The position numbers and the translations under genes are program-made. A stretch of 64,000 nt of DNA from Capsulimonadaceae bacterium (GTDB lineage Bacteria; Armatimonadota; Armatimonadia; Armatimonadales; Capsulimonadaceae): positions 4,896,001-4,960,000 of the forward strand of contig OZ244065.1 of the NCBI GenBank assembly GCA_965215505.1, read 5' to 3'. Shown here piece by piece: positions 1 through 64,000 of this stretch; the first letter of the stretch is position 1; every line of letters begins with the position of its first letter. Under the pieces are notes generated by a model. That model searched no databases and was not told where the DNA came from. It worked only from the letters and a program-made list of their open reading frames with translations.

Positions 1-2
1 CC

Positions 3-533
3 AGTGAGGGCAAGATGCTCCACCTCCTGGCGCTGATGAGCGGGGCCGGACGCATCCTGGAGATCGGGACGCTCGGCGGCTACAGCACGATCTGGCTGGC
101 CCGCGCCCTGCCGCCGGGCGGCACGCTGGTTTCACTGGAGCTGGACACCCACCACGCCGGGGTCGCTCGGCACAACATCGCGCGCGCCGGGCTGGCCGGC
201 AAAGTGGAGGTCCGGGTCGGCCCGGCCCAGGAGACGCTGGCGAGAATGGTGGCGGACGGTGAAGGGCCGTTCGACCTGGCCTTCATCGATGCGGACAAAG
301 ACGGCTATGTGGACTATCTCCCGAAGGCCGTGGCGCTCGTCCGCGACGGCGGACTCATCCTGGGCGACAACACGCTGCCCGATGCGGTACTCGACCCCGA
401 CGCCGACAGCGGGACCAAGCGGTACAATGCCGCCGTGGCCGCCCATCCCGACCTCGTCTCGATCATCTTCCCGGTGCTGCGCGAGCGCGGCGTGGACGGC
501 CTGCTGGTTTCCCTGAAACGCGCCGCCCGGTGA
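3..533 (+). CDS. SAM-dependent O-methyltransferase (caffeoyl-CoA OMT-like), 5' end runs off the window
   Basis: ILEIGTLGGYSTIWLA and FDLAFIDADK motifs; the frame is open upstream of ATG15 to the window edge. Confidence 0.9.
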   Translation, partial: SEGKMLHLLALMSGAGRILEIGTLGGYSTIWLARALPPGGTLVSLELDTHHAGVARHNIARAGLAGKVEVRVGPAQETLARMVADGEGPFDLAFIDADKDGYVDYLPKAVALVRDGGLILGDNTLPDAVLDPDADSGTKRYNAAVAAHPDLVSIIFPVLRERGVDGLLVSLKRAAR

Positions 534-562
534 AGAAATCGGTGAAGAAATCGGTGAAGAAA
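528..562. repeat. Tandem repeat CGGTGAAGAAAT, about 3 copies, spanning the stop codon
   Basis: Copies at 528, 540 and 552 read directly. Confidence 0.95.
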
Positions 563-676
563 ACTGATCGGCCTTCATGTGATTTTCATGTTACGCCTGT
601 AATATGAATGTAATAAGCGGTGAAACAGATTACGCCGCGCATTCCGACACCGTCCTGTGACGTAGGGAGCAACTCG

Positions 677-1657
677 ATGAAGACAGAAACACTGCGAAAA
701 GGCCGCGCCCTCGCGGCGGGCCTTACACTGATGACGACCGTACTCGCGACCGCCGCCGTGGCTCAGGCGCCGGGCGGGGGCGGCTTCGGCGGCCCGCCGC
801 CCGGACAGAACGGCGGCCCCGGCGGCGGCTTCGGCGGCCCCGGTGGAGGCTTCGGCGGCGGCCGGGGCGGCTTCGGCGGCCGTGCGCCCTTCGCCTTCGG
901 CGCGATCAGCTCCGTGGACACCAACGCGGGGACGATCACGCTCACCGGCCGGGGCGGCGGTGCCCCGCAGATCATCACCGTCGGGACGGACACGCAGCTC
1001 GTCTCGCAGTCCGACACGACCGTGGCCGACCTGAAGGTCGGCGACCAGGTGCAGGTGCAGGGCGTTCCGACCGGCATCACCGCTTCTCAGCTTACCGTCG
1101 GCACCGCGCCCGCCGGCCTGCCCGGCGCGGGTGGGGGCGGCTTCGGCGGCGGTCGGCCCGGCGGCGGGGGTAACCCCGGCGGCGGCGGAGCGCCCGGCGC
1201 CGCCCCGGTTCAGGGCTTTGCCACGGCCACGGGGACGATCAAGACCCTCCCGACCGCGAACGACGCACACCTCGCGATCAGCCTCGGGCCGGACGCGGTA
1301 CTCTACCTGAAGATGGCCCCCGGCGCGAAGATCTCCAAGTACACGACGCTGAAGCTCACCGACCTCAAGGCCGGCGACCAGGTCATCGCCACCGGCCAGA
1401 CCGGCACGGACGGCACGATGACGGCCAGCACCGTGGGCGTGAACATGGCGATCGCTCAGGGCTTCGGCGGCGCTGGCGGCTTCGGCGGTGCCCGTGGCGG
1501 GCGTAACCGTCGCGGCGGCGCGGGTGGCGGTGGCGGCTTTGGCGGTCCCGGCGGCGGCTTCGGCGGCCCCGGCGGTGGTGGCGGCTTCGGCGGCCCCGGC
1601 GGCAATGGTGGCCCCCCGCCTCCCGCGCCGGGTGACGGCGGCGGCATGACCCAGTAG
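677..1657 (+). CDS. Exported Gly-rich protein with two DUF5666-like beta repeats
   Basis: GGGAG RBS before ATG677; signal peptide ending AVAQA; repeats ADLKVGDQVQVQG and TDLKAGDQVIATG; GGFGG tracts. Confidence 0.7.
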   Translation: MKTETLRKGRALAAGLTLMTTVLATAAVAQAPGGGGFGGPPPGQNGGPGGGFGGPGGGFGGGRGGFGGRAPFAFGAISSVDTNAGTITLTGRGGGAPQIITVGTDTQLVSQSDTTVADLKVGDQVQVQGVPTGITASQLTVGTAPAGLPGAGGGGFGGGRPGGGGNPGGGGAPGAAPVQGFATATGTIKTLPTANDAHLAISLGPDAVLYLKMAPGAKISKYTTLKLTDLKAGDQVIATGQTGTDGTMTASTVGVNMAIAQGFGGAGGFGGARGGRNRRGGAGGGGGFGGPGGGFGGPGGGGGFGGPGGNGGPPPPAPGDGGGMTQ

Positions 1658-1682
1658 GGTCCGCCGCGCCGAGAGGAACTGG

Positions 1683-1720
1683 AACGGGGGCCGCCACACA
1701 TCTGTGACGGCCCCGTTTTC
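1683..1720 (+). terminator. Probable intrinsic terminator
   Basis: Imperfect hairpin AACGGGGGCCG...CGGCCCCGTTTT after the stop at 1657. Confidence 0.6.
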
Positions 1721-1766
1721 CTGACAGGTGATGACGGCACAGGGAATGACGACACAGGAGACGACG

Positions 1767-2777
1767 ATGACCGATGCGAAAGACCGCGCCTCCGGCTCCC
1801 TCTTTGGTCTGGCCCTCGGCGACGCCCTCGGCGCGAAGACCGAGTTCCTGAGCGTCCCGGAGATCAAGCGGCGCTTCGGCCCGGACGGTCCCGACGCCCC
1901 CGCCGGCGACCCCGCCCCCGTGACCGACGACACCCAGATGGCCCTGGCCGTCGGCGAGGCATTGCTGGAAGCGCCGGAGCCTTACACCGCTGCTGCCCTG
2001 GAAGGACCCCTGCGCCGCGCCTTCGTCGCCTGGGCCGACAGTCCCGAAAACGACCGCGCCCCCGGCATGACCTGCCTCACGGCCTGCGCCCGCCTCAAAA
2101 TGGGGATGCCCTGGACCTCGGCGACCGTCCCCGACTCCAAAGGCTGCGGGGCGAACATGCGCGTCGCCCCCGTCGGACTCGTGTCCGGCCTCGAACCCGA
2201 GACGCGCGCCGCCCTGGCCCAGTTCCAGGCCGCCCTGACGCATGGCCACCCCACTGCCCTCGCCGCCTCCGACCTCACCGCCTGGGCCGTCACCGACCTC
2301 GCCGGGGGCGGCGACCCCGCCGGCCTGCCGCAGCGGGCGCGCGCCTACGCCCATTTCCAGCGCACCGTCTACCACGCCGACTGGCTCGGCACCCTCTGGC
2401 AGCGCCCCTTTGCCGACTCACCCGCCGAGTTCATCACGCGCGGCTGGGACGAGTGCCTGGGCGTCTTGGACCGCCTGGACGCTGCCTTGGACCAGGCCGA
2501 CCGCGCCGCCGACCCCTGCCTCATCACCGGCGAGGGCTGGATCGCCGAGGAAGCCTTCGCCACCGGCCTGCTCTGCTTCCTGCTCTTCCCCGCCGACCCC
2601 GTCGCCGCCCTGCGCTGCGCCGCCGTCAGCAGCGGCGACTCCGACTCCCTCGCCTGCCTCGCCGGAGCCTTCGCGGGTGCCTACCACGGCCTGCCCGCTT
2701 GGCCCGCCGACTGGCTCGCCCGCATCGAGTACCGCGACCGCCTGACGCGGCTGGGCACGGCCTGGGACGGCGCTTGA
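1767..2777 (+). CDS. ADP-ribosylglycohydrolase (DraG/ARH family)
   Basis: GLALGDALG, TDDTQM, GANMRVAP, THGHP and GDSDS motifs; AGGAG RBS before ATG1767. Confidence 0.9.
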   Translation: MTDAKDRASGSLFGLALGDALGAKTEFLSVPEIKRRFGPDGPDAPAGDPAPVTDDTQMALAVGEALLEAPEPYTAAALEGPLRRAFVAWADSPENDRAPGMTCLTACARLKMGMPWTSATVPDSKGCGANMRVAPVGLVSGLEPETRAALAQFQAALTHGHPTALAASDLTAWAVTDLAGGGDPAGLPQRARAYAHFQRTVYHADWLGTLWQRPFADSPAEFITRGWDECLGVLDRLDAALDQADRAADPCLITGEGWIAEEAFATGLLCFLLFPADPVAALRCAAVSSGDSDSLACLAGAFAGAYHGLPAWPADWLARIEYRDRLTRLGTAWDGA

Positions 2778-2797
2778 TGCCGCCCCTATTTGACGGC

Positions 2798-2834
2798 AGA
2801 AAGCCCGGCCTCAGAGCTTGAGGCCGGGCTTTCT
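2798..2834. terminator. Bidirectional terminator between convergent genes
   Basis: Perfect 16-bp stem AGAAAGCCCGGCCTCA/TGAGGCCGGGCTTTCT. Confidence 0.85.
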
Positions 2835-2847
2835 CCTGTCTGCAAGG

Positions 2848-3705
2848 TCACGCAGGCTCGCTGAAGTCTTTCAGCGCCTTCAGCGCGGCTTTCTTGACTT
2901 CGCCTTTGCCCAGCAGAACCGCCTTCCGCAAGGCCGCCTTCGCCTGCTGCCCGCCGCCGGACTTCGCCCGCTCGGACGTGCTCAACTGCTGCCAGCCGAC
3001 GCCGTAGTAGTAGTTCGCCAGCGGCGAGTCCGGCGCGAGTTGCAGCGCCCTCCCGTACTCGGCCAGCGCCTCCTTGTTCTGGGACTCATGCGCCCAATCA
3101 GGCGTAGCGTTGTAGACCAGGCCGCGTGCGATGTGAATGGCCGTCGCCAGCGCCGTCGGTTCCGGCACGTCGGGCGCAAAGTGGCTGTTCTCCCGCATCA
3201 CTTCCCCGTCCTGCACGACGGGCGTCTCTGGGTGTAGGCCGACGCTGGGGAGGTGTGGGAGTGCCTGATTGTAGGCGGCGAGGGCCTGCTTCCACTGGCC
3301 CGACTTTAGCAGCAGCAGGGCGTAGGGCAGAAGGTTACTTGGGTGCCGATCCGCCACTAGCCCCTGATAGGCTTGTAGTGCTTCCTGTTCTTTTCCCTGC
3401 GCGTCCAGAGCCTGCGCCAATATCTCTACAGGGGTTTCAGTGTGGAAGGGACTGACAGCGAGGGACTGCCGCTCGATGGCTTCCGCCTCAGCGTACCTGC
3501 CCGCGTGCAGGGCTATCGCCGCGTCGTGGTCTAGCTGACCGGCCTGGGCCATCGCCGCTAGTCCTTCCGGGGCAATCGTAACCCCCCTAGAATCGTTCTG
3601 CGCGCCGATCTGAGCTTGGGCGGGCAACCCGATGAGAGCGCAGGCGGCGATGAGTAAGAGGCCCGCTGTAGCACAACGCGCCATGGCCGCCAAGTTCTTC
3701 TTCAT
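2848..3705 (-). CDS. Secreted tetratricopeptide-repeat protein
   Basis: Start at MKKNLAAM after a GAGGA RBS; signal peptide ending AQA; TPR-like helices (ALAAYNQAL, ALAEYGRALQLAPDSP). Confidence 0.75.
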   Translation of the reverse strand: MKKNLAAMARCATAGLLLIAACALIGLPAQAQIGAQNDSRGVTIAPEGLAAMAQAGQLDHDAAIALHAGRYAEAEAIERQSLAVSPFHTETPVEILAQALDAQGKEQEALQAYQGLVADRHPSNLLPYALLLLKSGQWKQALAAYNQALPHLPSVGLHPETPVVQDGEVMRENSHFAPDVPEPTALATAIHIARGLVYNATPDWAHESQNKEALAEYGRALQLAPDSPLANYYYGVGWQQLSTSERAKSGGGQQAKAALRKAVLLGKGEVKKAALKALKDFSEPA

Positions 3706-3755
3706 GGTATTTTTCCTCTTCAACTCAGGTGCCAAATGCTTTTTTATCGCGGTAT

Positions 3756-4730
3756 TCACCCCCGCTGGTACGCCTCCCCCAAGGCGGCGGGCGCGGCGGA
3801 CCCCAGCCGCGCCCGGCCCAGCAGGGCGAGCAGGGTCAGCAGGTAGGGCAGGGCGAGGAAGAACTGGTAGGGGAACCGGGTGCTGGTCGCCTGGAACTGG
3901 AACTGCAAGGCCGACACCAGGCCGAACAGCAGGGCGGCGGCGGCGACGCCGAACGGGTTCCAGCGGCCCAGGATGACCACGGCCAACGCGATGAACCCGC
4001 GCCCCGCCGTCATGGCCTCGCCGAAGCCGACCGTGTAGCCCAGGCTGAGGTAGGCCCCCGCCAGGCCCGCCAGCGCACCGCCCGCAAGTGTCGCGGCGAG
4101 GCGGACGCGGCCGACGCCGACGCCCGCGCCGTCCGCCGCCTGCGGGTACTCGCCGGTCGCCCGCAGGCGCAGGCCCCACCGGGTCTTGAAGAGGCCGAGC
4201 CAGACCAGCGGGACCAAGCCCCAGGCGATCCAGCCCAGCGCGTTCTGCTCGAATAGGTCGGACAGCAGCAGGGCAGGAAGGCCGGGGGCGGCCCCGTGCG
4301 CGGGATGCAGGAAAGGAAGGGTGAGGGGCGCGAAGGCCGCCGCCGTCGCCCCGTTGAGCTGCGGCAGGGCGCGGAAGAAGACGCCGGTCAGGCCAAGCGC
4401 GAGGATGTTGATTGCCGTCCCCACCACCACCTGGTCGGCCCCCAGGCCGACCGACAGGGCGGCGAACAGAGCGGCCAGGGCAGTGCCCGCCAGTATCGCC
4501 GCCCCCGCCCCGGCCCATGGGCTGTGGGTGCCGAAGGCGACCGCGAAGCCGGCCAGCGCGCCCGCCAGCATCATCCCCTCCATGCCGACATTGATCACGC
4601 CCGCCTTCTCGGCCACCGTCTCGCCCAGCGCGGCCAGCAGGAGCGGGGCGGCCAGCCGGAGGCCCGTGAATAGCAGGCCGACAAGGATGACGCCCCAGGC
4701 CGCTCCGTGCATCGGGTCCGGTCCGTGCAT
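3756..4730 (-). CDS. ABC transporter permease (nucleoside/simple sugar type)
   Basis: LAALGETVAEKAGVINVGMEG, GLRLRATGE and AGRGFIALAVVILGRW motifs; start at 4730 or 4712. Confidence 0.9.
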   Translation of the reverse strand: MHGPDPMHGAAWGVILVGLLFTGLRLAAPLLLAALGETVAEKAGVINVGMEGMMLAGALAGFAVAFGTHSPWAGAGAAILAGTALAALFAALSVGLGADQVVVGTAINILALGLTGVFFRALPQLNGATAAAFAPLTLPFLHPAHGAAPGLPALLLSDLFEQNALGWIAWGLVPLVWLGLFKTRWGLRLRATGEYPQAADGAGVGVGRVRLAATLAGGALAGLAGAYLSLGYTVGFGEAMTAGRGFIALAVVILGRWNPFGVAAAALLFGLVSALQFQFQATSTRFPYQFFLALPYLLTLLALLGRARLGSAAPAALGEAYQRG

Positions 4731-4734
4731 CGGG

Positions 4735-5277
4735 TCAGGCGTCCTTCTTGGCGGCGCGGTCGGCGAGATAGCGGGCCTCGTCCGCTTCCAGCTCTTCCAT
4801 GCTCCGGCGCGGCGTTTCCGGGATGTCGTCCCCATCCGTGACGGCCTGCGCGATGGCCTGGCCGCGCCGGGCGGACGGGGCGGGCGCGGGCGCGTCGGGA
4901 ACGGCCGGGGCGGCGGACGGCGCGGGCGCATCGGTCGGGGCGAGGTCGGCGACGCCGACCAGCAGGTTATAACGCAGCGAGAACTTCTTTTCCGCCGCCG
5001 AGAGCTTGTTGCGCGCCTCGTCGGAGAGGTTGTCCAGCCACTTCTGCCGCATCGCGTCCGTGCCCGCCTGGTGGCGCGCGCGGATCTCGGCCGGCAGGCT
5101 CTCCGTATCGATTGCGACGGTCGCCGTGCCGTCGGGATAGAGTTTGGCGACCGTCCCGGTCAGGGAGCGATAGTAGGGGTAGAACAGGCCGGATTTGGTG
5201 TCGGCGGCGTTCGGCTCCCGGTCCGCGAGTCGGACTGTGGTCCCCTCCGCCAGTTGTTTCGGGGTGTGAGCGGCCAT
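4735..5277 (-). CDS. Hypothetical protein
   Basis: AAGGAG RBS; GC-typical codon use; same strand and adjacent to the permease. Confidence 0.75.
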   Translation of the reverse strand: MAAHTPKQLAEGTTVRLADREPNAADTKSGLFYPYYRSLTGTVAKLYPDGTATVAIDTESLPAEIRARHQAGTDAMRQKWLDNLSDEARNKLSAAEKKFSLRYNLLVGVADLAPTDAPAPSAAPAVPDAPAPAPSARRGQAIAQAVTDGDDIPETPRRSMEELEADEARYLADRAAKKDA

Positions 5278-5363
5278 GAATGAAGCTCCTTTTGGGCGTT
5301 GGTGAGTTGCCGCGTGGTTTGCCCCGCTAGGGGGCCGGGTAAAAGCGACGGGGTTGTAAAACT

Positions 5364-5789
5364 ATGGTCAATGTTCTCTATGTCATCGGCGAGCTGATGC
5401 TCATCCTCGCGCTGCTGGGCATGATCGGCGTCGCGGTCTGGGTCGTCCTGTCCGCGCTGCACGTCAAGAACCAGACGGTCGGCCACGCCAAGCGCCTTTC
5501 CAAGCGGCCAATCACTGCCGGCAAAAATTTAGCGATGACCGTCAAGGGGATCGCGCAGCAGGAGCTGGTCCACTTCAAGCACATCGGTACGTCCGTCAAG
5601 GACGCCGCCGGGGCGGTCCAGCATTCCGCCCTGGAGATCAAGGGGGCCGCCCAGAACATCCACCCCGAAGAGCTGAAGCCCGCCCTAGCGGGTGTCCAGG
5701 GGGTGGGCGAGCGCATCGGGGAGGCCACCAAAGTCCTGCGGCTGGCCGCCCAGCTTTCCAAAGCGGCGGCCAAGCAGCGGCCCCGCTGA
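5364..5789 (+). CDS. Hypothetical membrane-anchored protein
   Basis: N-terminal hydrophobic helix followed by a helical region; typical codon use. Confidence 0.7.
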   Translation: MVNVLYVIGELMLILALLGMIGVAVWVVLSALHVKNQTVGHAKRLSKRPITAGKNLAMTVKGIAQQELVHFKHIGTSVKDAAGAVQHSALEIKGAAQNIHPEELKPALAGVQGVGERIGEATKVLRLAAQLSKAAAKQRPR

Positions 5790-5798
5790 CGGCCCCAT

Positions 5799-6308
5799 CT
5801 ACTTGGGGTAAGTGTCCTCGATCTTCCGGTTCATCTCGTTCGGGGCGAAGGGCAGTTCGGAGACGTTGCCGGTGACGAGGGGCTTGCCGTCCACGCGGAT
5901 GCCCAGAGCCGTGACCGCTTGGGCGGCGGGCGTCCGGTCCTCGGCCGGAACATCCAGATTCACGATCTCCGCCGCCGCGACCCCCCCGCTGTGGTTGATG
6001 TAGTCGCGGATCGCCTGGAGTGGGACGTTCAGCGTCTCCGGCTTCTGCTGGTTTGCTTCATCGTAGACCCAGCCCACTTCGATATGGTGCGCGGCGTCCG
6101 CTGGATTCCCGACCGTCTCTTCCGGTGGTAAAACACCCTTCAAGTCTGTTGGCGCGGTGTCCGACTTTGGTGCGGCCGTGGCCGCCGCCTGTTGGGCCTG
6201 CTCGTCCTCGTCCCTGTCCGGCAACGCCGATCTCCGCACCCCCTGGTTTAGAAAAACGAGGGCGCCCCCCAGCAGGACCAGGGCCACGATCACAAGAAGG
6301 CGCTTCAT
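5799..6308 (-). CDS. Hypothetical exported or membrane-anchored protein
   Basis: MKRLLVIVALVLLGG N-terminus; ATGA overlap with the pgeF stop. Confidence 0.7.
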   Translation of the reverse strand: MKRLLVIVALVLLGGALVFLNQGVRRSALPDRDEDEQAQQAAATAAPKSDTAPTDLKGVLPPEETVGNPADAAHHIEVGWVYDEANQQKPETLNVPLQAIRDYINHSGGVAAAEIVNLDVPAEDRTPAAQAVTALGIRVDGKPLVTGNVSELPFAPNEMNRKIEDTYPK

Positions 6309-7123
6309 GGCGTCATTGTCTCCTTTATCCCCAAAAATGCCCCCATCCGGCCCGTCGCCCCGTCCCGGCGGTAGGAGAAGAAGTCGCGCCGGTTGCGGAA
6401 GGTGTCCTCGTCGCAGACGGCGATGGACTCGGCCTTCAGCCCCGCCGACAGGAGCTGCAAAAAGATGACCGCGCGTAGGTTCAACGTGTAAGTGCCGGCC
6501 AGCTCGTTGCGCGGCATGACGACGTTCGCCGCCCGCGAGCCGGGCACCGTGCGGAACCGGTCCGCCACCTCCGACCCGACCTCGTAGCTGTCCCCCCCGA
6601 TGGACGGCCCGATGGCGGCGACGCAGGAGGCCGGGAGGCAGCCGAACTCCTCCGCCAGTGCCTGCACCGTCCTGGCCGCGATGTTGGCCTCGGTCCCGCG
6701 CCAGCCCGCGTGGGCCAGTCCGATGGCCTTGCGCGCCGGGTCCACCAGGTACACCGGGACGCAGTCGGCGAAGAACAGCATCAGCAACAGGTCGGGGACG
6801 TTCGTCACCAGGGCGTCCGCGCCAGGGATCGGCGTCTGCCCCGTCCCCGCCTTGACGATGGCCACGCCGTCGCCGTGGACCTGCTCGGCCAGGGCGACCT
6901 GCCCCTCGCCGAACCCCAGGTCGGACCAGACGCGCTGCCGGTTGGCCGCCACCGACGCGGGCGCGTCGCCGACGTGTGCGCCCAGGTTTAGGGTGTCATA
7001 GGGGGCGACCCCGACCCCGCCCCGCCGCGTCGTGAAGCCCTGGACGATGCGCGGCAGCCACGACATGGTCTTGGCCTGGTACAGCGGCAGGTCCCCGATC
7101 GGTTGTTTGCGCCAGCCGGTCAT
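6305..7123 (-). CDS. pgeF: PgeF/YfiH laccase-domain protein
   Basis: FTTRRGG, LNLG, QVHG, ADALVT, ADCVP, HAGWRG, IGPSI and FFSYRR motifs. Confidence 0.9.
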   Translation of the reverse strand: MTGWRKQPIGDLPLYQAKTMSWLPRIVQGFTTRRGGVGVAPYDTLNLGAHVGDAPASVAANRQRVWSDLGFGEGQVALAEQVHGDGVAIVKAGTGQTPIPGADALVTNVPDLLLMLFFADCVPVYLVDPARKAIGLAHAGWRGTEANIAARTVQALAEEFGCLPASCVAAIGPSIGGDSYEVGSEVADRFRTVPGSRAANVVMPRNELAGTYTLNLRAVIFLQLLSAGLKAESIAVCDEDTFRNRRDFFSYRRDGATGRMGAFLGIKETMTP

Positions 7124-7413
7124 TCGGCTCGCTTTCCTTCACGCATTGCCCGCCGCTCCTGCGCTCGCACCTCCAATTGGCCAAAGACTTCTTCCATAGA
7201 GTAGGTGCGTCCAGCATCAACGTCATCTAAGCCCGCCTGGATGCCCGCCACTGATCCAGCCAAATCTTCCAGCCCCGAAAACTCGTCCATCTCTGCGCCT
7301 ATATCTTTTTCCACAAGCTTCAGCAGGTAGGCCGTGACCTCCTGACCGTTCATCTCCGCCTGTTTGTGAAGAAGCAACTCCATGTCTGCGGAAATGTCTA
7401 ACGTGAGTGCCAC
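7120..7413 (-). CDS. Small antitoxin-like protein (RHH-like N-terminus)
   Basis: GGAG RBS before GTG7413; C-terminal GIQAGLDDVDAGRT motif typical of ParD/CopG-type antitoxins. Confidence 0.6.
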   Translation of the reverse strand: MALTLDISADMELLLHKQAEMNGQEVTAYLLKLVEKDIGAEMDEFSGLEDLAGSVAGIQAGLDDVDAGRTYSMEEVFGQLEVRAQERRAMREGKRAE

Positions 7414-7452
7414 TGGTTTCTCCGAAAGCCGGGACGGGAGTATCGTCCACAA

Positions 7453-7770
7453 TCATGCAGGCGACGCGAGCAGCATTTGCAGTGTGGTGATCTCAATCAT
7501 CAGCAACTCGTCAACAACCTGCGCTTCCGTATAGCCTCGCTCGCGCATTTCACCGGTAGGTCCTGCTGCCGGAAAGCCCCAGCCGCGCTTATAGGTCGCC
7601 TCACGTCCGACTTCCAGAGTGTACGGCACACCAAAAGCATAGCAGGCACTTCCAAAGCCTGATAACCACTGAACAGCGGCTTGTTCTGACAACTCGTACA
7701 GGAACAGAACGGGCCGCTCCCGCACCTGTTCCAGCGTTTCAATCGCTTTCGTGACTGCCTCTCGGTCCAC
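7453..7770 (-). CDS. Hypothetical protein, lower GC
   Basis: GAGGGG RBS before GTG7770 (VDREAVTKAIE); the upstream part of the 267-aa ORF call overlaps the GH15 gene and is probably not translated. Confidence 0.6.
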   Translation of the reverse strand: MDREAVTKAIETLEQVRERPVLFLYELSEQAAVQWLSGFGSACYAFGVPYTLEVGREATYKRGWGFPAAGPTGEMRERGYTEAQVVDELLMIEITTLQMLLASPA

Positions 7771-7856
7771 TTCTTGTACCCCCTCACTGTCTTCCGTCCG
7801 CAGGACGGTCGGCGCGAAGCGCCTTCCAGACGGGTACTTCAGTGCCCGGCGCTTCT

Positions 7857-9893
7857 CTAGTCCGTCATCTCGTACAAATCCATGCCGCCCGACAGCAGGG
7901 CGTTCTTGGACTCCGACTCGCACAGCTTGTCCAGCTTCGCCAAATACTCGCGCACCGTCATCACGACCGTGGCGTGGGACCAGGTCAGCGGCGAGACCGA
8001 GATCGGGTCGCCGCTGTAGGGGTGGATCTGCTCGGCCAGGACGCCCGAGTCCAGAGTGTGCTTGCGGACCCACTCCAATATCTCCAGCGCGGGCGTCAGC
8101 TCGGAAAGCGTCTCGGCCTTCTGGATGTGCCACTCGGCCAGCCACAGGGTGCAGATGATCCACGGGTTGCCCGGCACGTTCCCCACGTCCTGGCTGACCT
8201 GGTGGTAGTAGTCGTTCTCGTAGCGCGCGACCCCGCCGATGTCGGTCCGGCACCACAGGCGCTCTTTGATTTGCTCCATCGTCGCCACGACTTTGGGGTC
8301 GCCGGCGGGCAGCATCCCGAACTGGAAGACGCCGTACAGGCTGGCATCAATGGTGAGGTCCGCGTCTATCGCGCCGGTCTCGGGGTCCACGGTGATGCGG
8401 CGGACGAACCGGCCCCGCTCCTCGTCCCACAGGTGTTCCAGGGCGGCGTCCTTGATCTCCATCTGGGCGGCCCGGAACTCGATGGCGCGGCGCTCGTCGC
8501 CGAAGGTCTCGGCGAACAGGGCGGCGGCGTTCAAGCCCGCCCACACGGCGGCGACGGTGAAGGTGTGGATGCCGTGCCGCTCTTCCCACAGGTCATAGGA
8601 CGCGCCCGGCAGGCCGGTGTGGGCTTCCCGGTACTGCGTCATGAACTCCCCCGCCCGCCGGATGAGCGGGGCGTACAGGCCCCGGATGAACTCGACGTCC
8701 CGGTAACGCTCGTAATGCTCCCACAAGGCCCAGATGACCAGGGCGGTTTCGTCCTCCTGGATGGGGAGCTGCAAATGGCCCGTCCCGTCCGCCCAGGGGT
8801 GCCACGACGACCCCAGCGACTTGTCCGGGTTGTACTTGTGCAGCAAGTAGCCCTCGGGCAGCAATACGTCCTTGCAGAACTCGTAAAAGTTCCGCGTCAC
8901 ATCCGGCTGGCCCGCGAGGTCCAGCGAGTACGCCACCAGCGCGCCATCGCGCGGCCACATGTAGGAGTAGGTGTCGTTGTTGAAGGTCAGATAGTCCGAG
9001 TCGTTGGCCGCCAGTATCGCCCCCCGGTTGTCGATCTGCGTCCTGAGTATCAGCAGCGACTGCTTGTAGAGCGTCACCAAAGGGTCGGGCAGGTCGCCGT
9101 AGGGGATGTCGTCCTTGTTGACCCAGCGGTTCCAGTAGATGCGCGCCCGGTGCTGGAAGAACTCCGGCCCGCGCTCCTCGACGAGCTGGTTGATCAGCTT
9201 GACGGCGGCATAATCCTCGCCCGCCGCCAGCCAGTAGTAGACGGTCGCCGTCCGGTTCAGGGCGACGTGCGCGCCGATGGTGCTGTCCACGGCCCCCTGC
9301 GCGACCGAGTTCATGCCCAGCACACCGTCCTCGGCGTCCCGCCACGTCCCCTCCGCCCCGTGCGCGTGCGAGACGCCGATGGCGTAGTGGTGGACGCCGT
9401 GGTCCTTCACGCCGTCGCTCTCGACGCAGACGTTGGCGAGCATCCACGTCTTGCCCTTATAGTGGATCATCGCCTGGAGGTTCGGCGCGTAGTAGGCCGT
9501 GTTGCCCTCCGACGACTCGTTGAGGTTGAAGTCGTGGTGCCAGAACAGCCGCAGGTCGCGCCCCTGGGGCAGCAGGTTCTCCACCTCCACCTTGCGGACG
9601 TAGACGTCCCGGTCGAAGTCCACGCAGTCCCGGCAGACCAGCCGCAGCCCCAGCCCCCAGTGGACCGCCGTCACCTCGGTGACCAGGGTGTCCTTCTCGT
9701 AGCGCATCGTCTTCTGCCACGACGGCTCCGAGATCCACGACATCTGCCCGTCCACCCAGATGCCGAACCGGCAGGCCTGCCCGCGCGTGTGGTTCATCTG
9801 GCCGACGAAGGGGAAGTACACGTCGCGCAGGGTGTAGCGCGAGTCGAAGGTCAGCAGCAGGTTGCCGTTGGCAATGGGAATATCACGGGGCAT
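7857..9893 (-). CDS. Glycoside hydrolase family 15 (glucoamylase-like)
   Basis: YSYMWPRDG, QEDET, YDLWEER, LAEQ and SPLTWSHA motifs. Confidence 0.92.
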   Translation of the reverse strand: MPRDIPIANGNLLLTFDSRYTLRDVYFPFVGQMNHTRGQACRFGIWVDGQMSWISEPSWQKTMRYEKDTLVTEVTAVHWGLGLRLVCRDCVDFDRDVYVRKVEVENLLPQGRDLRLFWHHDFNLNESSEGNTAYYAPNLQAMIHYKGKTWMLANVCVESDGVKDHGVHHYAIGVSHAHGAEGTWRDAEDGVLGMNSVAQGAVDSTIGAHVALNRTATVYYWLAAGEDYAAVKLINQLVEERGPEFFQHRARIYWNRWVNKDDIPYGDLPDPLVTLYKQSLLILRTQIDNRGAILAANDSDYLTFNNDTYSYMWPRDGALVAYSLDLAGQPDVTRNFYEFCKDVLLPEGYLLHKYNPDKSLGSSWHPWADGTGHLQLPIQEDETALVIWALWEHYERYRDVEFIRGLYAPLIRRAGEFMTQYREAHTGLPGASYDLWEERHGIHTFTVAAVWAGLNAAALFAETFGDERRAIEFRAAQMEIKDAALEHLWDEERGRFVRRITVDPETGAIDADLTIDASLYGVFQFGMLPAGDPKVVATMEQIKERLWCRTDIGGVARYENDYYHQVSQDVGNVPGNPWIICTLWLAEWHIQKAETLSELTPALEILEWVRKHTLDSGVLAEQIHPYSGDPISVSPLTWSHATVVMTVREYLAKLDKLCESESKNALLSGGMDLYEMTD

Positions 9894-10043
9894 AAAATCA
9901 CCAGCCTCTAGTATACCCGCTCGCCCGGCCTTTCCCGATTGACGCGCTCCGGGGCGGGTGGGGAAACATTTCGGCGTTTGCTTTGTCTAGCGCACCATCG
10001 CAGGCTAATCACCGTGCCCGCGCATTGACAGCAAGGAACCAAA

Positions 10044-12647
10044 ATGGACCATCGGCGGCATCTCCCACGGCTTTCAGTCCTGCTGCTCGTCTCGCTGACC
10101 GCCCTCTCCACGGGGGCGGCCTGCGCCCCCGCCCCGCCGAGCCTGGCGAGCGCCCTGGCGGCGGTCAAGCCGCCCGCAGGCGGCGTCGTCCTGACCGTCG
10201 GGGCCGCGCAGTGTCCCCTGCCGTCCGGGGAGGTGTTCCCCGGCCCGGACGCCTCCGTTCAGGCCGTCGCGGGCGCGTTCCACCGGATCGCCCGGACGTT
10301 CGGCGTGGTCACGGCCGTCGCGCCGCCCACGATGACCCTGCTCAACACCCGCCCCGTCAACCCCAACATCTATGACGGCATGCCGACCCCCGAGGCCCTG
10401 AAGTTCCTGGCCGCCAGCCTGACCCCCGGCCAGTGGCAGCAGCTCACGGGCGACCAGGGGATCGGGCTGTCCGACATGGTCAGCGAGACGCAGAGCAGCC
10501 TGTTCACGGCGACCCTGCCGCGAAAGCTCCTCCTGGTGCCGCAGCCACTCACGGGGGCCGACGCCAGCGCCACGGCGTCGGTGCCGGGGACGCGCGACCT
10601 GACCGCCTCGCTGCCCCAGGTCCGCCTGCGCCTCCGTCGCCGCCTGGACCTCCTGGTGTCCCGACTCGGCGGCCAGCCGAACTCCGTCCTCAACGTGGAG
10701 GCGGCCCGTGACATCGGGCAGGAGACGCACTACCGGATCGGTGCGGACAGCTACTCCGCGCCGAACGCCTCCCTCTATGGCGTCCCGGTCAAGGCCGAAG
10801 TGCCGAACGTCCCCAAACCCGGCGGCCTCGACCCGGACAGCCCTGCCCTGCGCGTGGCCGTGCCGCTGGCAGGCGTGAACAACGTCGGGGCGCTCCTCGC
10901 CCGCGTGGGTCGGCTTGCCGGCCTGGAGCTGTACGCCGACCGCCGGTGGGAGGACCGCCCCCTGACCATCCTGGGGACCGCGCCGTCCGCGCCCGCCGCC
11001 GATCTCCTGCGCTCGCTCACGTTCTGCCTGACGGGGGCGTTCCGCCGAGTCGGCCCGGCCTATGTGCTGACGGATGACGTGCTTGGCCTCGGTACGCGCC
11101 GCGCGGTCCTGTCGGAGTTCGAGTCCACCGCCTCGGCGATGCGCCACAAGGCGCTCTACGCCGCCGGGGACTCGATGGCCGGCGTCCATTCCCTGACCGA
11201 CCTCCCACTAGCCCCGGACTCGATGACGTTCACCGATGCCCAGAAGAAAGCGGCCCAGCCCTTCTACGACCAGACCGGGTTTTCCAGCCTCACGCAGACC
11301 CTGGGCCAGCTCACGCCGGAGCAGAGGGCCGCCGTGGCGGCGACTCCCGCTTTCACGGGCAGCGACGGCGTCACCTACACGCCCGATCTGGCCGGGGACA
11401 TCATCGTCGGGGAGGACCCCTCCCTGGAACTGCTCGTGCCGACGGTCAGCGGGCCGGTTGATTCTGGCCTGCGCTCGACCCTGTACGCCCTGTTCCAGCC
11501 GACGCCACCCGCCCCCGATGCCCCCGCGCCGCCAACCTCCCCGGCTGCTCCCGGCGCTCCCGCCGCTCCCGCCCAATCACTGGCAACGCTGACCAAAACA
11601 ATCCCCCGCCGCGCCGTTTTGAGTTCCCCACATACGGCGGCGGACGTCCAGGCCCTCGTCGCGGCGATGAAGAAGCTGGGCCTGAACCAGCTCTGGCTCC
11701 CGGTCGTCCCCACCGGCCAGGCCCCCGACATCCTCTCGCAAGCCGTGCAGGCCACGAAGGGGACCGACATCGCCGTCTACGCCGTCGTTGACCTGCTGAC
11801 CCGGCCGCGCGGCACCCCGGCGGACGCGGCGGACCTGACCCTGACGGGCCGGACCAGCGCCCAGGCGCAGGCCGCCCAAGCCGAGCGCGAAGCACTGGCC
11901 GGGCCGACGCCCTACAAGCCTGCCGACAGAGTCCCCGCCGTGAACGGCGTCGCCGTCAGCCCGTTCTCCGCCGCCGTCGGCAAGGAGCTATCAGCCTTCA
12001 CCCACACCCTGATGACCACGCCCGGCATCGCCGGGATCGTCTGGCGGGCCACCGCGACGCCCGGCTATGACGAAGCCCAGGGGGCGGCCCCCGACCGCGA
12101 CGGCCTCGCACTCGGCTACACGCCCGCCGCGCGGCTGGCGTTCCTCCGCCGGGAACACGCCGACCCCCTGGACCTCCTCCCAACGGCGGCGCGGGGCACC
12201 GCCGACACCTCCCTGCCGGGCTTCGACGACCTTGCCTTGGAACTGACTCTGGAGACGAAATGGGACAAGTTCCGCGCCGACGCGGACCGGTCGCTGCTGA
12301 CGTCCCTTTTTCATCAGTTCGCCACCGACGGGGCCGGGTCCGCATCCAAACCCCTCCTGCTCGTCCAGCAGCGGGGAGGTCGCCCCCCGACCATCACCTG
12401 GTACGGCAGTTGGGCCGGGCCGGACGCCCCTCTCCCCACCTTCCGGCCCTCCTCGGGCGTCCCGGTCGCCGAAAAAGTGCAGGCGCGGGCGCAGTCCGCG
12501 CTCACCATCGCGGACCTCCCCGTACCTGCCCCCATGGACGAAGCGGCGATCCTGCGCCGGTGGGCGGGGCCGCTCCAGAGCATCGGGAAGAACCACTCGT
12601 GGGACGGAATCGTCTTGAACAGCCTTCCCGCACCCGCGACGCCTTGA
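10044..12647 (+). CDS. Large secreted hypothetical protein with a C-terminal TIM-barrel-like region
   Basis: AAGGA RBS; signal peptide; Pro/Ala linker, then ALVAAMKKLGLNQLWLPV, which resembles the start of GHL10 barrels. Confidence 0.7.
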   Translation: MDHRRHLPRLSVLLLVSLTALSTGAACAPAPPSLASALAAVKPPAGGVVLTVGAAQCPLPSGEVFPGPDASVQAVAGAFHRIARTFGVVTAVAPPTMTLLNTRPVNPNIYDGMPTPEALKFLAASLTPGQWQQLTGDQGIGLSDMVSETQSSLFTATLPRKLLLVPQPLTGADASATASVPGTRDLTASLPQVRLRLRRRLDLLVSRLGGQPNSVLNVEAARDIGQETHYRIGADSYSAPNASLYGVPVKAEVPNVPKPGGLDPDSPALRVAVPLAGVNNVGALLARVGRLAGLELYADRRWEDRPLTILGTAPSAPAADLLRSLTFCLTGAFRRVGPAYVLTDDVLGLGTRRAVLSEFESTASAMRHKALYAAGDSMAGVHSLTDLPLAPDSMTFTDAQKKAAQPFYDQTGFSSLTQTLGQLTPEQRAAVAATPAFTGSDGVTYTPDLAGDIIVGEDPSLELLVPTVSGPVDSGLRSTLYALFQPTPPAPDAPAPPTSPAAPGAPAAPAQSLATLTKTIPRRAVLSSPHTAADVQALVAAMKKLGLNQLWLPVVPTGQAPDILSQAVQATKGTDIAVYAVVDLLTRPRGTPADAADLTLTGRTSAQAQAAQAEREALAGPTPYKPADRVPAVNGVAVSPFSAAVGKELSAFTHTLMTTPGIAGIVWRATATPGYDEAQGAAPDRDGLALGYTPAARLAFLRREHADPLDLLPTAARGTADTSLPGFDDLALELTLETKWDKFRADADRSLLTSLFHQFATDGAGSASKPLLLVQQRGGRPPTITWYGSWAGPDAPLPTFRPSSGVPVAEKVQARAQSALTIADLPVPAPMDEAAILRRWAGPLQSIGKNHSWDGIVLNSLPAPATP

Positions 12648-12672
12648 CGCCCGCCCCGAACGCTGTTATAAT
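12644..12672 (+). promoter_or_regulatory. Sigma70 promoter giving a leaderless transcript
   Basis: TTGACG-N17-TATAAT, then 6 nt and ATG12679. Confidence 0.8.
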
Positions 12673-12678
12673 AACCCC

Positions 12679-13320
12679 ATGGCAAGCACGGCACGAACAA
12701 GCACGGCACGAACACGCGGGACACGGGCGAAGGCGAAGCGGCGGGAGCGGCCCCTCGGCGCGGCGATCTGCGCGGGGCTGGGGGTGACCCTGGGCGTCGT
12801 CCTGGTCATCCTGGTCGTGCAGCTCCTCATCCCCAACTCGTTCCTGCGCCAGTATTATGAGTTGCTCCGGCACTCCCCCAGCGCCACCCTGCCGTTCAGC
12901 GCGCTCTACCAGCAGCTCTCCGAACAGGCCGCCCGCGAGGAGGCCCTGTTCGCCACCCCCTTCTCGCTCCTGTGCGGCGGGCTGACCGTCGGCCTGCTCG
13001 CGCCCCGCTACGCCCCTCGGCGGCGCGTCCTCAGCGCGGCGGGCCTGATGGCACTCGGCATCCTGGTCGTCTCGCTCACCTTCCTCTGGGTAGACAGCAT
13101 CAGCACGACCGCCATCATCAACGCGCACGAAGGCGGCCAGATCTCCCACGCGACCGCCCCGCTCGGCTACCTCCTGCGCCAAATATTATGGGGGTTGGGC
13201 TGGATCGCCGCCTGCGTCCTCGGGGCCTGGCTTGGCCTGCGCGGGCGGGGCCGGGGCATCCCGCAGGAGGGGAGTAAAGACGTCCTCCCCACCGCCCCGC
13301 GCGAGGTCGCCCGCCGCTGA
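12679..13320 (+). CDS. Hypothetical membrane protein (about 4 TM helices)
   Basis: Several hydrophobic segments; promoter immediately upstream. Confidence 0.75.
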   Translation: MASTARTSTARTRGTRAKAKRRERPLGAAICAGLGVTLGVVLVILVVQLLIPNSFLRQYYELLRHSPSATLPFSALYQQLSEQAAREEALFATPFSLLCGGLTVGLLAPRYAPRRRVLSAAGLMALGILVVSLTFLWVDSISTTAIINAHEGGQISHATAPLGYLLRQILWGLGWIAACVLGAWLGLRGRGRGIPQEGSKDVLPTAPREVARR

Positions 13321-13350
13321 CCCCGCCGCCGCTGACCCCCCGCCGGGGCC

Positions 13351-15120
13351 TTACTCCGGCTTCACGATCTCCGCCCCCACCACCCGCGCCGCGTCGGCCT
13401 GCACCACGACCCCATCCGGCGTGTGGTGCAGAGTCCCCGCCACGATGACCCGGTCCCCCATCACCGTCGGCGGCACCAGCCGGGGCGCGTCCACCCGCAG
13501 CGGCGTCTGCCCCAGGCCGTCCGCGACGAAGAAGTGGTCGCCCAGCCGGTCCGAACCGCTCGTCACCAGCGGGCCGTCCAGCAGGACTTTCGCGCCCTCC
13601 GGCTGATCGCCCACCCCGGCCACCTCCGTAACAATAGGGGCATCGCCCGCCGCCAGGCCGACCGTCCGCGCCGTCTCCCCCGGATGCACCCGCAGGTCCG
13701 TCTCGTACACGCCGCCCGGCCAGACCGCCCGGACGTGGTACGTCCCCGGCGGGATGTGCGCGAACCCAAACCACCCGTTGCCGTCGCTCTCCCCCGTCCG
13801 ATGCACCTTCCCGTCATGGCGAGTCGCCGTCACCCGCGCGCCGTCCACAGGCGTCAGGCTGTCCCCGGACAGCAGAGTCCCCATCAGCGCGCCCGTCTTC
13901 GGGTCCGTCTTCCAAGGCATCGAAGGCGGCAGGACAGTCCCTTTGAAGACGTTCGGCAGGGCCGCGAACAGGGCCGTGTCGCCCTCCACCTCCTGCCCGT
14001 TCACCCCCGTCGGCGTGTCGTAACAATACACCACCGTCCCCGCCGCTCGGTGTCCCGCCGCCGTCTTCGCCCGCGTGTCCCGGACCATCGCCAGCGTGTC
14101 GCCGACCGGGTTCAGGTACGCCCCGATGCCGAGGGCCGCCTGATGCCCGTACTGGTGGTCCTTGGCGAACGTGTTCCACCCCCGCCACTTCGGCAGAGCT
14201 TTTGCCGACCGGAAGTACGTCATCGGGCAGTTCAGGTCCAAAATCCCCTCGCGCATCCAGTCCCGCCAGGGCGCGAAGACCTCCGTATAGGCCGCGCTCT
14301 TGGCGTTGTACTCGGCGTCGGTCGCGGGCGGGTCCCCCCAGCAGATCGTCGCCGCGCTGACGATCAGTTTAGGCTTCAGGGCCGTCGCGCTCACATAGAC
14401 TCGCCGCACCAGGGCCGTCACCTGCGCCCGCCGCCAGGCCCGCCAGCGCGGGTCGTCCCACCTGGGCTGCCCCGTCCCCCCATACTTCTTGTCGTACCGC
14501 GCCACCGAGGCCGCGTTGTACCCCCAGTGCCCGACCGTCTTGCCGTCCCCCCCGTACCGGATGAAGTCCAGGTGTATCCCGTCCACGTCATAGTGCCGCA
14601 CGACGTCCATATACACCCGGTACGTCCACTCCGCCGCCTCGGGGTTGCCGGGGTCAATCTTTGTGGACTCGGTATCGAAGTCCGCCCCCGTGTCCGACAG
14701 CGACAGCCACTCCGGGTGCTGCTTCGTCAGCGGCCCCGCGCTCGCGTTCCCCCCGACCGCGCAGGCGTTGATCCACGCATGGACCTGGATGCGAGGCCGC
14801 CCCGCCGCGTGCGCGTGGTCGCACAAATACTGGAGCGCGTCGAACTGCCCCGCGTCGTCCTGCGCCCAGCCCTCGTAATGCGACTGGTAATAGGCGTCCG
14901 CCCGCTTCCGCATCTGCACGAAGACCGCGTTACAGTGCATCGCCCGCAGCCGGTGCAGCAGAACATCACATTGGGCGGGCGTCTTGAACCCGTCATTGAA
15001 CCCGTCCACCCAGAACGCCCGCAGCTCCGGCCGGTCGGGAGGGGTGGGGGACTTGGCAAACAGAGGAAGGGCCAGCAGCAGCAGGGCCAGCGAAAGCAGG
15101 GCAAGGCGGGGACTTCTCAT
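13351..15120 (-). CDS. GHL10/DUF187 (YddW-like) glycosyl hydrolase with C-terminal beta domains
   Basis: ELRAFWV, NAVFVQMR, QVHAW, DPGNPE and YDVDGIHLDFIRY motifs; signal peptide. Confidence 0.85.
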   Translation of the reverse strand: MRSPRLALLSLALLLLALPLFAKSPTPPDRPELRAFWVDGFNDGFKTPAQCDVLLHRLRAMHCNAVFVQMRKRADAYYQSHYEGWAQDDAGQFDALQYLCDHAHAAGRPRIQVHAWINACAVGGNASAGPLTKQHPEWLSLSDTGADFDTESTKIDPGNPEAAEWTYRVYMDVVRHYDVDGIHLDFIRYGGDGKTVGHWGYNAASVARYDKKYGGTGQPRWDDPRWRAWRRAQVTALVRRVYVSATALKPKLIVSAATICWGDPPATDAEYNAKSAAYTEVFAPWRDWMREGILDLNCPMTYFRSAKALPKWRGWNTFAKDHQYGHQAALGIGAYLNPVGDTLAMVRDTRAKTAAGHRAAGTVVYCYDTPTGVNGQEVEGDTALFAALPNVFKGTVLPPSMPWKTDPKTGALMGTLLSGDSLTPVDGARVTATRHDGKVHRTGESDGNGWFGFAHIPPGTYHVRAVWPGGVYETDLRVHPGETARTVGLAAGDAPIVTEVAGVGDQPEGAKVLLDGPLVTSGSDRLGDHFFVADGLGQTPLRVDAPRLVPPTVMGDRVIVAGTLHHTPDGVVVQADAARVVGAEIVKPE

Positions 15121-15205
15121 AGGGAGATTATAGCCGATACACAGGCCGGAGGCAATCGGGTATCATGCAAAAACTACCATAAACCATGATTAGGAGGATC
15201 AGACG

Positions 15206-15466
15206 ATGACCGAGACAGGGCAGCAGATCGGGCAGCGCGGCCAAGCGCTGTATGACCAGCAGATACGGGCGCAGGTGGAGCAGGACCACCGGGGCAAGTT
15301 CCTCATCCTGGACGTCAACACCGGCGACTACGAGATAGACGCCGAAGACCTGACCGCCTCCGAGCGGCTTCTGGCCCGCAGGCCGGAGGCCGCCCTGTTC
15401 GGGGTCCGCATCGGGCACCGTGCCGCCTACCGCCTGGGTGGAAAGAAGCAGGCAACCCCCGCATGA
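15206..15466 (+). CDS. Small DUF5678-like protein
   Basis: AGGAGG RBS; HRGKFLILDVNTGDYEID and FGVRIG; ATGA-coupled to the aspartic protease, a pairing typical of this family. Confidence 0.7.
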   Translation: MTETGQQIGQRGQALYDQQIRAQVEQDHRGKFLILDVNTGDYEIDAEDLTASERLLARRPEAALFGVRIGHRAAYRLGGKKQATPA

Positions 15467-15798
15467 TGACAGGGATGATCAACGACAGCAAGGAAGCTGT
15501 GCTGAAAGTGCTGATACAAGGGCCGGATGGTCAGGAGATCGAAGCCGAGGCCGTCATTGATACCGGCTACAATGGGACCCTCTCGCTGCCGCCGGAAGCG
15601 ATCACCTTCCTTGCCTTGCCCGCGAGAGGGTCGCGTTACGTCACCCTCGGCGACGGCAACACGGTTCTGATGAACATCTACCGCGCGACAGTCATCTGGG
15701 ATGGCCTGCCGCGTCCTGTTCAGGTCATGGAAACAGAAGACGTGTCTCTCATCGGGATGTCGCTGCTCTACGGCTACCGCGTCATTCTGGATGTGGTA

Positions 15799-16901
15799 AG
15801 TAGTTGTTCTAAATTAGATTAAACCATTGGCTCCGCTGTCCTAGTGGCTCGGAACGGCTGGAACTGGATTGTGAGGCACTGACCAACCGCAGCCAATGCC
15901 TGCCAAACCGCCAGATGCAGCGTCTCCTTGTCGGCATAGTCCTCGGGACAAAGCCACTCATATTTGAGCTTGCGCCACAGGATCTCCGCAATGTTGAGGT
16001 GCGGACTGTACGGCGGCAGAAAGAACACGAACAGCCCACGCTCCTGCCAAACCGCCCAACGCTCTTTGACGGCCTTCTTGTGGACGCTGGCATTATCCAG
16101 GACAACGACCGTCAGGCGCGGCAGCGACAAGGAAAGAGCATCTAAGCGTTCGCTGATCCAGGCCGCTGTGATTGTCTGCTCCGTCAAGTACCGGTGGAGG
16201 CGGTTGTCCCGAGAAAGCAGGGCGAAGCAATTTACATTGCCCCCGCGCTCACTGGGCATCGCTACCTGTTCATCGGCAAACTGCCACGCATAAGGAACAC
16301 AGGGTAGCAGAGACACGCCGCTCTCATCGCCGTAGAACAGGTCAATGTGGCCCTGCTCCGAAAGCCGCTCATACTCCGTGAGGCACTCACGCTTGAACTC
16401 GTAAACATCGGCGTTGGGCGTGCGTTTCAGGCGTCGTCGCACTCGCTTGAAGCGGCCGCCGTTTTTTTTAGGAACCGCTTGAGCGTGAGTGTGGAGAACT
16501 CCTTGCCAAGTTCCTGTTCCAGTTCGGCTTTGGCGAGGCTGACGCGCTGACGGTTCTTCTGCACCGCGCGGCGCACGGCTTCCAAATCGGTTGTCTGTTG
16601 CAGGATAGGGCGTCGCCCCCTTCCTTGGCGGGTCTTCAATCCGTCAATGCCGTGTTCCTGGTAGCGCGTGAGCCAGGTGTTGACGACCACCTCGCAGCAG
16701 CCGACTTGGCGGGCGACCTCTTGGGAGGTAAGCCACTGGGATTTGAGCAGGATCATTTGGCAACGCTGGCGAAAGGCATGGGAGGGGCCATGCTTGCTTC
16801 CGTTTTCCAGCGCCGCGCGTTCGTCCTCGGTCAGTTCGATTGCCTTGATTTTCGCCATGACGCTATTGTAGCATAGTTTAATCTAATTCTGAACAACTAC
16901 T
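15799..16901 (-). mobile_element. IS630-family insertion sequence (1103 bp)
   Basis: 22-bp terminal IRs AGTAGTTGTTCTAAATTAGATT and AGTAGTTGTTCAGAATTAGATT (20/22); flanked by TA at 15797-15798 and 16902-16903. Confidence 0.95.
15819..16858 (-). CDS. IS630 transposase (orfA HTH 16427-16858 plus orfB DDE 15819-16442, joined by a probable -1 frameshift)
   Basis: GDESG, LDNASVH and LPPYSPHLNIAEILW motifs; A8C slippery run at 16461-16469 in the overlap. Confidence 0.9.
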
Positions 16902-16962
16902 TAGACGGCGGCACCGTAACCATCGAAGCGAAGACACCATAAGACGGACAAGAGAAGCGGGT

Positions 16963-16998
16963 AAGGCCGGTGCTGTCATGTGGCACCGGCTTTTCTTT
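16963..16998 (+). terminator. Intrinsic terminator after the reconstructed protease gene
   Basis: GCCGGTGC/GCACCGGC stem followed by TTTTCTTT. Confidence 0.8.
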
Positions 16999-17094
16999 GG
17001 GTCTTTTTTGCCTTTCAAAGATGGCTATATCCTGCCTCTTAATCAATGACCACTCCGAGCAAACGGGTGTATAATAGATGTGGAGCCAACCCCT

Positions 17095-17376
17095 ATGATG
17101 ACCCTAAACATCTCCCTATCACTAGACCTGGAAGAATGGGTCAAAGCCAAAGTGCAGAGCGGCCAGTACAACTCCGTCAGCGAAGTAGTTCATCATGGCC
17201 TGTACCTGATGCAAGACCAAGAAGCCCTGCGTCAGATCAAACTGGAGCGACTGCGAAGAGACGTTGCCGCCAGTATAGAGGCGGCGGAACGCGGCGAAGT
17301 GGCTCCGCTGGATGTAGAAGACATCATCGCACGGGGAAAGAAGCGGTTGGTAGAGGCGAGAACGCAAAACAGGTGA
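17095..17376 (+). CDS. ParD-like antitoxin (CopG/Arc/MetJ, CC2985 family)
   Basis: NISLSLDLEEWVKAKVQSGQYNSVSEVV and KLERLRRDV motifs; TATAAT upstream at 17070. Confidence 0.85.
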   Translation: MMTLNISLSLDLEEWVKAKVQSGQYNSVSEVVHHGLYLMQDQEALRQIKLERLRRDVAASIEAAERGEVAPLDVEDIIARGKKRLVEARTQNR

Positions 17377-17508
17377 TACACGGTGAGCAGGCGTCGGCCT
17401 GCTGAAAAGTCGGACCTACATCGCTGAATATTACATCGTGACCGTTAATCCGGCTTTGCTAACGTCAAGCCTTTTGGGCGCAGGAAGAGATAGGAGAGTT
17501 TGCATAAC

Positions 17509-19515
17509 ATGAACGCTATTTCACGCCAGTTGATCCTAGCTGCCCATTCTGGGGACGTGAGGAAAGCAGAACTTCTGCTGAAACAAGTGGTCAACCCCAA
17601 CGAACAGGATGAGCAGCAGAGAACCGCTTTGCATTGGGCTGCTCTGCAAGGCCACATCACGGTCGTCAGGCTACTACTTCAAAATGGTGCTAATGCCTCT
17701 ATAGTAGCTAAAGATGGAAGGACTGCGCTCATGCTTGCAGAGCAAAAAAGTCACGCTGGCATAGCACACATCCTACGCAACACTAAATCTTCTGGACAGG
17801 CTGAACAACTGGCCGCGTATGGTGCAGAAAACAGCAAATCCAAAGAAACAATGAATAAGCATATCATAGAAGCCGCTGCCTCCAACAGCACTTCCAGGAT
17901 AGATTTGCTTGTGAAAGGTGGAGCTGATCCGAATGCGACTGATAAGAAAGGCTGTTCTGCGTTGATGTGTGCTGCCCAAAACGGTAACTTGGCCGCAGTA
18001 CGAACATTACTGACGCACAAAGCAGATATAGAACTCAAAGATAAAGAAGGAAAAACTGCCTTATTTCATGCCATCCTGAAGACGCAGAACACAGTAGTTG
18101 AATTTCTTCTGAATGAAGGTGCTGACGCGAACTGCCTCATTAGTGGCGGCCTTTCACCTCTTTGTTTTGCTTCTGCGCTGGGCAATGCAGAAGCCATTGG
18201 CTGCTTGATTGAGGCTGGCGCTGATCCCAACACTCCGGTTTCCGGCGGACTTACTGCTTCGCATTTTGCGGCGATATATGGCGAGATGGAAGCCTTGGAA
18301 GCCCTACTCGATAACTGGGCCTACCTTGATGCGATCGATGACGCTTGCGGGACGGTTCTGATGGCTGCGGCAGAAGCAGGAAAGAAAGACGTGGTCAAAT
18401 TCCTCACGGAAAAGATCGATAACATTGATGAACAAGACGTTGTCGGAAACACTGCACTAATCTATGCAGTACAAGGCGGGCACTTGGAAACAGTCATAGC
18501 ACTGCTAGATGCTGATGCAGATTTGACTCTGGAAAACGACGACGATAAAACGGCTCTAGACATAGCTACTGAAAAGGACTACATACGGATCAAGCAACTG
18601 TTGGAGACGGCTTCGATTAGGCATACTGGACACAGTCCGTATATCGCGCTGGGAAAGACGAGACAGGAACAAACTGAGTCGAAACGAGATAATCAACCGA
18701 CGAAAATAGATGGCTCGTTGAAGGAACTAACTGCATTAATCGGGCTAACTGAAGTCAAGGCGAGCGTTGAGCAACTAACCAACTTTTTGCGCGTTCAGCA
18801 GATGCGGAAAGCCAAGGGCTTGTCTGCCCCTCAGCAAAGTCTCCACATGGTCTTCACCGGCAATCCCGGTACGGGCAAGACCACTATTGCGCGGCTCATC
18901 GCCCAAATTTACAACAGCCTTGGCATCCTGAGCAAAGGGCAGTTCGTGGAAACCGACCGAGCCGGATTGGTCGGCGGCTACCTGGGACAAACGGCTATCA
19001 AGACACAAGAAGCCGTGGAAAGCGCCATCGGCGGCGTCCTGTTTATAGACGAAGCGTACAGCCTGACCGACAACACACACGGGCATGATCAGTACGGACA
19101 AGAAGCCGTTGCAACGCTCCTAAAGCTGATGGAGGACCACCGCGACGACCTTATCGTCATCGTCGCCGGGTACACCGAGCCGATGCAGAAGTTCATCCGC
19201 AGCAACCCCGGCCTCCAGTCCCGCTTCAACAAGTTCCTGCACTTCGACGACTACGCGCCCGCCGAGCTGACCGAGATCTTCCGGCACTTCGCCGTGTCGG
19301 GCGACTACACGCTGCACCCGGCGACGGAGCTGAAGCTGACCAACGTGTTCGCGGCTCACTACGCCCGGCGCGACGAGACGTTCGGCAACGCGCGGCTGGC
19401 GCGGAACCTGTTCGAGAAGGCCATCAACGCCCACGCGAACCGGATGGTTTCGGCGGGGGCGGTGGACGAGGCGAGTCTGGTCACGCTGTACCCGGAGGAC
19501 ATACCCAATGCCTAA
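17509..19515 (+). CDS. Ankyrin-repeat protein fused to a CbbX/SpoVK-type AAA+ ATPase
   Basis: Multiple ankyrin repeats (TALHWAA, TALMLA, SALMCAA, TALFHA, SPLCFAS, TALIYAV); HMVFTGNPGTGKTT, GGVLFIDEAY, NPGLQSRF and FGNARLARN motifs. Confidence 0.9.
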   Translation: MNAISRQLILAAHSGDVRKAELLLKQVVNPNEQDEQQRTALHWAALQGHITVVRLLLQNGANASIVAKDGRTALMLAEQKSHAGIAHILRNTKSSGQAEQLAAYGAENSKSKETMNKHIIEAAASNSTSRIDLLVKGGADPNATDKKGCSALMCAAQNGNLAAVRTLLTHKADIELKDKEGKTALFHAILKTQNTVVEFLLNEGADANCLISGGLSPLCFASALGNAEAIGCLIEAGADPNTPVSGGLTASHFAAIYGEMEALEALLDNWAYLDAIDDACGTVLMAAAEAGKKDVVKFLTEKIDNIDEQDVVGNTALIYAVQGGHLETVIALLDADADLTLENDDDKTALDIATEKDYIRIKQLLETASIRHTGHSPYIALGKTRQEQTESKRDNQPTKIDGSLKELTALIGLTEVKASVEQLTNFLRVQQMRKAKGLSAPQQSLHMVFTGNPGTGKTTIARLIAQIYNSLGILSKGQFVETDRAGLVGGYLGQTAIKTQEAVESAIGGVLFIDEAYSLTDNTHGHDQYGQEAVATLLKLMEDHRDDLIVIVAGYTEPMQKFIRSNPGLQSRFNKFLHFDDYAPAELTEIFRHFAVSGDYTLHPATELKLTNVFAAHYARRDETFGNARLARNLFEKAINAHANRMVSAGAVDEASLVTLYPEDIPNA

Positions 19516-19726
19516 CGCCCAAGACGTGTATACTGCCAATGTCCGCCCGCTGCCGCCTGCCGAGCGGCTGCGTGTGGCGGCACTCATCCTGGACGAACTG
19601 ACCCGTCCGGTGGCGGTGACGGTGGAGGAGAGTAGCGAGTGGAGCGAGGAAGACATCCGCGACCTGACGGCCTTCTCATTGCAGTACGCGGCCACCCTCT
19701 ACCCCGAGGAGGAGGAATATGTTTGA
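19508..19726 (+). CDS. Putative antitoxin
   Basis: 72-aa acidic protein (LPPAERLRVA...WSEEDIRDL) overlapping both the AAA stop and the toxin start. Confidence 0.65.
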   Translation: MPNAQDVYTANVRPLPPAERLRVAALILDELTRPVAVTVEESSEWSEEDIRDLTAFSLQYAATLYPEEEEYV

Positions 19727-20054
19727 ACCGGGCGATATCGTCACGATTGACTTTCCCGGTGTCGCCGGTGTGAAACGCCGGCCGGCGGTTGTTCTTTCCT
19801 CGAAGACCTACCACCAGAACCGGCCGGACCTCATCGTCGGGCTGATTACCAGCCAGATAGCAGCGGCGATAGGGCCTACGGATTACCTCCTGCTGGATTG
19901 GTCGGCGGCTGGCCTCCGTGTGCCTTCCGCTTTTCGCTCTTTTCTTACGACATTGCCACCCGCTGCACGGCCAGTCAAGATCGGGGAGTTATCCCAAAGA
20001 GACTGGGCTTCAATCCGCTTGCGCGTCAAGATGGCACTGATAGATTTGAGCTGA
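19719..20054 (+). CDS. PemK/MazF-family endoribonuclease toxin
   Basis: GDIVTIDFP...KRRPAVVLS...LIVGLITS and AGLRVPS motifs; GGAGGA RBS. Confidence 0.85.
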   Translation: MFEPGDIVTIDFPGVAGVKRRPAVVLSSKTYHQNRPDLIVGLITSQIAAAIGPTDYLLLDWSAAGLRVPSAFRSFLTTLPPAARPVKIGELSQRDWASIRLRVKMALIDLS

Positions 20055-20147
20055 CGCTATACCTGGAGGACATCTCGAATACCTGACGCCCGGAAAGCCC
20101 GGCCTGAGAGGGCAGGTGGGACGGAAAGGCCAGGGGCAGAGGGAAGG

Positions 20148-20246
20148 AGGGCGAACACAAGGTTCGCCCCTAGGGGGCAGGAGAGGAGGGCGCGATGAAT
20201 CGCGCCCCTACGGGATGGGACGTAGGGGCGCTGCTTGCCGCGCCCT
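20148..20246. repeat. Cluster of three GTAG-type REP-like palindromes
   Basis: 20148-20173 (reverse complement CTAGGGGCGAACCTTGTGTTCGCCCT), 20187-20211 (reverse complement GTAGGGGCGCGATTCATCGCGCCCT), 20222-20246 (GTAGGGGCGCTGCTTGCCGCGCCCT). Confidence 0.8.
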
Positions 20247-20282
20247 CTTGATGTCGGCCTTTCTTCTGTTGTCCGCCCCAAG

Positions 20283-21140
20283 TTACGCCGCCAGCCGAAA
20301 TAGGGGCTGGTCGGCGGCGGCCTGGATGCGGACGGCCTCATGTTCGGCTTCCGAGAGCGGGGTGAAGCCGTCGGCGATGTCCAGGGCCAGGCGGAACAGG
20401 CGGATGTCGCCGGGCGGGAGGGCCGCCGTGATCGGCAGGGACAGGGTGTAGCGCAGGGCCGCTGTCGCCTCCGCCCGGTCGGCCAGCGGCTCATACCAGG
20501 CCTTCGGGTACTCGCTCTTGTGCGGGTCGCCGTCGCGCCACGGGCCGCGCGCCATGCCCTTCAGGGCCAGCCGGGCCACCCCCTTCGCCTGGGCCGCTTC
20601 CATCACCTGCGGGCCGAAGCCGGCGTTCTCGTAGGTGACGTAGTTGAACGGGAACAGCAGGCTGTCGAAATCAAACTGGTCCATGGCGGCCAGCGCGGCG
20701 TGGACGGAATGGGCGCTGAAGCCCAGATGTTTTACTTTGCCCTGCTCGCGCGCCTTGAGGAACGTCTCCATCGCGCCGCCCATCCCGAAGGCTTGTTGCA
20801 CGTCCTCATCGGACGTGATGGCATGGAGCTGGTACAGGTCGAAGTGGTCGGTCTGCATCAGGCGCAGCGAGTTTTCCAGTTCCTCCCGCGCCCCCTGAGC
20901 GTCGCGGCGGCCCGTCTTGCAGGCCAGGAACACGTCGTCCCGGTACGGCTTCAGGGCCGGGCCGAGCCGCTCCTCCGCGTTGCCGTAGGAGGGGGCCACG
21001 TCGAAGTAGTTGATGCCCCAGTCTATCGCCTCGCCGACGTACTGGTCGGCCTCAGGCGGGGAAACGTCCATGACGATGATGCCGCCGAAGCCGAGGACGC
21101 TCAGGTCCCGGCCGGTCTTGCCGTAGGGTCGCTTTTCCAT
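20283..21140 (-). CDS. Aldo/keto reductase
   Basis: GINYFDVAPSYG, FLACKT, SLRLMQTDHFDLYQLH and GKVKHLGFSAH motifs. Confidence 0.9.
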   Translation of the reverse strand: MEKRPYGKTGRDLSVLGFGGIIVMDVSPPEADQYVGEAIDWGINYFDVAPSYGNAEERLGPALKPYRDDVFLACKTGRRDAQGAREELENSLRLMQTDHFDLYQLHAITSDEDVQQAFGMGGAMETFLKAREQGKVKHLGFSAHSVHAALAAMDQFDFDSLLFPFNYVTYENAGFGPQVMEAAQAKGVARLALKGMARGPWRDGDPHKSEYPKAWYEPLADRAEATAALRYTLSLPITAALPPGDIRLFRLALDIADGFTPLSEAEHEAVRIQAAADQPLFRLAA

Positions 21141-21318
21141 GGTTACCTCTTGGTGAAATGATTCGCGGAAGGCTGATGATTCGCGGAAGATTGCTGCCGC
21201 GCATTATACCCGGTGGGCGGGGTTTCGTCATCGCCTCACAACAGCCCCCACCTACGGTATAATAAAGACATACTGTGACACGAACTCATCCCAGCGCGGG
21301 GCTTCAGGAGACGGCGGC

Positions 21319-22335
21319 ATGACAACATTCAAGGCACTACTCGTCGGCGCGGGCGGCATGGGGCGGGCCTGGGGGAACAACCTCAAGAGCCACCCGGACG
21401 TCGAGGTCGCCGGGTGGGTGGACATCCGGCCCGGCGCGGCCCAAGAGGCGGCGGACAAACTGGAGCTTTCCGCCCTGCACGCCGGAGACGATCTGGGGAA
21501 GGCGCTGGCCGAAGTGAGGCCGGACTTCGTCGTAGACGTGACGATCCCAGAGGCGCACCGGGACGTGACGCTCCAGGCCCTGGCGGCGGGTGTGCCCATG
21601 CTTGGCGAGAAGCCGATGGCCGACAGCATGGAGCGCGCCCGTGAGATGGTGGCCGCCTCGGAAAAGAGCGGCAAGCTCTACATGGTCAGCCAGAGCCGAC
21701 GCTATGACGCCCGCATCCAGGCCTACCGGGCGCTCATCCAGGAGCAGGCCGGGTCGCTGGGCATCTTGAACTCCGACTTCTACATCGGCGCGCACTTCGG
21801 CGGCTTCCGGGACGAGATGGCGAGCGTCCTGCTGCTGGACATGGCGATCCACACTCTGGACCAGGCCCGCTACCTGTCCGGGGCAGACCCCGTTTCGGTC
21901 TACTGCGAGGAGTTCAACCCCGGCTGGAGCTGGTACAAAGGGGACGCCAGCGCGAACGCCCTGTTCGAGATGACCGGCGGCCTGCGCTACACCTACCGCG
22001 GCTCGTGGTGCAGCGAGGGCAAGAACACATCTTGGGAAGGGGAATGGCGCGCGGTCGGCTCCAAGGGAACGGCGGTCTGGGATGGTGCCGGGGTACTTTC
22101 GGCAGACGTCGTGACCAAGCCGGGCGGGTTCTTCAGCGAGACGGAGCCGCGCTCGGTCGAGGTGTCGGGTGACGTCCCCGGCGGCATCGCCGGGTCGCTC
22201 CGGGACTTCTTGAATGCGCTCCAGACCGGCGCGACGCCGATGGGTGAGTGCCACGACAACATCAAGAGCCTCGCCATGGTGTTCGCCGCCATCGAGTCCT
22301 CGGCGTCCGGCCGGCGCGTCCCGGTGCGGGCGTGA
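21319..22335 (+). CDS. Gfo/Idh/MocA-family oxidoreductase
   Basis: VGAGGMG, GEKPMA and LLDMAIHTLD motifs. Confidence 0.9.
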   Translation: MTTFKALLVGAGGMGRAWGNNLKSHPDVEVAGWVDIRPGAAQEAADKLELSALHAGDDLGKALAEVRPDFVVDVTIPEAHRDVTLQALAAGVPMLGEKPMADSMERAREMVAASEKSGKLYMVSQSRRYDARIQAYRALIQEQAGSLGILNSDFYIGAHFGGFRDEMASVLLLDMAIHTLDQARYLSGADPVSVYCEEFNPGWSWYKGDASANALFEMTGGLRYTYRGSWCSEGKNTSWEGEWRAVGSKGTAVWDGAGVLSADVVTKPGGFFSETEPRSVEVSGDVPGGIAGSLRDFLNALQTGATPMGECHDNIKSLAMVFAAIESSASGRRVPVRA

Positions 22336-23633
22336 GCGGCCTCTTCCTGTCACCCTACTGGCTCCTGCTGCTGACCCTGTTCCTGCCGCTGCCCTTCGGC
22401 ACGGACCGGCGCGGACGGCGCGTGCCCTGGGTGACATACACCCTTATCGGCCTCAACGCCGCCGCGTTCGCCTTGACGGGACCGCAGGACTTCAATCGGT
22501 GGGGGCTGGTGCCGAGCGCGCCGCACTTCGCCGCCCTCCTGACCGGGCTGTTCCTGCACGTCAGCTTCGCACACCTGTTCTGGAACATGGTCTTCCTGTG
22601 GCTCTTCGGGCCGCACGTCGAGGAGGCCCTGGGGCGGGAGGCGTACCTGGCCCTCTACCTCGGCGGCGGCATCGCGGCCGGCCTGCTGCACATGGCGATC
22701 ATCCTGCTGCGCGGCGAGATCGTCTCGGTCCCCCTGGTCGGAGCCTCCGGGGCGATCTCCGCTATCCTCGCCCCCTTCGCGATCCGCTTTCACCGGGCGA
22801 ACATCCGCCTGGCTTGGCTCCCCGCCATGCTCTTCTTCCCCGCCTGGGGCCAGCTCGAAGTGCCCGCCGTGGCCGGCCTGGGGCTGTGGCTCTTGCAGAA
22901 CATCGGGGGCGGGATCTCCTTCCTGCTCCACCCCGTGCCCGGCGGGACCGCCTACTGGGCGCACATCGGCGGGTTCGTGTTCGGCCTGGTCGCCGCCGAA
23001 CTCACCGGCCTACTGCGCGACGGCCGGCAGGACTACCTGCTGCAAGACGCCCGCTCGGCGGCGGCGCGGGGCAAAGAGGCGCTGGACCTCGCGCTGCAAA
23101 AATACCGGTCGTTCCTGGACCGCGACCCGGATAACGCCCCGGTGCGGGCGGAACTGGCCCGCCTCTTGGCCGCCCATCCCGGCGCGGACGCCCGCGAGAC
23201 GGAGGAGGCGCGGCGGGAGGCCGGGCGGGAGATGCTGGGTGCCGTCCGCGCCTTCCTCAAGGGGGGCAAGCCGGGCGAGGCCGCCCGCTGTGCCGGCGAG
23301 GCGCGCGCGCTGAGGCTCCGGCTCGCCCTCTCCCCGCGCGAGCGGCTGCGGCTGGCGGGAGCATCGGAGGCGGTGGGCGATCTAGCGACGGCGGTCGCGC
23401 TGCTGCGCGCGCTGGCCGAGGAGACGCCGGAAGCGCCCGAGGACGAAATGGCGCGGCTCAAGCTGGGCCAGATGCTTCTGGGGCCGGACCCGTCCGAAGC
23501 GAAGGGGTGGCTGTCGAGTCTTTTGGAAAAGTACCCGCAGAGTGAGTGGGCGCGGCGGGCGCGGGAGATGCTGGCGGAGGCAAACAGATGTTTGATCCTC
23601 GGCCCGTCTGGAAACAATCCTGCTGTTGACTAA
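22332..23633 (+). CDS. Rhomboid intramembrane serine protease with a C-terminal TPR-like domain
   Basis: FLHVSFAHLFWNM, VGASGAIS and AYWAHIGG motifs; GTGA overlap with the upstream stop. Confidence 0.85.
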   Translation: MSGLFLSPYWLLLLTLFLPLPFGTDRRGRRVPWVTYTLIGLNAAAFALTGPQDFNRWGLVPSAPHFAALLTGLFLHVSFAHLFWNMVFLWLFGPHVEEALGREAYLALYLGGGIAAGLLHMAIILLRGEIVSVPLVGASGAISAILAPFAIRFHRANIRLAWLPAMLFFPAWGQLEVPAVAGLGLWLLQNIGGGISFLLHPVPGGTAYWAHIGGFVFGLVAAELTGLLRDGRQDYLLQDARSAAARGKEALDLALQKYRSFLDRDPDNAPVRAELARLLAAHPGADARETEEARREAGREMLGAVRAFLKGGKPGEAARCAGEARALRLRLALSPRERLRLAGASEAVGDLATAVALLRALAEETPEAPEDEMARLKLGQMLLGPDPSEAKGWLSSLLEKYPQSEWARRAREMLAEANRCLILGPSGNNPAVD

Positions 23634-23655
23634 CCCAGACAGGAGAACATTTCCG

Positions 23656-24045
23656 ATGGCCGTGGAAGATCTAAAGAAGAACGCGATGATGGCACATCTG
23701 CTGGACGCGCTGGACCATAAAAAGGACATCGGCCACTATGGCCGGCTCGTCTTCACGATGGTGGCCCGCCACTTCATGAGTGAAGACGAAGTGGTAGCGG
23801 AACTCGCCAAGGACAAGGACTTCAGCGAGGAGCAGGCCCGGTCGCTCTACCTCCAGGTCCAGTCCAAGGACTACAACCCGCCCAAGCGGGAGAAGATCTT
23901 GCAGTACCAGCAGGAGCAGGAATTCCCGATCATCCCCAACCCGGACGACCCGGACCAGGGCAACGTGTACCGGGACCTGAACTTCCCGGACCACGTCTAC
24001 CAGCACATCTCCGAGTATTACGAACACAAGGCGGAAGCGGCCTAG
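23656..24045 (+). CDS. Hypothetical protein resembling the C-terminal domain of the primase large subunit
   Basis: AGGAG RBS; strong codon bias; GHYGR...DFSEE...YNPP.REKI pattern (family link is my inference). Confidence 0.75.
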   Translation: MAVEDLKKNAMMAHLLDALDHKKDIGHYGRLVFTMVARHFMSEDEVVAELAKDKDFSEEQARSLYLQVQSKDYNPPKREKILQYQQEQEFPIIPNPDDPDQGNVYRDLNFPDHVYQHISEYYEHKAEAA

Positions 24046-24092
24046 CGCCCGGCACGGGGGGCGCATCCGCGCCCCCCTGCTCCCGCCTCCTG

Positions 24093-26107
<2,015 letters not shown>

Positions 26108-26298
26108 TAAAGTGACCTTTCGTGTTCTGGGAGGTCTGGGAGGCGGGTAGGCTTCCCCTTCCTGCCTACCCGCCCGGCCCCCCGTTGCCGGCTTTGATTG
26201 CATTCTGGCAGATATTGCGGTATCATTCAGGACGACACCGCGCCGGGCACTGCCGTCATTTCGGGTGTCGGCGACCGAGTCTGCACACGACACCATCC

Positions 26299-26314
26299 TG
26301 CAAATTCTATGCCA
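26299..26314 (-). promoter_or_regulatory. Sigma54 promoter for gmd-fcl
   Basis: TGGCATAGAATTTGCA on the minus strand. Confidence 0.75.
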
Positions 26315-26422
26315 ACCTTTTTTCTTCGTCCGGCCCCAGGGACATCATCAGCGGCTTCCTCCCGAAACTTCCGCACCGGAAACGCCGCCTTTTTCGCCCC
26401 TCTTCCGGCCAAACAGGCGTTT

Positions 26423-26438
26423 TGGCATGATTCTTGAT
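26423..26438 (+). promoter_or_regulatory. Sigma54-like promoter (variant -12)
   Basis: TGGCATGATTCTTGAT. Confidence 0.55.
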
Positions 26439-26631
26439 AGTTCAATCCGTAGTTCAACTGTGGGCCGCCGATCTCCTGCACCGATTCCCTGTGGCTTCGG
26501 CGCGGCCCGCCTCGTCATCAACAGCAGCAACAGCACTCGTGTCCGAAGCGCGGGCTGCCGATAATCTAAGGGAAACAGGCCGCCAGGCCTCATCGCTCCC
26601 TCTCTCACGGAAGGTCAAAGAGCCATTCGCC

Positions 26632-27954
26632 ATGCGTATCTGTATCGTCAACGAGTTCTTCTACCCGGACAGCACGGGCGGCACGGGGACAGTACTGTCC
26701 GAATTGGTTCACTCCCTCCGCGAGACCTACCGCGACGTCGAGATAGACGTCGTGACCAGCAAAAACCTTTACCGCGACGCGGGTGCCCGGCTTGCGGCCT
26801 ATGAGGACTGGGACGGCGTCAGCATCCACCGTCTGGCGACGCCCCGCCCGAACGGGCTGCCGACGCCGCTGCGGCTCGGGGCCAACCTGCTCTTCTGCCT
26901 CCTCGCGCTGGGCAAGCTCGCCGGGCTGGGGCGGTACGACCTCCTCCTGGTCGGGACCGCCCCGCCCATGGTCGCCATGAGCGCCCAGGCGCTGGGCTGG
27001 CTGAAGGGCACCCCCTACGTCTACGTCGTCTACGACCTGGAGCCGGACCGGTCCGTGACCATGAAGATGATGACGTCCGGCCACCCGCTCGTGCGCCTGT
27101 TCCGCGCCAGCCAGAGGCGCTGGCTGCACTCCGCCGGCAAGGTCGTCGTCCTGGGCCGGTGCATGCGCGAGTATCTCGGCCGAGCCTACGACCTGCCCGA
27201 ACACAAGGTCGAGGTCATCCCAATCGGCTCCGACCCGAGCGAGATCGTCCCCGCCTCCCGCGACACCCGGTTCCGCGCGCTGCACGGCATCCACGGGTTC
27301 GTCGTGCTGTATTCCGGCAACTTCGGCCGCTATCACGACTTCGACACCGTCCTGGACGCCGCCAAGGCGCTGACGGTCGAGGACGCAGCGCCCGTGAAGG
27401 ACATCCAGTTCGTCCTGGTGGGCAGCGGCGCCCAGAAGGCGCACATCGCGCGGCGAATCGCCGCCGAAAAAATCGGCAACGTTCGCCTCTTCGATTTCGT
27501 ATCCAAGGAGGATTACGCCGACCTCATGGCCTCGGCGGACGTCTCGCTGGTGACACTCGAGCCGGGCATGGAGGGGCTGTGCGTCCCCAGCAAGTTCTAC
27601 AGCATCCTGGCTTCCGGCCGGCCCGTCATCGCCGCCGTCTCGCCCCGCTCCGAGGTCGCGCTCGTCATTGATGAGGCGCGGTGCGGCGTCCATCTGCTCC
27701 AGGGCGACTCGGCCCGGCTCGTGGACGTCCTGACGCACCTGGCTTCAAACCCAGCCGAGGTGGGGAGCATGGGCCGCAATGCGCGGCGCGTGCTGGAAGA
27801 AAAATATTCCACACAGGGCCTCGCGCGGCAGTACCATGACACCTTCCGGCAGGTGGCCGGGTCCCGAAAGAAGCGCCAGCAGCCGTTCCGTAGCCTTCTC
27901 ACCCGCCGGGGGCGGCTGGAAGGGGCAGCCGCGCCGGATACGGACCCTTTCTAG
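26632..27954 (+). CDS. GT4 glycosyltransferase (WcaI/WbuB-like)
   Basis: NEFFYPD, VYDLEPD, YSGNFG and VPSKFYSILASGRP motifs. Confidence 0.88.
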   Translation: MRICIVNEFFYPDSTGGTGTVLSELVHSLRETYRDVEIDVVTSKNLYRDAGARLAAYEDWDGVSIHRLATPRPNGLPTPLRLGANLLFCLLALGKLAGLGRYDLLLVGTAPPMVAMSAQALGWLKGTPYVYVVYDLEPDRSVTMKMMTSGHPLVRLFRASQRRWLHSAGKVVVLGRCMREYLGRAYDLPEHKVEVIPIGSDPSEIVPASRDTRFRALHGIHGFVVLYSGNFGRYHDFDTVLDAAKALTVEDAAPVKDIQFVLVGSGAQKAHIARRIAAEKIGNVRLFDFVSKEDYADLMASADVSLVTLEPGMEGLCVPSKFYSILASGRPVIAAVSPRSEVALVIDEARCGVHLLQGDSARLVDVLTHLASNPAEVGSMGRNARRVLEEKYSTQGLARQYHDTFRQVAGSRKKRQQPFRSLLTRRGRLEGAAAPDTDPF

Positions 27955-28015
27955 ACCCGCGCAAGGATGAGATCCCGAAACTCTGACACACCATTTCCTC
28001 GGGTTTCCGGCCAGT

Positions 28016-28031
28016 TGGCATGGTTTGTGCA
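28016..28031 (+). promoter_or_regulatory. Sigma54 promoter for the wzc-wza-exosortase operon
   Basis: TGGCATGGTTTGTGCA. Confidence 0.7.
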
Positions 28032-28112
28032 TTAGCAAGTAGGAAAGAGTAGACCGTCGCTCAGGCGATTGTTCCGACGACTGTTCAAGCGACCGCTGGG
28101 AATCAAAAATCT

Positions 28113-30410
28113 ATGAACGAGCTTCAACCGAACAACCCCGAGATGGGCATCAAAGAATTCGTGGCCGTCCTGCGCCGGCGATTCTGGGTCATCCTGCCCA
28201 TCCTGCTGCTCTGCGTGGCGGGCGCGTATGCCGTGACCATGGGAACCCCCTGGACCAAGGGCATCCCCAAGTCCTACCGCGCCGAGTCGGAGCTGCAACT
28301 GATCCAGCGCGCTTCGACCGCCAGCAACGACTCGGTGGACGGCATGAACACGCAGACCGTTGACCCGATCGAAACCGAGCTGGCTCTGATCCAGAACCGC
28401 GAGATGGCCCGGCGGACAGCGGCGGAGCTAAAGAACAAGGCAATCGGGGCGGGCCTGACGACCGACACTTCTTCCCTGTCCTCGCTGGCTGACGCCATCC
28501 AGAGGGCCGTGAAGGTCACCAACCCGACCGACTCCAACCTTCTGATCGTCACGGCGGATGCGAACGAACCGGGGCAGGCGAGTGACCTCGCCAACGCGGT
28601 CGCCAACGCATTCGTCGAGTATAAGAGGACCCTCGCGACGCGCGACATGACTCTCGCCCAGGCTAACCTGGAGCGCCGGGCCGCCCGCGCCCACACCGCC
28701 ATGCTCGCGGCCCAGCAGAAAGAAACAAACTTCAAACTGGCACACCACCTGTCGGACGTGGATGCGGAAGACAAATCGGTGAACGAACAGCGGAACAGCT
28801 CGAACAGTCAGGTCGCCGTACTCACCGGGAGGCTCGCCTCCCTGTCCGCCACCGCCGCCCAGCTGGACACACAGCTCAAGGCGGCGAACGCCGCCGTCCA
28901 GTCGGAAGGCGGCGTCCCCGATGAGGCCCTCGCACAAAGGCTCCAGCAGGAACTGGGTCAGCTCAAAGCGCAGCGCCATGACGCCGGGCAGCAATACACC
29001 TACGACTTCCCCGGCACGCCCACCCTCCCCTCGCTCCGTAGCCTGGACGCCCAGATCGCGGAAACGCAGAGGCAGTTCGACGCGGCCAAGAAGGCCGCCA
29101 CGAACAACGCCGTACCCACCCTGGCGGCGCGGAGCGCCCTCGCCACTGAAGACGCCGCCGCCCACACGCAGGAGGTCGCCGCCCAGCAGGAACTGAACTC
29201 AGCCGTCGCCGCCCAGAACGCCTATCAGCAGCGGGTCGAGGGCATGCCCAGCCTTCAGCAGCAGTACGGCCGGTTGAGCCTGAATGCTGACCTCGCGGCT
29301 GACCTTTACAAGCACCTCCAGGCCTCCCTGGAAGCGACCCGGCTCCAGCTTGGCCTAGTCTCCGGGAACGTGACCATCACCCAGTTCGCCGAGGCGCCTC
29401 AGCTCCCTTACAAGCCCGACCTCAAGACGAACCTGGTGCTGGGGCTTGCCCTCGGCGCACTGATCTCGCTCGGCCTGGTCATGCTCCTGGAGCAGACCGA
29501 CCAGCGCGTCCGGACGCTCGACGAGGTGCGCGCCCTGGTCTCGGGGCCGATCATCGGCATGCTCCCCCGCACCTCGCGCGGCCAGATGACCGCGCTGGCC
29601 CAGGGCCGCCTGCTGCCGCAATTCGAAGAGGCTTTCAGCCTGGTGCGCGTCAACCTCTCCTACGTCATGCGCCACTCCATGATGCGCGAACAGGCCGAGC
29701 ATCAGACCATCCTGGTGACCAGCGCGGTCCCCGGCGAGGGCAAGTCCGTCACCGCCGCCGAACTCGCGCGCTCCATGGCCGAGGCAGGCAAGTCCGTCAT
29801 CCTCGTGGATGCCAACCTGCGCCGCCCGTCACAGAACGTCCTGTTCCAGACCGGCGAGTCGGGCGGCCTGACCGACGTCCTCTCGGGGCAGCTCCCCCTG
29901 GACGAGGCCATCGCCACGTCAAACGTCGAAAACCTTTCCATCCTCAACAGCGGCGTCAGCACCCAGAACCCGACCGTCTTGCTGTCGCAGCCGCGCCTGG
30001 CGTCCGTCATGGAAGCCCTGCGCTTCAAGGCGGACGTGGTCATCATAGACGCGCCCGACTGCACCTCCGTCGCCGACACGCTCCTGCTCACCGCCCACGC
30101 CGACTGTCTGCTGCAAGTGGTGAGAGCGGGCATGGTGGACATGGAGACGCTGCACAACGCCTCCATGGCCCTCCACGCCACCGGCAAGAAGGTGACCATC
30201 CTGGCGAACGGGCTGACCCGCCCGCAGCAGCGCGCCTTCCGGTCGCGCTTCGCCTACGCCGCCCTGTCCAGCCAGAGCGAGACGCCGGCCCTGCCGCAGA
30301 CCTTCGACAAGACCATGGTGATGAACCGCTCCCGCGACCTCATCTTCTCCAAATCGGCGCACAAGTCGCTCGACAACCCAGAAGGAACGCCGGAGCAGAA
30401 CGAAGCGTAA
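28113..30410 (+). CDS. Wzc-like polysaccharide co-polymerase / BY-kinase fusion
   Basis: Two TM helices around a coiled-coil periplasmic region; VTSAVPGEGKS, LVDANLRRP and VVIIDAP motifs. Confidence 0.88.
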   Translation: MNELQPNNPEMGIKEFVAVLRRRFWVILPILLLCVAGAYAVTMGTPWTKGIPKSYRAESELQLIQRASTASNDSVDGMNTQTVDPIETELALIQNREMARRTAAELKNKAIGAGLTTDTSSLSSLADAIQRAVKVTNPTDSNLLIVTADANEPGQASDLANAVANAFVEYKRTLATRDMTLAQANLERRAARAHTAMLAAQQKETNFKLAHHLSDVDAEDKSVNEQRNSSNSQVAVLTGRLASLSATAAQLDTQLKAANAAVQSEGGVPDEALAQRLQQELGQLKAQRHDAGQQYTYDFPGTPTLPSLRSLDAQIAETQRQFDAAKKAATNNAVPTLAARSALATEDAAAHTQEVAAQQELNSAVAAQNAYQQRVEGMPSLQQQYGRLSLNADLAADLYKHLQASLEATRLQLGLVSGNVTITQFAEAPQLPYKPDLKTNLVLGLALGALISLGLVMLLEQTDQRVRTLDEVRALVSGPIIGMLPRTSRGQMTALAQGRLLPQFEEAFSLVRVNLSYVMRHSMMREQAEHQTILVTSAVPGEGKSVTAAELARSMAEAGKSVILVDANLRRPSQNVLFQTGESGGLTDVLSGQLPLDEAIATSNVENLSILNSGVSTQNPTVLLSQPRLASVMEALRFKADVVIIDAPDCTSVADTLLLTAHADCLLQVVRAGMVDMETLHNASMALHATGKKVTILANGLTRPQQRAFRSRFAYAALSSQSETPALPQTFDKTMVMNRSRDLIFSKSAHKSLDNPEGTPEQNEA

Positions 30411-30498
30411 TCAAGAAAGCGTACCAGGAGGCCGGGAGCCGCCCCCGCGCGGCTTCCCCGCCCAGAAGACAGACCCCGAAGTCGAGAGGACGTGACCG

Positions 30499-31704
30499 AT
30501 GAAACCCCAAATGATCCCCCTGGCGCTGCTGGCGGCACTGGCCGCCGCACCTGCCAGTGCGCAGATGATGCCGATCGCGCCCGTGACGCCCGCCTCCCCG
30601 GCGAGGCCTGTGACGGTCTCCCCCGATTACAAGATCGCTGAGGGGGACGTACTCGGCGTCAACGTCGTCAACTTCCCCAACCTGTCCATGCCCCAGACGA
30701 TGGTCACTCCTGGAGGCAACATCTCTGTCCCCCTGCTGGACCAAGTTCCGGTCGTTGGCATGACTCAGGACCAGGTGAAGCGCCTGCTGACGACCAAGTG
30801 GCGGAAGTACGTCCACAACCCGGCGGTCAATGTATTCCTGACGCAGAAGCACGCGCAGGTGATCAGGCTGAGCGGCTCCCTGAACCATACTGGGAGTATA
30901 GACTACACGCCTGACCTCCATGTGCTGCAAGCCCTCGCTCAGATGGGCGGCGCTTTGCCATCCGCCGATGCCACGAAGGCCGTTCTGCAACACACCGACG
31001 GGACTCAACAGGTTCTTGACCTGAGCAACCCAGAAAGCAAGGCCGGCACGGATGTGGATGTCCTGCTCCAACCGGGTGACACCCTGATCATCCCTGACCA
31101 GAAGGGCAAGGTAGGCATCGTCGGTGAAGTCAAGAATCCAGGCAACCTCTTCTACAAAGAAAACCTGACCGTGCTGGACGCCATCAACCTCAGCGGTGGC
31201 ATCAACCCGGACACCGCCGACTTGTACAATTCCACGCTGACGCACAACGGCGTGACAAAAAAGATAGACCTGTACGCGCTTCTGCACAACGGCGATCTCA
31301 CTGCCAATGCCCCGCTCGTGGCCGGGGACATCCTAACCATCCCCGAACTGCACAACCGCACCTACGTCTTCGGCGATGTGGGGCGGCCCGGTTACTACTA
31401 CTACAAGCTGGGGGATCGTATCCTTGACGCCTTGAACAGCGCTCAGGTCGCTCCCGACGCGGACACCGGCAAGATCAACCTGATACACACGAACGCCGAC
31501 AAGACGTTGTCGAAAATGGTTCGCGTGAACGCGGACGAATTCTTGCAGCACGGCAACATCATCGGGAACCCCGAAGTGCAGCCGGGCGACTCGCTGTACA
31601 TCCCGAAGAAGCACGAGCAGTTCAACGCTAATACCGTCTTGCAGACGCTCACAGGAGTCGGTGCGCTCGCGAACACCACCTATTTGCTGCGAACCGTTCA
31701 CTAA
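30499..31704 (+). CDS. Wza-like polysaccharide export protein with SLBB repeats
   Basis: YKIAEGDVL, GNISVPLL, VGEVKNPG and VFGDVGRPG motifs; signal peptide. Confidence 0.88.
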   Translation: MKPQMIPLALLAALAAAPASAQMMPIAPVTPASPARPVTVSPDYKIAEGDVLGVNVVNFPNLSMPQTMVTPGGNISVPLLDQVPVVGMTQDQVKRLLTTKWRKYVHNPAVNVFLTQKHAQVIRLSGSLNHTGSIDYTPDLHVLQALAQMGGALPSADATKAVLQHTDGTQQVLDLSNPESKAGTDVDVLLQPGDTLIIPDQKGKVGIVGEVKNPGNLFYKENLTVLDAINLSGGINPDTADLYNSTLTHNGVTKKIDLYALLHNGDLTANAPLVAGDILTIPELHNRTYVFGDVGRPGYYYYKLGDRILDALNSAQVAPDADTGKINLIHTNADKTLSKMVRVNADEFLQHGNIIGNPEVQPGDSLYIPKKHEQFNANTVLQTLTGVGALANTTYLLRTVH

Positions 31705-31710
31705 ATCCCT

Positions 31711-32604
31711 ATGATCACACAGGCAGGAACAACGCAGGGCACGCCGCCCGTCGGGGGCGGGATGACGGCATCCTCACCGGCCTGGGACCGGTGGCTGCCC
31801 CTCGTCTTCGCCGTGGGCGTGCTGGCGCTATACGCGCCGACGCTGGCGAAGGCGGCGCAGGAATGGACGATCAACGACAACTACGCGCACGGGTTCTTCA
31901 TCTTCCCGCTGTGCGCCTTCCTTCTCTGGTTGCGGCGCGATGACCTGCGCCAGGTGGAGCGCCGCCCGAACGCCTGGGGCTTCCTGCCGCTTGTCGTGGG
32001 GGTGGTCTGGCAGTCCCTGAGCTACACCCTCCAGCTCCGGTACATCGGCATCTGGACGCTGCCACTGACTCTGGTCGGCGGCGTCCTGCTGCTGTACGGG
32101 CCGGCGATGCTGCCCCTGGTCCGGTTCGCCATCCTCTTTTCTTTTCTGGCGTACCCGCTGCCGCACTCCCTCCTTAACGGCCTGACGGTCAAGATACAGT
32201 CCGCCAGCACGGACGGAGCGACCACCCTGATGACCACGCTGGGATACCCGCTGATCAAGCAGGGGAATGTCATCCAGGTCCCAGGTGCCTCGCTGGAGGT
32301 CGCCGAGGCGTGCAGCGGCTTTCACAAGCTGCTCAGTTTGACGGCGTTCACGTTGCTCTACAGCTACCTGTTCACGACCAGCCAGTGGAGACGGGCGATC
32401 CTGATCGCCGCCGTCCTGCCGCTGGCGCTGCTGGTAAACGTCCTGCGGATTTCCGGCCTGATCGCCTTCGCGGCGGCCGGCGGGCTGCCCGCGCTCCACG
32501 CGGCGCATGACGGCGCGGAATACTGCGCCATCGCCCTGGCGTTCGGGCTGCTGATATTGTTAGGAAGGATTCTCGGATGCCGAACAATGCGCTTCTCCCT
32601 CTGA
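31711..32604 (+). CDS. Exosortase (EpsH/Xrt family)
   Basis: YAHGFFI; catalytic Cys/Arg/His in VAEACSG, NVLRI and AHDG; multiple TM helices. Confidence 0.92.
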   Translation: MITQAGTTQGTPPVGGGMTASSPAWDRWLPLVFAVGVLALYAPTLAKAAQEWTINDNYAHGFFIFPLCAFLLWLRRDDLRQVERRPNAWGFLPLVVGVVWQSLSYTLQLRYIGIWTLPLTLVGGVLLLYGPAMLPLVRFAILFSFLAYPLPHSLLNGLTVKIQSASTDGATTLMTTLGYPLIKQGNVIQVPGASLEVAEACSGFHKLLSLTAFTLLYSYLFTTSQWRRAILIAAVLPLALLVNVLRISGLIAFAAAGGLPALHAAHDGAEYCAIALAFGLLILLGRILGCRTMRFSL

Positions 32605-33215
32605 TGGGCTGCGCCCTGATTCTGTCGGCCGTCGCCGCCGACTACGGCCTGGGACAGCTTGACGTGCCGAAGCCCCACCGCCTGCCCATCGAGGGCTTCC
32701 CCGCAGTGGTCGGTGACTGGAAGGCGGGGCCGGTCCAGGAAGTAGACGCGGACATCCAGAAGCGGCTGCCGACGGCGAAGATCGTGGAGCGCGTTTACAC
32801 CAACCCGTCCGGGCAGACGATGGACCTGATGCTGCTGACGGCCACCGAGGACGAGGACATGCACAGCCCCAAGGCCTGCTTCCCCTCGCAGGGCTGGACC
32901 CTCAGCAATGTGAAGGAAACCCAGGTGGACGGTCAGCCGATGACCCAGATGACCGCCGACATGGACGGGCGGGGGAAACTGGCCGTCCTGTACTGGCTGA
33001 CCGGGTACTATGCGCCCGCCCCGCCCCGGAACGCCCTGCTGCAAAAAGCGTCCGTCTGGCGGACCCACCTGATGGGAGCGCACAACAGCATGTCCCTGTT
33101 CGTGCGGATCACCGCCCCCGATACGCCGCTAAACGATCGGGCGATGACCGATTTCACGTCCGCGCTTCACGACCCGCTGAAAGCGCTGGTGCAGTCGGGC
33201 GCGAGTCCCTCATAG
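32577..33215 (+). CDS. Exosortase-associated EpsI-family protein
   Basis: FPAVVGDW, RVYTNP, HSPKACFPSQGW and VLYW motifs; overlaps the exosortase stop. Confidence 0.85.
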   Translation: MPNNALLPLMGCALILSAVAADYGLGQLDVPKPHRLPIEGFPAVVGDWKAGPVQEVDADIQKRLPTAKIVERVYTNPSGQTMDLMLLTATEDEDMHSPKACFPSQGWTLSNVKETQVDGQPMTQMTADMDGRGKLAVLYWLTGYYAPAPPRNALLQKASVWRTHLMGAHNSMSLFVRITAPDTPLNDRAMTDFTSALHDPLKALVQSGASPS

Positions 33216-33309
33216 GCACCCCGCCCGCATGCCGCCCCGTCCCGCTTTGACTGAACGCGCCGTCTCACGATCAATCTTCACAATCCATTGTCTTAAAGGT
33301 AGTACCACC

Positions 33310-34356
33310 ATGTCAATCCCGCCCACGCCGGTCCCGCCCGTCCTGCGCCCGAAGAACGAGAAAAACGTCATCGCCAGCCGGGAAACGTCCCCGCCGCTCA
33401 TGGCCTTGCAGTCGCGCTGGCCGACCCTGCTGCCCTGGGGCGCCGCCGCCCTCGGCCTGCTGATCGGCTTCCTCGGCGGCTACCTGATCATGCGCCACCG
33501 CCACGAGGGCCAGAAAGTCGTCGCCGCCGTCAACGGCGTCCAGATCACACAGGACCAACTGTTCATACGGCTGCAGGAGGCCGCAGGGCAGCAGGCCGTC
33601 CACAAAATGGTGGAGGAAGAGCTTCAACTGCAATTCGCGGCCAAGGAGGGCGTCGCCCCCACGGACGCCCAGGTGGATGCGCGGTACAAGGCCATCCAGA
33701 AGGACCCGCGCTTCCTGCCCGCCCTGCGCGCCAGCGGTATGTCCCTGGAAGACTACAAGCACAGCCTGCGCGTCCGGCTGGCCCAGGCCAACGTGGTGAC
33801 CCAGAAGGTCACGGTCACGGACGCCGAGGTGCAGGACTTCTACAAAACGCAGAGCGACCCGAACAACCCGCAGGCGCAGTTCTACAAGCCCGCCACCATG
33901 ACCTTCCGTGTGATCGCCACGGCGAGTCAGGCGACGGCGCAGCGCGCCCTTTCGGACCTCAACGTCAGCAACACCCCGTTTGAGCTGGTCGCCTCCACAT
34001 ACAGCATTGACCCGAGCAAGAGTGTTGGCGGCCTGATCGCACCTTTGCAGCGCGGGCGGTCGCCCCTCTCCCAGAACCCGGCCCTGGAGGCCAGCCTCTT
34101 CAACCTGAAGGTCGGGCAGGTGTTCGGGCCGGTGAGCTTCAACAAGGGGTGGTGGATCTTCCGGTGCGAAGACAAATCTTTGGGGCAGGCGCTCCCCTTC
34201 GACAGCATCAAGGAGGAGGCGGTCCTCGGCGCGGAGATCGTGAAGGGGACGAAGATCAACGGGCCTGCCGTTGAAGCGAGATTCCAGGACTTCGAGCGCA
34301 CCTCCACCCTCCAGCCGTTCTGGACACAGTACGAACACGCGGTGACTGGGCGTTAG
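33310..34356 (+). CDS. SurA/PrsA-type peptidyl-prolyl isomerase (EpsD-like)
   Basis: TM anchor; VAAVNGVQIT, VTDAEVQDFY and FELVASTYSIDP-SKSVGG motifs. Confidence 0.82.
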   Translation: MSIPPTPVPPVLRPKNEKNVIASRETSPPLMALQSRWPTLLPWGAAALGLLIGFLGGYLIMRHRHEGQKVVAAVNGVQITQDQLFIRLQEAAGQQAVHKMVEEELQLQFAAKEGVAPTDAQVDARYKAIQKDPRFLPALRASGMSLEDYKHSLRVRLAQANVVTQKVTVTDAEVQDFYKTQSDPNNPQAQFYKPATMTFRVIATASQATAQRALSDLNVSNTPFELVASTYSIDPSKSVGGLIAPLQRGRSPLSQNPALEASLFNLKVGQVFGPVSFNKGWWIFRCEDKSLGQALPFDSIKEEAVLGAEIVKGTKINGPAVEARFQDFERTSTLQPFWTQYEHAVTGR

Positions 34357-34371
34357 CCGGTGCCTTGACTG

Positions 34372-34430
34372 GGCGGATACGGAAGGGGATGCGCTTTGAC
34401 GGCGGCCTTTTCCGTGTCCGCCTTCTTTTT
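34372..34430 (+). terminator. Probable terminator
   Basis: GGCGGATACGGAAGGG...CTTTTCCGTGTCCGCC followed by TTCTTTTT. Confidence 0.6.
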
Positions 34431-34634
34431 GTCTTTTTCGGCGAATGGTTGTCCGGCTGACAGCAATATCTTCCCGCCGGTGTTATAATGACCCAAGACG
34501 GCCTCGGATTTGCGCCCTGTACGGATGTTCATCCGGAATAGTTGCAGGGACAAATGGTTGTGGCTAATGTTTTGGCAGTTCCTGTCGGCAAATAACTTAG
34601 CTTTTTTGCTGATAATGCCGCAAAAACGCAGAGT

Positions 34635-34650
34635 TGGCACGGAATTTGCA
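34635..34650 (+). promoter_or_regulatory. Sigma54 promoter of PEP-CTERM gene 1
   Basis: TGGCACGGAATTTGCA, a consensus match. Confidence 0.85.
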
Positions 34651-34660
34651 GTAAGAAGAC

Positions 34661-34815
34661 TGGTACAAGTCTCAGCTAAGTTTTACAGGGAAGGCAGCTC
34701 AAGGACGAGGGGATCGAGTGGAGACATTTCAGTACCGACTTGCGGACTGTAGTGTACGGCCTGTACCCAGCCTCAGCGCGGTAAGCCCGCCACCCGAAAG
34801 GAGACTGTGCCACCA
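34661..34815 (+). ncRNA. Candidate structured 5' leader RNA, copy 1 (unknown class)
   Basis: Begins at the predicted +1; closing stem TGGTACAAGTCTC/GAGACTGTGCCA; helices conserved with copy 2 despite sequence divergence. Confidence 0.6.
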
Positions 34816-34914
34816 AGTCAATCACTCATTCGCGGCGGCGGTGACGACTCGCGGGACCAGACCGCACTCTAACAGCAATCCTGATCGCATCAAGAAGACA
34901 CAGAGAAAACAAAC

Positions 34915-35406
34915 ATGAACAAGATCACTTCCACTCTCACCGGCCTCGCCCTCGTGGCGGCCGCGAGCGTTGCCCCCGCCTTCGCGCAGGCCGGCAACCT
35001 CTTCACCCCCGTGGGCGGCAGCCCGTTCACCGTCGTCGGCGTCGGGACGGCCAACTTCACCGCCACCGGCACGGCGATGTTCAACGCGGCTGGCAGCACC
35101 TCGGTCACCTCAGTGCCGTTCACCATCACCGGTTCGGACACGAACGGTGCGCTTTACACGATTAAGACGTACACGCTGAACGGCGTATTGGATACGACCG
35201 CGCCCGGTGCGTTCTTCATCGTGGCGACCCTGCCCTCGGGCGCCACCTCGGTCGCCAGCGTCGGCTCGTTGCCGAGCGGCAACACCTTCAACCTGGTCAA
35301 CGCCCCGGTCCCCGAGGCCAGCACGGTCGTCTCCTTCGGCGCCCTACTCGCCCTCGGCGGCATGGCCGTCGTCCTGCGCCGCAAGGGCGTCAAGAACGCC
35401 GCCTAG
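34915..35406 (+). CDS. PEP-CTERM (exosortase substrate) protein 1
   Basis: Signal peptide ending AFA; Thr/Ser/Gly-rich body; VPEASTVVSFGALLALGGMAVVLRRK tail. Confidence 0.9.
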   Translation: MNKITSTLTGLALVAAASVAPAFAQAGNLFTPVGGSPFTVVGVGTANFTATGTAMFNAAGSTSVTSVPFTITGSDTNGALYTIKTYTLNGVLDTTAPGAFFIVATLPSGATSVASVGSLPSGNTFNLVNAPVPEASTVVSFGALLALGGMAVVLRRKGVKNAA

Positions 35407-35452
35407 GGGCCGCCGCCCGCGCGCCTCGGTGCCGGGCTCGGCTACCCATTCC

Positions 35453-35481
35453 AGCCGCCCCCCTTTCGGGGGCGGCTTTTT
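35453..35481 (+). terminator. Intrinsic terminator
   Basis: AGCCGCCCCC/GGGGGCGGCT stem followed by a T run. Confidence 0.85.
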
Positions 35482-35635
35482 ATTCAAGCAGGAACCGGTT
35501 CAGGGCGGCGATTTTCGCGGCGATTTTCAAGGTTAGCCGTTGCCCCTTTGGGTACAACAGTAAGGAAAACCTGGCCACCCGGAAACACTCCTTGAGACTC
35601 CCTTGTTAGCGTCTATTTACCAAAAACACGCAGGT

Positions 35636-35651
35636 TGGCATGAAATTTGCA
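35636..35651 (+). promoter_or_regulatory. Sigma54 promoter of PEP-CTERM gene 2
   Basis: TGGCATGAAATTTGCA. Confidence 0.85.
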
Positions 35652-35661
35652 GTGTGATCAA

Positions 35662-35825
35662 TGGTAGTCGTCTCGGCTGAACCGTCTCACGGGACGGTAA
35701 GGCCGAACGGAGACGCTCCAGTGTCTGACAAAGACATCGCGGCAACACCACGCGACTTTCCGTGTGGGGCCTGTGCCCGGACTCAGTACGGCGTATTCGC
35801 CATCCGAAAGGAGACTGTGCCACCA
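35662..35825 (+). ncRNA. Candidate structured 5' leader RNA, copy 2 (unknown class)
   Basis: Begins at the predicted +1; closing stem TGGTA...GTCTC/GAGAC...TGCCA; last 58 nt align without gaps to copy 1 (46/58). Confidence 0.6.
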
Positions 35826-35962
35826 CCAAAAACACAACACTCGGCCGCAGCAATGACTCCAAGGTACGGCCGCAATTGGGCGTCCTTCTCAGTCGCGGTT
35901 CTTGCAGCATCTACTGCACAAGAGCATCTCGATCGCATCGAAAAGACACAGAGAAAACAAGC

Positions 35963-36460
35963 ATGAACAAGATCACTTCCACTCTCACCGGCCTCGCCCT
36001 CGTGGCGGCCGCGAGCGTTGCCCCCGCCTTCGCCCAGGGTAACCTCTTCACCCCGGTCGGCGGCGCGCCGTTCAGCATCACGACCTCCGGCTCGTCCTTC
36101 GTGGCCAGCGGCATCGCGAACTACAACCCGCTCGGCACCACCACGTCGTCCACGGCGACGTTCATCCTGTCGGGCACGGGCACCGGCCCGCTCTTCACGG
36201 TCACCTCGTTCGGGTTCACCCCTGCGGGTGGTTCGTTCGTCCCGGAGCCGTCCGGCAGCCTCTTCACCGTGGTTGGCCTGCCCACCGGAGCCACGTCTGT
36301 CTCCAGCGTCGGCTCGCTGCCTGACGGCACGACCTTCAACTTCGTCACCGCCCCGCCGGCGGTCCCCGAGGCCAGCACGGTCGTCTCCTTCGGTGCCCTG
36401 CTCGCCCTGGGCGGCATGGCCATCGTCCTGCGCCGCAAGGGCGTCAAGAACGCCGCCTAG
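35963..36460 (+). CDS. PEP-CTERM (exosortase substrate) protein 2
   Basis: Start MNKITSTL, paralog of 34915; VPEASTVVSFGALLALGGMAIVLRRK tail. Confidence 0.9.
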   Translation: MNKITSTLTGLALVAAASVAPAFAQGNLFTPVGGAPFSITTSGSSFVASGIANYNPLGTTTSSTATFILSGTGTGPLFTVTSFGFTPAGGSFVPEPSGSLFTVVGLPTGATSVSSVGSLPDGTTFNFVTAPPAVPEASTVVSFGALLALGGMAIVLRRKGVKNAA

Positions 36461-36516
36461 GGACCGCCCGCGCGCTCCGGCGCCCGGATGGCATCCCTAC
36501 ACGGGTTCCCGCCCCC

Positions 36517-36546
36517 GCCGCCCCCCTTACGGGGGGCGGCTTTTTT
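36517..36546 (+). terminator. Intrinsic terminator
   Basis: GCCGCCCCCC-TTAC-GGGGGGCGGC followed by TTTTTT. Confidence 0.88.
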
Positions 36547-36575
36547 ATTTGAGAGCGTGGCGGTTTCCGGGCGTT

Positions 36576-36591
36576 TGGCATGATTCTTGCA
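36576..36591 (+). promoter_or_regulatory. Sigma54 promoter for the glycosyltransferase operon
   Basis: TGGCATGATTCTTGCA. Confidence 0.8.
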
Positions 36592-36753
36592 AGAATGGAG
36601 AGTGGTGCTGCCGCAGGCTCCGCCGTGTTTTGCCGAGTATGGAGCTGGAAGTGGAGCTGGAATGCGTAGACCGTGCCGCCCCTTTTCGGGTAAACTGTCG
36701 GAAGTTACTTCGCTCCCTATCCAGCCACCGCTCCGCCGTGTCTTCGTCTTGCC

Positions 36754-37977
36754 ATGCCAATCAAAACGCCGCGTGTCCGTTCGCCTTACCGGGTCGCCTA
36801 CCTCGTCTCGCACCCGATCCAGTATCAGGCACCGCTGCTGAGATACATCGTCGCGAACACCGAGATCGAGCTGACCGCATTCTTCCTGAGCGACTTCTCC
36901 GTCAGGAGCTACAAAGACGAGGGTTTCGGGACCGAGGTGCAGTGGGACGTGCCGCTGCTGGAAGGCTACCCCTCCCAAGTCCTGCCCGCCCTGGGGGACA
37001 ACCAGCGCCTGACGCCCCTGCGCCCGTTCGTCTACGGCCTGTCCCGGTATCTCAAAGCGGGCCGCTTCGACGCCCTCTGGCTCCACGGCTACGCCCACCA
37101 GGCGAACTTGAGGGCGCTGCTGGTCGCGAAGTCGCTGGGGATGAAGGTGTTCCTGCGGACCGACTCGCAGCTCGCCAGCAGCACGACCCACCCGCTCAAG
37201 GGTTGGCTCAAGGCGCGTCTGCTCCGGCGGCTGTTCCGGCGCGTGGACGGCTTCCTGGTCGCCGGGGAACTGAACCGGGAGTATTTCCGTCACTACGGTG
37301 TGCCGGACTCCAAAATATTTTTGTTGCCGTTCGCGGTGGATAATGACTTCTTCCAGCGCAAGGCCGCCCTCGCCCGGTCCGGGCGGGAGGAACTGAGGGC
37401 TTCCCTCGGACTGACGCCGGGTCGCCCCGTCATCCTTTTTGCCTCCAAGTTCCTGCGGCGCAAGCGGGCGGGGGAACTCTTGGAAGCCTACAGTCGGCTC
37501 TCACCGGACGGCACATCGGAGCCGCACCCTTACCTGCTGTTCGTCGGCGACGGCGAGCAGAAGGCGGAGGTGGAGGCGCAGGCGCAGCATCTGGGCTGGT
37601 CCGGCGTGCGGTTCCTCGGTTTCAAGAACCAGACGGAGCTGCCCCCCCTCCTCGACCTCTGCGACGTGTTCGTACTCCCCGCCGACAGCGAGCCGTGGGG
37701 CCTGATCGTGAACGAGGTCATGAACGCCGCAAAGCCCGTCATCGTCACCGACGAGGTCGGGGCGGCCCCCGATCTGGTCCATGAAGGCGAGAACGGCTAT
37801 GTCGTGCCGGTCGGCGACATCGCGGCACTGGCGAGTCGGCTCCGGGATGTCACCGCAGACCTCGGCAGAGCGCGTCGGATGGGGGAGCGCAGCCTGGAGA
37901 TCATCCAGGGCTGGGGCTTCAAAGAGAACGTCGTCGGCCTGAGGCAAGCTTTGGAAGCGACGGTCGGAACGGTCTGA
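36754..37977 (+). CDS. GT4 glycosyltransferase
   Basis: SHPIQYQAP, FVGDG and EPWGLIVNEVM motifs. Confidence 0.9.
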   Translation: MPIKTPRVRSPYRVAYLVSHPIQYQAPLLRYIVANTEIELTAFFLSDFSVRSYKDEGFGTEVQWDVPLLEGYPSQVLPALGDNQRLTPLRPFVYGLSRYLKAGRFDALWLHGYAHQANLRALLVAKSLGMKVFLRTDSQLASSTTHPLKGWLKARLLRRLFRRVDGFLVAGELNREYFRHYGVPDSKIFLLPFAVDNDFFQRKAALARSGREELRASLGLTPGRPVILFASKFLRRKRAGELLEAYSRLSPDGTSEPHPYLLFVGDGEQKAEVEAQAQHLGWSGVRFLGFKNQTELPPLLDLCDVFVLPADSEPWGLIVNEVMNAAKPVIVTDEVGAAPDLVHEGENGYVVPVGDIAALASRLRDVTADLGRARRMGERSLEIIQGWGFKENVVGLRQALEATVGTV

Positions 37978-38133
37978 CCCTCGTGTGGGAGCCGCAGATG
38001 ACCATAATCACCTTGAAAGAGATGCAGATGACCGATGTGTTCCGGGAACCGCCTGTCAAACGGGACGGCGGTGTCTCAGCCGAACGAAAGTGTGACGTAT
38101 TTCTCGACCGGGTCACGATGCTGGGGAGGCTCC

Positions 38134-39504
38134 ATGTCACAAGCCGTCCGTGAGCGCCTGATGAGGGGCTTCGCTGCGATGGGGTTTTCGTCCGCGATCT
38201 ATCTGCTCATCCAGGTCGGCACCATCCCACTCTTCATCCACTTCTGGGGCAAGACGCTCTATGGCGAGTGGCTGGTTCTTAGCACAGTCCCCTCGTACTT
38301 CGCGCTCTCCGACTTGGGCTTCGCGAACGCGGCCGGCACGGAAATGACTATGAGAGTCGCTCGTGGGGACCGCGAAGGCGCGCTCAAGGTGTTCCAATCC
38401 GCCTGGCTGTTGGTCACAGGCGTTTCCCTGCTCGTGACGCTGGCGACGTTGAGCGTCATCCACTGGCTCCCCTTGGAGCGGTGGCTGAACCTCCCGACGC
38501 TCGCTCACGCCGAGGTCGTGATCATCATTTCCATCCTGGTCTTCCAAGTCTTCTTCGACCTGCAGACCGGCCTGATCAGCGCCGCCTACCGGTGCGACGG
38601 CCATTTCCCGGCCGGGACCATGATCTACAACATCCAGCGCCTGGCCGAGTTTATCGTCGCCGCCGTCGTACTCTGCTGCGGCATCCACCTCGTCGGGCTC
38701 GCCCTGGCGGTCATGGTGACGCGCTTGGTCGGGAACTCCCTGTCCATGCTTTACATGCGGTCCATCAGTCCCTGGCTGACCTTCGGTTGGCAGCAAGCAG
38801 ACCTGGCGACCTTGAAACAGATCACCTCGCCGGCCCTGACATTTATGGGCTTTCCAATCGGCTTTGCCTTGAGTCTCCAGGGGACGGTCATGGTCGTAGG
38901 AATCGTTCTCGGCCCTGGGGCGGTCACCCTCTTCACCGCCTCACGGACGCTGACCAGGTTCGTCTGGCAGATATTGAACGCGATCACGAACACGATATGG
39001 GTCGAACTGTCTACCGCCTTTGGTTCAAACGATATTGCCCTGGCACGCAGCCTGCACCGGCGGGCTTGCCAAGCCGCCCTATGGATCGCGGTGGCCTCCA
39101 GCATCGCCCTGTTTTTCATCGGGCCGACCATCTTCCGGCTGTGGACGCAGGGTAAAGTGCCTTTTGACTCGACACTGTTCAGCTTGCTGCTTATCGTGGT
39201 CGTCGTGAGCAGTTTCTGGTCTGTAAGCTATGCGGTACAGCTCTCCGTCAACCGCCACCAGAAGCTGGCGGCGATCTTCGTCGGTGCCACCACCCTCTCA
39301 CTCGGTCTCGCCCTCGTGCTGACGCGCCTGATGGGTCTGCACGGGACCGCGCTCTCCCTGCTCGTGATCGACCTCTTCATGAGTGCCTATGTTGTGCGGC
39401 AGTCCCTCGTGCTGGTGCAGGACACGCTGCCGGCTTTCATCAAGTTCATCCTGACGCCGCCGTTTCTCAAGCCGCCGCCACGCCCCATGGCGGAAGCTGC
39501 GTGA
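38134..39504 (+). CDS. Wzx-like polysaccharide flippase
   Basis: About 12 TM helices; WGKTLYGEW and SDLG motifs; GGAGG RBS. Confidence 0.8.
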   Translation: MSQAVRERLMRGFAAMGFSSAIYLLIQVGTIPLFIHFWGKTLYGEWLVLSTVPSYFALSDLGFANAAGTEMTMRVARGDREGALKVFQSAWLLVTGVSLLVTLATLSVIHWLPLERWLNLPTLAHAEVVIIISILVFQVFFDLQTGLISAAYRCDGHFPAGTMIYNIQRLAEFIVAAVVLCCGIHLVGLALAVMVTRLVGNSLSMLYMRSISPWLTFGWQQADLATLKQITSPALTFMGFPIGFALSLQGTVMVVGIVLGPGAVTLFTASRTLTRFVWQILNAITNTIWVELSTAFGSNDIALARSLHRRACQAALWIAVASSIALFFIGPTIFRLWTQGKVPFDSTLFSLLLIVVVVSSFWSVSYAVQLSVNRHQKLAAIFVGATTLSLGLALVLTRLMGLHGTALSLLVIDLFMSAYVVRQSLVLVQDTLPAFIKFILTPPFLKPPPRPMAEAA

Positions 39505-39622
39505 GCAACGCCGCTGTCGGACCCCGGCGTGAGAGGGGCGTGGGTATGCCGCGAGGCGACGTTCAGAGTAGAATGCCGGGAGCCACCGGAAACTTGAGAC
39601 ACAAGACAAGACGCAAGATAAA

Positions 39623-40840
39623 ATGAGAATCGTGTTATCAGGGACCAGCAAGTTCCACACCTTTGACCTTGCCCGGCAGCTCGAGCGGCGCGGCGTCCTT
39701 GAGCGCATCTTCTCCGGCTATCCGCGCTGGAAACTCCGCGCCGAACGTCTGCCGCAAAGCAAGATTTGGGCGCTGCCTTGGATCTATCTAACCTATAACA
39801 TCATCTTCCAGCTCACGGCGAACCGCCGTCTGCGCTGGGGAGTTTCCTGGTTAGGCAACCAGGCGCTCGATGCCTTCACGGCGGCGTTCCTGCCCCCATG
39901 CGACGTGTTCATGGCGATTGCCGCCAATGGGCTGCACACCGGACGCAAGGCGCAGAGGCGCGGCGGCACCTACATCTGCGATCGGCCCTGCTCACACATC
40001 CGCTACCAGGACCGGATCTTGCGCGAAGAGTACGAGCGACAGGGCCTGCACTTTGAGGGGATAGATCCGCGCGTCATCGCCAAGGAGGAAGCCGAATACG
40101 CTCAGGCGGACCTAGTCGTTGTCGGGTCCAGTTTCGCCGAGAGGTCGTTCCGAGAAATGGGATTCCCGCCGGAGAAGGTGCGCCGCGTTTCCTACGGCGT
40201 GGATCTCTCCCAATTTTACCCCGTCGCCGAGCCTGACCCTGATGAGTTCAGTGTTCTCTTCGTCGGTGCGGTCGTGATCCGGAAGGGGTTCAGCTATCTG
40301 CTCGAAGCCTTCGCCGATCTGGACCACCCGCGCAAGCGGCTGACGTTCGTCGGCAATGTTTCCCCGGAGGCGAAGGCGGTGATCGCCCGTGCCGCCGAAA
40401 CCCTGCCGGTCACCTGCCTGGGGCACGTCCCACAGCCGCGGCTCAAGGAGATCATGAGCCGCAGCCATGTCATGGTACTCCCGAGCGTCGAGGAGGGCCT
40501 CGCGCTCGTTCAGGCGCAGGCGATGGCCTGCGGCTGCCCGGTCATCGCCAGCACCAACACCGGCTCCGAAGACCTGTTCGATGATGGAGTGCAGGGCTTC
40601 ATCGTCCCGATCCGGGACCCGGCGGCCATCACGCAGCGGATGCAGCGGCTCGCCGACGACCCCGGCCTGCGCGGGCGGATGTCGGCGGCCTGCATCGAGC
40701 GCGTCAAGGCGCTCGGCGGCTGGGACCGCTACGGCGACACCATGGTCGCGATCATGGAAGAACTGGTAGAGGCAAAACGGAGTGCCGTGACTGCTGCCTC
40801 GCCGCTCGGCACCGGCTACGCCGCCTCCGCCCGGCACTGA
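39623..40840 (+). CDS. GT4 glycosyltransferase
   Basis: YGVDL, RKG and LPSVEEGLALVQAQAMACGCP motifs. Confidence 0.9.
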   Translation: MRIVLSGTSKFHTFDLARQLERRGVLERIFSGYPRWKLRAERLPQSKIWALPWIYLTYNIIFQLTANRRLRWGVSWLGNQALDAFTAAFLPPCDVFMAIAANGLHTGRKAQRRGGTYICDRPCSHIRYQDRILREEYERQGLHFEGIDPRVIAKEEAEYAQADLVVVGSSFAERSFREMGFPPEKVRRVSYGVDLSQFYPVAEPDPDEFSVLFVGAVVIRKGFSYLLEAFADLDHPRKRLTFVGNVSPEAKAVIARAAETLPVTCLGHVPQPRLKEIMSRSHVMVLPSVEEGLALVQAQAMACGCPVIASTNTGSEDLFDDGVQGFIVPIRDPAAITQRMQRLADDPGLRGRMSAACIERVKALGGWDRYGDTMVAIMEELVEAKRSAVTAASPLGTGYAASARH

Positions 40841-40891
40841 CCCTGCCCGGCACTGACTCCGCATCGAACGCCAACTTAACAGGTACACGCA

Positions 40892-42112
40892 TTGAGCATC
40901 GTGACAAACAACGACCCGCACACAAAAGACGTCGCGGAGGACGACGGGGCCAGCCAGCCGAAGCTTGCCTCGGCCCCGTTGCCCGCCCCGAGGGTTCATC
41001 TGGCTTATCTGGACGGCCTGCGGGCACTGGCCGCGCTGTATGTCGTCCTGCACCACGCCTCCCGCTATGCCTTTGACAATCTGGCTCCAGATCGGATGAC
41101 GCCGATACAGAAACAGCTCGCCTTCGTGTTTCTCGGAGGGAGTCTGGCGGTCGTGTTGTTCATCGTGCTGTCCGGTTTCTGCCTCATGCTGCCCGTAGTC
41201 CGCGGCGATGGGACGCTGCGGGGTGGGGCGCTTCATTTTCTGGGGAAGCGGGTGCGACGGATACTGCCGCCCTACTACTTTGCCATCGGGCTTTCCCTGT
41301 TGCTGATCTGCCTCTTGATCGGGACAAGAACAGGAACGGTCTGGGACGAGTGTACAGACATCACCGTGTCCACGCTCGTGACTCACCTGCTTCTGATACA
41401 GAATTTGTCCGTGTCTACGGCCAGCGGCATCAATTATCCTCTGTGGACTGTCGCCATCGAGTGGCAGATATATTTTCTGTTCCCACTCCTGGTTTGGGGC
41501 TGGGGACGCCTCGGCCCCATTCTGACGGTGGCCATGACGCTGGGACTGTCGGTGATCGCCAATGAGGACCTGAAGAACACGCCGTTCCTGGGCGCTAACC
41601 CGGTGTTCCTGGGGGCCTTCGCTCTTGGAATGCTGGGGGCAGGGATCGCCTACGGCGACCATGCGCTGCTGACCGCCTGGCGGCAGCGTGTCCCCTGGCT
41701 TTGGCTCACACTTGCGCTCGCGCTTGCTTTCTACCTGCCGATGATGATCCTCCGTAAAGTTCCCCTGGGTGCAACCCCGGCTGAGGTGGTGTTCGCGATG
41801 CTGTCTGTTTCTCTAATCATCCTGGCCTCACGGCCGGGCGCGAACCCCCTAAACCGGGTACTCTCCTGGAAGCCGCTGGTGACCGTCGGCGTGTTCTCTT
41901 ATAGTCTCTACCTGATCCATGCACCGGTCCTACAGTTGATCTGGCAGTATGGTCTGCTCGCCCGGCATTTGGAGCCGGTGCCTTTGTTTTTGGTACTGGC
42001 CTTCATCGGCGTACCTCTGATCGTGGCTGCCTCCTATGTTTTCAGCCTGGGGTGTGAGCGTCCCTTCCTCAGCCCGCACGCCAAAAAAGTGGCGAAGCAG
42101 GTGGAGGCTTGA
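40892..42112 (+). CDS. Acyltransferase family 3 (OafA-like)
   Basis: LDGLRALA, FIVLSGF, RRILPPY, WTVAIEWQIY and SYSLYLIH motifs. Confidence 0.9.
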   Translation: MSIVTNNDPHTKDVAEDDGASQPKLASAPLPAPRVHLAYLDGLRALAALYVVLHHASRYAFDNLAPDRMTPIQKQLAFVFLGGSLAVVLFIVLSGFCLMLPVVRGDGTLRGGALHFLGKRVRRILPPYYFAIGLSLLLICLLIGTRTGTVWDECTDITVSTLVTHLLLIQNLSVSTASGINYPLWTVAIEWQIYFLFPLLVWGWGRLGPILTVAMTLGLSVIANEDLKNTPFLGANPVFLGAFALGMLGAGIAYGDHALLTAWRQRVPWLWLTLALALAFYLPMMILRKVPLGATPAEVVFAMLSVSLIILASRPGANPLNRVLSWKPLVTVGVFSYSLYLIHAPVLQLIWQYGLLARHLEPVPLFLVLAFIGVPLIVAASYVFSLGCERPFLSPHAKKVAKQVEA

Positions 42113-42364
42113 CCACGTCCTGTCGCGCCGGCGATCATGCACCTCCCGCCGGTGTTCTGCGGCACCATGACGCGAGAAGAACGTCACTCGCTCTTTCGGG
42201 CGTACAGGACTCCGGGCGCACCTCCTCCGAGCCGGAGCCGTGCGGGTGATCGTGGTGGCCTTGATTGTGGCGGCCTTGCCTGAATGCCGCCGAGGCGTGG
42301 GAACTAGTGAGATGGAATGTTTTCCGAGGAACTCCGTGCGAGAGCGCGCTGCTGAGGCACTATC

Positions 42365-43999
42365 ATGATAAACCGCGCTGCGTTGAACCCGGCTTTTGCT
42401 TCCCCCGTCCCGCGTGTCAGCCGGGCGCTGTGTCTGCTGGGGGCGGCACTGCTCTTCATGGTACTCCAGATAGCAAGCGGCACCGGCGGCGTCTACGCCC
42501 TGCTGGTGTTCACGCTCCTGATCATTTCATACTATGCCGCGACTTGGGCTGGCGGCCTGGAGACGCTGTTCGGGCTTGCCATCGTGTATCTCTTGCTTCA
42601 GCACGTCTTGATCTCCCAGGTCGCCAAAGTCTTTTTCTGGGAGTCCGCAGACGCGCCGCTCAGGCGCCCACTGGAAACGATAGGCGTCTACAATGTCGGC
42701 ATGGCGAGCTTCGCCCTCGGTATTCTGGTAGCGAACAAATTTCGCCGCCGGAAGGCGCCGCTGTTCATCGCGGAGACGAAGCCCAGTCGCCTGCTCTGGA
42801 TGAGCATCCTCTGCACCCTCTTCGCCACCGCCGTGCAACTGGCGACCCACACCGTCGGCATTGATGCCCGGACAGGAGGATCACTCCAGGGCGGGGTACT
42901 CGGGCCTCTCAAGCAGCTCGGCTTTTTGGGTCCGCTCGCGGTCGCCAGCGGAACGGCTTACATGATCAAATCATCCGGCAGGCGCCGCAGCCTCGGCCTG
43001 GTGAACCTGATTCCCATGCTCTCCCAGATCGCTTTCGCGATCCTTACCGCTCTGCGCGAGGCTACCGTCATCCCGATCATCGTCTACGGCCTGACCTGCA
43101 TCGCATTCCGCTATCGTTTCCGGCTAAAACATTACGCAGTGCTGCTCGTAGGTGCCTACGTCGCGAACTTCATCATCTTCCCGTATGCGCTGGTCGGGCG
43201 CAACGTCGTCCGCACCGGCTCTTTCGAGGAGAACGTGAGTCGGTCCACCAGCATGCTACTGGAGATCGCCCAGAACCCGTATAAATACCGTGACCTTGTT
43301 GATCACCAGAATGCAAAAAGGTCAAAGGAGCAGAGGCAGTTCGACTACTTCAACAACCCGTCACCGACTCTGACGCGCTACTCGCTCATCGTGGTTTCGG
43401 ACGGCCTTGTGGATGCGGCCATTAACCAGGGGTTTACGGGATGGGAGACAATCACGCCGGGCTTCGAGGCGTCGCTGCCGCGCTTCCTCAATCCCGACAA
43501 GCCGTTCGTGCAGATCGGCAATTTCCTGACTCATCGCGTACCGGGATTGAGTGTCGGCAGAAAAGACCACACAACCGGGATTTCGATCGGCCTTTTTTCC
43601 GATGCCTTCACCTGCTTCGGGTGGCTGGGAATCGCTGTCATTCCTTTCCTGATCATGTTCTGGCTCATGATGATATACCGTGCCTTGATTGATGACCGCC
43701 TCTGGGGCAACGTCCTGGTCTTGTCTCTCCTGCCGGGCTTCTCGTTCTTGGTTCTGTCCGAAAGCTCTACCGCAGACCTGATCGTCGTAAGTACGGCGGG
43801 CACTCTCGGCATCGCCACGGGCCTCGTGTGCCTTTATATGCTTGTACACATCCTGGATGAGACGACAGCCCGTGTGGGCCGGGCGGTGACGGCAAACATG
43901 CACATGCGTCGGCATGCATTGCAGAGAATCATGGTAGCTACTCACCATACAGGCAAACTCATAGGCGTCGAGCGGGCCGGTTCGGTTGAAGATGTCTGA
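42365..43999 (+). CDS. Polytopic membrane protein, probable Wzy-like polymerase
   Basis: Many TM helices with one large loop; position in a Wzx/Wzy-type locus (function is inferred). Confidence 0.6.
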   Translation: MINRAALNPAFASPVPRVSRALCLLGAALLFMVLQIASGTGGVYALLVFTLLIISYYAATWAGGLETLFGLAIVYLLLQHVLISQVAKVFFWESADAPLRRPLETIGVYNVGMASFALGILVANKFRRRKAPLFIAETKPSRLLWMSILCTLFATAVQLATHTVGIDARTGGSLQGGVLGPLKQLGFLGPLAVASGTAYMIKSSGRRRSLGLVNLIPMLSQIAFAILTALREATVIPIIVYGLTCIAFRYRFRLKHYAVLLVGAYVANFIIFPYALVGRNVVRTGSFEENVSRSTSMLLEIAQNPYKYRDLVDHQNAKRSKEQRQFDYFNNPSPTLTRYSLIVVSDGLVDAAINQGFTGWETITPGFEASLPRFLNPDKPFVQIGNFLTHRVPGLSVGRKDHTTGISIGLFSDAFTCFGWLGIAVIPFLIMFWLMMIYRALIDDRLWGNVLVLSLLPGFSFLVLSESSTADLIVVSTAGTLGIATGLVCLYMLVHILDETTARVGRAVTANMHMRRHALQRIMVATHHTGKLIGVERAGSVEDV

Positions 44000-44049
44000 T
44001 CACCGGTCCCGCCAGTGGGTTTCGCTTTGCTGCTGTCTTACCTCTATTA

Positions 44050-45157
44050 AGTAGTTGTGCAGAAATAGGCTATAATTAGGTCACGATGAGCCGACTGATT
44101 ATTCTTAACCTGACTGACGAGGAGCGCACCGCCCTAGAGAAAGGCTCCCGCCACGGCACCAGCCATGCCTTCCGCACCCGCTGCCGCATGATCCTGCTCA
44201 AAGCCGACCGCCTGCCCTCGGCCCAGGTCGCCGAGCAGATCGGTTGCTGCATGATCGCCGTCAACGGCTGGGTCAAACGCTATCAAGCCGACGGCCTCGG
44301 CGGCCTGAAGACCAAACACGGGCGTGGCCGAAGAGCCATCCTCGATGACGGGGCCGATCTGGCGCAGGTGCAGGCCGCCGTGCAGAGCCACCGCCAGAAG
44401 ATCAGCCTCGCCAGGGCCGAACTCGAAGCGAGCCTGGGCAAAGAGTTCAGCACGACCACGCTCAAGCGTTTTCTCAGCTCAAGCGTTTTCTCAAAAACAT
44501 CGCTGCCGCTACAAGCGACTGAGGAAGCGGCCCAAAGGCCAGCCCAACCCTGATGTGTACGCGCTGCGGGCCGCGTGCCTGGCCGAACTCGAACGACTCT
44601 CCGAGCAAGGTCGCCTTGATCTTTTCTCTGGTGACGAGAGTGGCGTCTCGCTGGAGCCGTGCGTCCCGTATGCCTGGCAGTTCCCCGGCGAGCGGGTGTC
44701 CATGCCTGCGGCCAAAGGCGGCGGCCTCAACTGCTTCGCCCTGCTCGCGCGCGACAACCGCTGCCTGGCGCAGACCACAACGGGAGCGATCACGGGTGCC
44801 TTCGTGGCCGAGCAGCTTGACCGCCTCTCGCTGAGCCTGCCCAAGCCGACGATGGTCGTGCTGGACAATGCGCCGATCCACCACGGGCGGGCGATCCGTC
44901 AGCGGCGGGACGCCTGGCAGGAGCGGGGCCTGTTCGTGTTCTATCTGCCGACGTATTCGCCGCACCTCAACATCGCCGAGGTATTGTGGCGCAAGCTCAA
45001 GCACGAGTGGCTGCGGGCCGAGGACTATGCGGACGCCCCGACGCTGCATTATCAGGTCTGGCTGGCCCTGAAGGCGGTCGGCACGTCGCTGAGGATCAAC
45101 TTCTCGCCCTTCCGGCAGAGCGGGGGTCTAAGTCAAACCTAATTCTGGACGGGTACT
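44050..45157 (+). mobile_element. IS630-family insertion sequence, second diverged copy
   Basis: IRs AGTAGTTGTGCAGAAATAGGCT and AGTACCCGTCCAGAATTAGGTT (16/22); TA at 44048-44049 and 45158-45159. Confidence 0.9.
44086..45142 (+). pseudogene. IS630 transposase with a 17-bp duplication at the orfA/orfB junction
   Basis: Homologous to copy 1 (GDESG, LDNAPIH, YSPHLNIAE); GCTCAAGCGTTTTCTCA occurs twice at 44460-44493. Confidence 0.7.
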
Positions 45158-45400
45158 TACCTCCTGGTAGAGAAGCCCTCGCATCAGCTGGCGCGACGCA
45201 TGAAGGCGGTCGGCGGGCACAAGGTTTCCCCCCGAAGCTGGAGAGCGGACTGAAAAGGGTGGCAGGGGAACAAGCGCTGGCAGACCGAGAAACGACGAGG
45301 CGAGTTTCTGTTGGAGCCGCCGACTTTGATTCTCGTGGGGAAGCAGGGCGAGGGTAGTTATCGATGACAGAGGACCACATGTATCGGTGAGGAGAGTACG

Positions 45401-46198
45401 ATGAAATTCGCAAACAAAATCCATGGGATCAAATCCCTTATGCTGTTCGACAACAAATTACAACTTTTGTTGTCCCGGACGCTGTTCCACAGCAACCCTG
45501 TGGTGATTTACTGCCTTCGCGGCAAGCACATCCTCGTGGATCACAGTGCTGACGACGAGAACGGCACGAGAGCCGCAATTACTTCGCCGATGTATCAGCA
45601 GTTCCTTTCACAGATGAAACTGCGCGACCGTGTCAATGTCCTCGATTTGGGCGCGAACGGCGGCGGCTTCCCGCTCATGCTGGAGCTGAACGACATCCGC
45701 ATCCGGAAGCTTGCCTGCGTTGAGTTCAACCCGAATACCTACACGCGCCTGCGCTTCAATATTGAGCGTAACATCCCGGCTGAGTTCATCGGCCTCAATG
45801 TGGCGGTGTGTGGGGAGAAGCAGGAATTTGAGGTCGCCCTCGGCGCTGGGGGAACGGACGACAATCTCTACAAAGAGCGGGATGACAGCGGTGCGCGCCG
45901 CTTCAAAATTCAAGGACTGACTTTCGATGACATCTACACTTCCACGTTCGGCGATGAGTGGGTGGATGTCTGCAAAATAGATGTCGAGAGGGCGGAGTAT
46001 GATATACTCGCGACGCCGTCCCATGAGTGTCTGCGTCGCTGTACCTATCTGGTCATGGAAATCCATCCGCACCCGACCATAGAGAAAAAGACGGTCGTTG
46101 ACGAACTCGCGCGCCTCGGCTTCGAGGAAGCCGCACGCGACGCGGAGACGGATCAGGATGTTTACTTGTTCCGGAATACGAACGCGTCGATCGCATGA
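45401..46198 (+). CDS. FkbM-family methyltransferase
   Basis: VLDLGANGG, VEFNP, NVAV and KIDVERAEY motifs. Confidence 0.85.
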   Translation: MKFANKIHGIKSLMLFDNKLQLLLSRTLFHSNPVVIYCLRGKHILVDHSADDENGTRAAITSPMYQQFLSQMKLRDRVNVLDLGANGGGFPLMLELNDIRIRKLACVEFNPNTYTRLRFNIERNIPAEFIGLNVAVCGEKQEFEVALGAGGTDDNLYKERDDSGARRFKIQGLTFDDIYTSTFGDEWVDVCKIDVERAEYDILATPSHECLRRCTYLVMEIHPHPTIEKKTVVDELARLGFEEAARDAETDQDVYLFRNTNASIA

Positions 46199-46284
46199 CC
46201 CCCGCCGGGTGAACACTCGAGTTAGAACACATGGAGTGATTTGGGAACCAGAATGGCGATCTATTTTCTTGCGAAGGGTTCAGC

Positions 46285-47502
46285 GTGAACATTTTACAAG
46301 TCATCTCCTCCACGGATCTCGCCCATGGTGGCGTGATGGAGGGGACGCGGCAGACGAGCGAAGCGCTGACGCAGATGGGGCACCACGTCGAGGTTGCCTC
46401 TGCGGATGACCCCGCCGCGCCGTGGCTGCGCGACCTGGGCTTTACGGTTCACGCACTCGGTCCGGGCAGATCGGGCTACTGTTATGCGCTGGGCATGATC
46501 CCCTGGCTGCGCGGGAACGCGCCCCGCTTTGACGCCGTCATCGTCAACGGCCTCTGGCAGCATCCCGGCTTTGCCGTCCGGCGCGCTCTGCGGGGCACAC
46601 GGACGCCTTACTTCGTCTACACGCACGGGATGCTGGACCCGTGGTTCAAGCGGACCTACCCCATGAAGCACCTGAAGAAGAGCCTGTACTGGTCGTGGGG
46701 CGAGTACCGTGTTCTCCGGGACGCGCAGGCCGTACTGTTCACCTGTGAGGAGGAGAAACTGCTGGCCCGTCAGTCGTTCCGCCTCTACCGCGCGAACGAG
46801 GTCGTGGTCAGCTACGGCACTGTGGGGCCGACTGGCGACGCGGCGACGCAGAAGGCGGCGTTTCTGACGCGCCATCCGGAGCTTCAAGGTAAGCGCCTGC
46901 TCCTGTTCCTAAGCCGCATCCATGTCAAGAAGGGCTGTGACCTGTTGATTGACGCGTTCGCCCGAGTCGCACAATCCGACCCGTCGCTGCGCCTCGTCAT
47001 GGCGGGTCCGGACCAGACCGGCTGGCGACCCGAGCTGGAGCGGCAGGCGACGTCCCTGGGCATCGCGGACCGAGTCGCCTGGCCGGGGATGCTGACGGGC
47101 GACGTGAAGTGGGGCGCGTTCCGGGCGGCGGAAGCGTTCGTGCTGCCGTCGCACCAGGAGAACTTCGGGATCGCCGTCGCCGAGGCGCTGGCCTGCGGCT
47201 TGCCCGCCCTGATCTCGAACAAGGTGAACATCTGGCGCGAGATCGATCAGGATGGCGCGGGCCTCGTGGCGGAAGACACCCAGGAAGGCGCGCGGCGCCT
47301 GCTGCAAGAATGGCTCGCCCTCCCCGCCGAGGCACGGGAGGGCATGGCCCGCCGCGCCCGCGCGTGCTTCCAGGCCCGGTTCGACATCCGCATCGCGGCC
47401 GAAAATCTGCTGGAGGCGCTTCGCGCTCCCGCCGGCGGGAGCCGCGCCGACAGTGTAGAAAAGGAAGGAGCCAGTCATGTCCGCCATTCTCCGGGAGGTT
47501 AA
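46285..47502 (+). CDS. GT4 glycosyltransferase
   Basis: HGMLDPW, LSRIHVKKG and PSHQENFGIAVAEALACG motifs. Confidence 0.9.
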   Translation: MNILQVISSTDLAHGGVMEGTRQTSEALTQMGHHVEVASADDPAAPWLRDLGFTVHALGPGRSGYCYALGMIPWLRGNAPRFDAVIVNGLWQHPGFAVRRALRGTRTPYFVYTHGMLDPWFKRTYPMKHLKKSLYWSWGEYRVLRDAQAVLFTCEEEKLLARQSFRLYRANEVVVSYGTVGPTGDAATQKAAFLTRHPELQGKRLLLFLSRIHVKKGCDLLIDAFARVAQSDPSLRLVMAGPDQTGWRPELERQATSLGIADRVAWPGMLTGDVKWGAFRAAEAFVLPSHQENFGIAVAEALACGLPALISNKVNIWREIDQDGAGLVAEDTQEGARRLLQEWLALPAEAREGMARRARACFQARFDIRIAAENLLEALRAPAGGSRADSVEKEGASHVRHSPGG

Positions 47503-48031
47503 TCCGCACACCCAGCCGAGCTTCTCGCTCTCCAACCGTCTGCGGCGCCTGAGCTGGGAAATCGTCTACACTATCCTGTTCCGGCCCTCACCCCGCCCCT
47601 GCCATGCCTGGCGCGCGTTCCTCCTGCGCTGCTACGGGGCACGCCTGGGGAAGCACTGCCATGTCTACCCACGGGTGACGATCTGGGCACCCTGGAACCT
47701 GATCCTGGACGACTATGCCGGCATGGCGGATGGGGTGATCTGCTACTCCGTGGCGACGGTCACGCTCGGCAAAAAGGTCGTCGTTTCGCAGGGAACGCAC
47801 CTCTGCACGGGTACTCACGACTACGAGGACCCTTCGTTCCAGCTATACGCCCTGCCGATCCATGTGGGTGACAATGCCTGGCTGTGTGCCGAGAGCTTCA
47901 TCGCGCCGGGCGTGACGATCGGCGAGGGGGCCGTCATCGGCGCGCGCGCGGTTGTAACAAAAGACATGCCCCCCTGGACGGTCTGCGCCGGCAGCCCTTG
48001 TAAGCCTCTCAAGCCGCGCGTACTGCGGTGA
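47477..48031 (+). CDS. WcaF-like hexapeptide-repeat acetyltransferase
   Basis: WRAFLLRCYGA, WAPWNL, LCTGTHDY and PGVTIGEGAVIGA motifs. Confidence 0.88.
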   Translation: MSAILREVNPHTQPSFSLSNRLRRLSWEIVYTILFRPSPRPCHAWRAFLLRCYGARLGKHCHVYPRVTIWAPWNLILDDYAGMADGVICYSVATVTLGKKVVVSQGTHLCTGTHDYEDPSFQLYALPIHVGDNAWLCAESFIAPGVTIGEGAVIGARAVVTKDMPPWTVCAGSPCKPLKPRVLR

Positions 48032-48091
48032 CCATCCTGACTGGCGGCGGACGCATCAAATCTTCGCTCAAATTTTCAATCAGGTGTTCAA

Positions 48092-48967
48092 ATGACAATC
48101 CCTGTTTCAGTGCTGGTCCTGACAAAGAACGAGCAGGACGACCTCCCAGGATGTTTGGATTCGGTTTCCTGGTCTGACGACATCCATGTCCTGGACTCTT
48201 ACTCAGACGACGACACTGTCTCCATCGCGCAGTCATACGGCGCGACGGTGGCTTACCGCAAGTTTGATTACTTCTCGGCACACCAGAACTGGGCCTTGCA
48301 GAACATCCCCTTCCGGCACCCCTGGGTCTTTTATATCGATGCGGACGAGCGCGTCACGGCGGAACTCGCGCAGGCGGTGGAACGCGCTGTCGCCGCCCCA
48401 GGCGATCAGGTGGCGTTCCGCATCCAGCGCCGCGATTTTTTTCTGGGCCGCTGGCTGAAGCATGTGCAAGCGTCACCGTTCTACTTGCGTTTGTTCCTGG
48501 CCGGGAAGATGCGCTACGAGCGGATGGGACACCCGCTGTCTGTGCCTGACGGACCGGTCGGGCAGATCCGGGGCTATCTGGACCACTTCCCGTTCAGCAA
48601 GGGCATGGCGCACTGGATCATCCGCCACGACAAATACAGCACGGAAGAAGCGCAGCAGATCATCAACAATCGCCTCAACAACGCCCGATTCAGCCCCCAC
48701 CTCGCGTTCTTCGGGAAAGGTTTCCATGCGCGGAGGTTTCACCAGAAGGAACTGTTCTACCGGCTTCCAGGCCGCCCTCTCGTCAAGTTCTTCCTGCTGT
48801 ATGGAATCAAGCGAGGGTTCCTCGATGGCACCCCTGGCTTGACCTACGCCATCCTCCAATCCATCTATGAGTACATGATCGTCCTCAAGACGCGTGAACT
48901 GGAGCGCAGTCTCCCCAAAGGCGGGGCCAGGGAAATCACACCCCCGGATGCTTTAGCAGCAGAGTAG
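48092..48967 (+). CDS. GT2 glycosyltransferase
   Basis: VLTKNE, LDSYSDDDT, IDADER and RGFLDG motifs. Confidence 0.9.
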   Translation: MTIPVSVLVLTKNEQDDLPGCLDSVSWSDDIHVLDSYSDDDTVSIAQSYGATVAYRKFDYFSAHQNWALQNIPFRHPWVFYIDADERVTAELAQAVERAVAAPGDQVAFRIQRRDFFLGRWLKHVQASPFYLRLFLAGKMRYERMGHPLSVPDGPVGQIRGYLDHFPFSKGMAHWIIRHDKYSTEEAQQIINNRLNNARFSPHLAFFGKGFHARRFHQKELFYRLPGRPLVKFFLLYGIKRGFLDGTPGLTYAILQSIYEYMIVLKTRELERSLPKGGAREITPPDALAAE

Positions 48968-49003
48968 GTCTTCCAGAAGTGGCCTCCAAGAGGAGGGCAG
49001 GCG

Positions 49004-49043
49004 CATGGGGCGGCCCTTCGGAAGTCTGAAGGGCCGCCCCATG
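49004..49043. terminator. Strong hairpin after the GT operon
   Basis: CATGGGGCGGCCCTTC/GAAGGGCCGCCCCATG 16-bp stem with no clear U tract. Confidence 0.55.
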
Positions 49044-49455
49044 GTGTGATAGTGAGCAATGGCAACAAAAAATCTAGCATAATAACGCTTCTCTGTCCCG
49101 TTATCGCCCGAGTCCGTGTTACAATGGACTGGACAATGGGTTTGAGGAGTGGCCCCTCTGTCGCCCCGCACATGCGCCACCCGCGTGAAACCCCGCATCA
49201 GCAACAGTGATGCGTTACCAGGATCTTCCGATAATTGGAACTGTTACCCCGCCTGGATGGATGAGGATCGTCGCTCCCAACTCCAGCGAGCAGATGTGTG
49301 GCAAAAACTTCACCACGGAAACTGGGTTTCATTCGGCTTCCTAGGACGAACACAGCCCGCTACGGGGATGGACGGTTCCCGCTGGACATCATCGTGGTGT
49401 CCCTGCAGCTCACCCCCACGCCTCACAGAGTCCACACGAAAGATCTACCAAAATC

Positions 49456-51840
49456 ATGTTGCAAAGCAATCAGCAAAGCAAACACCACAAACTTCTCCCA
49501 GCCCTGGCGCTGGTCATTCTTCAGCTCGCGGCGGCGCAGTGCGCTCGGGCCTCTGCCGATCCGGTGCTGCCGGTCCTCAACTGGCAGCAGCGCTCCGACT
49601 GGATCAACGTCAAAACGGGTGTGCAGCCGGCGGCCGTCGGCGACGGAGTCCATGACGATACGACCGCCATCCAGGCGGCACTGAACCGGCTGGACGACAA
49701 CTACGTCAGCCACACGAAGACCGTCTACTTCCCGCCGGGGACATACCGCATCACGAAGACGCTCACCCTCACGAAGGTCCAAGGCGCGATGCTCGTGGGC
49801 AGCGGCCAGACGACACGCATCGTCTGGGGCGGCCCATTAAACCAGACGATGTTCTGGTCCAACGGCGTGACCTACTCGCGCTACATCGGCCTCACCTGGG
49901 ACGGTGCCAACAAGGCCGCGGTCGGCGTGGATCATGCCTCTAAGTCGTACTACGAAACCCGCATCCGCCACCAAGACGAGGCTTTTCTCAACTTCCGTAC
50001 CGCCGGCATCCGCACCGGCTACAACCAGGTGGCGCCGACGGCGGAGGTGATGTTCCGGAATTGCCTCTTCCAAAAGTGCTACAATGGTGTCGCCTGCCTA
50101 CAATGGAATGACTATGATAACGATTTCGAGGGGTGCGACTTCCGAAATTGCGGCATCTCCATCAACTGCCAGGCCGGCGAGGTCTATGTCCGCGATAGTC
50201 ATTTCGAGCGGAGCAGTACCGTAGACATCTACTTGAACTCTCACGTCCACTCGGTCCGGCGCTGTACCTCCGTCGGGTCAAACCAGTTCCTCACTGTCCC
50301 GCTCGCTCAGAACTCCGACATCATCACGGTCCAGGACTGCCATGTGGACGGGTGGACGGGGGCGCAGGGCGCGATTTCACTGGGCATGCGCGGACCGACG
50401 ACCATCTTCGACTGCTCCTTTACCCACGCACCGGACGCAGGCCCCGCGATTCGTCTGACTAATTGGCGTACCGTGTCGCAGTCAGTGATCCTCTCGAACA
50501 ATATGGCACCCGGCTCCAGCACTCTGATAGATCCCGGCCTCAACTCTCAGATCGCGCAGATACCCGCTGGGGCGCGGGGGCCGAGCCTCAGTGACCCCAC
50601 GCAAAGCCTGTTCACAAGCAACGAAACTGTGCCTTCCACCGTTCTGGATGTCAAAACCGGGTTCGGGGCGACGGGCAATGGCATCACCGACGATACACAG
50701 GCGATCCTGAGTGCGATTCGGGCGGCGTCGGCTCTAGGCGGGCATCCGCTCGTTTACCTCCCGCCGGGCGTATACATCGTGTCCGCGACCCTTCCCCTGA
50801 CGGGCGGTTACGGCATCGGCGGGTCGGGATTCAAGACGATCGTTCACTGGAGCGGCAGCCCCTCGGCGGGTCCTGTGTTCTCCGTGCGTGACCCGCAGAA
50901 CGCTCTACTGGAGCAGATGCAGATTGATGCCCCCGATCCCGTCGCCTGCGTCCAGCAGACGAGCGCCAGCACAGCCCCCTCGGACATGACCTACGACGGC
51001 GTCTATGTGGGTGGCTCCTTTCTGGGCCTGGTACCGCCAGGCGGGTACGGTGTGGGCGGCACTCCGCGTGTCAACCGCGGCCTGGAATGTATCGCCCTGT
51101 CCGGCTCTGCGACGGTTCATCTGACGCATTGGGACGGTTCAGCCCACTTCACCAACTGCTCACGCGCCACCATCCTCCAAGACTTCGGCTCGGACGGCGT
51201 CCTTCAGGTGGATGGGTCGCAGTCGGAAAAGAGTGGATTTCTTGGAATACTGATGAAGGCCAACTCCGGAAACCCGTGCGACATCGTCGTCCGGGACAAC
51301 CAGGACCTAGTGGCCGCCGACATGTATACTGAGTCCACAACGTCCTTCCTGTCCGTCTCCGGTGACGGCGGTTACCCAGGACACCCAGGGCATGTGACTG
51401 TTCAGGGAACCGAGTGTAACACTAGTAGCCCTCAGGCAGTGACTGTCAACGATTATGAGGGGCGGGTGACGCTGACGGGGATGCAGTTTACACACACCTT
51501 CCAGGCAGGCCACATATTCGCGCGGGTTGGTACGCGCCCGGCCGACCTCGTGCTGCTGGGAGACATGTTCTGGATAGATGATCCCAGTGTCACTGTCGCA
51601 GCCGGTTTCAGCCTCTTGGCCGCACAGAATATCGTCGTCAACGATCCGAACAACAGCCCGACTCATGTCGTCCCCAACCAGATCACCGGCTTCAGCTCTG
51701 CAGCGACAGCAACACTGCTGCAAGGGGGATTGACGGCGGCGGCCGTACCAGGTTCGGGAGGGGCGCTGGCCGATGCCGCCGCCGCCCTGGATGATTTCCG
51801 CCAGCTGGGAGAGGTGGACTTGGCAATCAACCATCCGTAG
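49456..51840 (+). CDS. Secreted tandem pectate-lyase-superfamily beta-helix protein
   Basis: Signal peptide; two repeats of (A)xGDGxxDDTxAI...VYxPPGxY. Confidence 0.85.
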   Translation: MLQSNQQSKHHKLLPALALVILQLAAAQCARASADPVLPVLNWQQRSDWINVKTGVQPAAVGDGVHDDTTAIQAALNRLDDNYVSHTKTVYFPPGTYRITKTLTLTKVQGAMLVGSGQTTRIVWGGPLNQTMFWSNGVTYSRYIGLTWDGANKAAVGVDHASKSYYETRIRHQDEAFLNFRTAGIRTGYNQVAPTAEVMFRNCLFQKCYNGVACLQWNDYDNDFEGCDFRNCGISINCQAGEVYVRDSHFERSSTVDIYLNSHVHSVRRCTSVGSNQFLTVPLAQNSDIITVQDCHVDGWTGAQGAISLGMRGPTTIFDCSFTHAPDAGPAIRLTNWRTVSQSVILSNNMAPGSSTLIDPGLNSQIAQIPAGARGPSLSDPTQSLFTSNETVPSTVLDVKTGFGATGNGITDDTQAILSAIRAASALGGHPLVYLPPGVYIVSATLPLTGGYGIGGSGFKTIVHWSGSPSAGPVFSVRDPQNALLEQMQIDAPDPVACVQQTSASTAPSDMTYDGVYVGGSFLGLVPPGGYGVGGTPRVNRGLECIALSGSATVHLTHWDGSAHFTNCSRATILQDFGSDGVLQVDGSQSEKSGFLGILMKANSGNPCDIVVRDNQDLVAADMYTESTTSFLSVSGDGGYPGHPGHVTVQGTECNTSSPQAVTVNDYEGRVTLTGMQFTHTFQAGHIFARVGTRPADLVLLGDMFWIDDPSVTVAAGFSLLAAQNIVVNDPNNSPTHVVPNQITGFSSAATATLLQGGLTAAAVPGSGGALADAAAALDDFRQLGEVDLAINHP

Positions 51841-51879
51841 AAGATCATGCAAAATATCTTCGCGGTGCGATCTCCTCGA

Positions 51880-51910
51880 CACCCCAGCCTTGCGGCTGGG
51901 GTGCTTCTTT
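51880..51910 (+). terminator. Intrinsic terminator
   Basis: CACCCCAGCC-TTGC-GGCTGGGGTG followed by CTTCTTT. Confidence 0.75.
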
Positions 51911-51943
51911 GCCGGCCCTTTCCCCTTACCGGCGTTGGCGACG

Positions 51944-53155
51944 TCACCGCTTGACCTGAGAAGTCCCTCTCGCCATGTTCGCCCGAAGCCGCAGGAACGG
52001 CCGTTCAAAAAGAAGGTAGAAGAGGAAACTCACGCCGCAGATCACCGGGACGCCGATCGTCAACAGAAGAAGCGTGAGATGGTTGGCATTAAGGCGGTGA
52101 TGCGCCAGTGCGATCATAATGGCAAGCATCGGCCCGTGTATGAGGTAGAGGCTGTAGGAAAACATCCCGATCCCTACTAGAAGGCGTGATTCGAGCAGGC
52201 GCAGGATCAGGGGAACTGATTTGACATCCTGCTGTGTACGGAACAGAGTACAATAGACCAACACGACGGAGGTCAGCAGACCCATCAGCAGGTCGATCGG
52301 CCAGGGCCGGTCGTCGATTACATGTTTGGTGTCAAAGGCCAAAAAGCCTAACAGAGCGAGGGCGAGTCCGAGCGAGACGATGCCCCACGGGAAACGCCGT
52401 AGCCATGCCTGCGGCCGGCGCGGGAAATTGATGCCGGCAGCAACCATCCCTAACGCGAAGAGGCCGAGGAGCCATGTACGTGCGCTCTCTGCCATCTCGA
52501 AGTGAAGGAACCATGGAAGCAGGCCGATGGCCCACGCACATGCAAGCAACGGCGCAGGCCCCCATCGCTTCCAGAGGGGGAGTAGAAGCGGTGGCAGGAA
52601 GAAGTATATCTGCCATTCGGTGGCGACGCTCCACATGGAAGCGTCGAGCCTGTACGTCCATGAGGGGCTGAGGTTATGAACCAGAATCAGGTGGGAGATG
52701 ATTGATCCAGGCGTCAAGTCAGACGCTTTGGACGTGGACATCATGCCCCCATGGCCGCCGATATGTTGAGAAGCCCAGAGCATTGCCACGGAAATCCCGA
52801 GGGCGGCGTAGTAGGGGGGCAGTATCCTCCAGGCACGGCGTCTGAGGAAGGTCCTGGCTCCGCCAGAAAGTTCAACGTCGGCAGACCGCACGATCGGCAA
52901 CATCAAGCAGTAACCGGAGAGTACGATGAAGACATCCACGGCGAGTTCGCCGAACGCAAACAGGTAAAAGCCGACCGGGAATGTGCCGGTGTCGATCAGC
53001 ACTTTCGTGCCGAGGTGAAAAAGTAGCACATATAACGCCGCCATCCCCCGCAGCCCGTCCAGATAGCTGAGATGCAGCCGAGGCTTAGACATGGGGCGGC
53101 TCCCTGTAGCGCCTGGCGACGGCACGGCGGTATCGGCCTCCGGGGTTGTTTTCAT
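51944..53155 (-). CDS. Acyltransferase family 3, paralog of 40892
   Basis: LDGLRGMA, FIVLSGY, RILPPYY, WSVATEWQIY and SYSLYLIH motifs; GGAG RBS. Confidence 0.9.
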   Translation of the reverse strand: MKTTPEADTAVPSPGATGSRPMSKPRLHLSYLDGLRGMAALYVLLFHLGTKVLIDTGTFPVGFYLFAFGELAVDVFIVLSGYCLMLPIVRSADVELSGGARTFLRRRAWRILPPYYAALGISVAMLWASQHIGGHGGMMSTSKASDLTPGSIISHLILVHNLSPSWTYRLDASMWSVATEWQIYFFLPPLLLPLWKRWGPAPLLACAWAIGLLPWFLHFEMAESARTWLLGLFALGMVAAGINFPRRPQAWLRRFPWGIVSLGLALALLGFLAFDTKHVIDDRPWPIDLLMGLLTSVVLVYCTLFRTQQDVKSVPLILRLLESRLLVGIGMFSYSLYLIHGPMLAIMIALAHHRLNANHLTLLLLTIGVPVICGVSFLFYLLFERPFLRLRANMARGTSQVKR

Positions 53156-53214
53156 CGTGAGACATTCTCCGTTCAAAGGGAAGAGCTTTCCTGATCCCGT
53201 CTGCCAGTTCACTC

Positions 53215-53230
53215 TGCAAAATCCATGCCA
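53215..53230 (-). promoter_or_regulatory. Sigma54 promoter of the acyltransferase
   Basis: TGGCATGGATTTTGCA on the minus strand. Confidence 0.75.
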
Positions 53231-53268
53231 TGTCGTGCTTCTTCAGAAGGATTCATATAATATCACAA

Positions 53269-54544
53269 TTCAGTACCGTACACTTTTCGCATGAGTCTTA
53301 CTGACGGCGGCTGAGGTTGCCGCCTGGGGTATTCTTTGTTCCTACCACAGACCAAAGAAAGGCTCCCCATGAGCGACAACCTCAAGCGCTATTGTGCCAC
53401 ACTCCGTCACCTAAAGCAACTGTATCCGGAGGAGCCGACGGGCAATCTGGCCCGCCACCTCTGTACCCTGGCCGCCCTGGTCAGCGGCATCGTCGGCAGC
53501 AGGAGTTGCCACCTGCCGCAGATCGCCAGGAAGGTGCCCGACGGCAGCAAACACGAGAGCCGCAGCAAGCGCTTCGCCCGGTTCCTGCAAAACAAGAGCG
53601 TCACGCCGGAGACGTTCTTCCTGCCTTACGCCCAGGTACTCGCCGAGAGCCTGCCGCCTGGTCCGCTCGTGCTCATCATGGACGGCAGCCAGGTCGGGCG
53701 CGGGTGCATGGCCTTGATGCTCAGTGTGCTATACGAACACAGAGGCCCGCAAGGCGACCGGAAGCGGGGCTTCGAGAAGATGCGGGCCTTGCCCCTGTGC
53801 TGGCTGGTCGTCCGGGCCAGGAAAGGCCACTTCTCGCAGGAGCGCCATCAAGAACTGCTGGCCCAGGCCAAGCAGATCCTTCCGCCACACCGGGCGGTGA
53901 TCTTCCTGGGCGACGGCGAGTTCGACGGGCCGAGCCTGCTGGCGGATGTCTCGGCAGCCGGGTGGCGCTACGTCTGCCGCACGGCCAGGAACGTGCTCCT
54001 CTCGGAAGCCGACTGGCCCGACGAGACGTTCACGCTCTCGCAGATGATGGCCGACGGCGGCCTCAGACCCGGCGACTGCGTAGAGTTGACCGATCTTCTG
54101 TTCAGCGCTCAGGGCCTGGGGCCGGTCTTAATGGGCGCGGTGTGGGAGCCGGATCAGGACGAGCCGCTGCTGCTGGTGACCAACCTTGAGTTCCTGCATG
54201 AAGCCCGCTTCTGGTACAAGAAGCGCTTCGGCATCGAGACGCTGTTCTCCGATCTGAAGAGCCGGGGCTTCCACCTGGGCCACAGCCATCTGAGTGATCC
54301 GCCGCGCCTCTGCCGGCTGCTGATCGCTACTTGTTTGGCCTACTACTGGATGGTCTGTCTGGGCGTCGAGGTCCTGCGGCGCGGCTGGCAGAAGATCACT
54401 CACCGCGCCGACCGGTGCGACCTGAGCCTGTTCCAGATCGGCTTGACTTGGCTAGAACACTGCCTGGATGAAGGGCGTACTGTTCCCGTCAGGCTACAAG
54501 TGCGGGCAGCAAGTGAGACTTGAAGAAAGATGTACGGTAGTGAA
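53269..54544 (+). mobile_element. IS4-family insertion sequence (about 1276 bp)
   Basis: IRs TTCAGTACCGTACACTTTT and (reverse complement) TTCACTACCGTACATCTTT; 9-bp direct repeat ATATCACAA at 53260-53268 and 54545-54553. Confidence 0.88.
53369..54523 (+). CDS. IS4-family DDE transposase
   Basis: LIMDGS, LGDGEF and YKKRFGIETLFSDLK (YREK signature). Confidence 0.9.
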   Translation: MSDNLKRYCATLRHLKQLYPEEPTGNLARHLCTLAALVSGIVGSRSCHLPQIARKVPDGSKHESRSKRFARFLQNKSVTPETFFLPYAQVLAESLPPGPLVLIMDGSQVGRGCMALMLSVLYEHRGPQGDRKRGFEKMRALPLCWLVVRARKGHFSQERHQELLAQAKQILPPHRAVIFLGDGEFDGPSLLADVSAAGWRYVCRTARNVLLSEADWPDETFTLSQMMADGGLRPGDCVELTDLLFSAQGLGPVLMGAVWEPDQDEPLLLVTNLEFLHEARFWYKKRFGIETLFSDLKSRGFHLGHSHLSDPPRLCRLLIATCLAYYWMVCLGVEVLRRGWQKITHRADRCDLSLFQIGLTWLEHCLDEGRTVPVRLQVRAASET

Positions 54545-54674
54545 ATATCACAAAAACTGGAAAACCTGAATGCCTCGTAGGGTGGCAATGAGGCTCCGTG
54601 AACCATGCAGCACACGCGCTGCTTTAGAAGAGTTTTATGTCATATTCAACACACGCCTTCTGGAGAACCCCCCC

Positions 54675-55433
54675 ATGATCCTCAAAGACGACGAGACTAT
54701 AGACCTGCCCACGCCGAGCGGCCCGATGCGGACCCATGTGTTCCGCCCGGCCGCGCCGGGGCGCTACCCCGGCTTGGTCCTGTTCTCGGAGATCTTCCAG
54801 GTGACCGGGCCGATCCGCCGGACCGCCGTCCAGCTCGCGGGCGGCGGGTATGTCGTCGCCGTCCCCGAGATCTATCACGACCTGGAACCCGCCGGGACCG
54901 TCCTGCCCTACGACGCGGCGGGCGCGGACCGGGGCAACGCGCACAAGACCACCAAAAAACTGGCCGGCTATGACGCCGACGCCCGCGCTGCCCTGGACTC
55001 CCTGAAGGCCGATCCGCACTGCACCGGCGGCCTGGGCGTCATGGGCATCTGCATCGGCGGGCATCTGGCCTTGCGGGCGGCCCTGAACCCGGACGTCCGC
55101 GCCGCCGCCTGCTTCTATGCGACGGACATCCACACGCGCAGCCTGGGCTTTGGCATGCGCGACGACACGCTGGACCGCATGGCCGAGGCGAAGGGCGAGA
55201 TGCTGATGGTCTGGGGCCGGCAGGACCCCCACGTCCCGCGCGAGGGGCGGCGGCTGATCTATGACGCCATGGACGACGCCGGCCTCCTCTTGCAGTGGCA
55301 CGAGTTCAACGCCGCCCATGCGTTCCTCCGCGACGAAGGCCCGCGCTATGACCCCGCCGTCGCGCGCCTCTGCTACGGAATGGCGTTGGAACTGTTCGGA
55401 CGCCGGCTAGGGGAGGGCGAAGCGCCGCAATAA
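54675..55433 (+). CDS. Dienelactone hydrolase family protein
   Basis: SEIFQVT, GICIGG nucleophile elbow, QDPHVP and HAF motifs. Confidence 0.9.
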   Translation: MILKDDETIDLPTPSGPMRTHVFRPAAPGRYPGLVLFSEIFQVTGPIRRTAVQLAGGGYVVAVPEIYHDLEPAGTVLPYDAAGADRGNAHKTTKKLAGYDADARAALDSLKADPHCTGGLGVMGICIGGHLALRAALNPDVRAAACFYATDIHTRSLGFGMRDDTLDRMAEAKGEMLMVWGRQDPHVPREGRRLIYDAMDDAGLLLQWHEFNAAHAFLRDEGPRYDPAVARLCYGMALELFGRRLGEGEAPQ

Positions 55434-55501
55434 GGACGTCCGGCAATGGGGTGTTTTCGGGTATACTACGGCCTGGTACACTTTGAACGAGATACAAACA
55501 C

Positions 55502-55717
55502 ATGCTCGACCCGAAATGGACTCTGATGCTGGGCCTGCCGATCATCGCCGCCCTGCTGGTGCTGGCCGGGCGGCGGACGCGCGCCCTGGTCCTCCGCATC
55601 CGCGAGGTGCGCGAGGAGATGGCGCGCAGCCCGCAGGACCCGTACCGGGCGCTGGCGATGCTGATGGACGAGAAGGCGACGGACAAGAAGGCGAAGAAGC
55701 ACGCAGGGAGGCCCTGA
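55502..55717 (+). CDS. Small membrane protein co-transcribed with lexA
   Basis: N-terminal TM helix; TGATG overlap with the lexA start. Confidence 0.65.
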   Translation: MLDPKWTLMLGLPIIAALLVLAGRRTRALVLRIREVREEMARSPQDPYRALAMLMDEKATDKKAKKHAGRP

Positions 55718-56373
55718 TGGCCAAAGGACTGACGGACAGACAGCAGGAAGTCTTCAACTTCATCGTCTCCTACATCGAGGAGAAGGGCTACCCGCCGACG
55801 ATCCGCGAGATGCAGCTCGGCCTGACGATCGGCTCTCTGCGCGGCGTCACGATCCACCTGGACGCCCTGCAAAAGAAGGGCTACATCGAGCGTCAGTCCT
55901 CCAAAGACGGCCCGCGACACGCGCGGGGCATCCAGATCCTCGCCCACCTGGAGCCGCGCTCGCTCGACGAGATCGCCGGTCTGCGCCGCCTGCCGCTCAT
56001 CGGCACCATCGCGGCGGGGACGCCGCTGCTGGCGAACCAGAACATTGAGGACTTCGTCGCCGTCCCCAACCAGCTCCTCCGCACCAACGCCCCCGACTGC
56101 TTCCTGCTCCGCGTCCAGGGCGAGAGCATGACCGGCGCCCACATCCTCCCCGGCGACCTGGTCATCATCCAGCCCCAGGCGACGGCGGAGAACGGCGACA
56201 TCGTCGCCGTGCGCCTGGGCGAGGAGGCGACGGTCAAAAAGTTCGCGCGCCACGGCAACCGGATCGAGCTGCAAGCGCAGAACCCAAACTACGCCCCCAT
56301 CCCCCTGCGGAAAGCCGACAACGCCGCCATCATCGGCAAGGTGATCGGCCTCCTGCGCGGGTACTCCGGGTAG
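55717..56373 (+). CDS. lexA: SOS repressor LexA
   Basis: LTDRQQEV...GYPPTIRE winged HTH; IAAG cleavage site; GESM Ser; TVKK Lys. Confidence 0.93.
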   Translation: MAKGLTDRQQEVFNFIVSYIEEKGYPPTIREMQLGLTIGSLRGVTIHLDALQKKGYIERQSSKDGPRHARGIQILAHLEPRSLDEIAGLRRLPLIGTIAAGTPLLANQNIEDFVAVPNQLLRTNAPDCFLLRVQGESMTGAHILPGDLVIIQPQATAENGDIVAVRLGEEATVKKFARHGNRIELQAQNPNYAPIPLRKADNAAIIGKVIGLLRGYSG

Positions 56374-56375
56374 CC

Positions 56376-56771
56376 ATGCGGCGAACCGTCATTCCCCTGG
56401 CGCTGGCCGCCCTGCTCGTCGGCTGCTCTCGCACGGCCCCACCCCTGCTCCCGCCGCGTCAGACGGCCGGCGACACGATAATCATGCTGACCTCCGGTGC
56501 ATCCGCCCACACGGGCGACAACACGCTGGGCGTGAACTTAGCCGACGCCGCGACGGGGGCACCGGTCGGGAACGCCAACATCACCGCCACGCCGGAGATG
56601 CTCTCGCCCCGCCTGCCGGGGTCCAGCACGACGGGGCGGGCGCAGGGCAATGGGTTCTACACCATCCCCGTCCGGCTGGGGGTGGCGTCCAAATACAGCA
56701 TCACCCTGAAGATCGAGCGGCCCGGCAAGGCGACGGTGGAAGCCGCGTTCCAAGTCGAGGCATCACAATAA
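56376..56771 (+). CDS. Lipoprotein with a YtkA/FixH-like Ig fold
   Basis: LVGC lipobox; TGDNTLGV...PEM...GNGFY pattern. Confidence 0.7.
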   Translation: MRRTVIPLALAALLVGCSRTAPPLLPPRQTAGDTIIMLTSGASAHTGDNTLGVNLADAATGAPVGNANITATPEMLSPRLPGSSTTGRAQGNGFYTIPVRLGVASKYSITLKIERPGKATVEAAFQVEASQ

Positions 56772-56789
56772 ACGACGGGAGAATACAAA

Positions 56790-57194
56790 ATGGTCGAGAT
56801 CGAGACGCGGTATGACGGCGGCAAGAAGTGTTCGCTGCGGCATCAGGAGGGCGCGACACTCCAGACGGACGCCCCCAAGGACATCGGCGGCGATGCCTCC
56901 GCCTTCAGCCCGACCGACCTGGTCGCGGCGGCCCTCGCCGCGTGCGTGCTGACCACGGTCGCGATGTTCGCCGAGCGTCACGCGCTGGACCTGACCGGGA
57001 TAACAGCGCACGTCGGCAAGGAGATGACGGCCGCCCCGCGCCGCATCGGCCACCTCCCGCTGACGGTGCATCTGCCCGCGTCGGTCGCCGCAGAGATGCG
57101 CCCGATTTTGGAGCGTGTTGCTCATACCTGCCCGGTCCATGCCAGCCTGCACCCGGACGTGGACGCGCCCATCGAGTTCCTTTACGACCTCTGA
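56790..57194 (+). CDS. OsmC-family protein
   Basis: TDAPKDIGG, FSPTDLVAAALAAC and CPVHASL motifs. Confidence 0.88.
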   Translation: MVEIETRYDGGKKCSLRHQEGATLQTDAPKDIGGDASAFSPTDLVAAALAACVLTTVAMFAERHALDLTGITAHVGKEMTAAPRRIGHLPLTVHLPASVAAEMRPILERVAHTCPVHASLHPDVDAPIEFLYDL

Positions 57195-57197
57195 CGC

Positions 57198-57227
57198 CAG
57201 TGGCCTCGCCAAATGGCGAGGCCGCTG
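57198..57227. terminator. Hairpin between convergent genes
   Basis: CAGTGGCCTCGCCA/TGGCGAGGCCGCTG. Confidence 0.6.
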
Positions 57228-57231
57228 ACGT

Positions 57232-57588
57232 CTACCCCAGGGCGCGCGTTACCTGCACCTGCTTTTTGTCCAAGACCTTCAGGTCATCGTAGCCGACCAG
57301 GACGTGCCGGTTGCCGATGCCGAGGACGTGATCCCCGAGTGACAGCACAGCGAAATGAGGCAGGCGGGTGTGCGGGTCTACATAGAGGTCCTCCACCTTC
57401 CCCACGCTGTTCCCCGTGGCGTTCACCACGCTGAAGCCGCGCGGGTCGCCCATGCCCGCCCCGGCAACGCTGCCCGACTGCACCTTGCCCTTGCTCTCCT
57501 TGTCCCGCTTCTCCATCTCACTCAGCAGTTCCAGGATCGCCGGCCCGTTCAGCCGCGCCTGCTCGTTGTATGTCTCACCCGTCGCCAT
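57232..57588 (-). CDS. PRC-barrel domain protein
   Basis: GFSVVNATGNSVGKVEDLYVD...LGIGNRHVLV; GAGGAG RBS. Confidence 0.8.
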   Translation of the reverse strand: MATGETYNEQARLNGPAILELLSEMEKRDKESKGKVQSGSVAGAGMGDPRGFSVVNATGNSVGKVEDLYVDPHTRLPHFAVLSLGDHVLGIGNRHVLVGYDDLKVLDKKQVQVTRALG

Positions 57589-57737
57589 TGGCGTTTTCTC
57601 CTCTTCAGCCTCGCTCTGCTTGCTTCCCCTCTTATTCCCCGATGAAAAAGCGGCGCAAACGCAGGAATCCCCGCCGCCCTCCTTGAACAAGCCGGAAGCA
57701 TCACCGAGAGATCGCCACCGAGAAGAGGATTTGCACA

Positions 57738-58493
57738 ATGGCTACGCCGCTTTCCATCCAGCTTTACACCCTGCGCGATGAAGTGCAGGGCGACTTCGCC
57801 GCCGTCCTGCGGCGGGTCGCCGAGATCGGCTACAAGGGGGTCGAGTTCGCCGGGCTGCACGGGCACTCGCCCCAGGAGCTCGCCGGCATCGTGGGCGCCC
57901 TGGGGCTGCAAGTCAGCAGCAGCCACGTCAGCCTGCCGACCGCCGAGACGATCCGCCAGATCGCCGACACCGAGAAGACGCTGGGCAACACGCGCCTTGT
58001 CGCGGGGCTGGGGCCGAACGACTTCCAGACGCTCGACGACTGCAAGCGCGTCGCCGAGCGGTTCCAGACGGCGGCGGAGCTTGCCCACGCGGAGGGCCTG
58101 ACCTTCGGCATGCACAACCACTGGTGGGAATTCGAGACGCGGGACGGCGTGCTGGTCTACGACCTCCTGCTGGACAGCGCCCCGGACATGTTCAGCGAGC
58201 TGGACATCTACTGGGCCGCCTATGCCGGCGTCTCCCCGGCTTCCGTGGTCGCGAAGCACGGCGTGCGCCTGCCCCTGCTGCACATCAAAGACGGCAGCCT
58301 GGAAAAAGACAGCGCCATGACGGCCGTCGGTGATGGCAAGGTGGACATCGCCGGGACGATCGGCGCGGCGGACCCGGACGTCCTGCAATGGCTGATCGTG
58401 GAGCTTGACCGCTGCGACACGGACATGTGGGAGGCGGTACGCCAGAGCTACGCCTACCTGACCAAGAAGGGCCTGGCGGCGGGCAGCAAGTGA
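57738..58493 (+). CDS. Sugar phosphate isomerase/epimerase (xylose-isomerase-like TIM barrel)
   Basis: IQLYTLR, GYKGVEFAG, HNHWWEF, ELDIYW and HIKD motifs. Confidence 0.88.
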   Translation: MATPLSIQLYTLRDEVQGDFAAVLRRVAEIGYKGVEFAGLHGHSPQELAGIVGALGLQVSSSHVSLPTAETIRQIADTEKTLGNTRLVAGLGPNDFQTLDDCKRVAERFQTAAELAHAEGLTFGMHNHWWEFETRDGVLVYDLLLDSAPDMFSELDIYWAAYAGVSPASVVAKHGVRLPLLHIKDGSLEKDSAMTAVGDGKVDIAGTIGAADPDVLQWLIVELDRCDTDMWEAVRQSYAYLTKKGLAAGSK

Positions 58494-58548
58494 TAGCCGC
58501 GTTCCCAGCCCCATCCCCGCCCCCAAGAGGTGCTAGAAAAGAGACGAC

Positions 58549-59397
58549 GTGAATCAAGACGTCAGTAATCAAGATGCCGGCGCGGAGTTCGTCCGCGCCT
58601 ACCCGCCCGCAGAGCCCGGCCCCGGCCCCGCCCTCTGGCTGCCGTTCTTCAAGGGGGAACTGCTCGCCCGCAGTGAGGGCGGACATGTCCGCCTGCATCA
58701 AGGCGACCGGGAGAGCGTGGAAAGGCTCGGCCTGACTGACCCGCTGTACCTCGGCACCCTGGGCGGCCTCCCCTGCCTGGCAGCGGAAGCCGGCCCGGAC
58801 ATCGCCATCCCCGAAGGCTGGGCCGCGACCAGCCTGCGCGCCCTGTTCGGGTCGGTGAGCGACCCGGAGTACCTGCTGACGGGGTACGCCTCCCAAATGC
58901 TCTACTGGCGGCGCACCAGCGGCTTCTGCCCCGTCTGCGGGCACCGCACCGAGGCGCGCGACGGGGATTGGGGGCGGCGCTGCCCGAACTGCGGCCATGC
59001 GGCCTATCCGCACATCTCGCCCGCCACGCTGATTCTCATCCACGATGGCCCGCGAATCCTCCTGGCCCAGAAGCCGGGGTGGGGGACGCGCTACAGCATC
59101 CTGGCCGGCTTCGTCGAGCCGAACGAGTCTCTGGAAGACTGCGCCCGGCGCGAGACGCGCGAGGAGGCGGGCCTTGCGATCACCGACCTCGCCTACGCGG
59201 GCAGCCAGCCCTGGCCCTTCCCGCACCAGCTCATGGTCGGCTTCACGGCCCGCTATGCCGGGGGCGAGATCGTGATTGACACGGCCGAACTGGAGCGGGC
59301 GGCCTGGTTCGATGTCGGCGCGCTGCCGGACCTGCCGCCGCCGGTCAGCCTGTCCCGCCAGATGATCGACGCCTGGGTGGCGAGTCAGAAATCTTGA
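58549..59397 (+). CDS. nudC: NAD(H) pyrophosphatase NudC
   Basis: FCPVCG/CPNCG zinc ribbon; AGFVEPNESLEDCARRETREEAG Nudix box; SQPWPFP. Confidence 0.92.
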   Translation: MNQDVSNQDAGAEFVRAYPPAEPGPGPALWLPFFKGELLARSEGGHVRLHQGDRESVERLGLTDPLYLGTLGGLPCLAAEAGPDIAIPEGWAATSLRALFGSVSDPEYLLTGYASQMLYWRRTSGFCPVCGHRTEARDGDWGRRCPNCGHAAYPHISPATLILIHDGPRILLAQKPGWGTRYSILAGFVEPNESLEDCARRETREEAGLAITDLAYAGSQPWPFPHQLMVGFTARYAGGEIVIDTAELERAAWFDVGALPDLPPPVSLSRQMIDAWVASQKS

Positions 59398-59496
59398 CGG
59401 CCGGAACTTCGCTCCGCACGGAAGCGTATGGGTGGTAATAGAAGCAAGCGGACTGCTGTACCCCCGCCTTTCGGGCTTCTTCCTGGAGGCGAACCC

Positions 59497-60135
59497 ATGT
59501 CACGGAAAGGCTTCACGCTTATCGAGCTGCTGGTCGCCCTCGCGGTCCTCGCCGTTTTGGCCGCTATAACCCTCAGCGTCTTCCGCTCCGTCCAGGAGCG
59601 GGGCCGGCAGACGGTCTGCCTGAGCAACCTCCGGCAACTCGGGATGGCTATAAGCGCCTACGCCCAGGAAAACGACCGCCTGCTGCCGCCCTACAACTCA
59701 GTGGGGATAGAGACGGGCACCGGCCGGGCGATCCCGGGACAGGGCGCTCAGTTGGTGTCCTGCCTAACCCCTTATACGCGCGACCGCGACATCTGGTTCT
59801 GCCCGACGGACATCTACGCCCGGACCTTCACTGCCGCGCGGGTGGACCAGCCTGACGTTCACGGGCATGTTAACCATCTCTACACAAGCTACGGCAATAC
59901 CCTCGACTGGTACTCCCCTGGGTTTATACTCGGCAAGCAGACGATTGACTGGGCAGGCTCAAGTTCGGAGCAGGCCGCACCGGTGCAGGGCCCGCCGCTG
60001 CTCACGGACGACCTGTGGTATTTTCAGTCGCATACCATAGATGGGACTCCAGATCTGCCTCCGCCGTACTCACACAACGGCCGCTTCAACTTCCTGATGT
60101 TTGACGGTCACGTTAAGAGCCTCAGTTGGTACTAG
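59497..60135 (+). CDS. Prepilin-type N-terminal cleavage / H-X9-DG (DUF1559-like) protein
   Basis: GFTLIELL, CLSNLRQLG, FCPTD and HNGRFNFLMFDGH motifs. Confidence 0.88.
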   Translation: MSRKGFTLIELLVALAVLAVLAAITLSVFRSVQERGRQTVCLSNLRQLGMAISAYAQENDRLLPPYNSVGIETGTGRAIPGQGAQLVSCLTPYTRDRDIWFCPTDIYARTFTAARVDQPDVHGHVNHLYTSYGNTLDWYSPGFILGKQTIDWAGSSSEQAAPVQGPPLLTDDLWYFQSHTIDGTPDLPPPYSHNGRFNFLMFDGHVKSLSWY

Positions 60136-60213
60136 TAGCGGGTTTTAGAACGTCCGGCATGGTCCATAGGTTTGCCGTGCCGCTATCTCAAGCGTGTCAC
60201 GAGGGGGAGTCAG

Positions 60214-61047
60214 ATGGACAGTATCAAACCCGGCCGCGAGCGGGGCGGTTTCACGCTTATCGAGCTATTAATTGCTGTCGCAATCATCGCGATAGTCGCC
60301 GCCATCCTGTTCCCCGCCTTCTTCTTTGTCCGCGAGAACGGGCGGCGGACGATGTGCCTTTCCAACGAGCGGCAGCTTGGCATGGCCGTGCTGGCATATG
60401 TGGGCGACAATGACGACGCTTTCCCACTCGGAAACGGCTCCGGCGTTGCGGGCTGGGCGGCGCAGTGTTATCCTTATACGAAGACCGCCCGCCTTTACAA
60501 GTGTCCTGATGACCAGACCTCGGTGGACGGGTTTCCCGGTGCGCTTGTGGATTCCTACGGCTACAACTCAAACCTGACAGCTTTCCAGACGTTCCGGCGT
60601 CAGAGTGTGCATCTCGCGCGGGTTTCTGCGACAGCCAAGACCGTGCTGCTGTTCGAGGTCAGGGAGTGCGTCATCGGACTTCCGCCGGCACCTTTGGCCG
60701 TCGGGTCATTCTCCGCCCAGGGTGTGGGGGAAGGGCCGTGTGGAAAAGAACCAAATCAGCCCGTTCAGTGCGAGACGGCCCCCCAAGATGGCTTTGGAGG
60801 TCTTGGTGCCGAGTACGCGACTGGCAACATGGGCGGGAAAGTCTTGAACAATGGAGCGGGAAGCCTTGCGCGCCACCGAGGCGGGGCCGATTTTGTAGCC
60901 TGCGACGGCCACGCCGTCTGGCTCAGGTCTGAGGATGTCTCCTGCGGCGTGGCCGTATCAATTCGCGGTACGGACGCGGACCAAGCTTATGGCATTGCGG
61001 CAGGCGCGAGCAACCCAAAATACCAGATGAGCTTTGCCACGCGGTAG
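60214..61047 (+). CDS. Prepilin-type N-terminal cleavage / H-X9-DG (DUF1559-like) protein
   Basis: GFTLIELL, CLSNERQLG, CPDD, SYGYN and HRGGADFVACDGH motifs. Confidence 0.88.
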   Translation: MDSIKPGRERGGFTLIELLIAVAIIAIVAAILFPAFFFVRENGRRTMCLSNERQLGMAVLAYVGDNDDAFPLGNGSGVAGWAAQCYPYTKTARLYKCPDDQTSVDGFPGALVDSYGYNSNLTAFQTFRRQSVHLARVSATAKTVLLFEVRECVIGLPPAPLAVGSFSAQGVGEGPCGKEPNQPVQCETAPQDGFGGLGAEYATGNMGGKVLNNGAGSLARHRGGADFVACDGHAVWLRSEDVSCGVAVSIRGTDADQAYGIAAGASNPKYQMSFATR

Positions 61048-61079
61048 CCGCCTGACGCCTACTGCGAGTGGGGCCGACG

Positions 61080-62174
61080 TCACTTCGCCGCCTCTTCCGA
61101 CAGACGCCGACTCAGCAGGGCCATGACGGCTGCCTCCTCGGGCCGCAGGGAGTGGAGCGAGTCCACGAGTTCCTGCTCGGCCCGCTGCTCCAAAGCGTGC
61201 AGCATTGTCCCGTCCAAATACATGTCCAGTACGCCGGGGTGGACGTAGCACTTGCGGCAGATGGCGGGCGTGTTGCCCAGCCTCTGGGCGACGGCCTTGA
61301 TCGCCGCCGTGACGTTTCTCTTGGCCTGCGTCGCCGAGTCGAACGCCTCAAACTCCTGCAAGGCGAGCGAAGCCAAGACGGTCCCGGCCCAGGTGCGGAA
61401 GTCCTTGGCGGTGAAATGCTCACCGGTGATCTCGTGCAGATACTCGTTCACGTCCGACGAGTCAATCGTGTGCCGCGTGCCGTCGTCATCGGTGTACTGG
61501 AAGACCTCCTGCCCCGGCAGGTCACGCAGGCGCTGGACGACGCGGGCCAGCCGCCGGTCCTTGACGTCAATCGTGTGTTCCTTGCCGCTCTTGCCCACGA
61601 AATGGAAGTGCAGCGTCGCGCCCTCCACCTCCACATGCTCGTTCTGCATCGTGGTCAGGCCGTAGTGGTGGTTCTCCTCGGCATATTCCTTGTTCCCCAC
61701 CCGGATCAAGGTCGTCTCCAGCAGGCGCACGACCGTCGCCAGAACCTTCGCGCGCGTCAGCCCGTGCTGGCCCAGGTCGCGCTCGACCCGCGCACGGATG
61801 CCGGGCAGGGCTTCCCCGAAGGCCATCATGCGCTCGTACTTGGTTTCATCCCGCGTCTCGCGCCAGCGCGGGTGGTAGCGGTACTGCTTGCGGCCCTTGG
61901 CGTCGTGCCCCGTCGCCTGCAAGTAGCCGTTCTCCGACCGGCAGATCCAGACGTCGGTGTAGGCGGGCGGGATGCCGAGCGACTTGACGCGCGCCAGCGT
62001 CTTCTCATCCTCGATGACATGGCCGTCCGGCGCGACGTACCGGAAGCCCTCGCCGTCCGGCTCGCGCCGGATGCCTGGTTGCTTGTCGGTGACATAGCGA
62101 AGCCCGGCGGCCTTGACTTCTTCGGGGGCGGAACCCGCCGTGGCTGTGGAGATCAGAGTAGGTGGTGTGTTCAT
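61080..62174 (-). CDS. Bacterial DNA topoisomerase IB
   Basis: IPPAYTDVWI, GRKQYRYH, IRVGN, GKSGK, KDFRTW and LGNTPAICRKCYVHP motifs. Confidence 0.92.
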   Translation of the reverse strand: MNTPPTLISTATAGSAPEEVKAAGLRYVTDKQPGIRREPDGEGFRYVAPDGHVIEDEKTLARVKSLGIPPAYTDVWICRSENGYLQATGHDAKGRKQYRYHPRWRETRDETKYERMMAFGEALPGIRARVERDLGQHGLTRAKVLATVVRLLETTLIRVGNKEYAEENHHYGLTTMQNEHVEVEGATLHFHFVGKSGKEHTIDVKDRRLARVVQRLRDLPGQEVFQYTDDDGTRHTIDSSDVNEYLHEITGEHFTAKDFRTWAGTVLASLALQEFEAFDSATQAKRNVTAAIKAVAQRLGNTPAICRKCYVHPGVLDMYLDGTMLHALEQRAEQELVDSLHSLRPEEAAVMALLSRRLSEEAAK

Positions 62175-62217
62175 GGGAATGACTGTGGTGTACCCAAAAA
62201 CCGGGAACTTTTCTAGG

Positions 62218-62246
62218 TTGACAGACATTGTGAATAATGGTACAAT
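62218..62246 (+). promoter_or_regulatory. Near-consensus sigma70 promoter
   Basis: TTGACA-N17-TACAAT with a TG extension. Confidence 0.85.
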
Positions 62247-62274
62247 CTAGTTTGTGAAAAGAGGCACAAAGTCA

Positions 62275-62400
62275 ATGATGCTCCTGCGTCCCCAAATGTC
62301 CGCGTCCGGTTTCTTCCTCGGCGCTTTCCTTGCCGCCACCGCCGCCGCCGTGAAGATCATCTTCCTGAACGAGATCGAAGAGCGGCGCGAATACCGGTAA
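62275..62400 (+). CDS. 41-aa small membrane protein (below the ORF-track cutoff)
   Basis: AAGAGG RBS; MMLLRPQMSASGFFLGAFLAATAAAVKIIFLNEIEERREYR*; G/C-ending codons. Confidence 0.65.
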   Translation: MMLLRPQMSASGFFLGAFLAATAAAVKIIFLNEIEERREYR

Positions 62401-62424
62401 ACTCGCCACTTCGGAGGCCGCCCA

Positions 62425-63378
62425 ATGACGCATCCGCTTTCCGGCTATGAAGCCCTGCACCGGCCCGATGGCCTTGCCATCTGGGACCGCACGCCGCGTG
62501 GCCTTTTGGAACTGCGTGGGTCGGACCGCCACACGTTCTTGCAGGGCATGGTTTCCAATGACGTGTTCGGCATCTCGCCGGGCACAAGCCGTCACGCCGC
62601 CCTGCTGGATAGTACCGGACATATTCTGGCAGATCTGCACGTCTATGCCTTCCCCGACGCGCTCCTCATTGAGACCGATCCCCCCTGTCTTGCGATCCTG
62701 CACGGGACTTTGGACAAGCTGCTCATCATGGAAGACGTCACGCTGACTGATGTTTCCGATGCGTGGGCCATCCTGTCCGTGCTGGGCGAGGGCGCACGGT
62801 CACTGACCGATCTGCCCGGCGAGAAGTCTTCCCTCGCCGTCCCCCTTGCTCCCGGCTTTGACCTCTGGCTCCCAGTCGCCGAGCGCGAGTCCGTCTGGGA
62901 GGCGCTGACTGCTGCCGGCGCGCTCTCCCTGGACCATGCCTCCGCCGAGGCGCTGCGCGTCGAGGCCGGCATCCCCGCCTGGGGACACGAGCTTTCCCCG
63001 TCTGTCCTCCTGCCCGAAGCCGACATGGATGATGCCGTCTCCTACACCAAGGGCTGCTATGTCGGCCAGGAGATCGTCGCCCGACTGCATGCACGAGGTC
63101 ACACTAACCGTTCCCTGTGCCGGATTCTGTTGGCCGAAGACGCCCCCGTGCCGCCGGTCGGCGCGACGGTTCATGTCCCCGAAGACGGCCCCGAGCCGGG
63201 CCGCGAGATTGGGCGCATCACCAGTGCCGTCGCCTCCCCCAAGCATGGCGGCCAGTCCCTTGCCCTGGCCTACGTCCGCAAGGAGTATCTCGCGGATGGG
63301 ACGTCCGTCTCCATCCAGATCGAGCAGCCCGGCGGCCTGATGTTCGCGTATGGCGGGACCGTCCTCTCCCCGGCATGA
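62425..63378 (+). CDS. YgfZ/GcvT-family folate-binding protein
   Basis: FLQGMVSND, LRVEAGIP and SYTKGCYVGQEIVAR motifs. Confidence 0.9.
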   Translation: MTHPLSGYEALHRPDGLAIWDRTPRGLLELRGSDRHTFLQGMVSNDVFGISPGTSRHAALLDSTGHILADLHVYAFPDALLIETDPPCLAILHGTLDKLLIMEDVTLTDVSDAWAILSVLGEGARSLTDLPGEKSSLAVPLAPGFDLWLPVAERESVWEALTAAGALSLDHASAEALRVEAGIPAWGHELSPSVLLPEADMDDAVSYTKGCYVGQEIVARLHARGHTNRSLCRILLAEDAPVPPVGATVHVPEDGPEPGREIGRITSAVASPKHGGQSLALAYVRKEYLADGTSVSIQIEQPGGLMFAYGGTVLSPA

Positions 63379-63433
63379 GCGCCGGGCGGAGGGGCAGGAG
63401 GAATTTTACCCTCCTGCCCCGAACCTGCCCCGC

Positions 63434-64000
63434 ATGGCAACTCCAACACTCGAAACCACGCAATTTGAAGGCTGGGACAGCGTCCGCCTCAGCAACGGTG
63501 ACGCCGAGATCGTCGTCACCACAGCCATCGGGCCACGCATCATCCGCTACGGGCTTGTCGGCGGGCCGAACGCCTTCCAGGTCATCCCCGAAACACGCGG
63601 GCAGACCGGCGGGGCTGAATGGACCCCCTACGGCGGGCACCGGCTCTGGCACGCGCCGGAAGTCAAGCCGCGCTCCTACCACCCGGACAACGAACCCTAT
63701 CCCGTCCCGACCCTGGATGGCGGCAAACTCCGCATCGCCTACGGCACGGAAAGCACGACGGGGATTGCCAAGGAGATGAACGTGACGCTCGCGCCGTCTG
63801 GACCCGCGGCCCGCATCGAGCATGTCCTGACCAACCACAACGTCTGGCCCATCACACTCGCGCCGTGGGCGCTCAGCATCGTCGCGGGCGGCGGGCGGGT
63901 CGTGCTGCCGCAGGAGCCGTTCGTCTCGCACGACGACGAACTGGCCCCCGCCCGGCCCCTGGTCCTCTGGAAATTCACCGATATGGCCGACCCGCGCTGG
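63434..64000 (+). CDS. Hypothetical protein (DUF4380/mutarotase-like), runs off the window
   Basis: MATPTLETTQFEGWDSVRLSNG...IGPRIIRYG...YGGHRLWHAPE; no stop before the window end, so absent from the ORF track. Confidence 0.75.
   Translation, partial: MATPTLETTQFEGWDSVRLSNGDAEIVVTTAIGPRIIRYGLVGGPNAFQVIPETRGQTGGAEWTPYGGHRLWHAPEVKPRSYHPDNEPYPVPTLDGGKLRIAYGTESTTGIAKEMNVTLAPSGPAARIEHVLTNHNVWPITLAPWALSIVAGGGRVVLPQEPFVSHDDELAPARPLVLWKFTDMADPRW

Follow-up and report, generated by a model that had tools for sequence, protein, structure and literature searches.

A lineage-restricted, modular leader ahead of two sigma54-driven PEP-CTERM-like genes in a Capsulimonadaceae bacterium

The tandem PEP-CTERM-like units and their promoters

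PEP-CTERM/exosortase proteins are widespread, Armatimonadota are a little-studied phylum and, to our knowledge, the post-transcriptional regulation of these proteins is largely unknown. Our literature search found no published work on PEP-CTERM RNA motifs, PEP-CTERM untranslated regions or PEP-CTERM in Armatimonadota. The stretch of Capsulimonadaceae DNA analysed here, 64 kb in length and referred to as the window herein, contains an exosortase gene (31711-32604) and, on the plus strand, two paralogous genes, A and B, with the following features:

34635-34650, plus strand: sigma54 -24/-12 promoter of gene A, TGGCACGGAATTTGCA, with 0 mismatches to the motif
34661-34673, plus strand: 5' strand of leader A, UGGUACAAGUCUC, whose nucleotide 1 is the predicted transcript start
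34674-34719, plus strand: variable P2 arm of leader A, with an AGCU...AGCU stem
34720-34737, plus strand: internal box of leader A, GGAGACAUUUCAGUACCG, a candidate alternative partner for the 5' strand
34752-34781, plus strand: P4 hairpin of leader A, GGC..loop..GCC plus an outer stem
34794-34815, plus strand: 22-nt box of leader A, comprising the Shine-Dalgarno (SD)-like GAAAGGAGA (complement of the 16S tail), then CU and GUG-CCA
34807-34872, plus strand: short frame of 21 codons in leader A, starting at the box's invariant GUG
34878-34917, plus strand: translation initiation region of gene A, ..AAGACACAGAGAAAACAAACAUG, common to every leader type in the genus
34915-35406, plus strand: gene A, encoding a secreted protein of 163 aa that has a PEP-CTERM-like tail (VPEAS...RRK)
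35453-35477, plus strand: intrinsic terminator of gene A
35636-35651, plus strand: sigma54 -24/-12 promoter of gene B, a motif match
35662-35825, plus strand: module 1 of leader B, from 5' strand to 22-nt box (5' strand 35662-35674; P2 35673-35706; internal box 35709-35720; extra hairpins; P4 at about 35762-35790; 22-nt box 35804-35825)
35838-35927, plus strand: module 2 of leader B, CUCGGCC.., GGCCGCAAUUGGGCGUCC.., hairpin CUUGCAGC..GCACAAG
35963-36460, plus strand: gene B, a 165-aa paralogue 66% identical to A
36517-36540, plus strand: intrinsic terminator of gene B

Gene A matched the whole of the TIGR02595 model at 13.8 bits, below the cut-off of 16. The sigma54 motif TGGCAYGNNNNTTGCA is present at both 34635-34650 and 35636-35651, and the genome encodes rpoN (302 bits; cut-off 277). 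As the earlier note on this DNA had stated, TGGTA begins at 34661 and 35662, 12 nt past the C of the -12 GC (34649 and 35650). Counted from these predicted starts, the 5' untranslated leaders are 254 nt (gene A, 34661-34914) and 301 nt (gene B, 35662-35962) long, and the element described here makes up their first 155-165 nt (34661-34816 in A, 35662-35825 in B). Neither leader region contains a terminator-like site on the plus strand, a hairpin followed by a U-run, as in an attenuator, being absent from both 34661-34914 and 35662-35962. A -24/-12 sigma54 motif upstream of a PEP-CTERM gene, by which the PrsK/PrsR regulon is recognised, is present, and the best match in the genome to the PrsR equivalog model TIGR02915 scored 366.5 bits, below the cut-off of 502.6.

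Units A and B form a tandem duplication of ~1.0 kb with mosaic identity, in which the repeat that holds the translation initiation region (D1) is 95% identical between the two. Module 2 of leader B is kept in 8 leaders from relatives and is missing from leader A.

Distribution and conservation of the leader

The earlier note had proposed that the element belongs to no described RNA class, and comparison with Rfam upheld this. With membership set at a cmscan score no lower than the gathering threshold, none of the 4227 models of Rfam 15 matched anywhere in the 64-kb window. At E up to 10, the interval 34500-36700 gave only weak matches on both terminators, plus narK (15.6 bits; gathering threshold 43.2) and mascRNA (16.6 bits; gathering threshold 42.5), and neither the c-di-GMP-I nor the c-di-GMP-II aptamer model matched in that interval at the same limit.

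A covariance model built from 6 copies of the element recovered 13, and the element is conserved in other species. Six of these copies lie in 4 of the 71 genomes of the order, all from a single genus, and 7 lie on metagenome contigs, 6 of them distinct (the seventh, L198, duplicates L196). Both the sigma54 motif and the orthologous gene are visible in the fetched DNA for 11 of the 13; the other two, L199 and the second copy on L201, are truncated by contig ends, with the gene of L199 still visible. One variant copy (G011) has its 5' stem-loop joined straight to module 2, without the 22-mer. The covariance model did not find the module in any of the 20 other genomes of the genus, and in the 13 of the other genus genomes from which the orthologous gene was fetched it is preceded by different leader types. 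When the genome collection was scanned with a 16-nt box pattern, at least 120 stretches were returned, swamped by ordinary ribosome-binding sites; of 80 loci among those listed that were searched with the covariance model, only L139, on the same contig as G011, has the element.

Within the copies, conservation is uneven. Across 8 leaders and their genes, mean pairwise identity is 0.86 for the 22-nt box, 0.74 for leader nucleotides 1-14 (34661-34674 in copy A) and 0.46 for the module interior, set against 0.52 for the middle of the coding sequence, 0.88 for the signal-peptide codons and 0.86 for the PEP-CTERM codons. Twenty-six columns are invariant in 11 copies, and these cluster in the 22-nt box. 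In the alignment the interior varies freely, whereas the 22-nt box is kept most strongly and the 5' 13 nt, the internal box and the P4 hairpin are kept as well. The 22-mer itself, CCGAAAGGAGACTGTGCCACCA, is identical at 34794-34815 and 35804-35825, as had been claimed, with 0 such matches expected by chance, and no further copy occurs in the 6.18-Mb genome when up to 3 mismatches are allowed. From these patterns, purifying selection appears to act on the 22-mer and on the 5' strand. None of the differences listed for strain variants X7 and X9 falls within 34661-34673 or 34794-34815, but as 114 more differences exist beyond those listed, this is no evidence of invariance.

No open frame is common to the leaders, and 6 of 11 have stops in all three plus-strand frames within the first 150 nt. 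A candidate conserved leader peptide, MP[ST][YH]QT[AV]N.., recurs in 6 leaders; it was rejected, as copy B and L005 have 2-nt indels that disrupt its frame. Its variable sites are spread ~4:4:6 over the three codon positions (counted by eye), and the recurrence of the peptide is best explained by conservation of the nucleotide sequence. These results support the view that each of the two sigma54 transcripts begins, at its predicted 5' end, with a non-coding element. On the sequence evidence the element is genuine, though narrowly distributed, and its copies form a modular family of non-coding leaders confined to one lineage.

Predicted pairing of the 5' end, and the SD-like box

Two separate boxes further downstream are both complementary to the 5' end of the leader. 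The pairing first proposed was a closing stem with the distal, 22-nt box, and in this the complementarity of 5' UGGUA..GUCUC to GAGAC..UGCCA held up, while compensatory change was found in none of 12 sequences. Against 1000 shuffled 5' 14-mers, the duplex between the 5' end and the 22-mer has an energy of -17.9 kcal/mol in copy A (p=0.001) and -12.9 kcal/mol in copy B (p=0.050), and p ranges from 0.001 to 0.079 in 9 a-type leaders. The minimum free energy (MFE) folds of both modules include the closing stem, the fold z-scores being only -0.35 for copy A and -2.78 for copy B; over 12 modules MFE z-scores run from -0.16 to -2.73 and are weaker than -1 in 8. The changes seen in the closing stem are one-sided only, 2 of the 12 sequences having an A x C mismatch that is left uncompensated, and all three b-type copies begin UAGCA against an unchanged UGCCA (sequences read by eye).

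The alternative pairing of 5' GUCUC with an internal GAGAC is also real, and is more extensive than had been noticed. The internal box GAGACRCUCC pairs with the 5' end about equally well and with a few compensatory changes; in copy A this duplex has 13 bp at -12.6 kcal/mol (p=0.004), and the 5' 14-mer pairs with the internal box at p=0.004-0.058 in 6 of 10 leaders. Internal and distal duplexes have energies of -12.6 and -17.9 kcal/mol in copy A, -15.3 and -12.9 in copy B, and -17.3 and -16.7 in G011. In 5'-strand duplexes aligned without a fixed register, nucleotide 6 takes part in G-C or A-U pairs and nucleotide 8 in G-C, U-A or C-G pairs. When the register is fixed in the alignment, 82% of the internal helix is paired, a level reached by 201 of 500 shuffles and so not above them.

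More generally, in 21 of 27 leaders, taken over all types, nucleotides 1-4 are less likely to be unpaired than in the median shuffle; singly this tendency is weak, only 5 of the 27, which are related to one another, reaching <=0.04 of 25 shuffles. RNAalifold also predicts a 5'-terminal hairpin for 6 type-II leaders. The predicted partner of the 5' end differs between sequences in 200-nt or full-length context. A pairing with the start-codon region, suggested by full-length RNAalifold, was discarded because it was no better than that of shuffled 5' ends (p=0.11-0.63, 10 leaders). For leader types III and V, pairing of the 5' end with the box gave p=0.19-0.69, and box pairing in other leader types was therefore rejected.

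The interior helices described in the earlier note fared unequally. Helices (1) and (4) are kept, helix (2), GGAG-ACN-YUYC, is lost in relatives, and arm (3) is missing in 5 of the 13 copies. At the P2 position relatives also have a stem (CGGC...GYCG), preserved mostly by changes from G-C to G-U (read by eye), and P4 has two-sided changes in 5 of 12 pairs, the most of any helix. The RNAalifold structure as a whole is 86% paired, versus 30-48% with partners slid. Lack of covariation had been named beforehand as counting against the structure, and it was found in part: among 9-13 sequences, only P4 has several two-sided changes. The proposed kissing loop fell away. The loops are complementary in both copies (-8.1 and -10.3 kcal/mol), yet their z-scores versus shuffled loops are only -0.79 and -0.89, they do not co-vary, and the interaction is absent from the 9 relatives tested, where own-pair and cross-pair energies average -5.0 and -4.7; with no excess over shuffled loops and no support from relatives, it was rejected. 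A 34763 G>A change in X9 would break one of the proposed kissing pairs, and no compensating change is among those listed.

The 16S 3' tail of this genome reads ...CACCUCCUUUCU, and a stretch of 8-9 nt in the 22-nt box complements it perfectly; 2 nt beyond that stretch comes an invariant GUG-CCA. The SD-like sequence is GAAAGGAGA in the genome studied. Of the 9 copies from relatives that were aligned across the box, 5 have GAAAGGAGG, a perfect anti-16S sequence, and the other 4 have GAGAGGAGG (2 copies), AAAAGGAGG (1) and GAAAGGGGG (1). The SD-like box lies 105-150 nt upstream of the AUG and ~130-150 nt downstream of the predicted transcript start. AAAGGAG[AG] occurs 197 times in the genome, and 79 of these occurrences precede an ORF of at least 100 aa, with a spacer of 5-9 nt in 52 of the 79 and of 2 nt in only 5. 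Frames opened by the GUG after the box are 4-49 codons long and vary in length and peptide. In silico, the probability that all 5 nt of the SD-like core are unpaired is <=0.002 in 11 of 11 leaders.

Possible roles of the leader

Taken as a whole, the sequence comparisons suggest that the leader probably governs message lifetime or translation. Several other accounts were weighed. A ligand or other cue could select the internal box or the 22-mer as partner of the 5' strand, exposing or hiding the SD-like box and so altering translation or decay as a riboswitch does. The two mutually exclusive partners of similar strength, both conserved and sharing GAGRC, speak for such a switch, as does the presence of c-di-GMP riboswitches ahead of PEP-CTERM genes elsewhere, described in the available part of PMC12530212. 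No riboswitch family matched at E up to 10, however; the interior, where a ligand pocket would be expected, is the least conserved region (46% identity, few invariant columns), an expression platform is absent, with neither a terminator nor a start codon at working distance, and arm P3 is dispensable, as 5 of 13 copies do without it. We consider a signal-responsive switch of this kind unlikely. A regulator such as a CsrA paralogue might instead bind the purine boxes (AAGGAGG; ACAGGGA at the start site) and repress or protect the mRNA, for which our expectation is slightly lower again. In leaders under CsrA control, GGA is conserved at several places, including the SD of the gene that is controlled; the pgaA leader is a multi-site example. 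The genome has 4 CsrA matches, two of them near a sigma54-like motif or a sigma54-driven PEP-CTERM gene (G000:C1:616508 lies directly behind the former, and 6150864-6151022 is divergent from the latter), and the box is kept beyond the needs of pairing, CCGAAAGG and UG being invariant though unpaired in the closing stem. Against protein binding, the relatives' internal box has no GGA (GAAGAC, CAAGAC, AAAGAC), nor do the start regions of copies A and B (CAGAGA), and the GGA present in the box of most copies is gone from that of G012 (GGGGG).

That the leader has no role as RNA, its similarity reflecting recent duplication or gene conversion or a role in the DNA, seems improbable. The tandem duplication with 95% identical flanks, the narrowness of the family (4 of 71 genomes) and the lack of statistical covariation would all fit, and the reverse complement of the box holds an invariant, -24-like TGGCAC, with the 5' strand resembling TGGCA. 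Yet the box is 86% identical across species versus 46-52% for the adjacent interior and the middle of the coding sequence, and shared ancestry alone is therefore insufficient. The minus strand reads TT at the expected position of the -12 GC, so the box is no sigma54 promoter, and at 130-150 nt downstream of the start it is away from where enhancer-binding proteins act. Least probable is the release of module 1 as a stable small RNA of ~150 nt ending after the box. The module ends are able to pair and the sequence beyond the box is less conserved, but the processed small RNA envisaged in the earlier note found no support, as neither leader has a terminator-like site; the tRNA-like ACCA said to follow the closing stem is found after the box in 2 of 12 copies, both from the Capsulimonadaceae genome studied, ARAGORN found 0 tRNA or tmRNA genes, and the element invariably lies in cis ahead of one gene family.

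We favour, at a probability of about 0.4, a 5'-UTR leader that stabilises the message or controls its translation, with a paired 5' end, a ribosome site resembling a STAB-SD and possibly a switch between two pairings. It would act in cis on the mRNA of abundant, single-gene PEP-CTERM-like surface proteins. The transcript 5' end would be held paired, either in a ~60-nt 5'-terminal stem-loop with the internal box or by closure of the module on the 22-mer, while an SD box that initiates poorly or not at all would recruit or park a 30S or 70S ribosome, as STAB-SD does. Paired end and bound ribosome together would protect the message against RNase J and RNase E decay that depends on the 5' end, and how far the SD-like box is exposed could be determined by which of its two mutually exclusive partners the 5' strand takes. 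The genome encodes RNase J (TIGR00649, 606.9 bits vs a cut-off of 400), RNase E/G (350 bits) and RNase Y (648 bits).

Leaders of this general kind are familiar, 5'-terminal stem-loops being known to stabilise the mRNAs of abundant envelope proteins in the E. coli ompA 5' UTR and the Lactobacillus slpA leader. The present leader resembles them in its length, its position ahead of an abundant exported protein and its predicted pairing at the very 5' end, and differs in its unrelated sequence and in an ambiguous pairing partner (two boxes). It adds a new, lineage-specific example to a type of leader that is already familiar. In the STAB-SD of Bacillus thuringiensis cry3A, as the available part of PMC4113751 describes it, an SD-like 5' UTR sequence binds 30S and blocks RNase J1 on the mRNA of a very abundant protein. 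Shared with that account are a long 5' UTR, a strong 16S-complementary SD-like sequence far (>100 nt) upstream of the true start and an encoded RNase J. Unlike the cry3A site as presented there, the box lies ~130-150 nt from the predicted start inside a larger conserved module, has an invariant GUG-CCA 2 nt on, belongs to Armatimonadota rather than Bacillota and is known from sequence alone. In all of the 11 leaders examined, moreover, folding predicts an SD-like core that is nearly always paired rather than open to 30S, which does not fit a STAB-SD with free access.

For PEP-CTERM genes themselves, the available part of Haft et al. 2006 (PMC1569441) reports that many have long unexplained upstream regions, and gives a sigma54 motif class found only in Proteobacteria with a mean of 71 nt from motif to start. 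Units A and B are like those of Proteobacteria in being single-gene, with a large upstream non-coding region, a -24/-12 sigma54 promoter and an adjoining exosortase/EPS locus, and differ from that description in having leaders of 254-301 nt with conserved transcribed modules and a PrsR-like match below cut-off. Table 4 of PMC12530212, from the same available part, lists c-di-GMP riboswitches ahead of tandem PEP-CTERM genes in Methylophaga nitratireducenticrescens; there as here each gene has its own structured leader, but the leaders described above match no c-di-GMP or other riboswitch model at E up to 10 and have an interior whose conservation is not aptamer-like.

A bolder version of the stabiliser reading, which we regard as no likelier than a signal-responsive switch, is a riboregulator for exosortase-sorted surface proteins. 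Its 5' end would toggle between the two boxes and so hide or expose a decoy ribosome-binding site, a perfect SD with GUG-CCA at a non-productive 2-nt spacing, and the parked ribosome would decide whether the sigma54-made mRNA survives attack by RNase J/E. If true, this would couple translational capacity, or some other signal, to surface-protein output.

Should the stabiliser or switch reading fail, the element would still be a clean marker of a lineage-specific regulatory module. As it stands, it offers a testable case in Armatimonadota, with a conserved leader, defined boundaries, two candidate pairings and a decoy Shine-Dalgarno. Were the stabiliser or switch reading correct, control of the STAB-SD type would reach beyond Bacillota, and the leader could be used for boosting expression.

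Two gene units at the exosortase locus

Downstream of an exosortase/EPS cluster, whose genes were named by NCBIfam within the window, there are two single-gene units, each with a perfect sigma54 -24/-12 motif found by motif search, a long leader between this motif and the gene, and an intrinsic terminator.

Features of the exosortase/EPS cluster and of units A and B
EPS cluster: GDP-mannose dehydratase and fucose synthase; glycosyltransferases
28113-30410: tyrosine autokinase / chain-length determinant
30499-31704: polysaccharide export protein
31711-32604: exosortase (TIGR02602, 148.9 bits)
32577-33215: EpsI
33229-34356: PpiC-type isomerase
34635-34650: sigma54 motif, unit A
34915-35406: secreted-protein gene A (163 aa)
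35453-35477: terminator, unit A
35636-35651: sigma54 motif, unit B
35963-36460: secreted-protein gene B (165 aa)
36517-36540: terminator, unit B

The C-termini of both proteins match the whole PEP-CTERM model at 13.8 (A) and 13.9 bits (B), just below its cut-off of 16. The genome encodes rpoN, and with at most one mismatch the sigma54 motif was found 8 times in the window versus 0.92 expected. Units A and B are a tandem duplication of approximately 1.0 kb with mosaic identity: 95% in the start region plus signal peptide and in the C-terminus, 76% in the promoter plus 5' strand (the first 13-14 nt of the leader), and 78% in the last 64 nt of module 1, the leader element that runs from the predicted transcript start to an identical 22-nt box. 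Sequence and motif checks found every coordinate and identity in the earlier note to be correct.

Further sigma54-like motifs occur at 36576-36591, 28016-28031, 26423-26438, 26299-26314 (minus strand) and 53215-53230 (minus strand), ahead of a glycosyltransferase gene (36754), the tyrosine-kinase / chain-length gene (28113) and other EPS genes; from these motifs, the entire exosortase/EPS locus looks sigma54-driven. Both unit promoters and those of relatives also share an A-rich tract just 5' of the -24 box (34618-34634, CAAAAACGC; 35619-35635, CAAAAACACGC), which could act in DNA bending or like an UP element. In sequencing runs of related strains, one low-depth contig from run X6 joins 35650 to 35879, skipping module 1 of leader B, and one from run X9 joins 34665 to 35802, so linking leader A's start with leader B's 22-nt box. 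Both could represent naturally occurring deletions or recombinants, or else chimeras made by assembly across the repeat.

Distribution of the proteins and their leaders

Matches to the protein family, with the pattern MNKxTxTLAGLA..PAFAQ ... VPEASTV.SFGALLALGG...RRK, came from 24 of the order's 71 genomes. Of these, 23 belong to the window's genus, its own genome included, and one to another genus of the same family, where the match is weak and partial (E 1e-4). Full-length matches came from 17 genomes, and there were none in 32 sister-family genomes. Sequence upstream of orthologues yielded 27 distinct leaders running from sigma54 promoter to AUG, all of which share the start region GACACAGGRAAAACAxGCAUGAAC; 5' of this region they fall into several types without mutual relation. 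The element described in the earlier note, here type I, was searched for with a covariance model built from six copies and was found in only four of the 71 genomes, all of one genus: the window's own (two copies), G011, G022 and G012 (two copies). A protein-anchored scan added seven copies on metagenome contigs, for 13 aligned in total. One further, truncated variant runs from the first 60 nt straight into the second leader module.

Other species of the genus carry unrelated leaders between the same promoter and start region: type II (L035, L036, L037, L039, L041, L049), type III (L013, L042, L045, L047) and other types (L048, L051; L200). The L200 leader has a perfect 5'-terminal palindrome (~24 bp, -22.1 kcal/mol), and type III leaders retain a GAGGCUGUGCC box that pairs with a downstream GCACAGC. 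In the window's own genome, a second leader family precedes three other PEP-CTERM genes with sigma54 motifs (contig C1 near 1801793 (-), 3674648 (+) and 6151177 (+)), which share the leader start YUACYGGCGUCCCGC...CCCCGCC. The second module of leader B (35838-35927) contains CUCGRCC.., GGCCGCAAUnnGGCGUCCUYCUCAGUCGCGG and a hairpin CUUG..CAAG that shows compensatory changes. Eight related leaders have this module, and leader A lacks it. By our reading of the full-length RNAalifold output, its GGYAUGGCC segment could form 9 bp with GGCUGUGCC of the 22-nt box.

The 22-nt box and the pairing of the 5' end

Mean pairwise identity over eight complete leader-plus-gene units was 0.88 in the signal-peptide codons, 0.86 in both the PEP-CTERM codons and the 22-nt box, 0.74 in both leader nt 1-14 and the start region, 0.52 in the middle of the coding region and 0.46 in the module 1 interior. 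The 26 columns invariant in 11 copies cluster in ..CCGA.AGGAG.CUGUGCCA.C. This pattern and clustering indicate selection on the box and on the 5' end, with the interior sequence free to vary. No reading frame is shared among the 11 leaders; six have stops in all three forward frames within the first 150 nt, and the open frames of the others differ in register.

Since the 16S rRNA of the organism ends in ...GGAUCACCUCCUUUCU, the box contains a Shine-Dalgarno-like sequence: GAAAGGAGG, its form in most relatives, is a perfect 9-nt Shine-Dalgarno, and GAAAGGAGA in the window's own genome matches the 16S tail over 8 nt. The 8-mer AAAGGAG[AG] occurs 197 times in the genome, 79 times ahead of an ORF of at least 100 aa, with a spacer of 5-9 nt in 52 of these 79 and of 2 nt in only five. 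A GUG-CCA 2 nt past this Shine-Dalgarno stretch is invariant in 11/11 type I leaders and in 3/4 type III leaders, and the frames opened by this GUG span 4 to 49 codons. A leader peptide, MP[ST][YH]QT.N.., recurs in six leaders but was rejected, as 2-nt indels break two others and third-position bias is absent by our count; its recurrence most likely reflects nucleotide conservation. CCGAAAGG and UG stay conserved although the closing stem (5' strand with box) leaves both unpaired, which speaks for a role of the box beyond pairing with the 5' end. In silico, the Shine-Dalgarno core is practically always paired (P unpaired <=0.002 in 11/11 leaders), with the 5' strand in two MFE folds and otherwise with the neighbouring UUUCC or with other segments.

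The box occurs nowhere else in the 6.18-Mb genome. Against 1000 shuffled 5' 14-mers, its complementarity to the 5' end exceeded chance in copy A (-17.9 kcal/mol, p=0.001) and was only marginal in copy B (-12.9 kcal/mol, p=0.050); module fold z-scores of -0.35 and -2.78 point to no unusual stability. RNAalifold of the module retains the closing stem and one long hairpin, P4, which corresponds to helix (4) of the earlier note and in which five of 12 pairs show two-sided changes. In the 13-copy alignment the consensus structure is 86% paired, versus 30-48% with the 3' partners slid, and has 18 two-sided cells versus 8.5 ± 2.2 in shuffles, support that is inflated by the relatedness of the sequences and by the fitting of the alignment to the model. 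None of these cells lies in the closing stem. Within UGGYA/UGCCA three pairs are invariant, another is U-G in some copies and C-G in others, and the last is broken as an uncompensated A x C in 2/12 sequences aligned there; by our reading all three b-type copies begin UAGCA, with no compensation in the box. Among the five GUCUC/GAGRC pairs, four have one-sided changes only, and the fifth deviates solely where cells are unpaired. Of the other elements proposed in the earlier note, arm P3 is absent in 5/13 copies, and the kissing loop lacks co-variation (own-pair mean -5.0 versus cross-pair -4.7 kcal/mol; mean z +0.18 versus shuffled loops), with strong loop complementarity only in the own genome's two copies.

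The suggested pairing of the 5' strand with an internal as well as the distal box held up. The internal box, GAGACRCUCC, lies 45-60 nt downstream and is about equal in strength as a partner, with p 0.004-0.058 in 6/10 leaders; this pairing would form a 5'-terminal stem-loop of ~60 nt with the variable P2 arm as its cap. When duplexes are computed free of register, six copies have a G-C pair at nt 6 and two a-type copies an A-U pair, and nt 8 forms G-C, U-A or C-G; the closing-stem model leaves both nucleotides unpaired. With nine copies aligned by MAFFT in fixed register, 82% of the internal helix is paired versus 28-50% when slid, and its covariation, with one two-sided pair, does not exceed that of shuffles. 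Other leader types of the genus likewise tend to open with a hairpin from nt 1-2 (RNAalifold, six type II leaders), and the probability that nt 1-4 are unpaired is under the shuffle median in 21/27 leaders, which are related and of which only five are individually convincing. Pairing of the 5' end with the start-codon region, from full-length RNAalifold, was rejected because the duplex was not better than chance. The 9-13 related sequences are compatible with several mutually exclusive pairings.

Possible function and relation to known leaders

Paired 5' ends stabilise mRNAs such as ompA and S-layer transcripts, and genes for RNase J, RNase E/G and RNase Y are all present in the genome. The reading that we tentatively prefer, at a probability of roughly 0.4, is a 5' stabiliser or translation-control leader that begins at the predicted transcript start. 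A paired 5' terminus would be one part of it, the 22-nt box would act as a ribosome-parking site, and the two alternative 5'-strand pairings could tune box exposure. Neither leader has a terminator-like site, so transcription attenuation is unlikely.

A ligand-responsive switch is an improbable alternative. Rfam 15 gave zero matches at gathering thresholds; inside the leaders only narK (15.6 bits, gathering 43.2) and mascRNA-menRNA (16.6, gathering 42.5) appeared at E <=10, neither attaining half its gathering score. Slightly less probable still is a protein-binding leader, for instance for CsrA paralogues, in whose favour a sigma54-like motif precedes one paralogue. Of four CsrA-family matches, two have a link to sigma54 (contig C1, 616398-616678 and 6150864-6151177): one lies immediately behind such a motif, and the other is divergent from a PEP-CTERM gene that sigma54 drives. 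A role at the DNA level, or similarity by ancestry alone, ranks a little lower again. Least probable is a released small RNA; the tRNA-like ACCA follows the box in only 2/12 copies, and ARAGORN finds no tRNA-like gene.

For the 5' stabiliser or translation-control leader, the closest documented analogue in the available portions of the literature is the STAB-SD of cry3A, a Shine-Dalgarno-like sequence in a long 5' UTR that does not initiate translation, binds 30S and blocks RNase J1 (PMC4113751). In the available text of Haft et al., PEP-CTERM genes have sigma54 motifs and long unexplained upstream regions, the motif being limited to Proteobacteria (PMC1569441), and in Table 4 of PMC12530212 c-di-GMP riboswitches precede tandem PEP-CTERM genes of a Methylophaga strain; as these sources describe them, the type I leader is unlike both. 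Literature searches found no paper on PEP-CTERM gene leaders or RNA motifs, nor on PEP-CTERM genes in Armatimonadota. Since neither of these two described cases matches it and the literature search was negative, the type I leader is a new, narrowly distributed case of a familiar class, the conserved structured mRNA leader.
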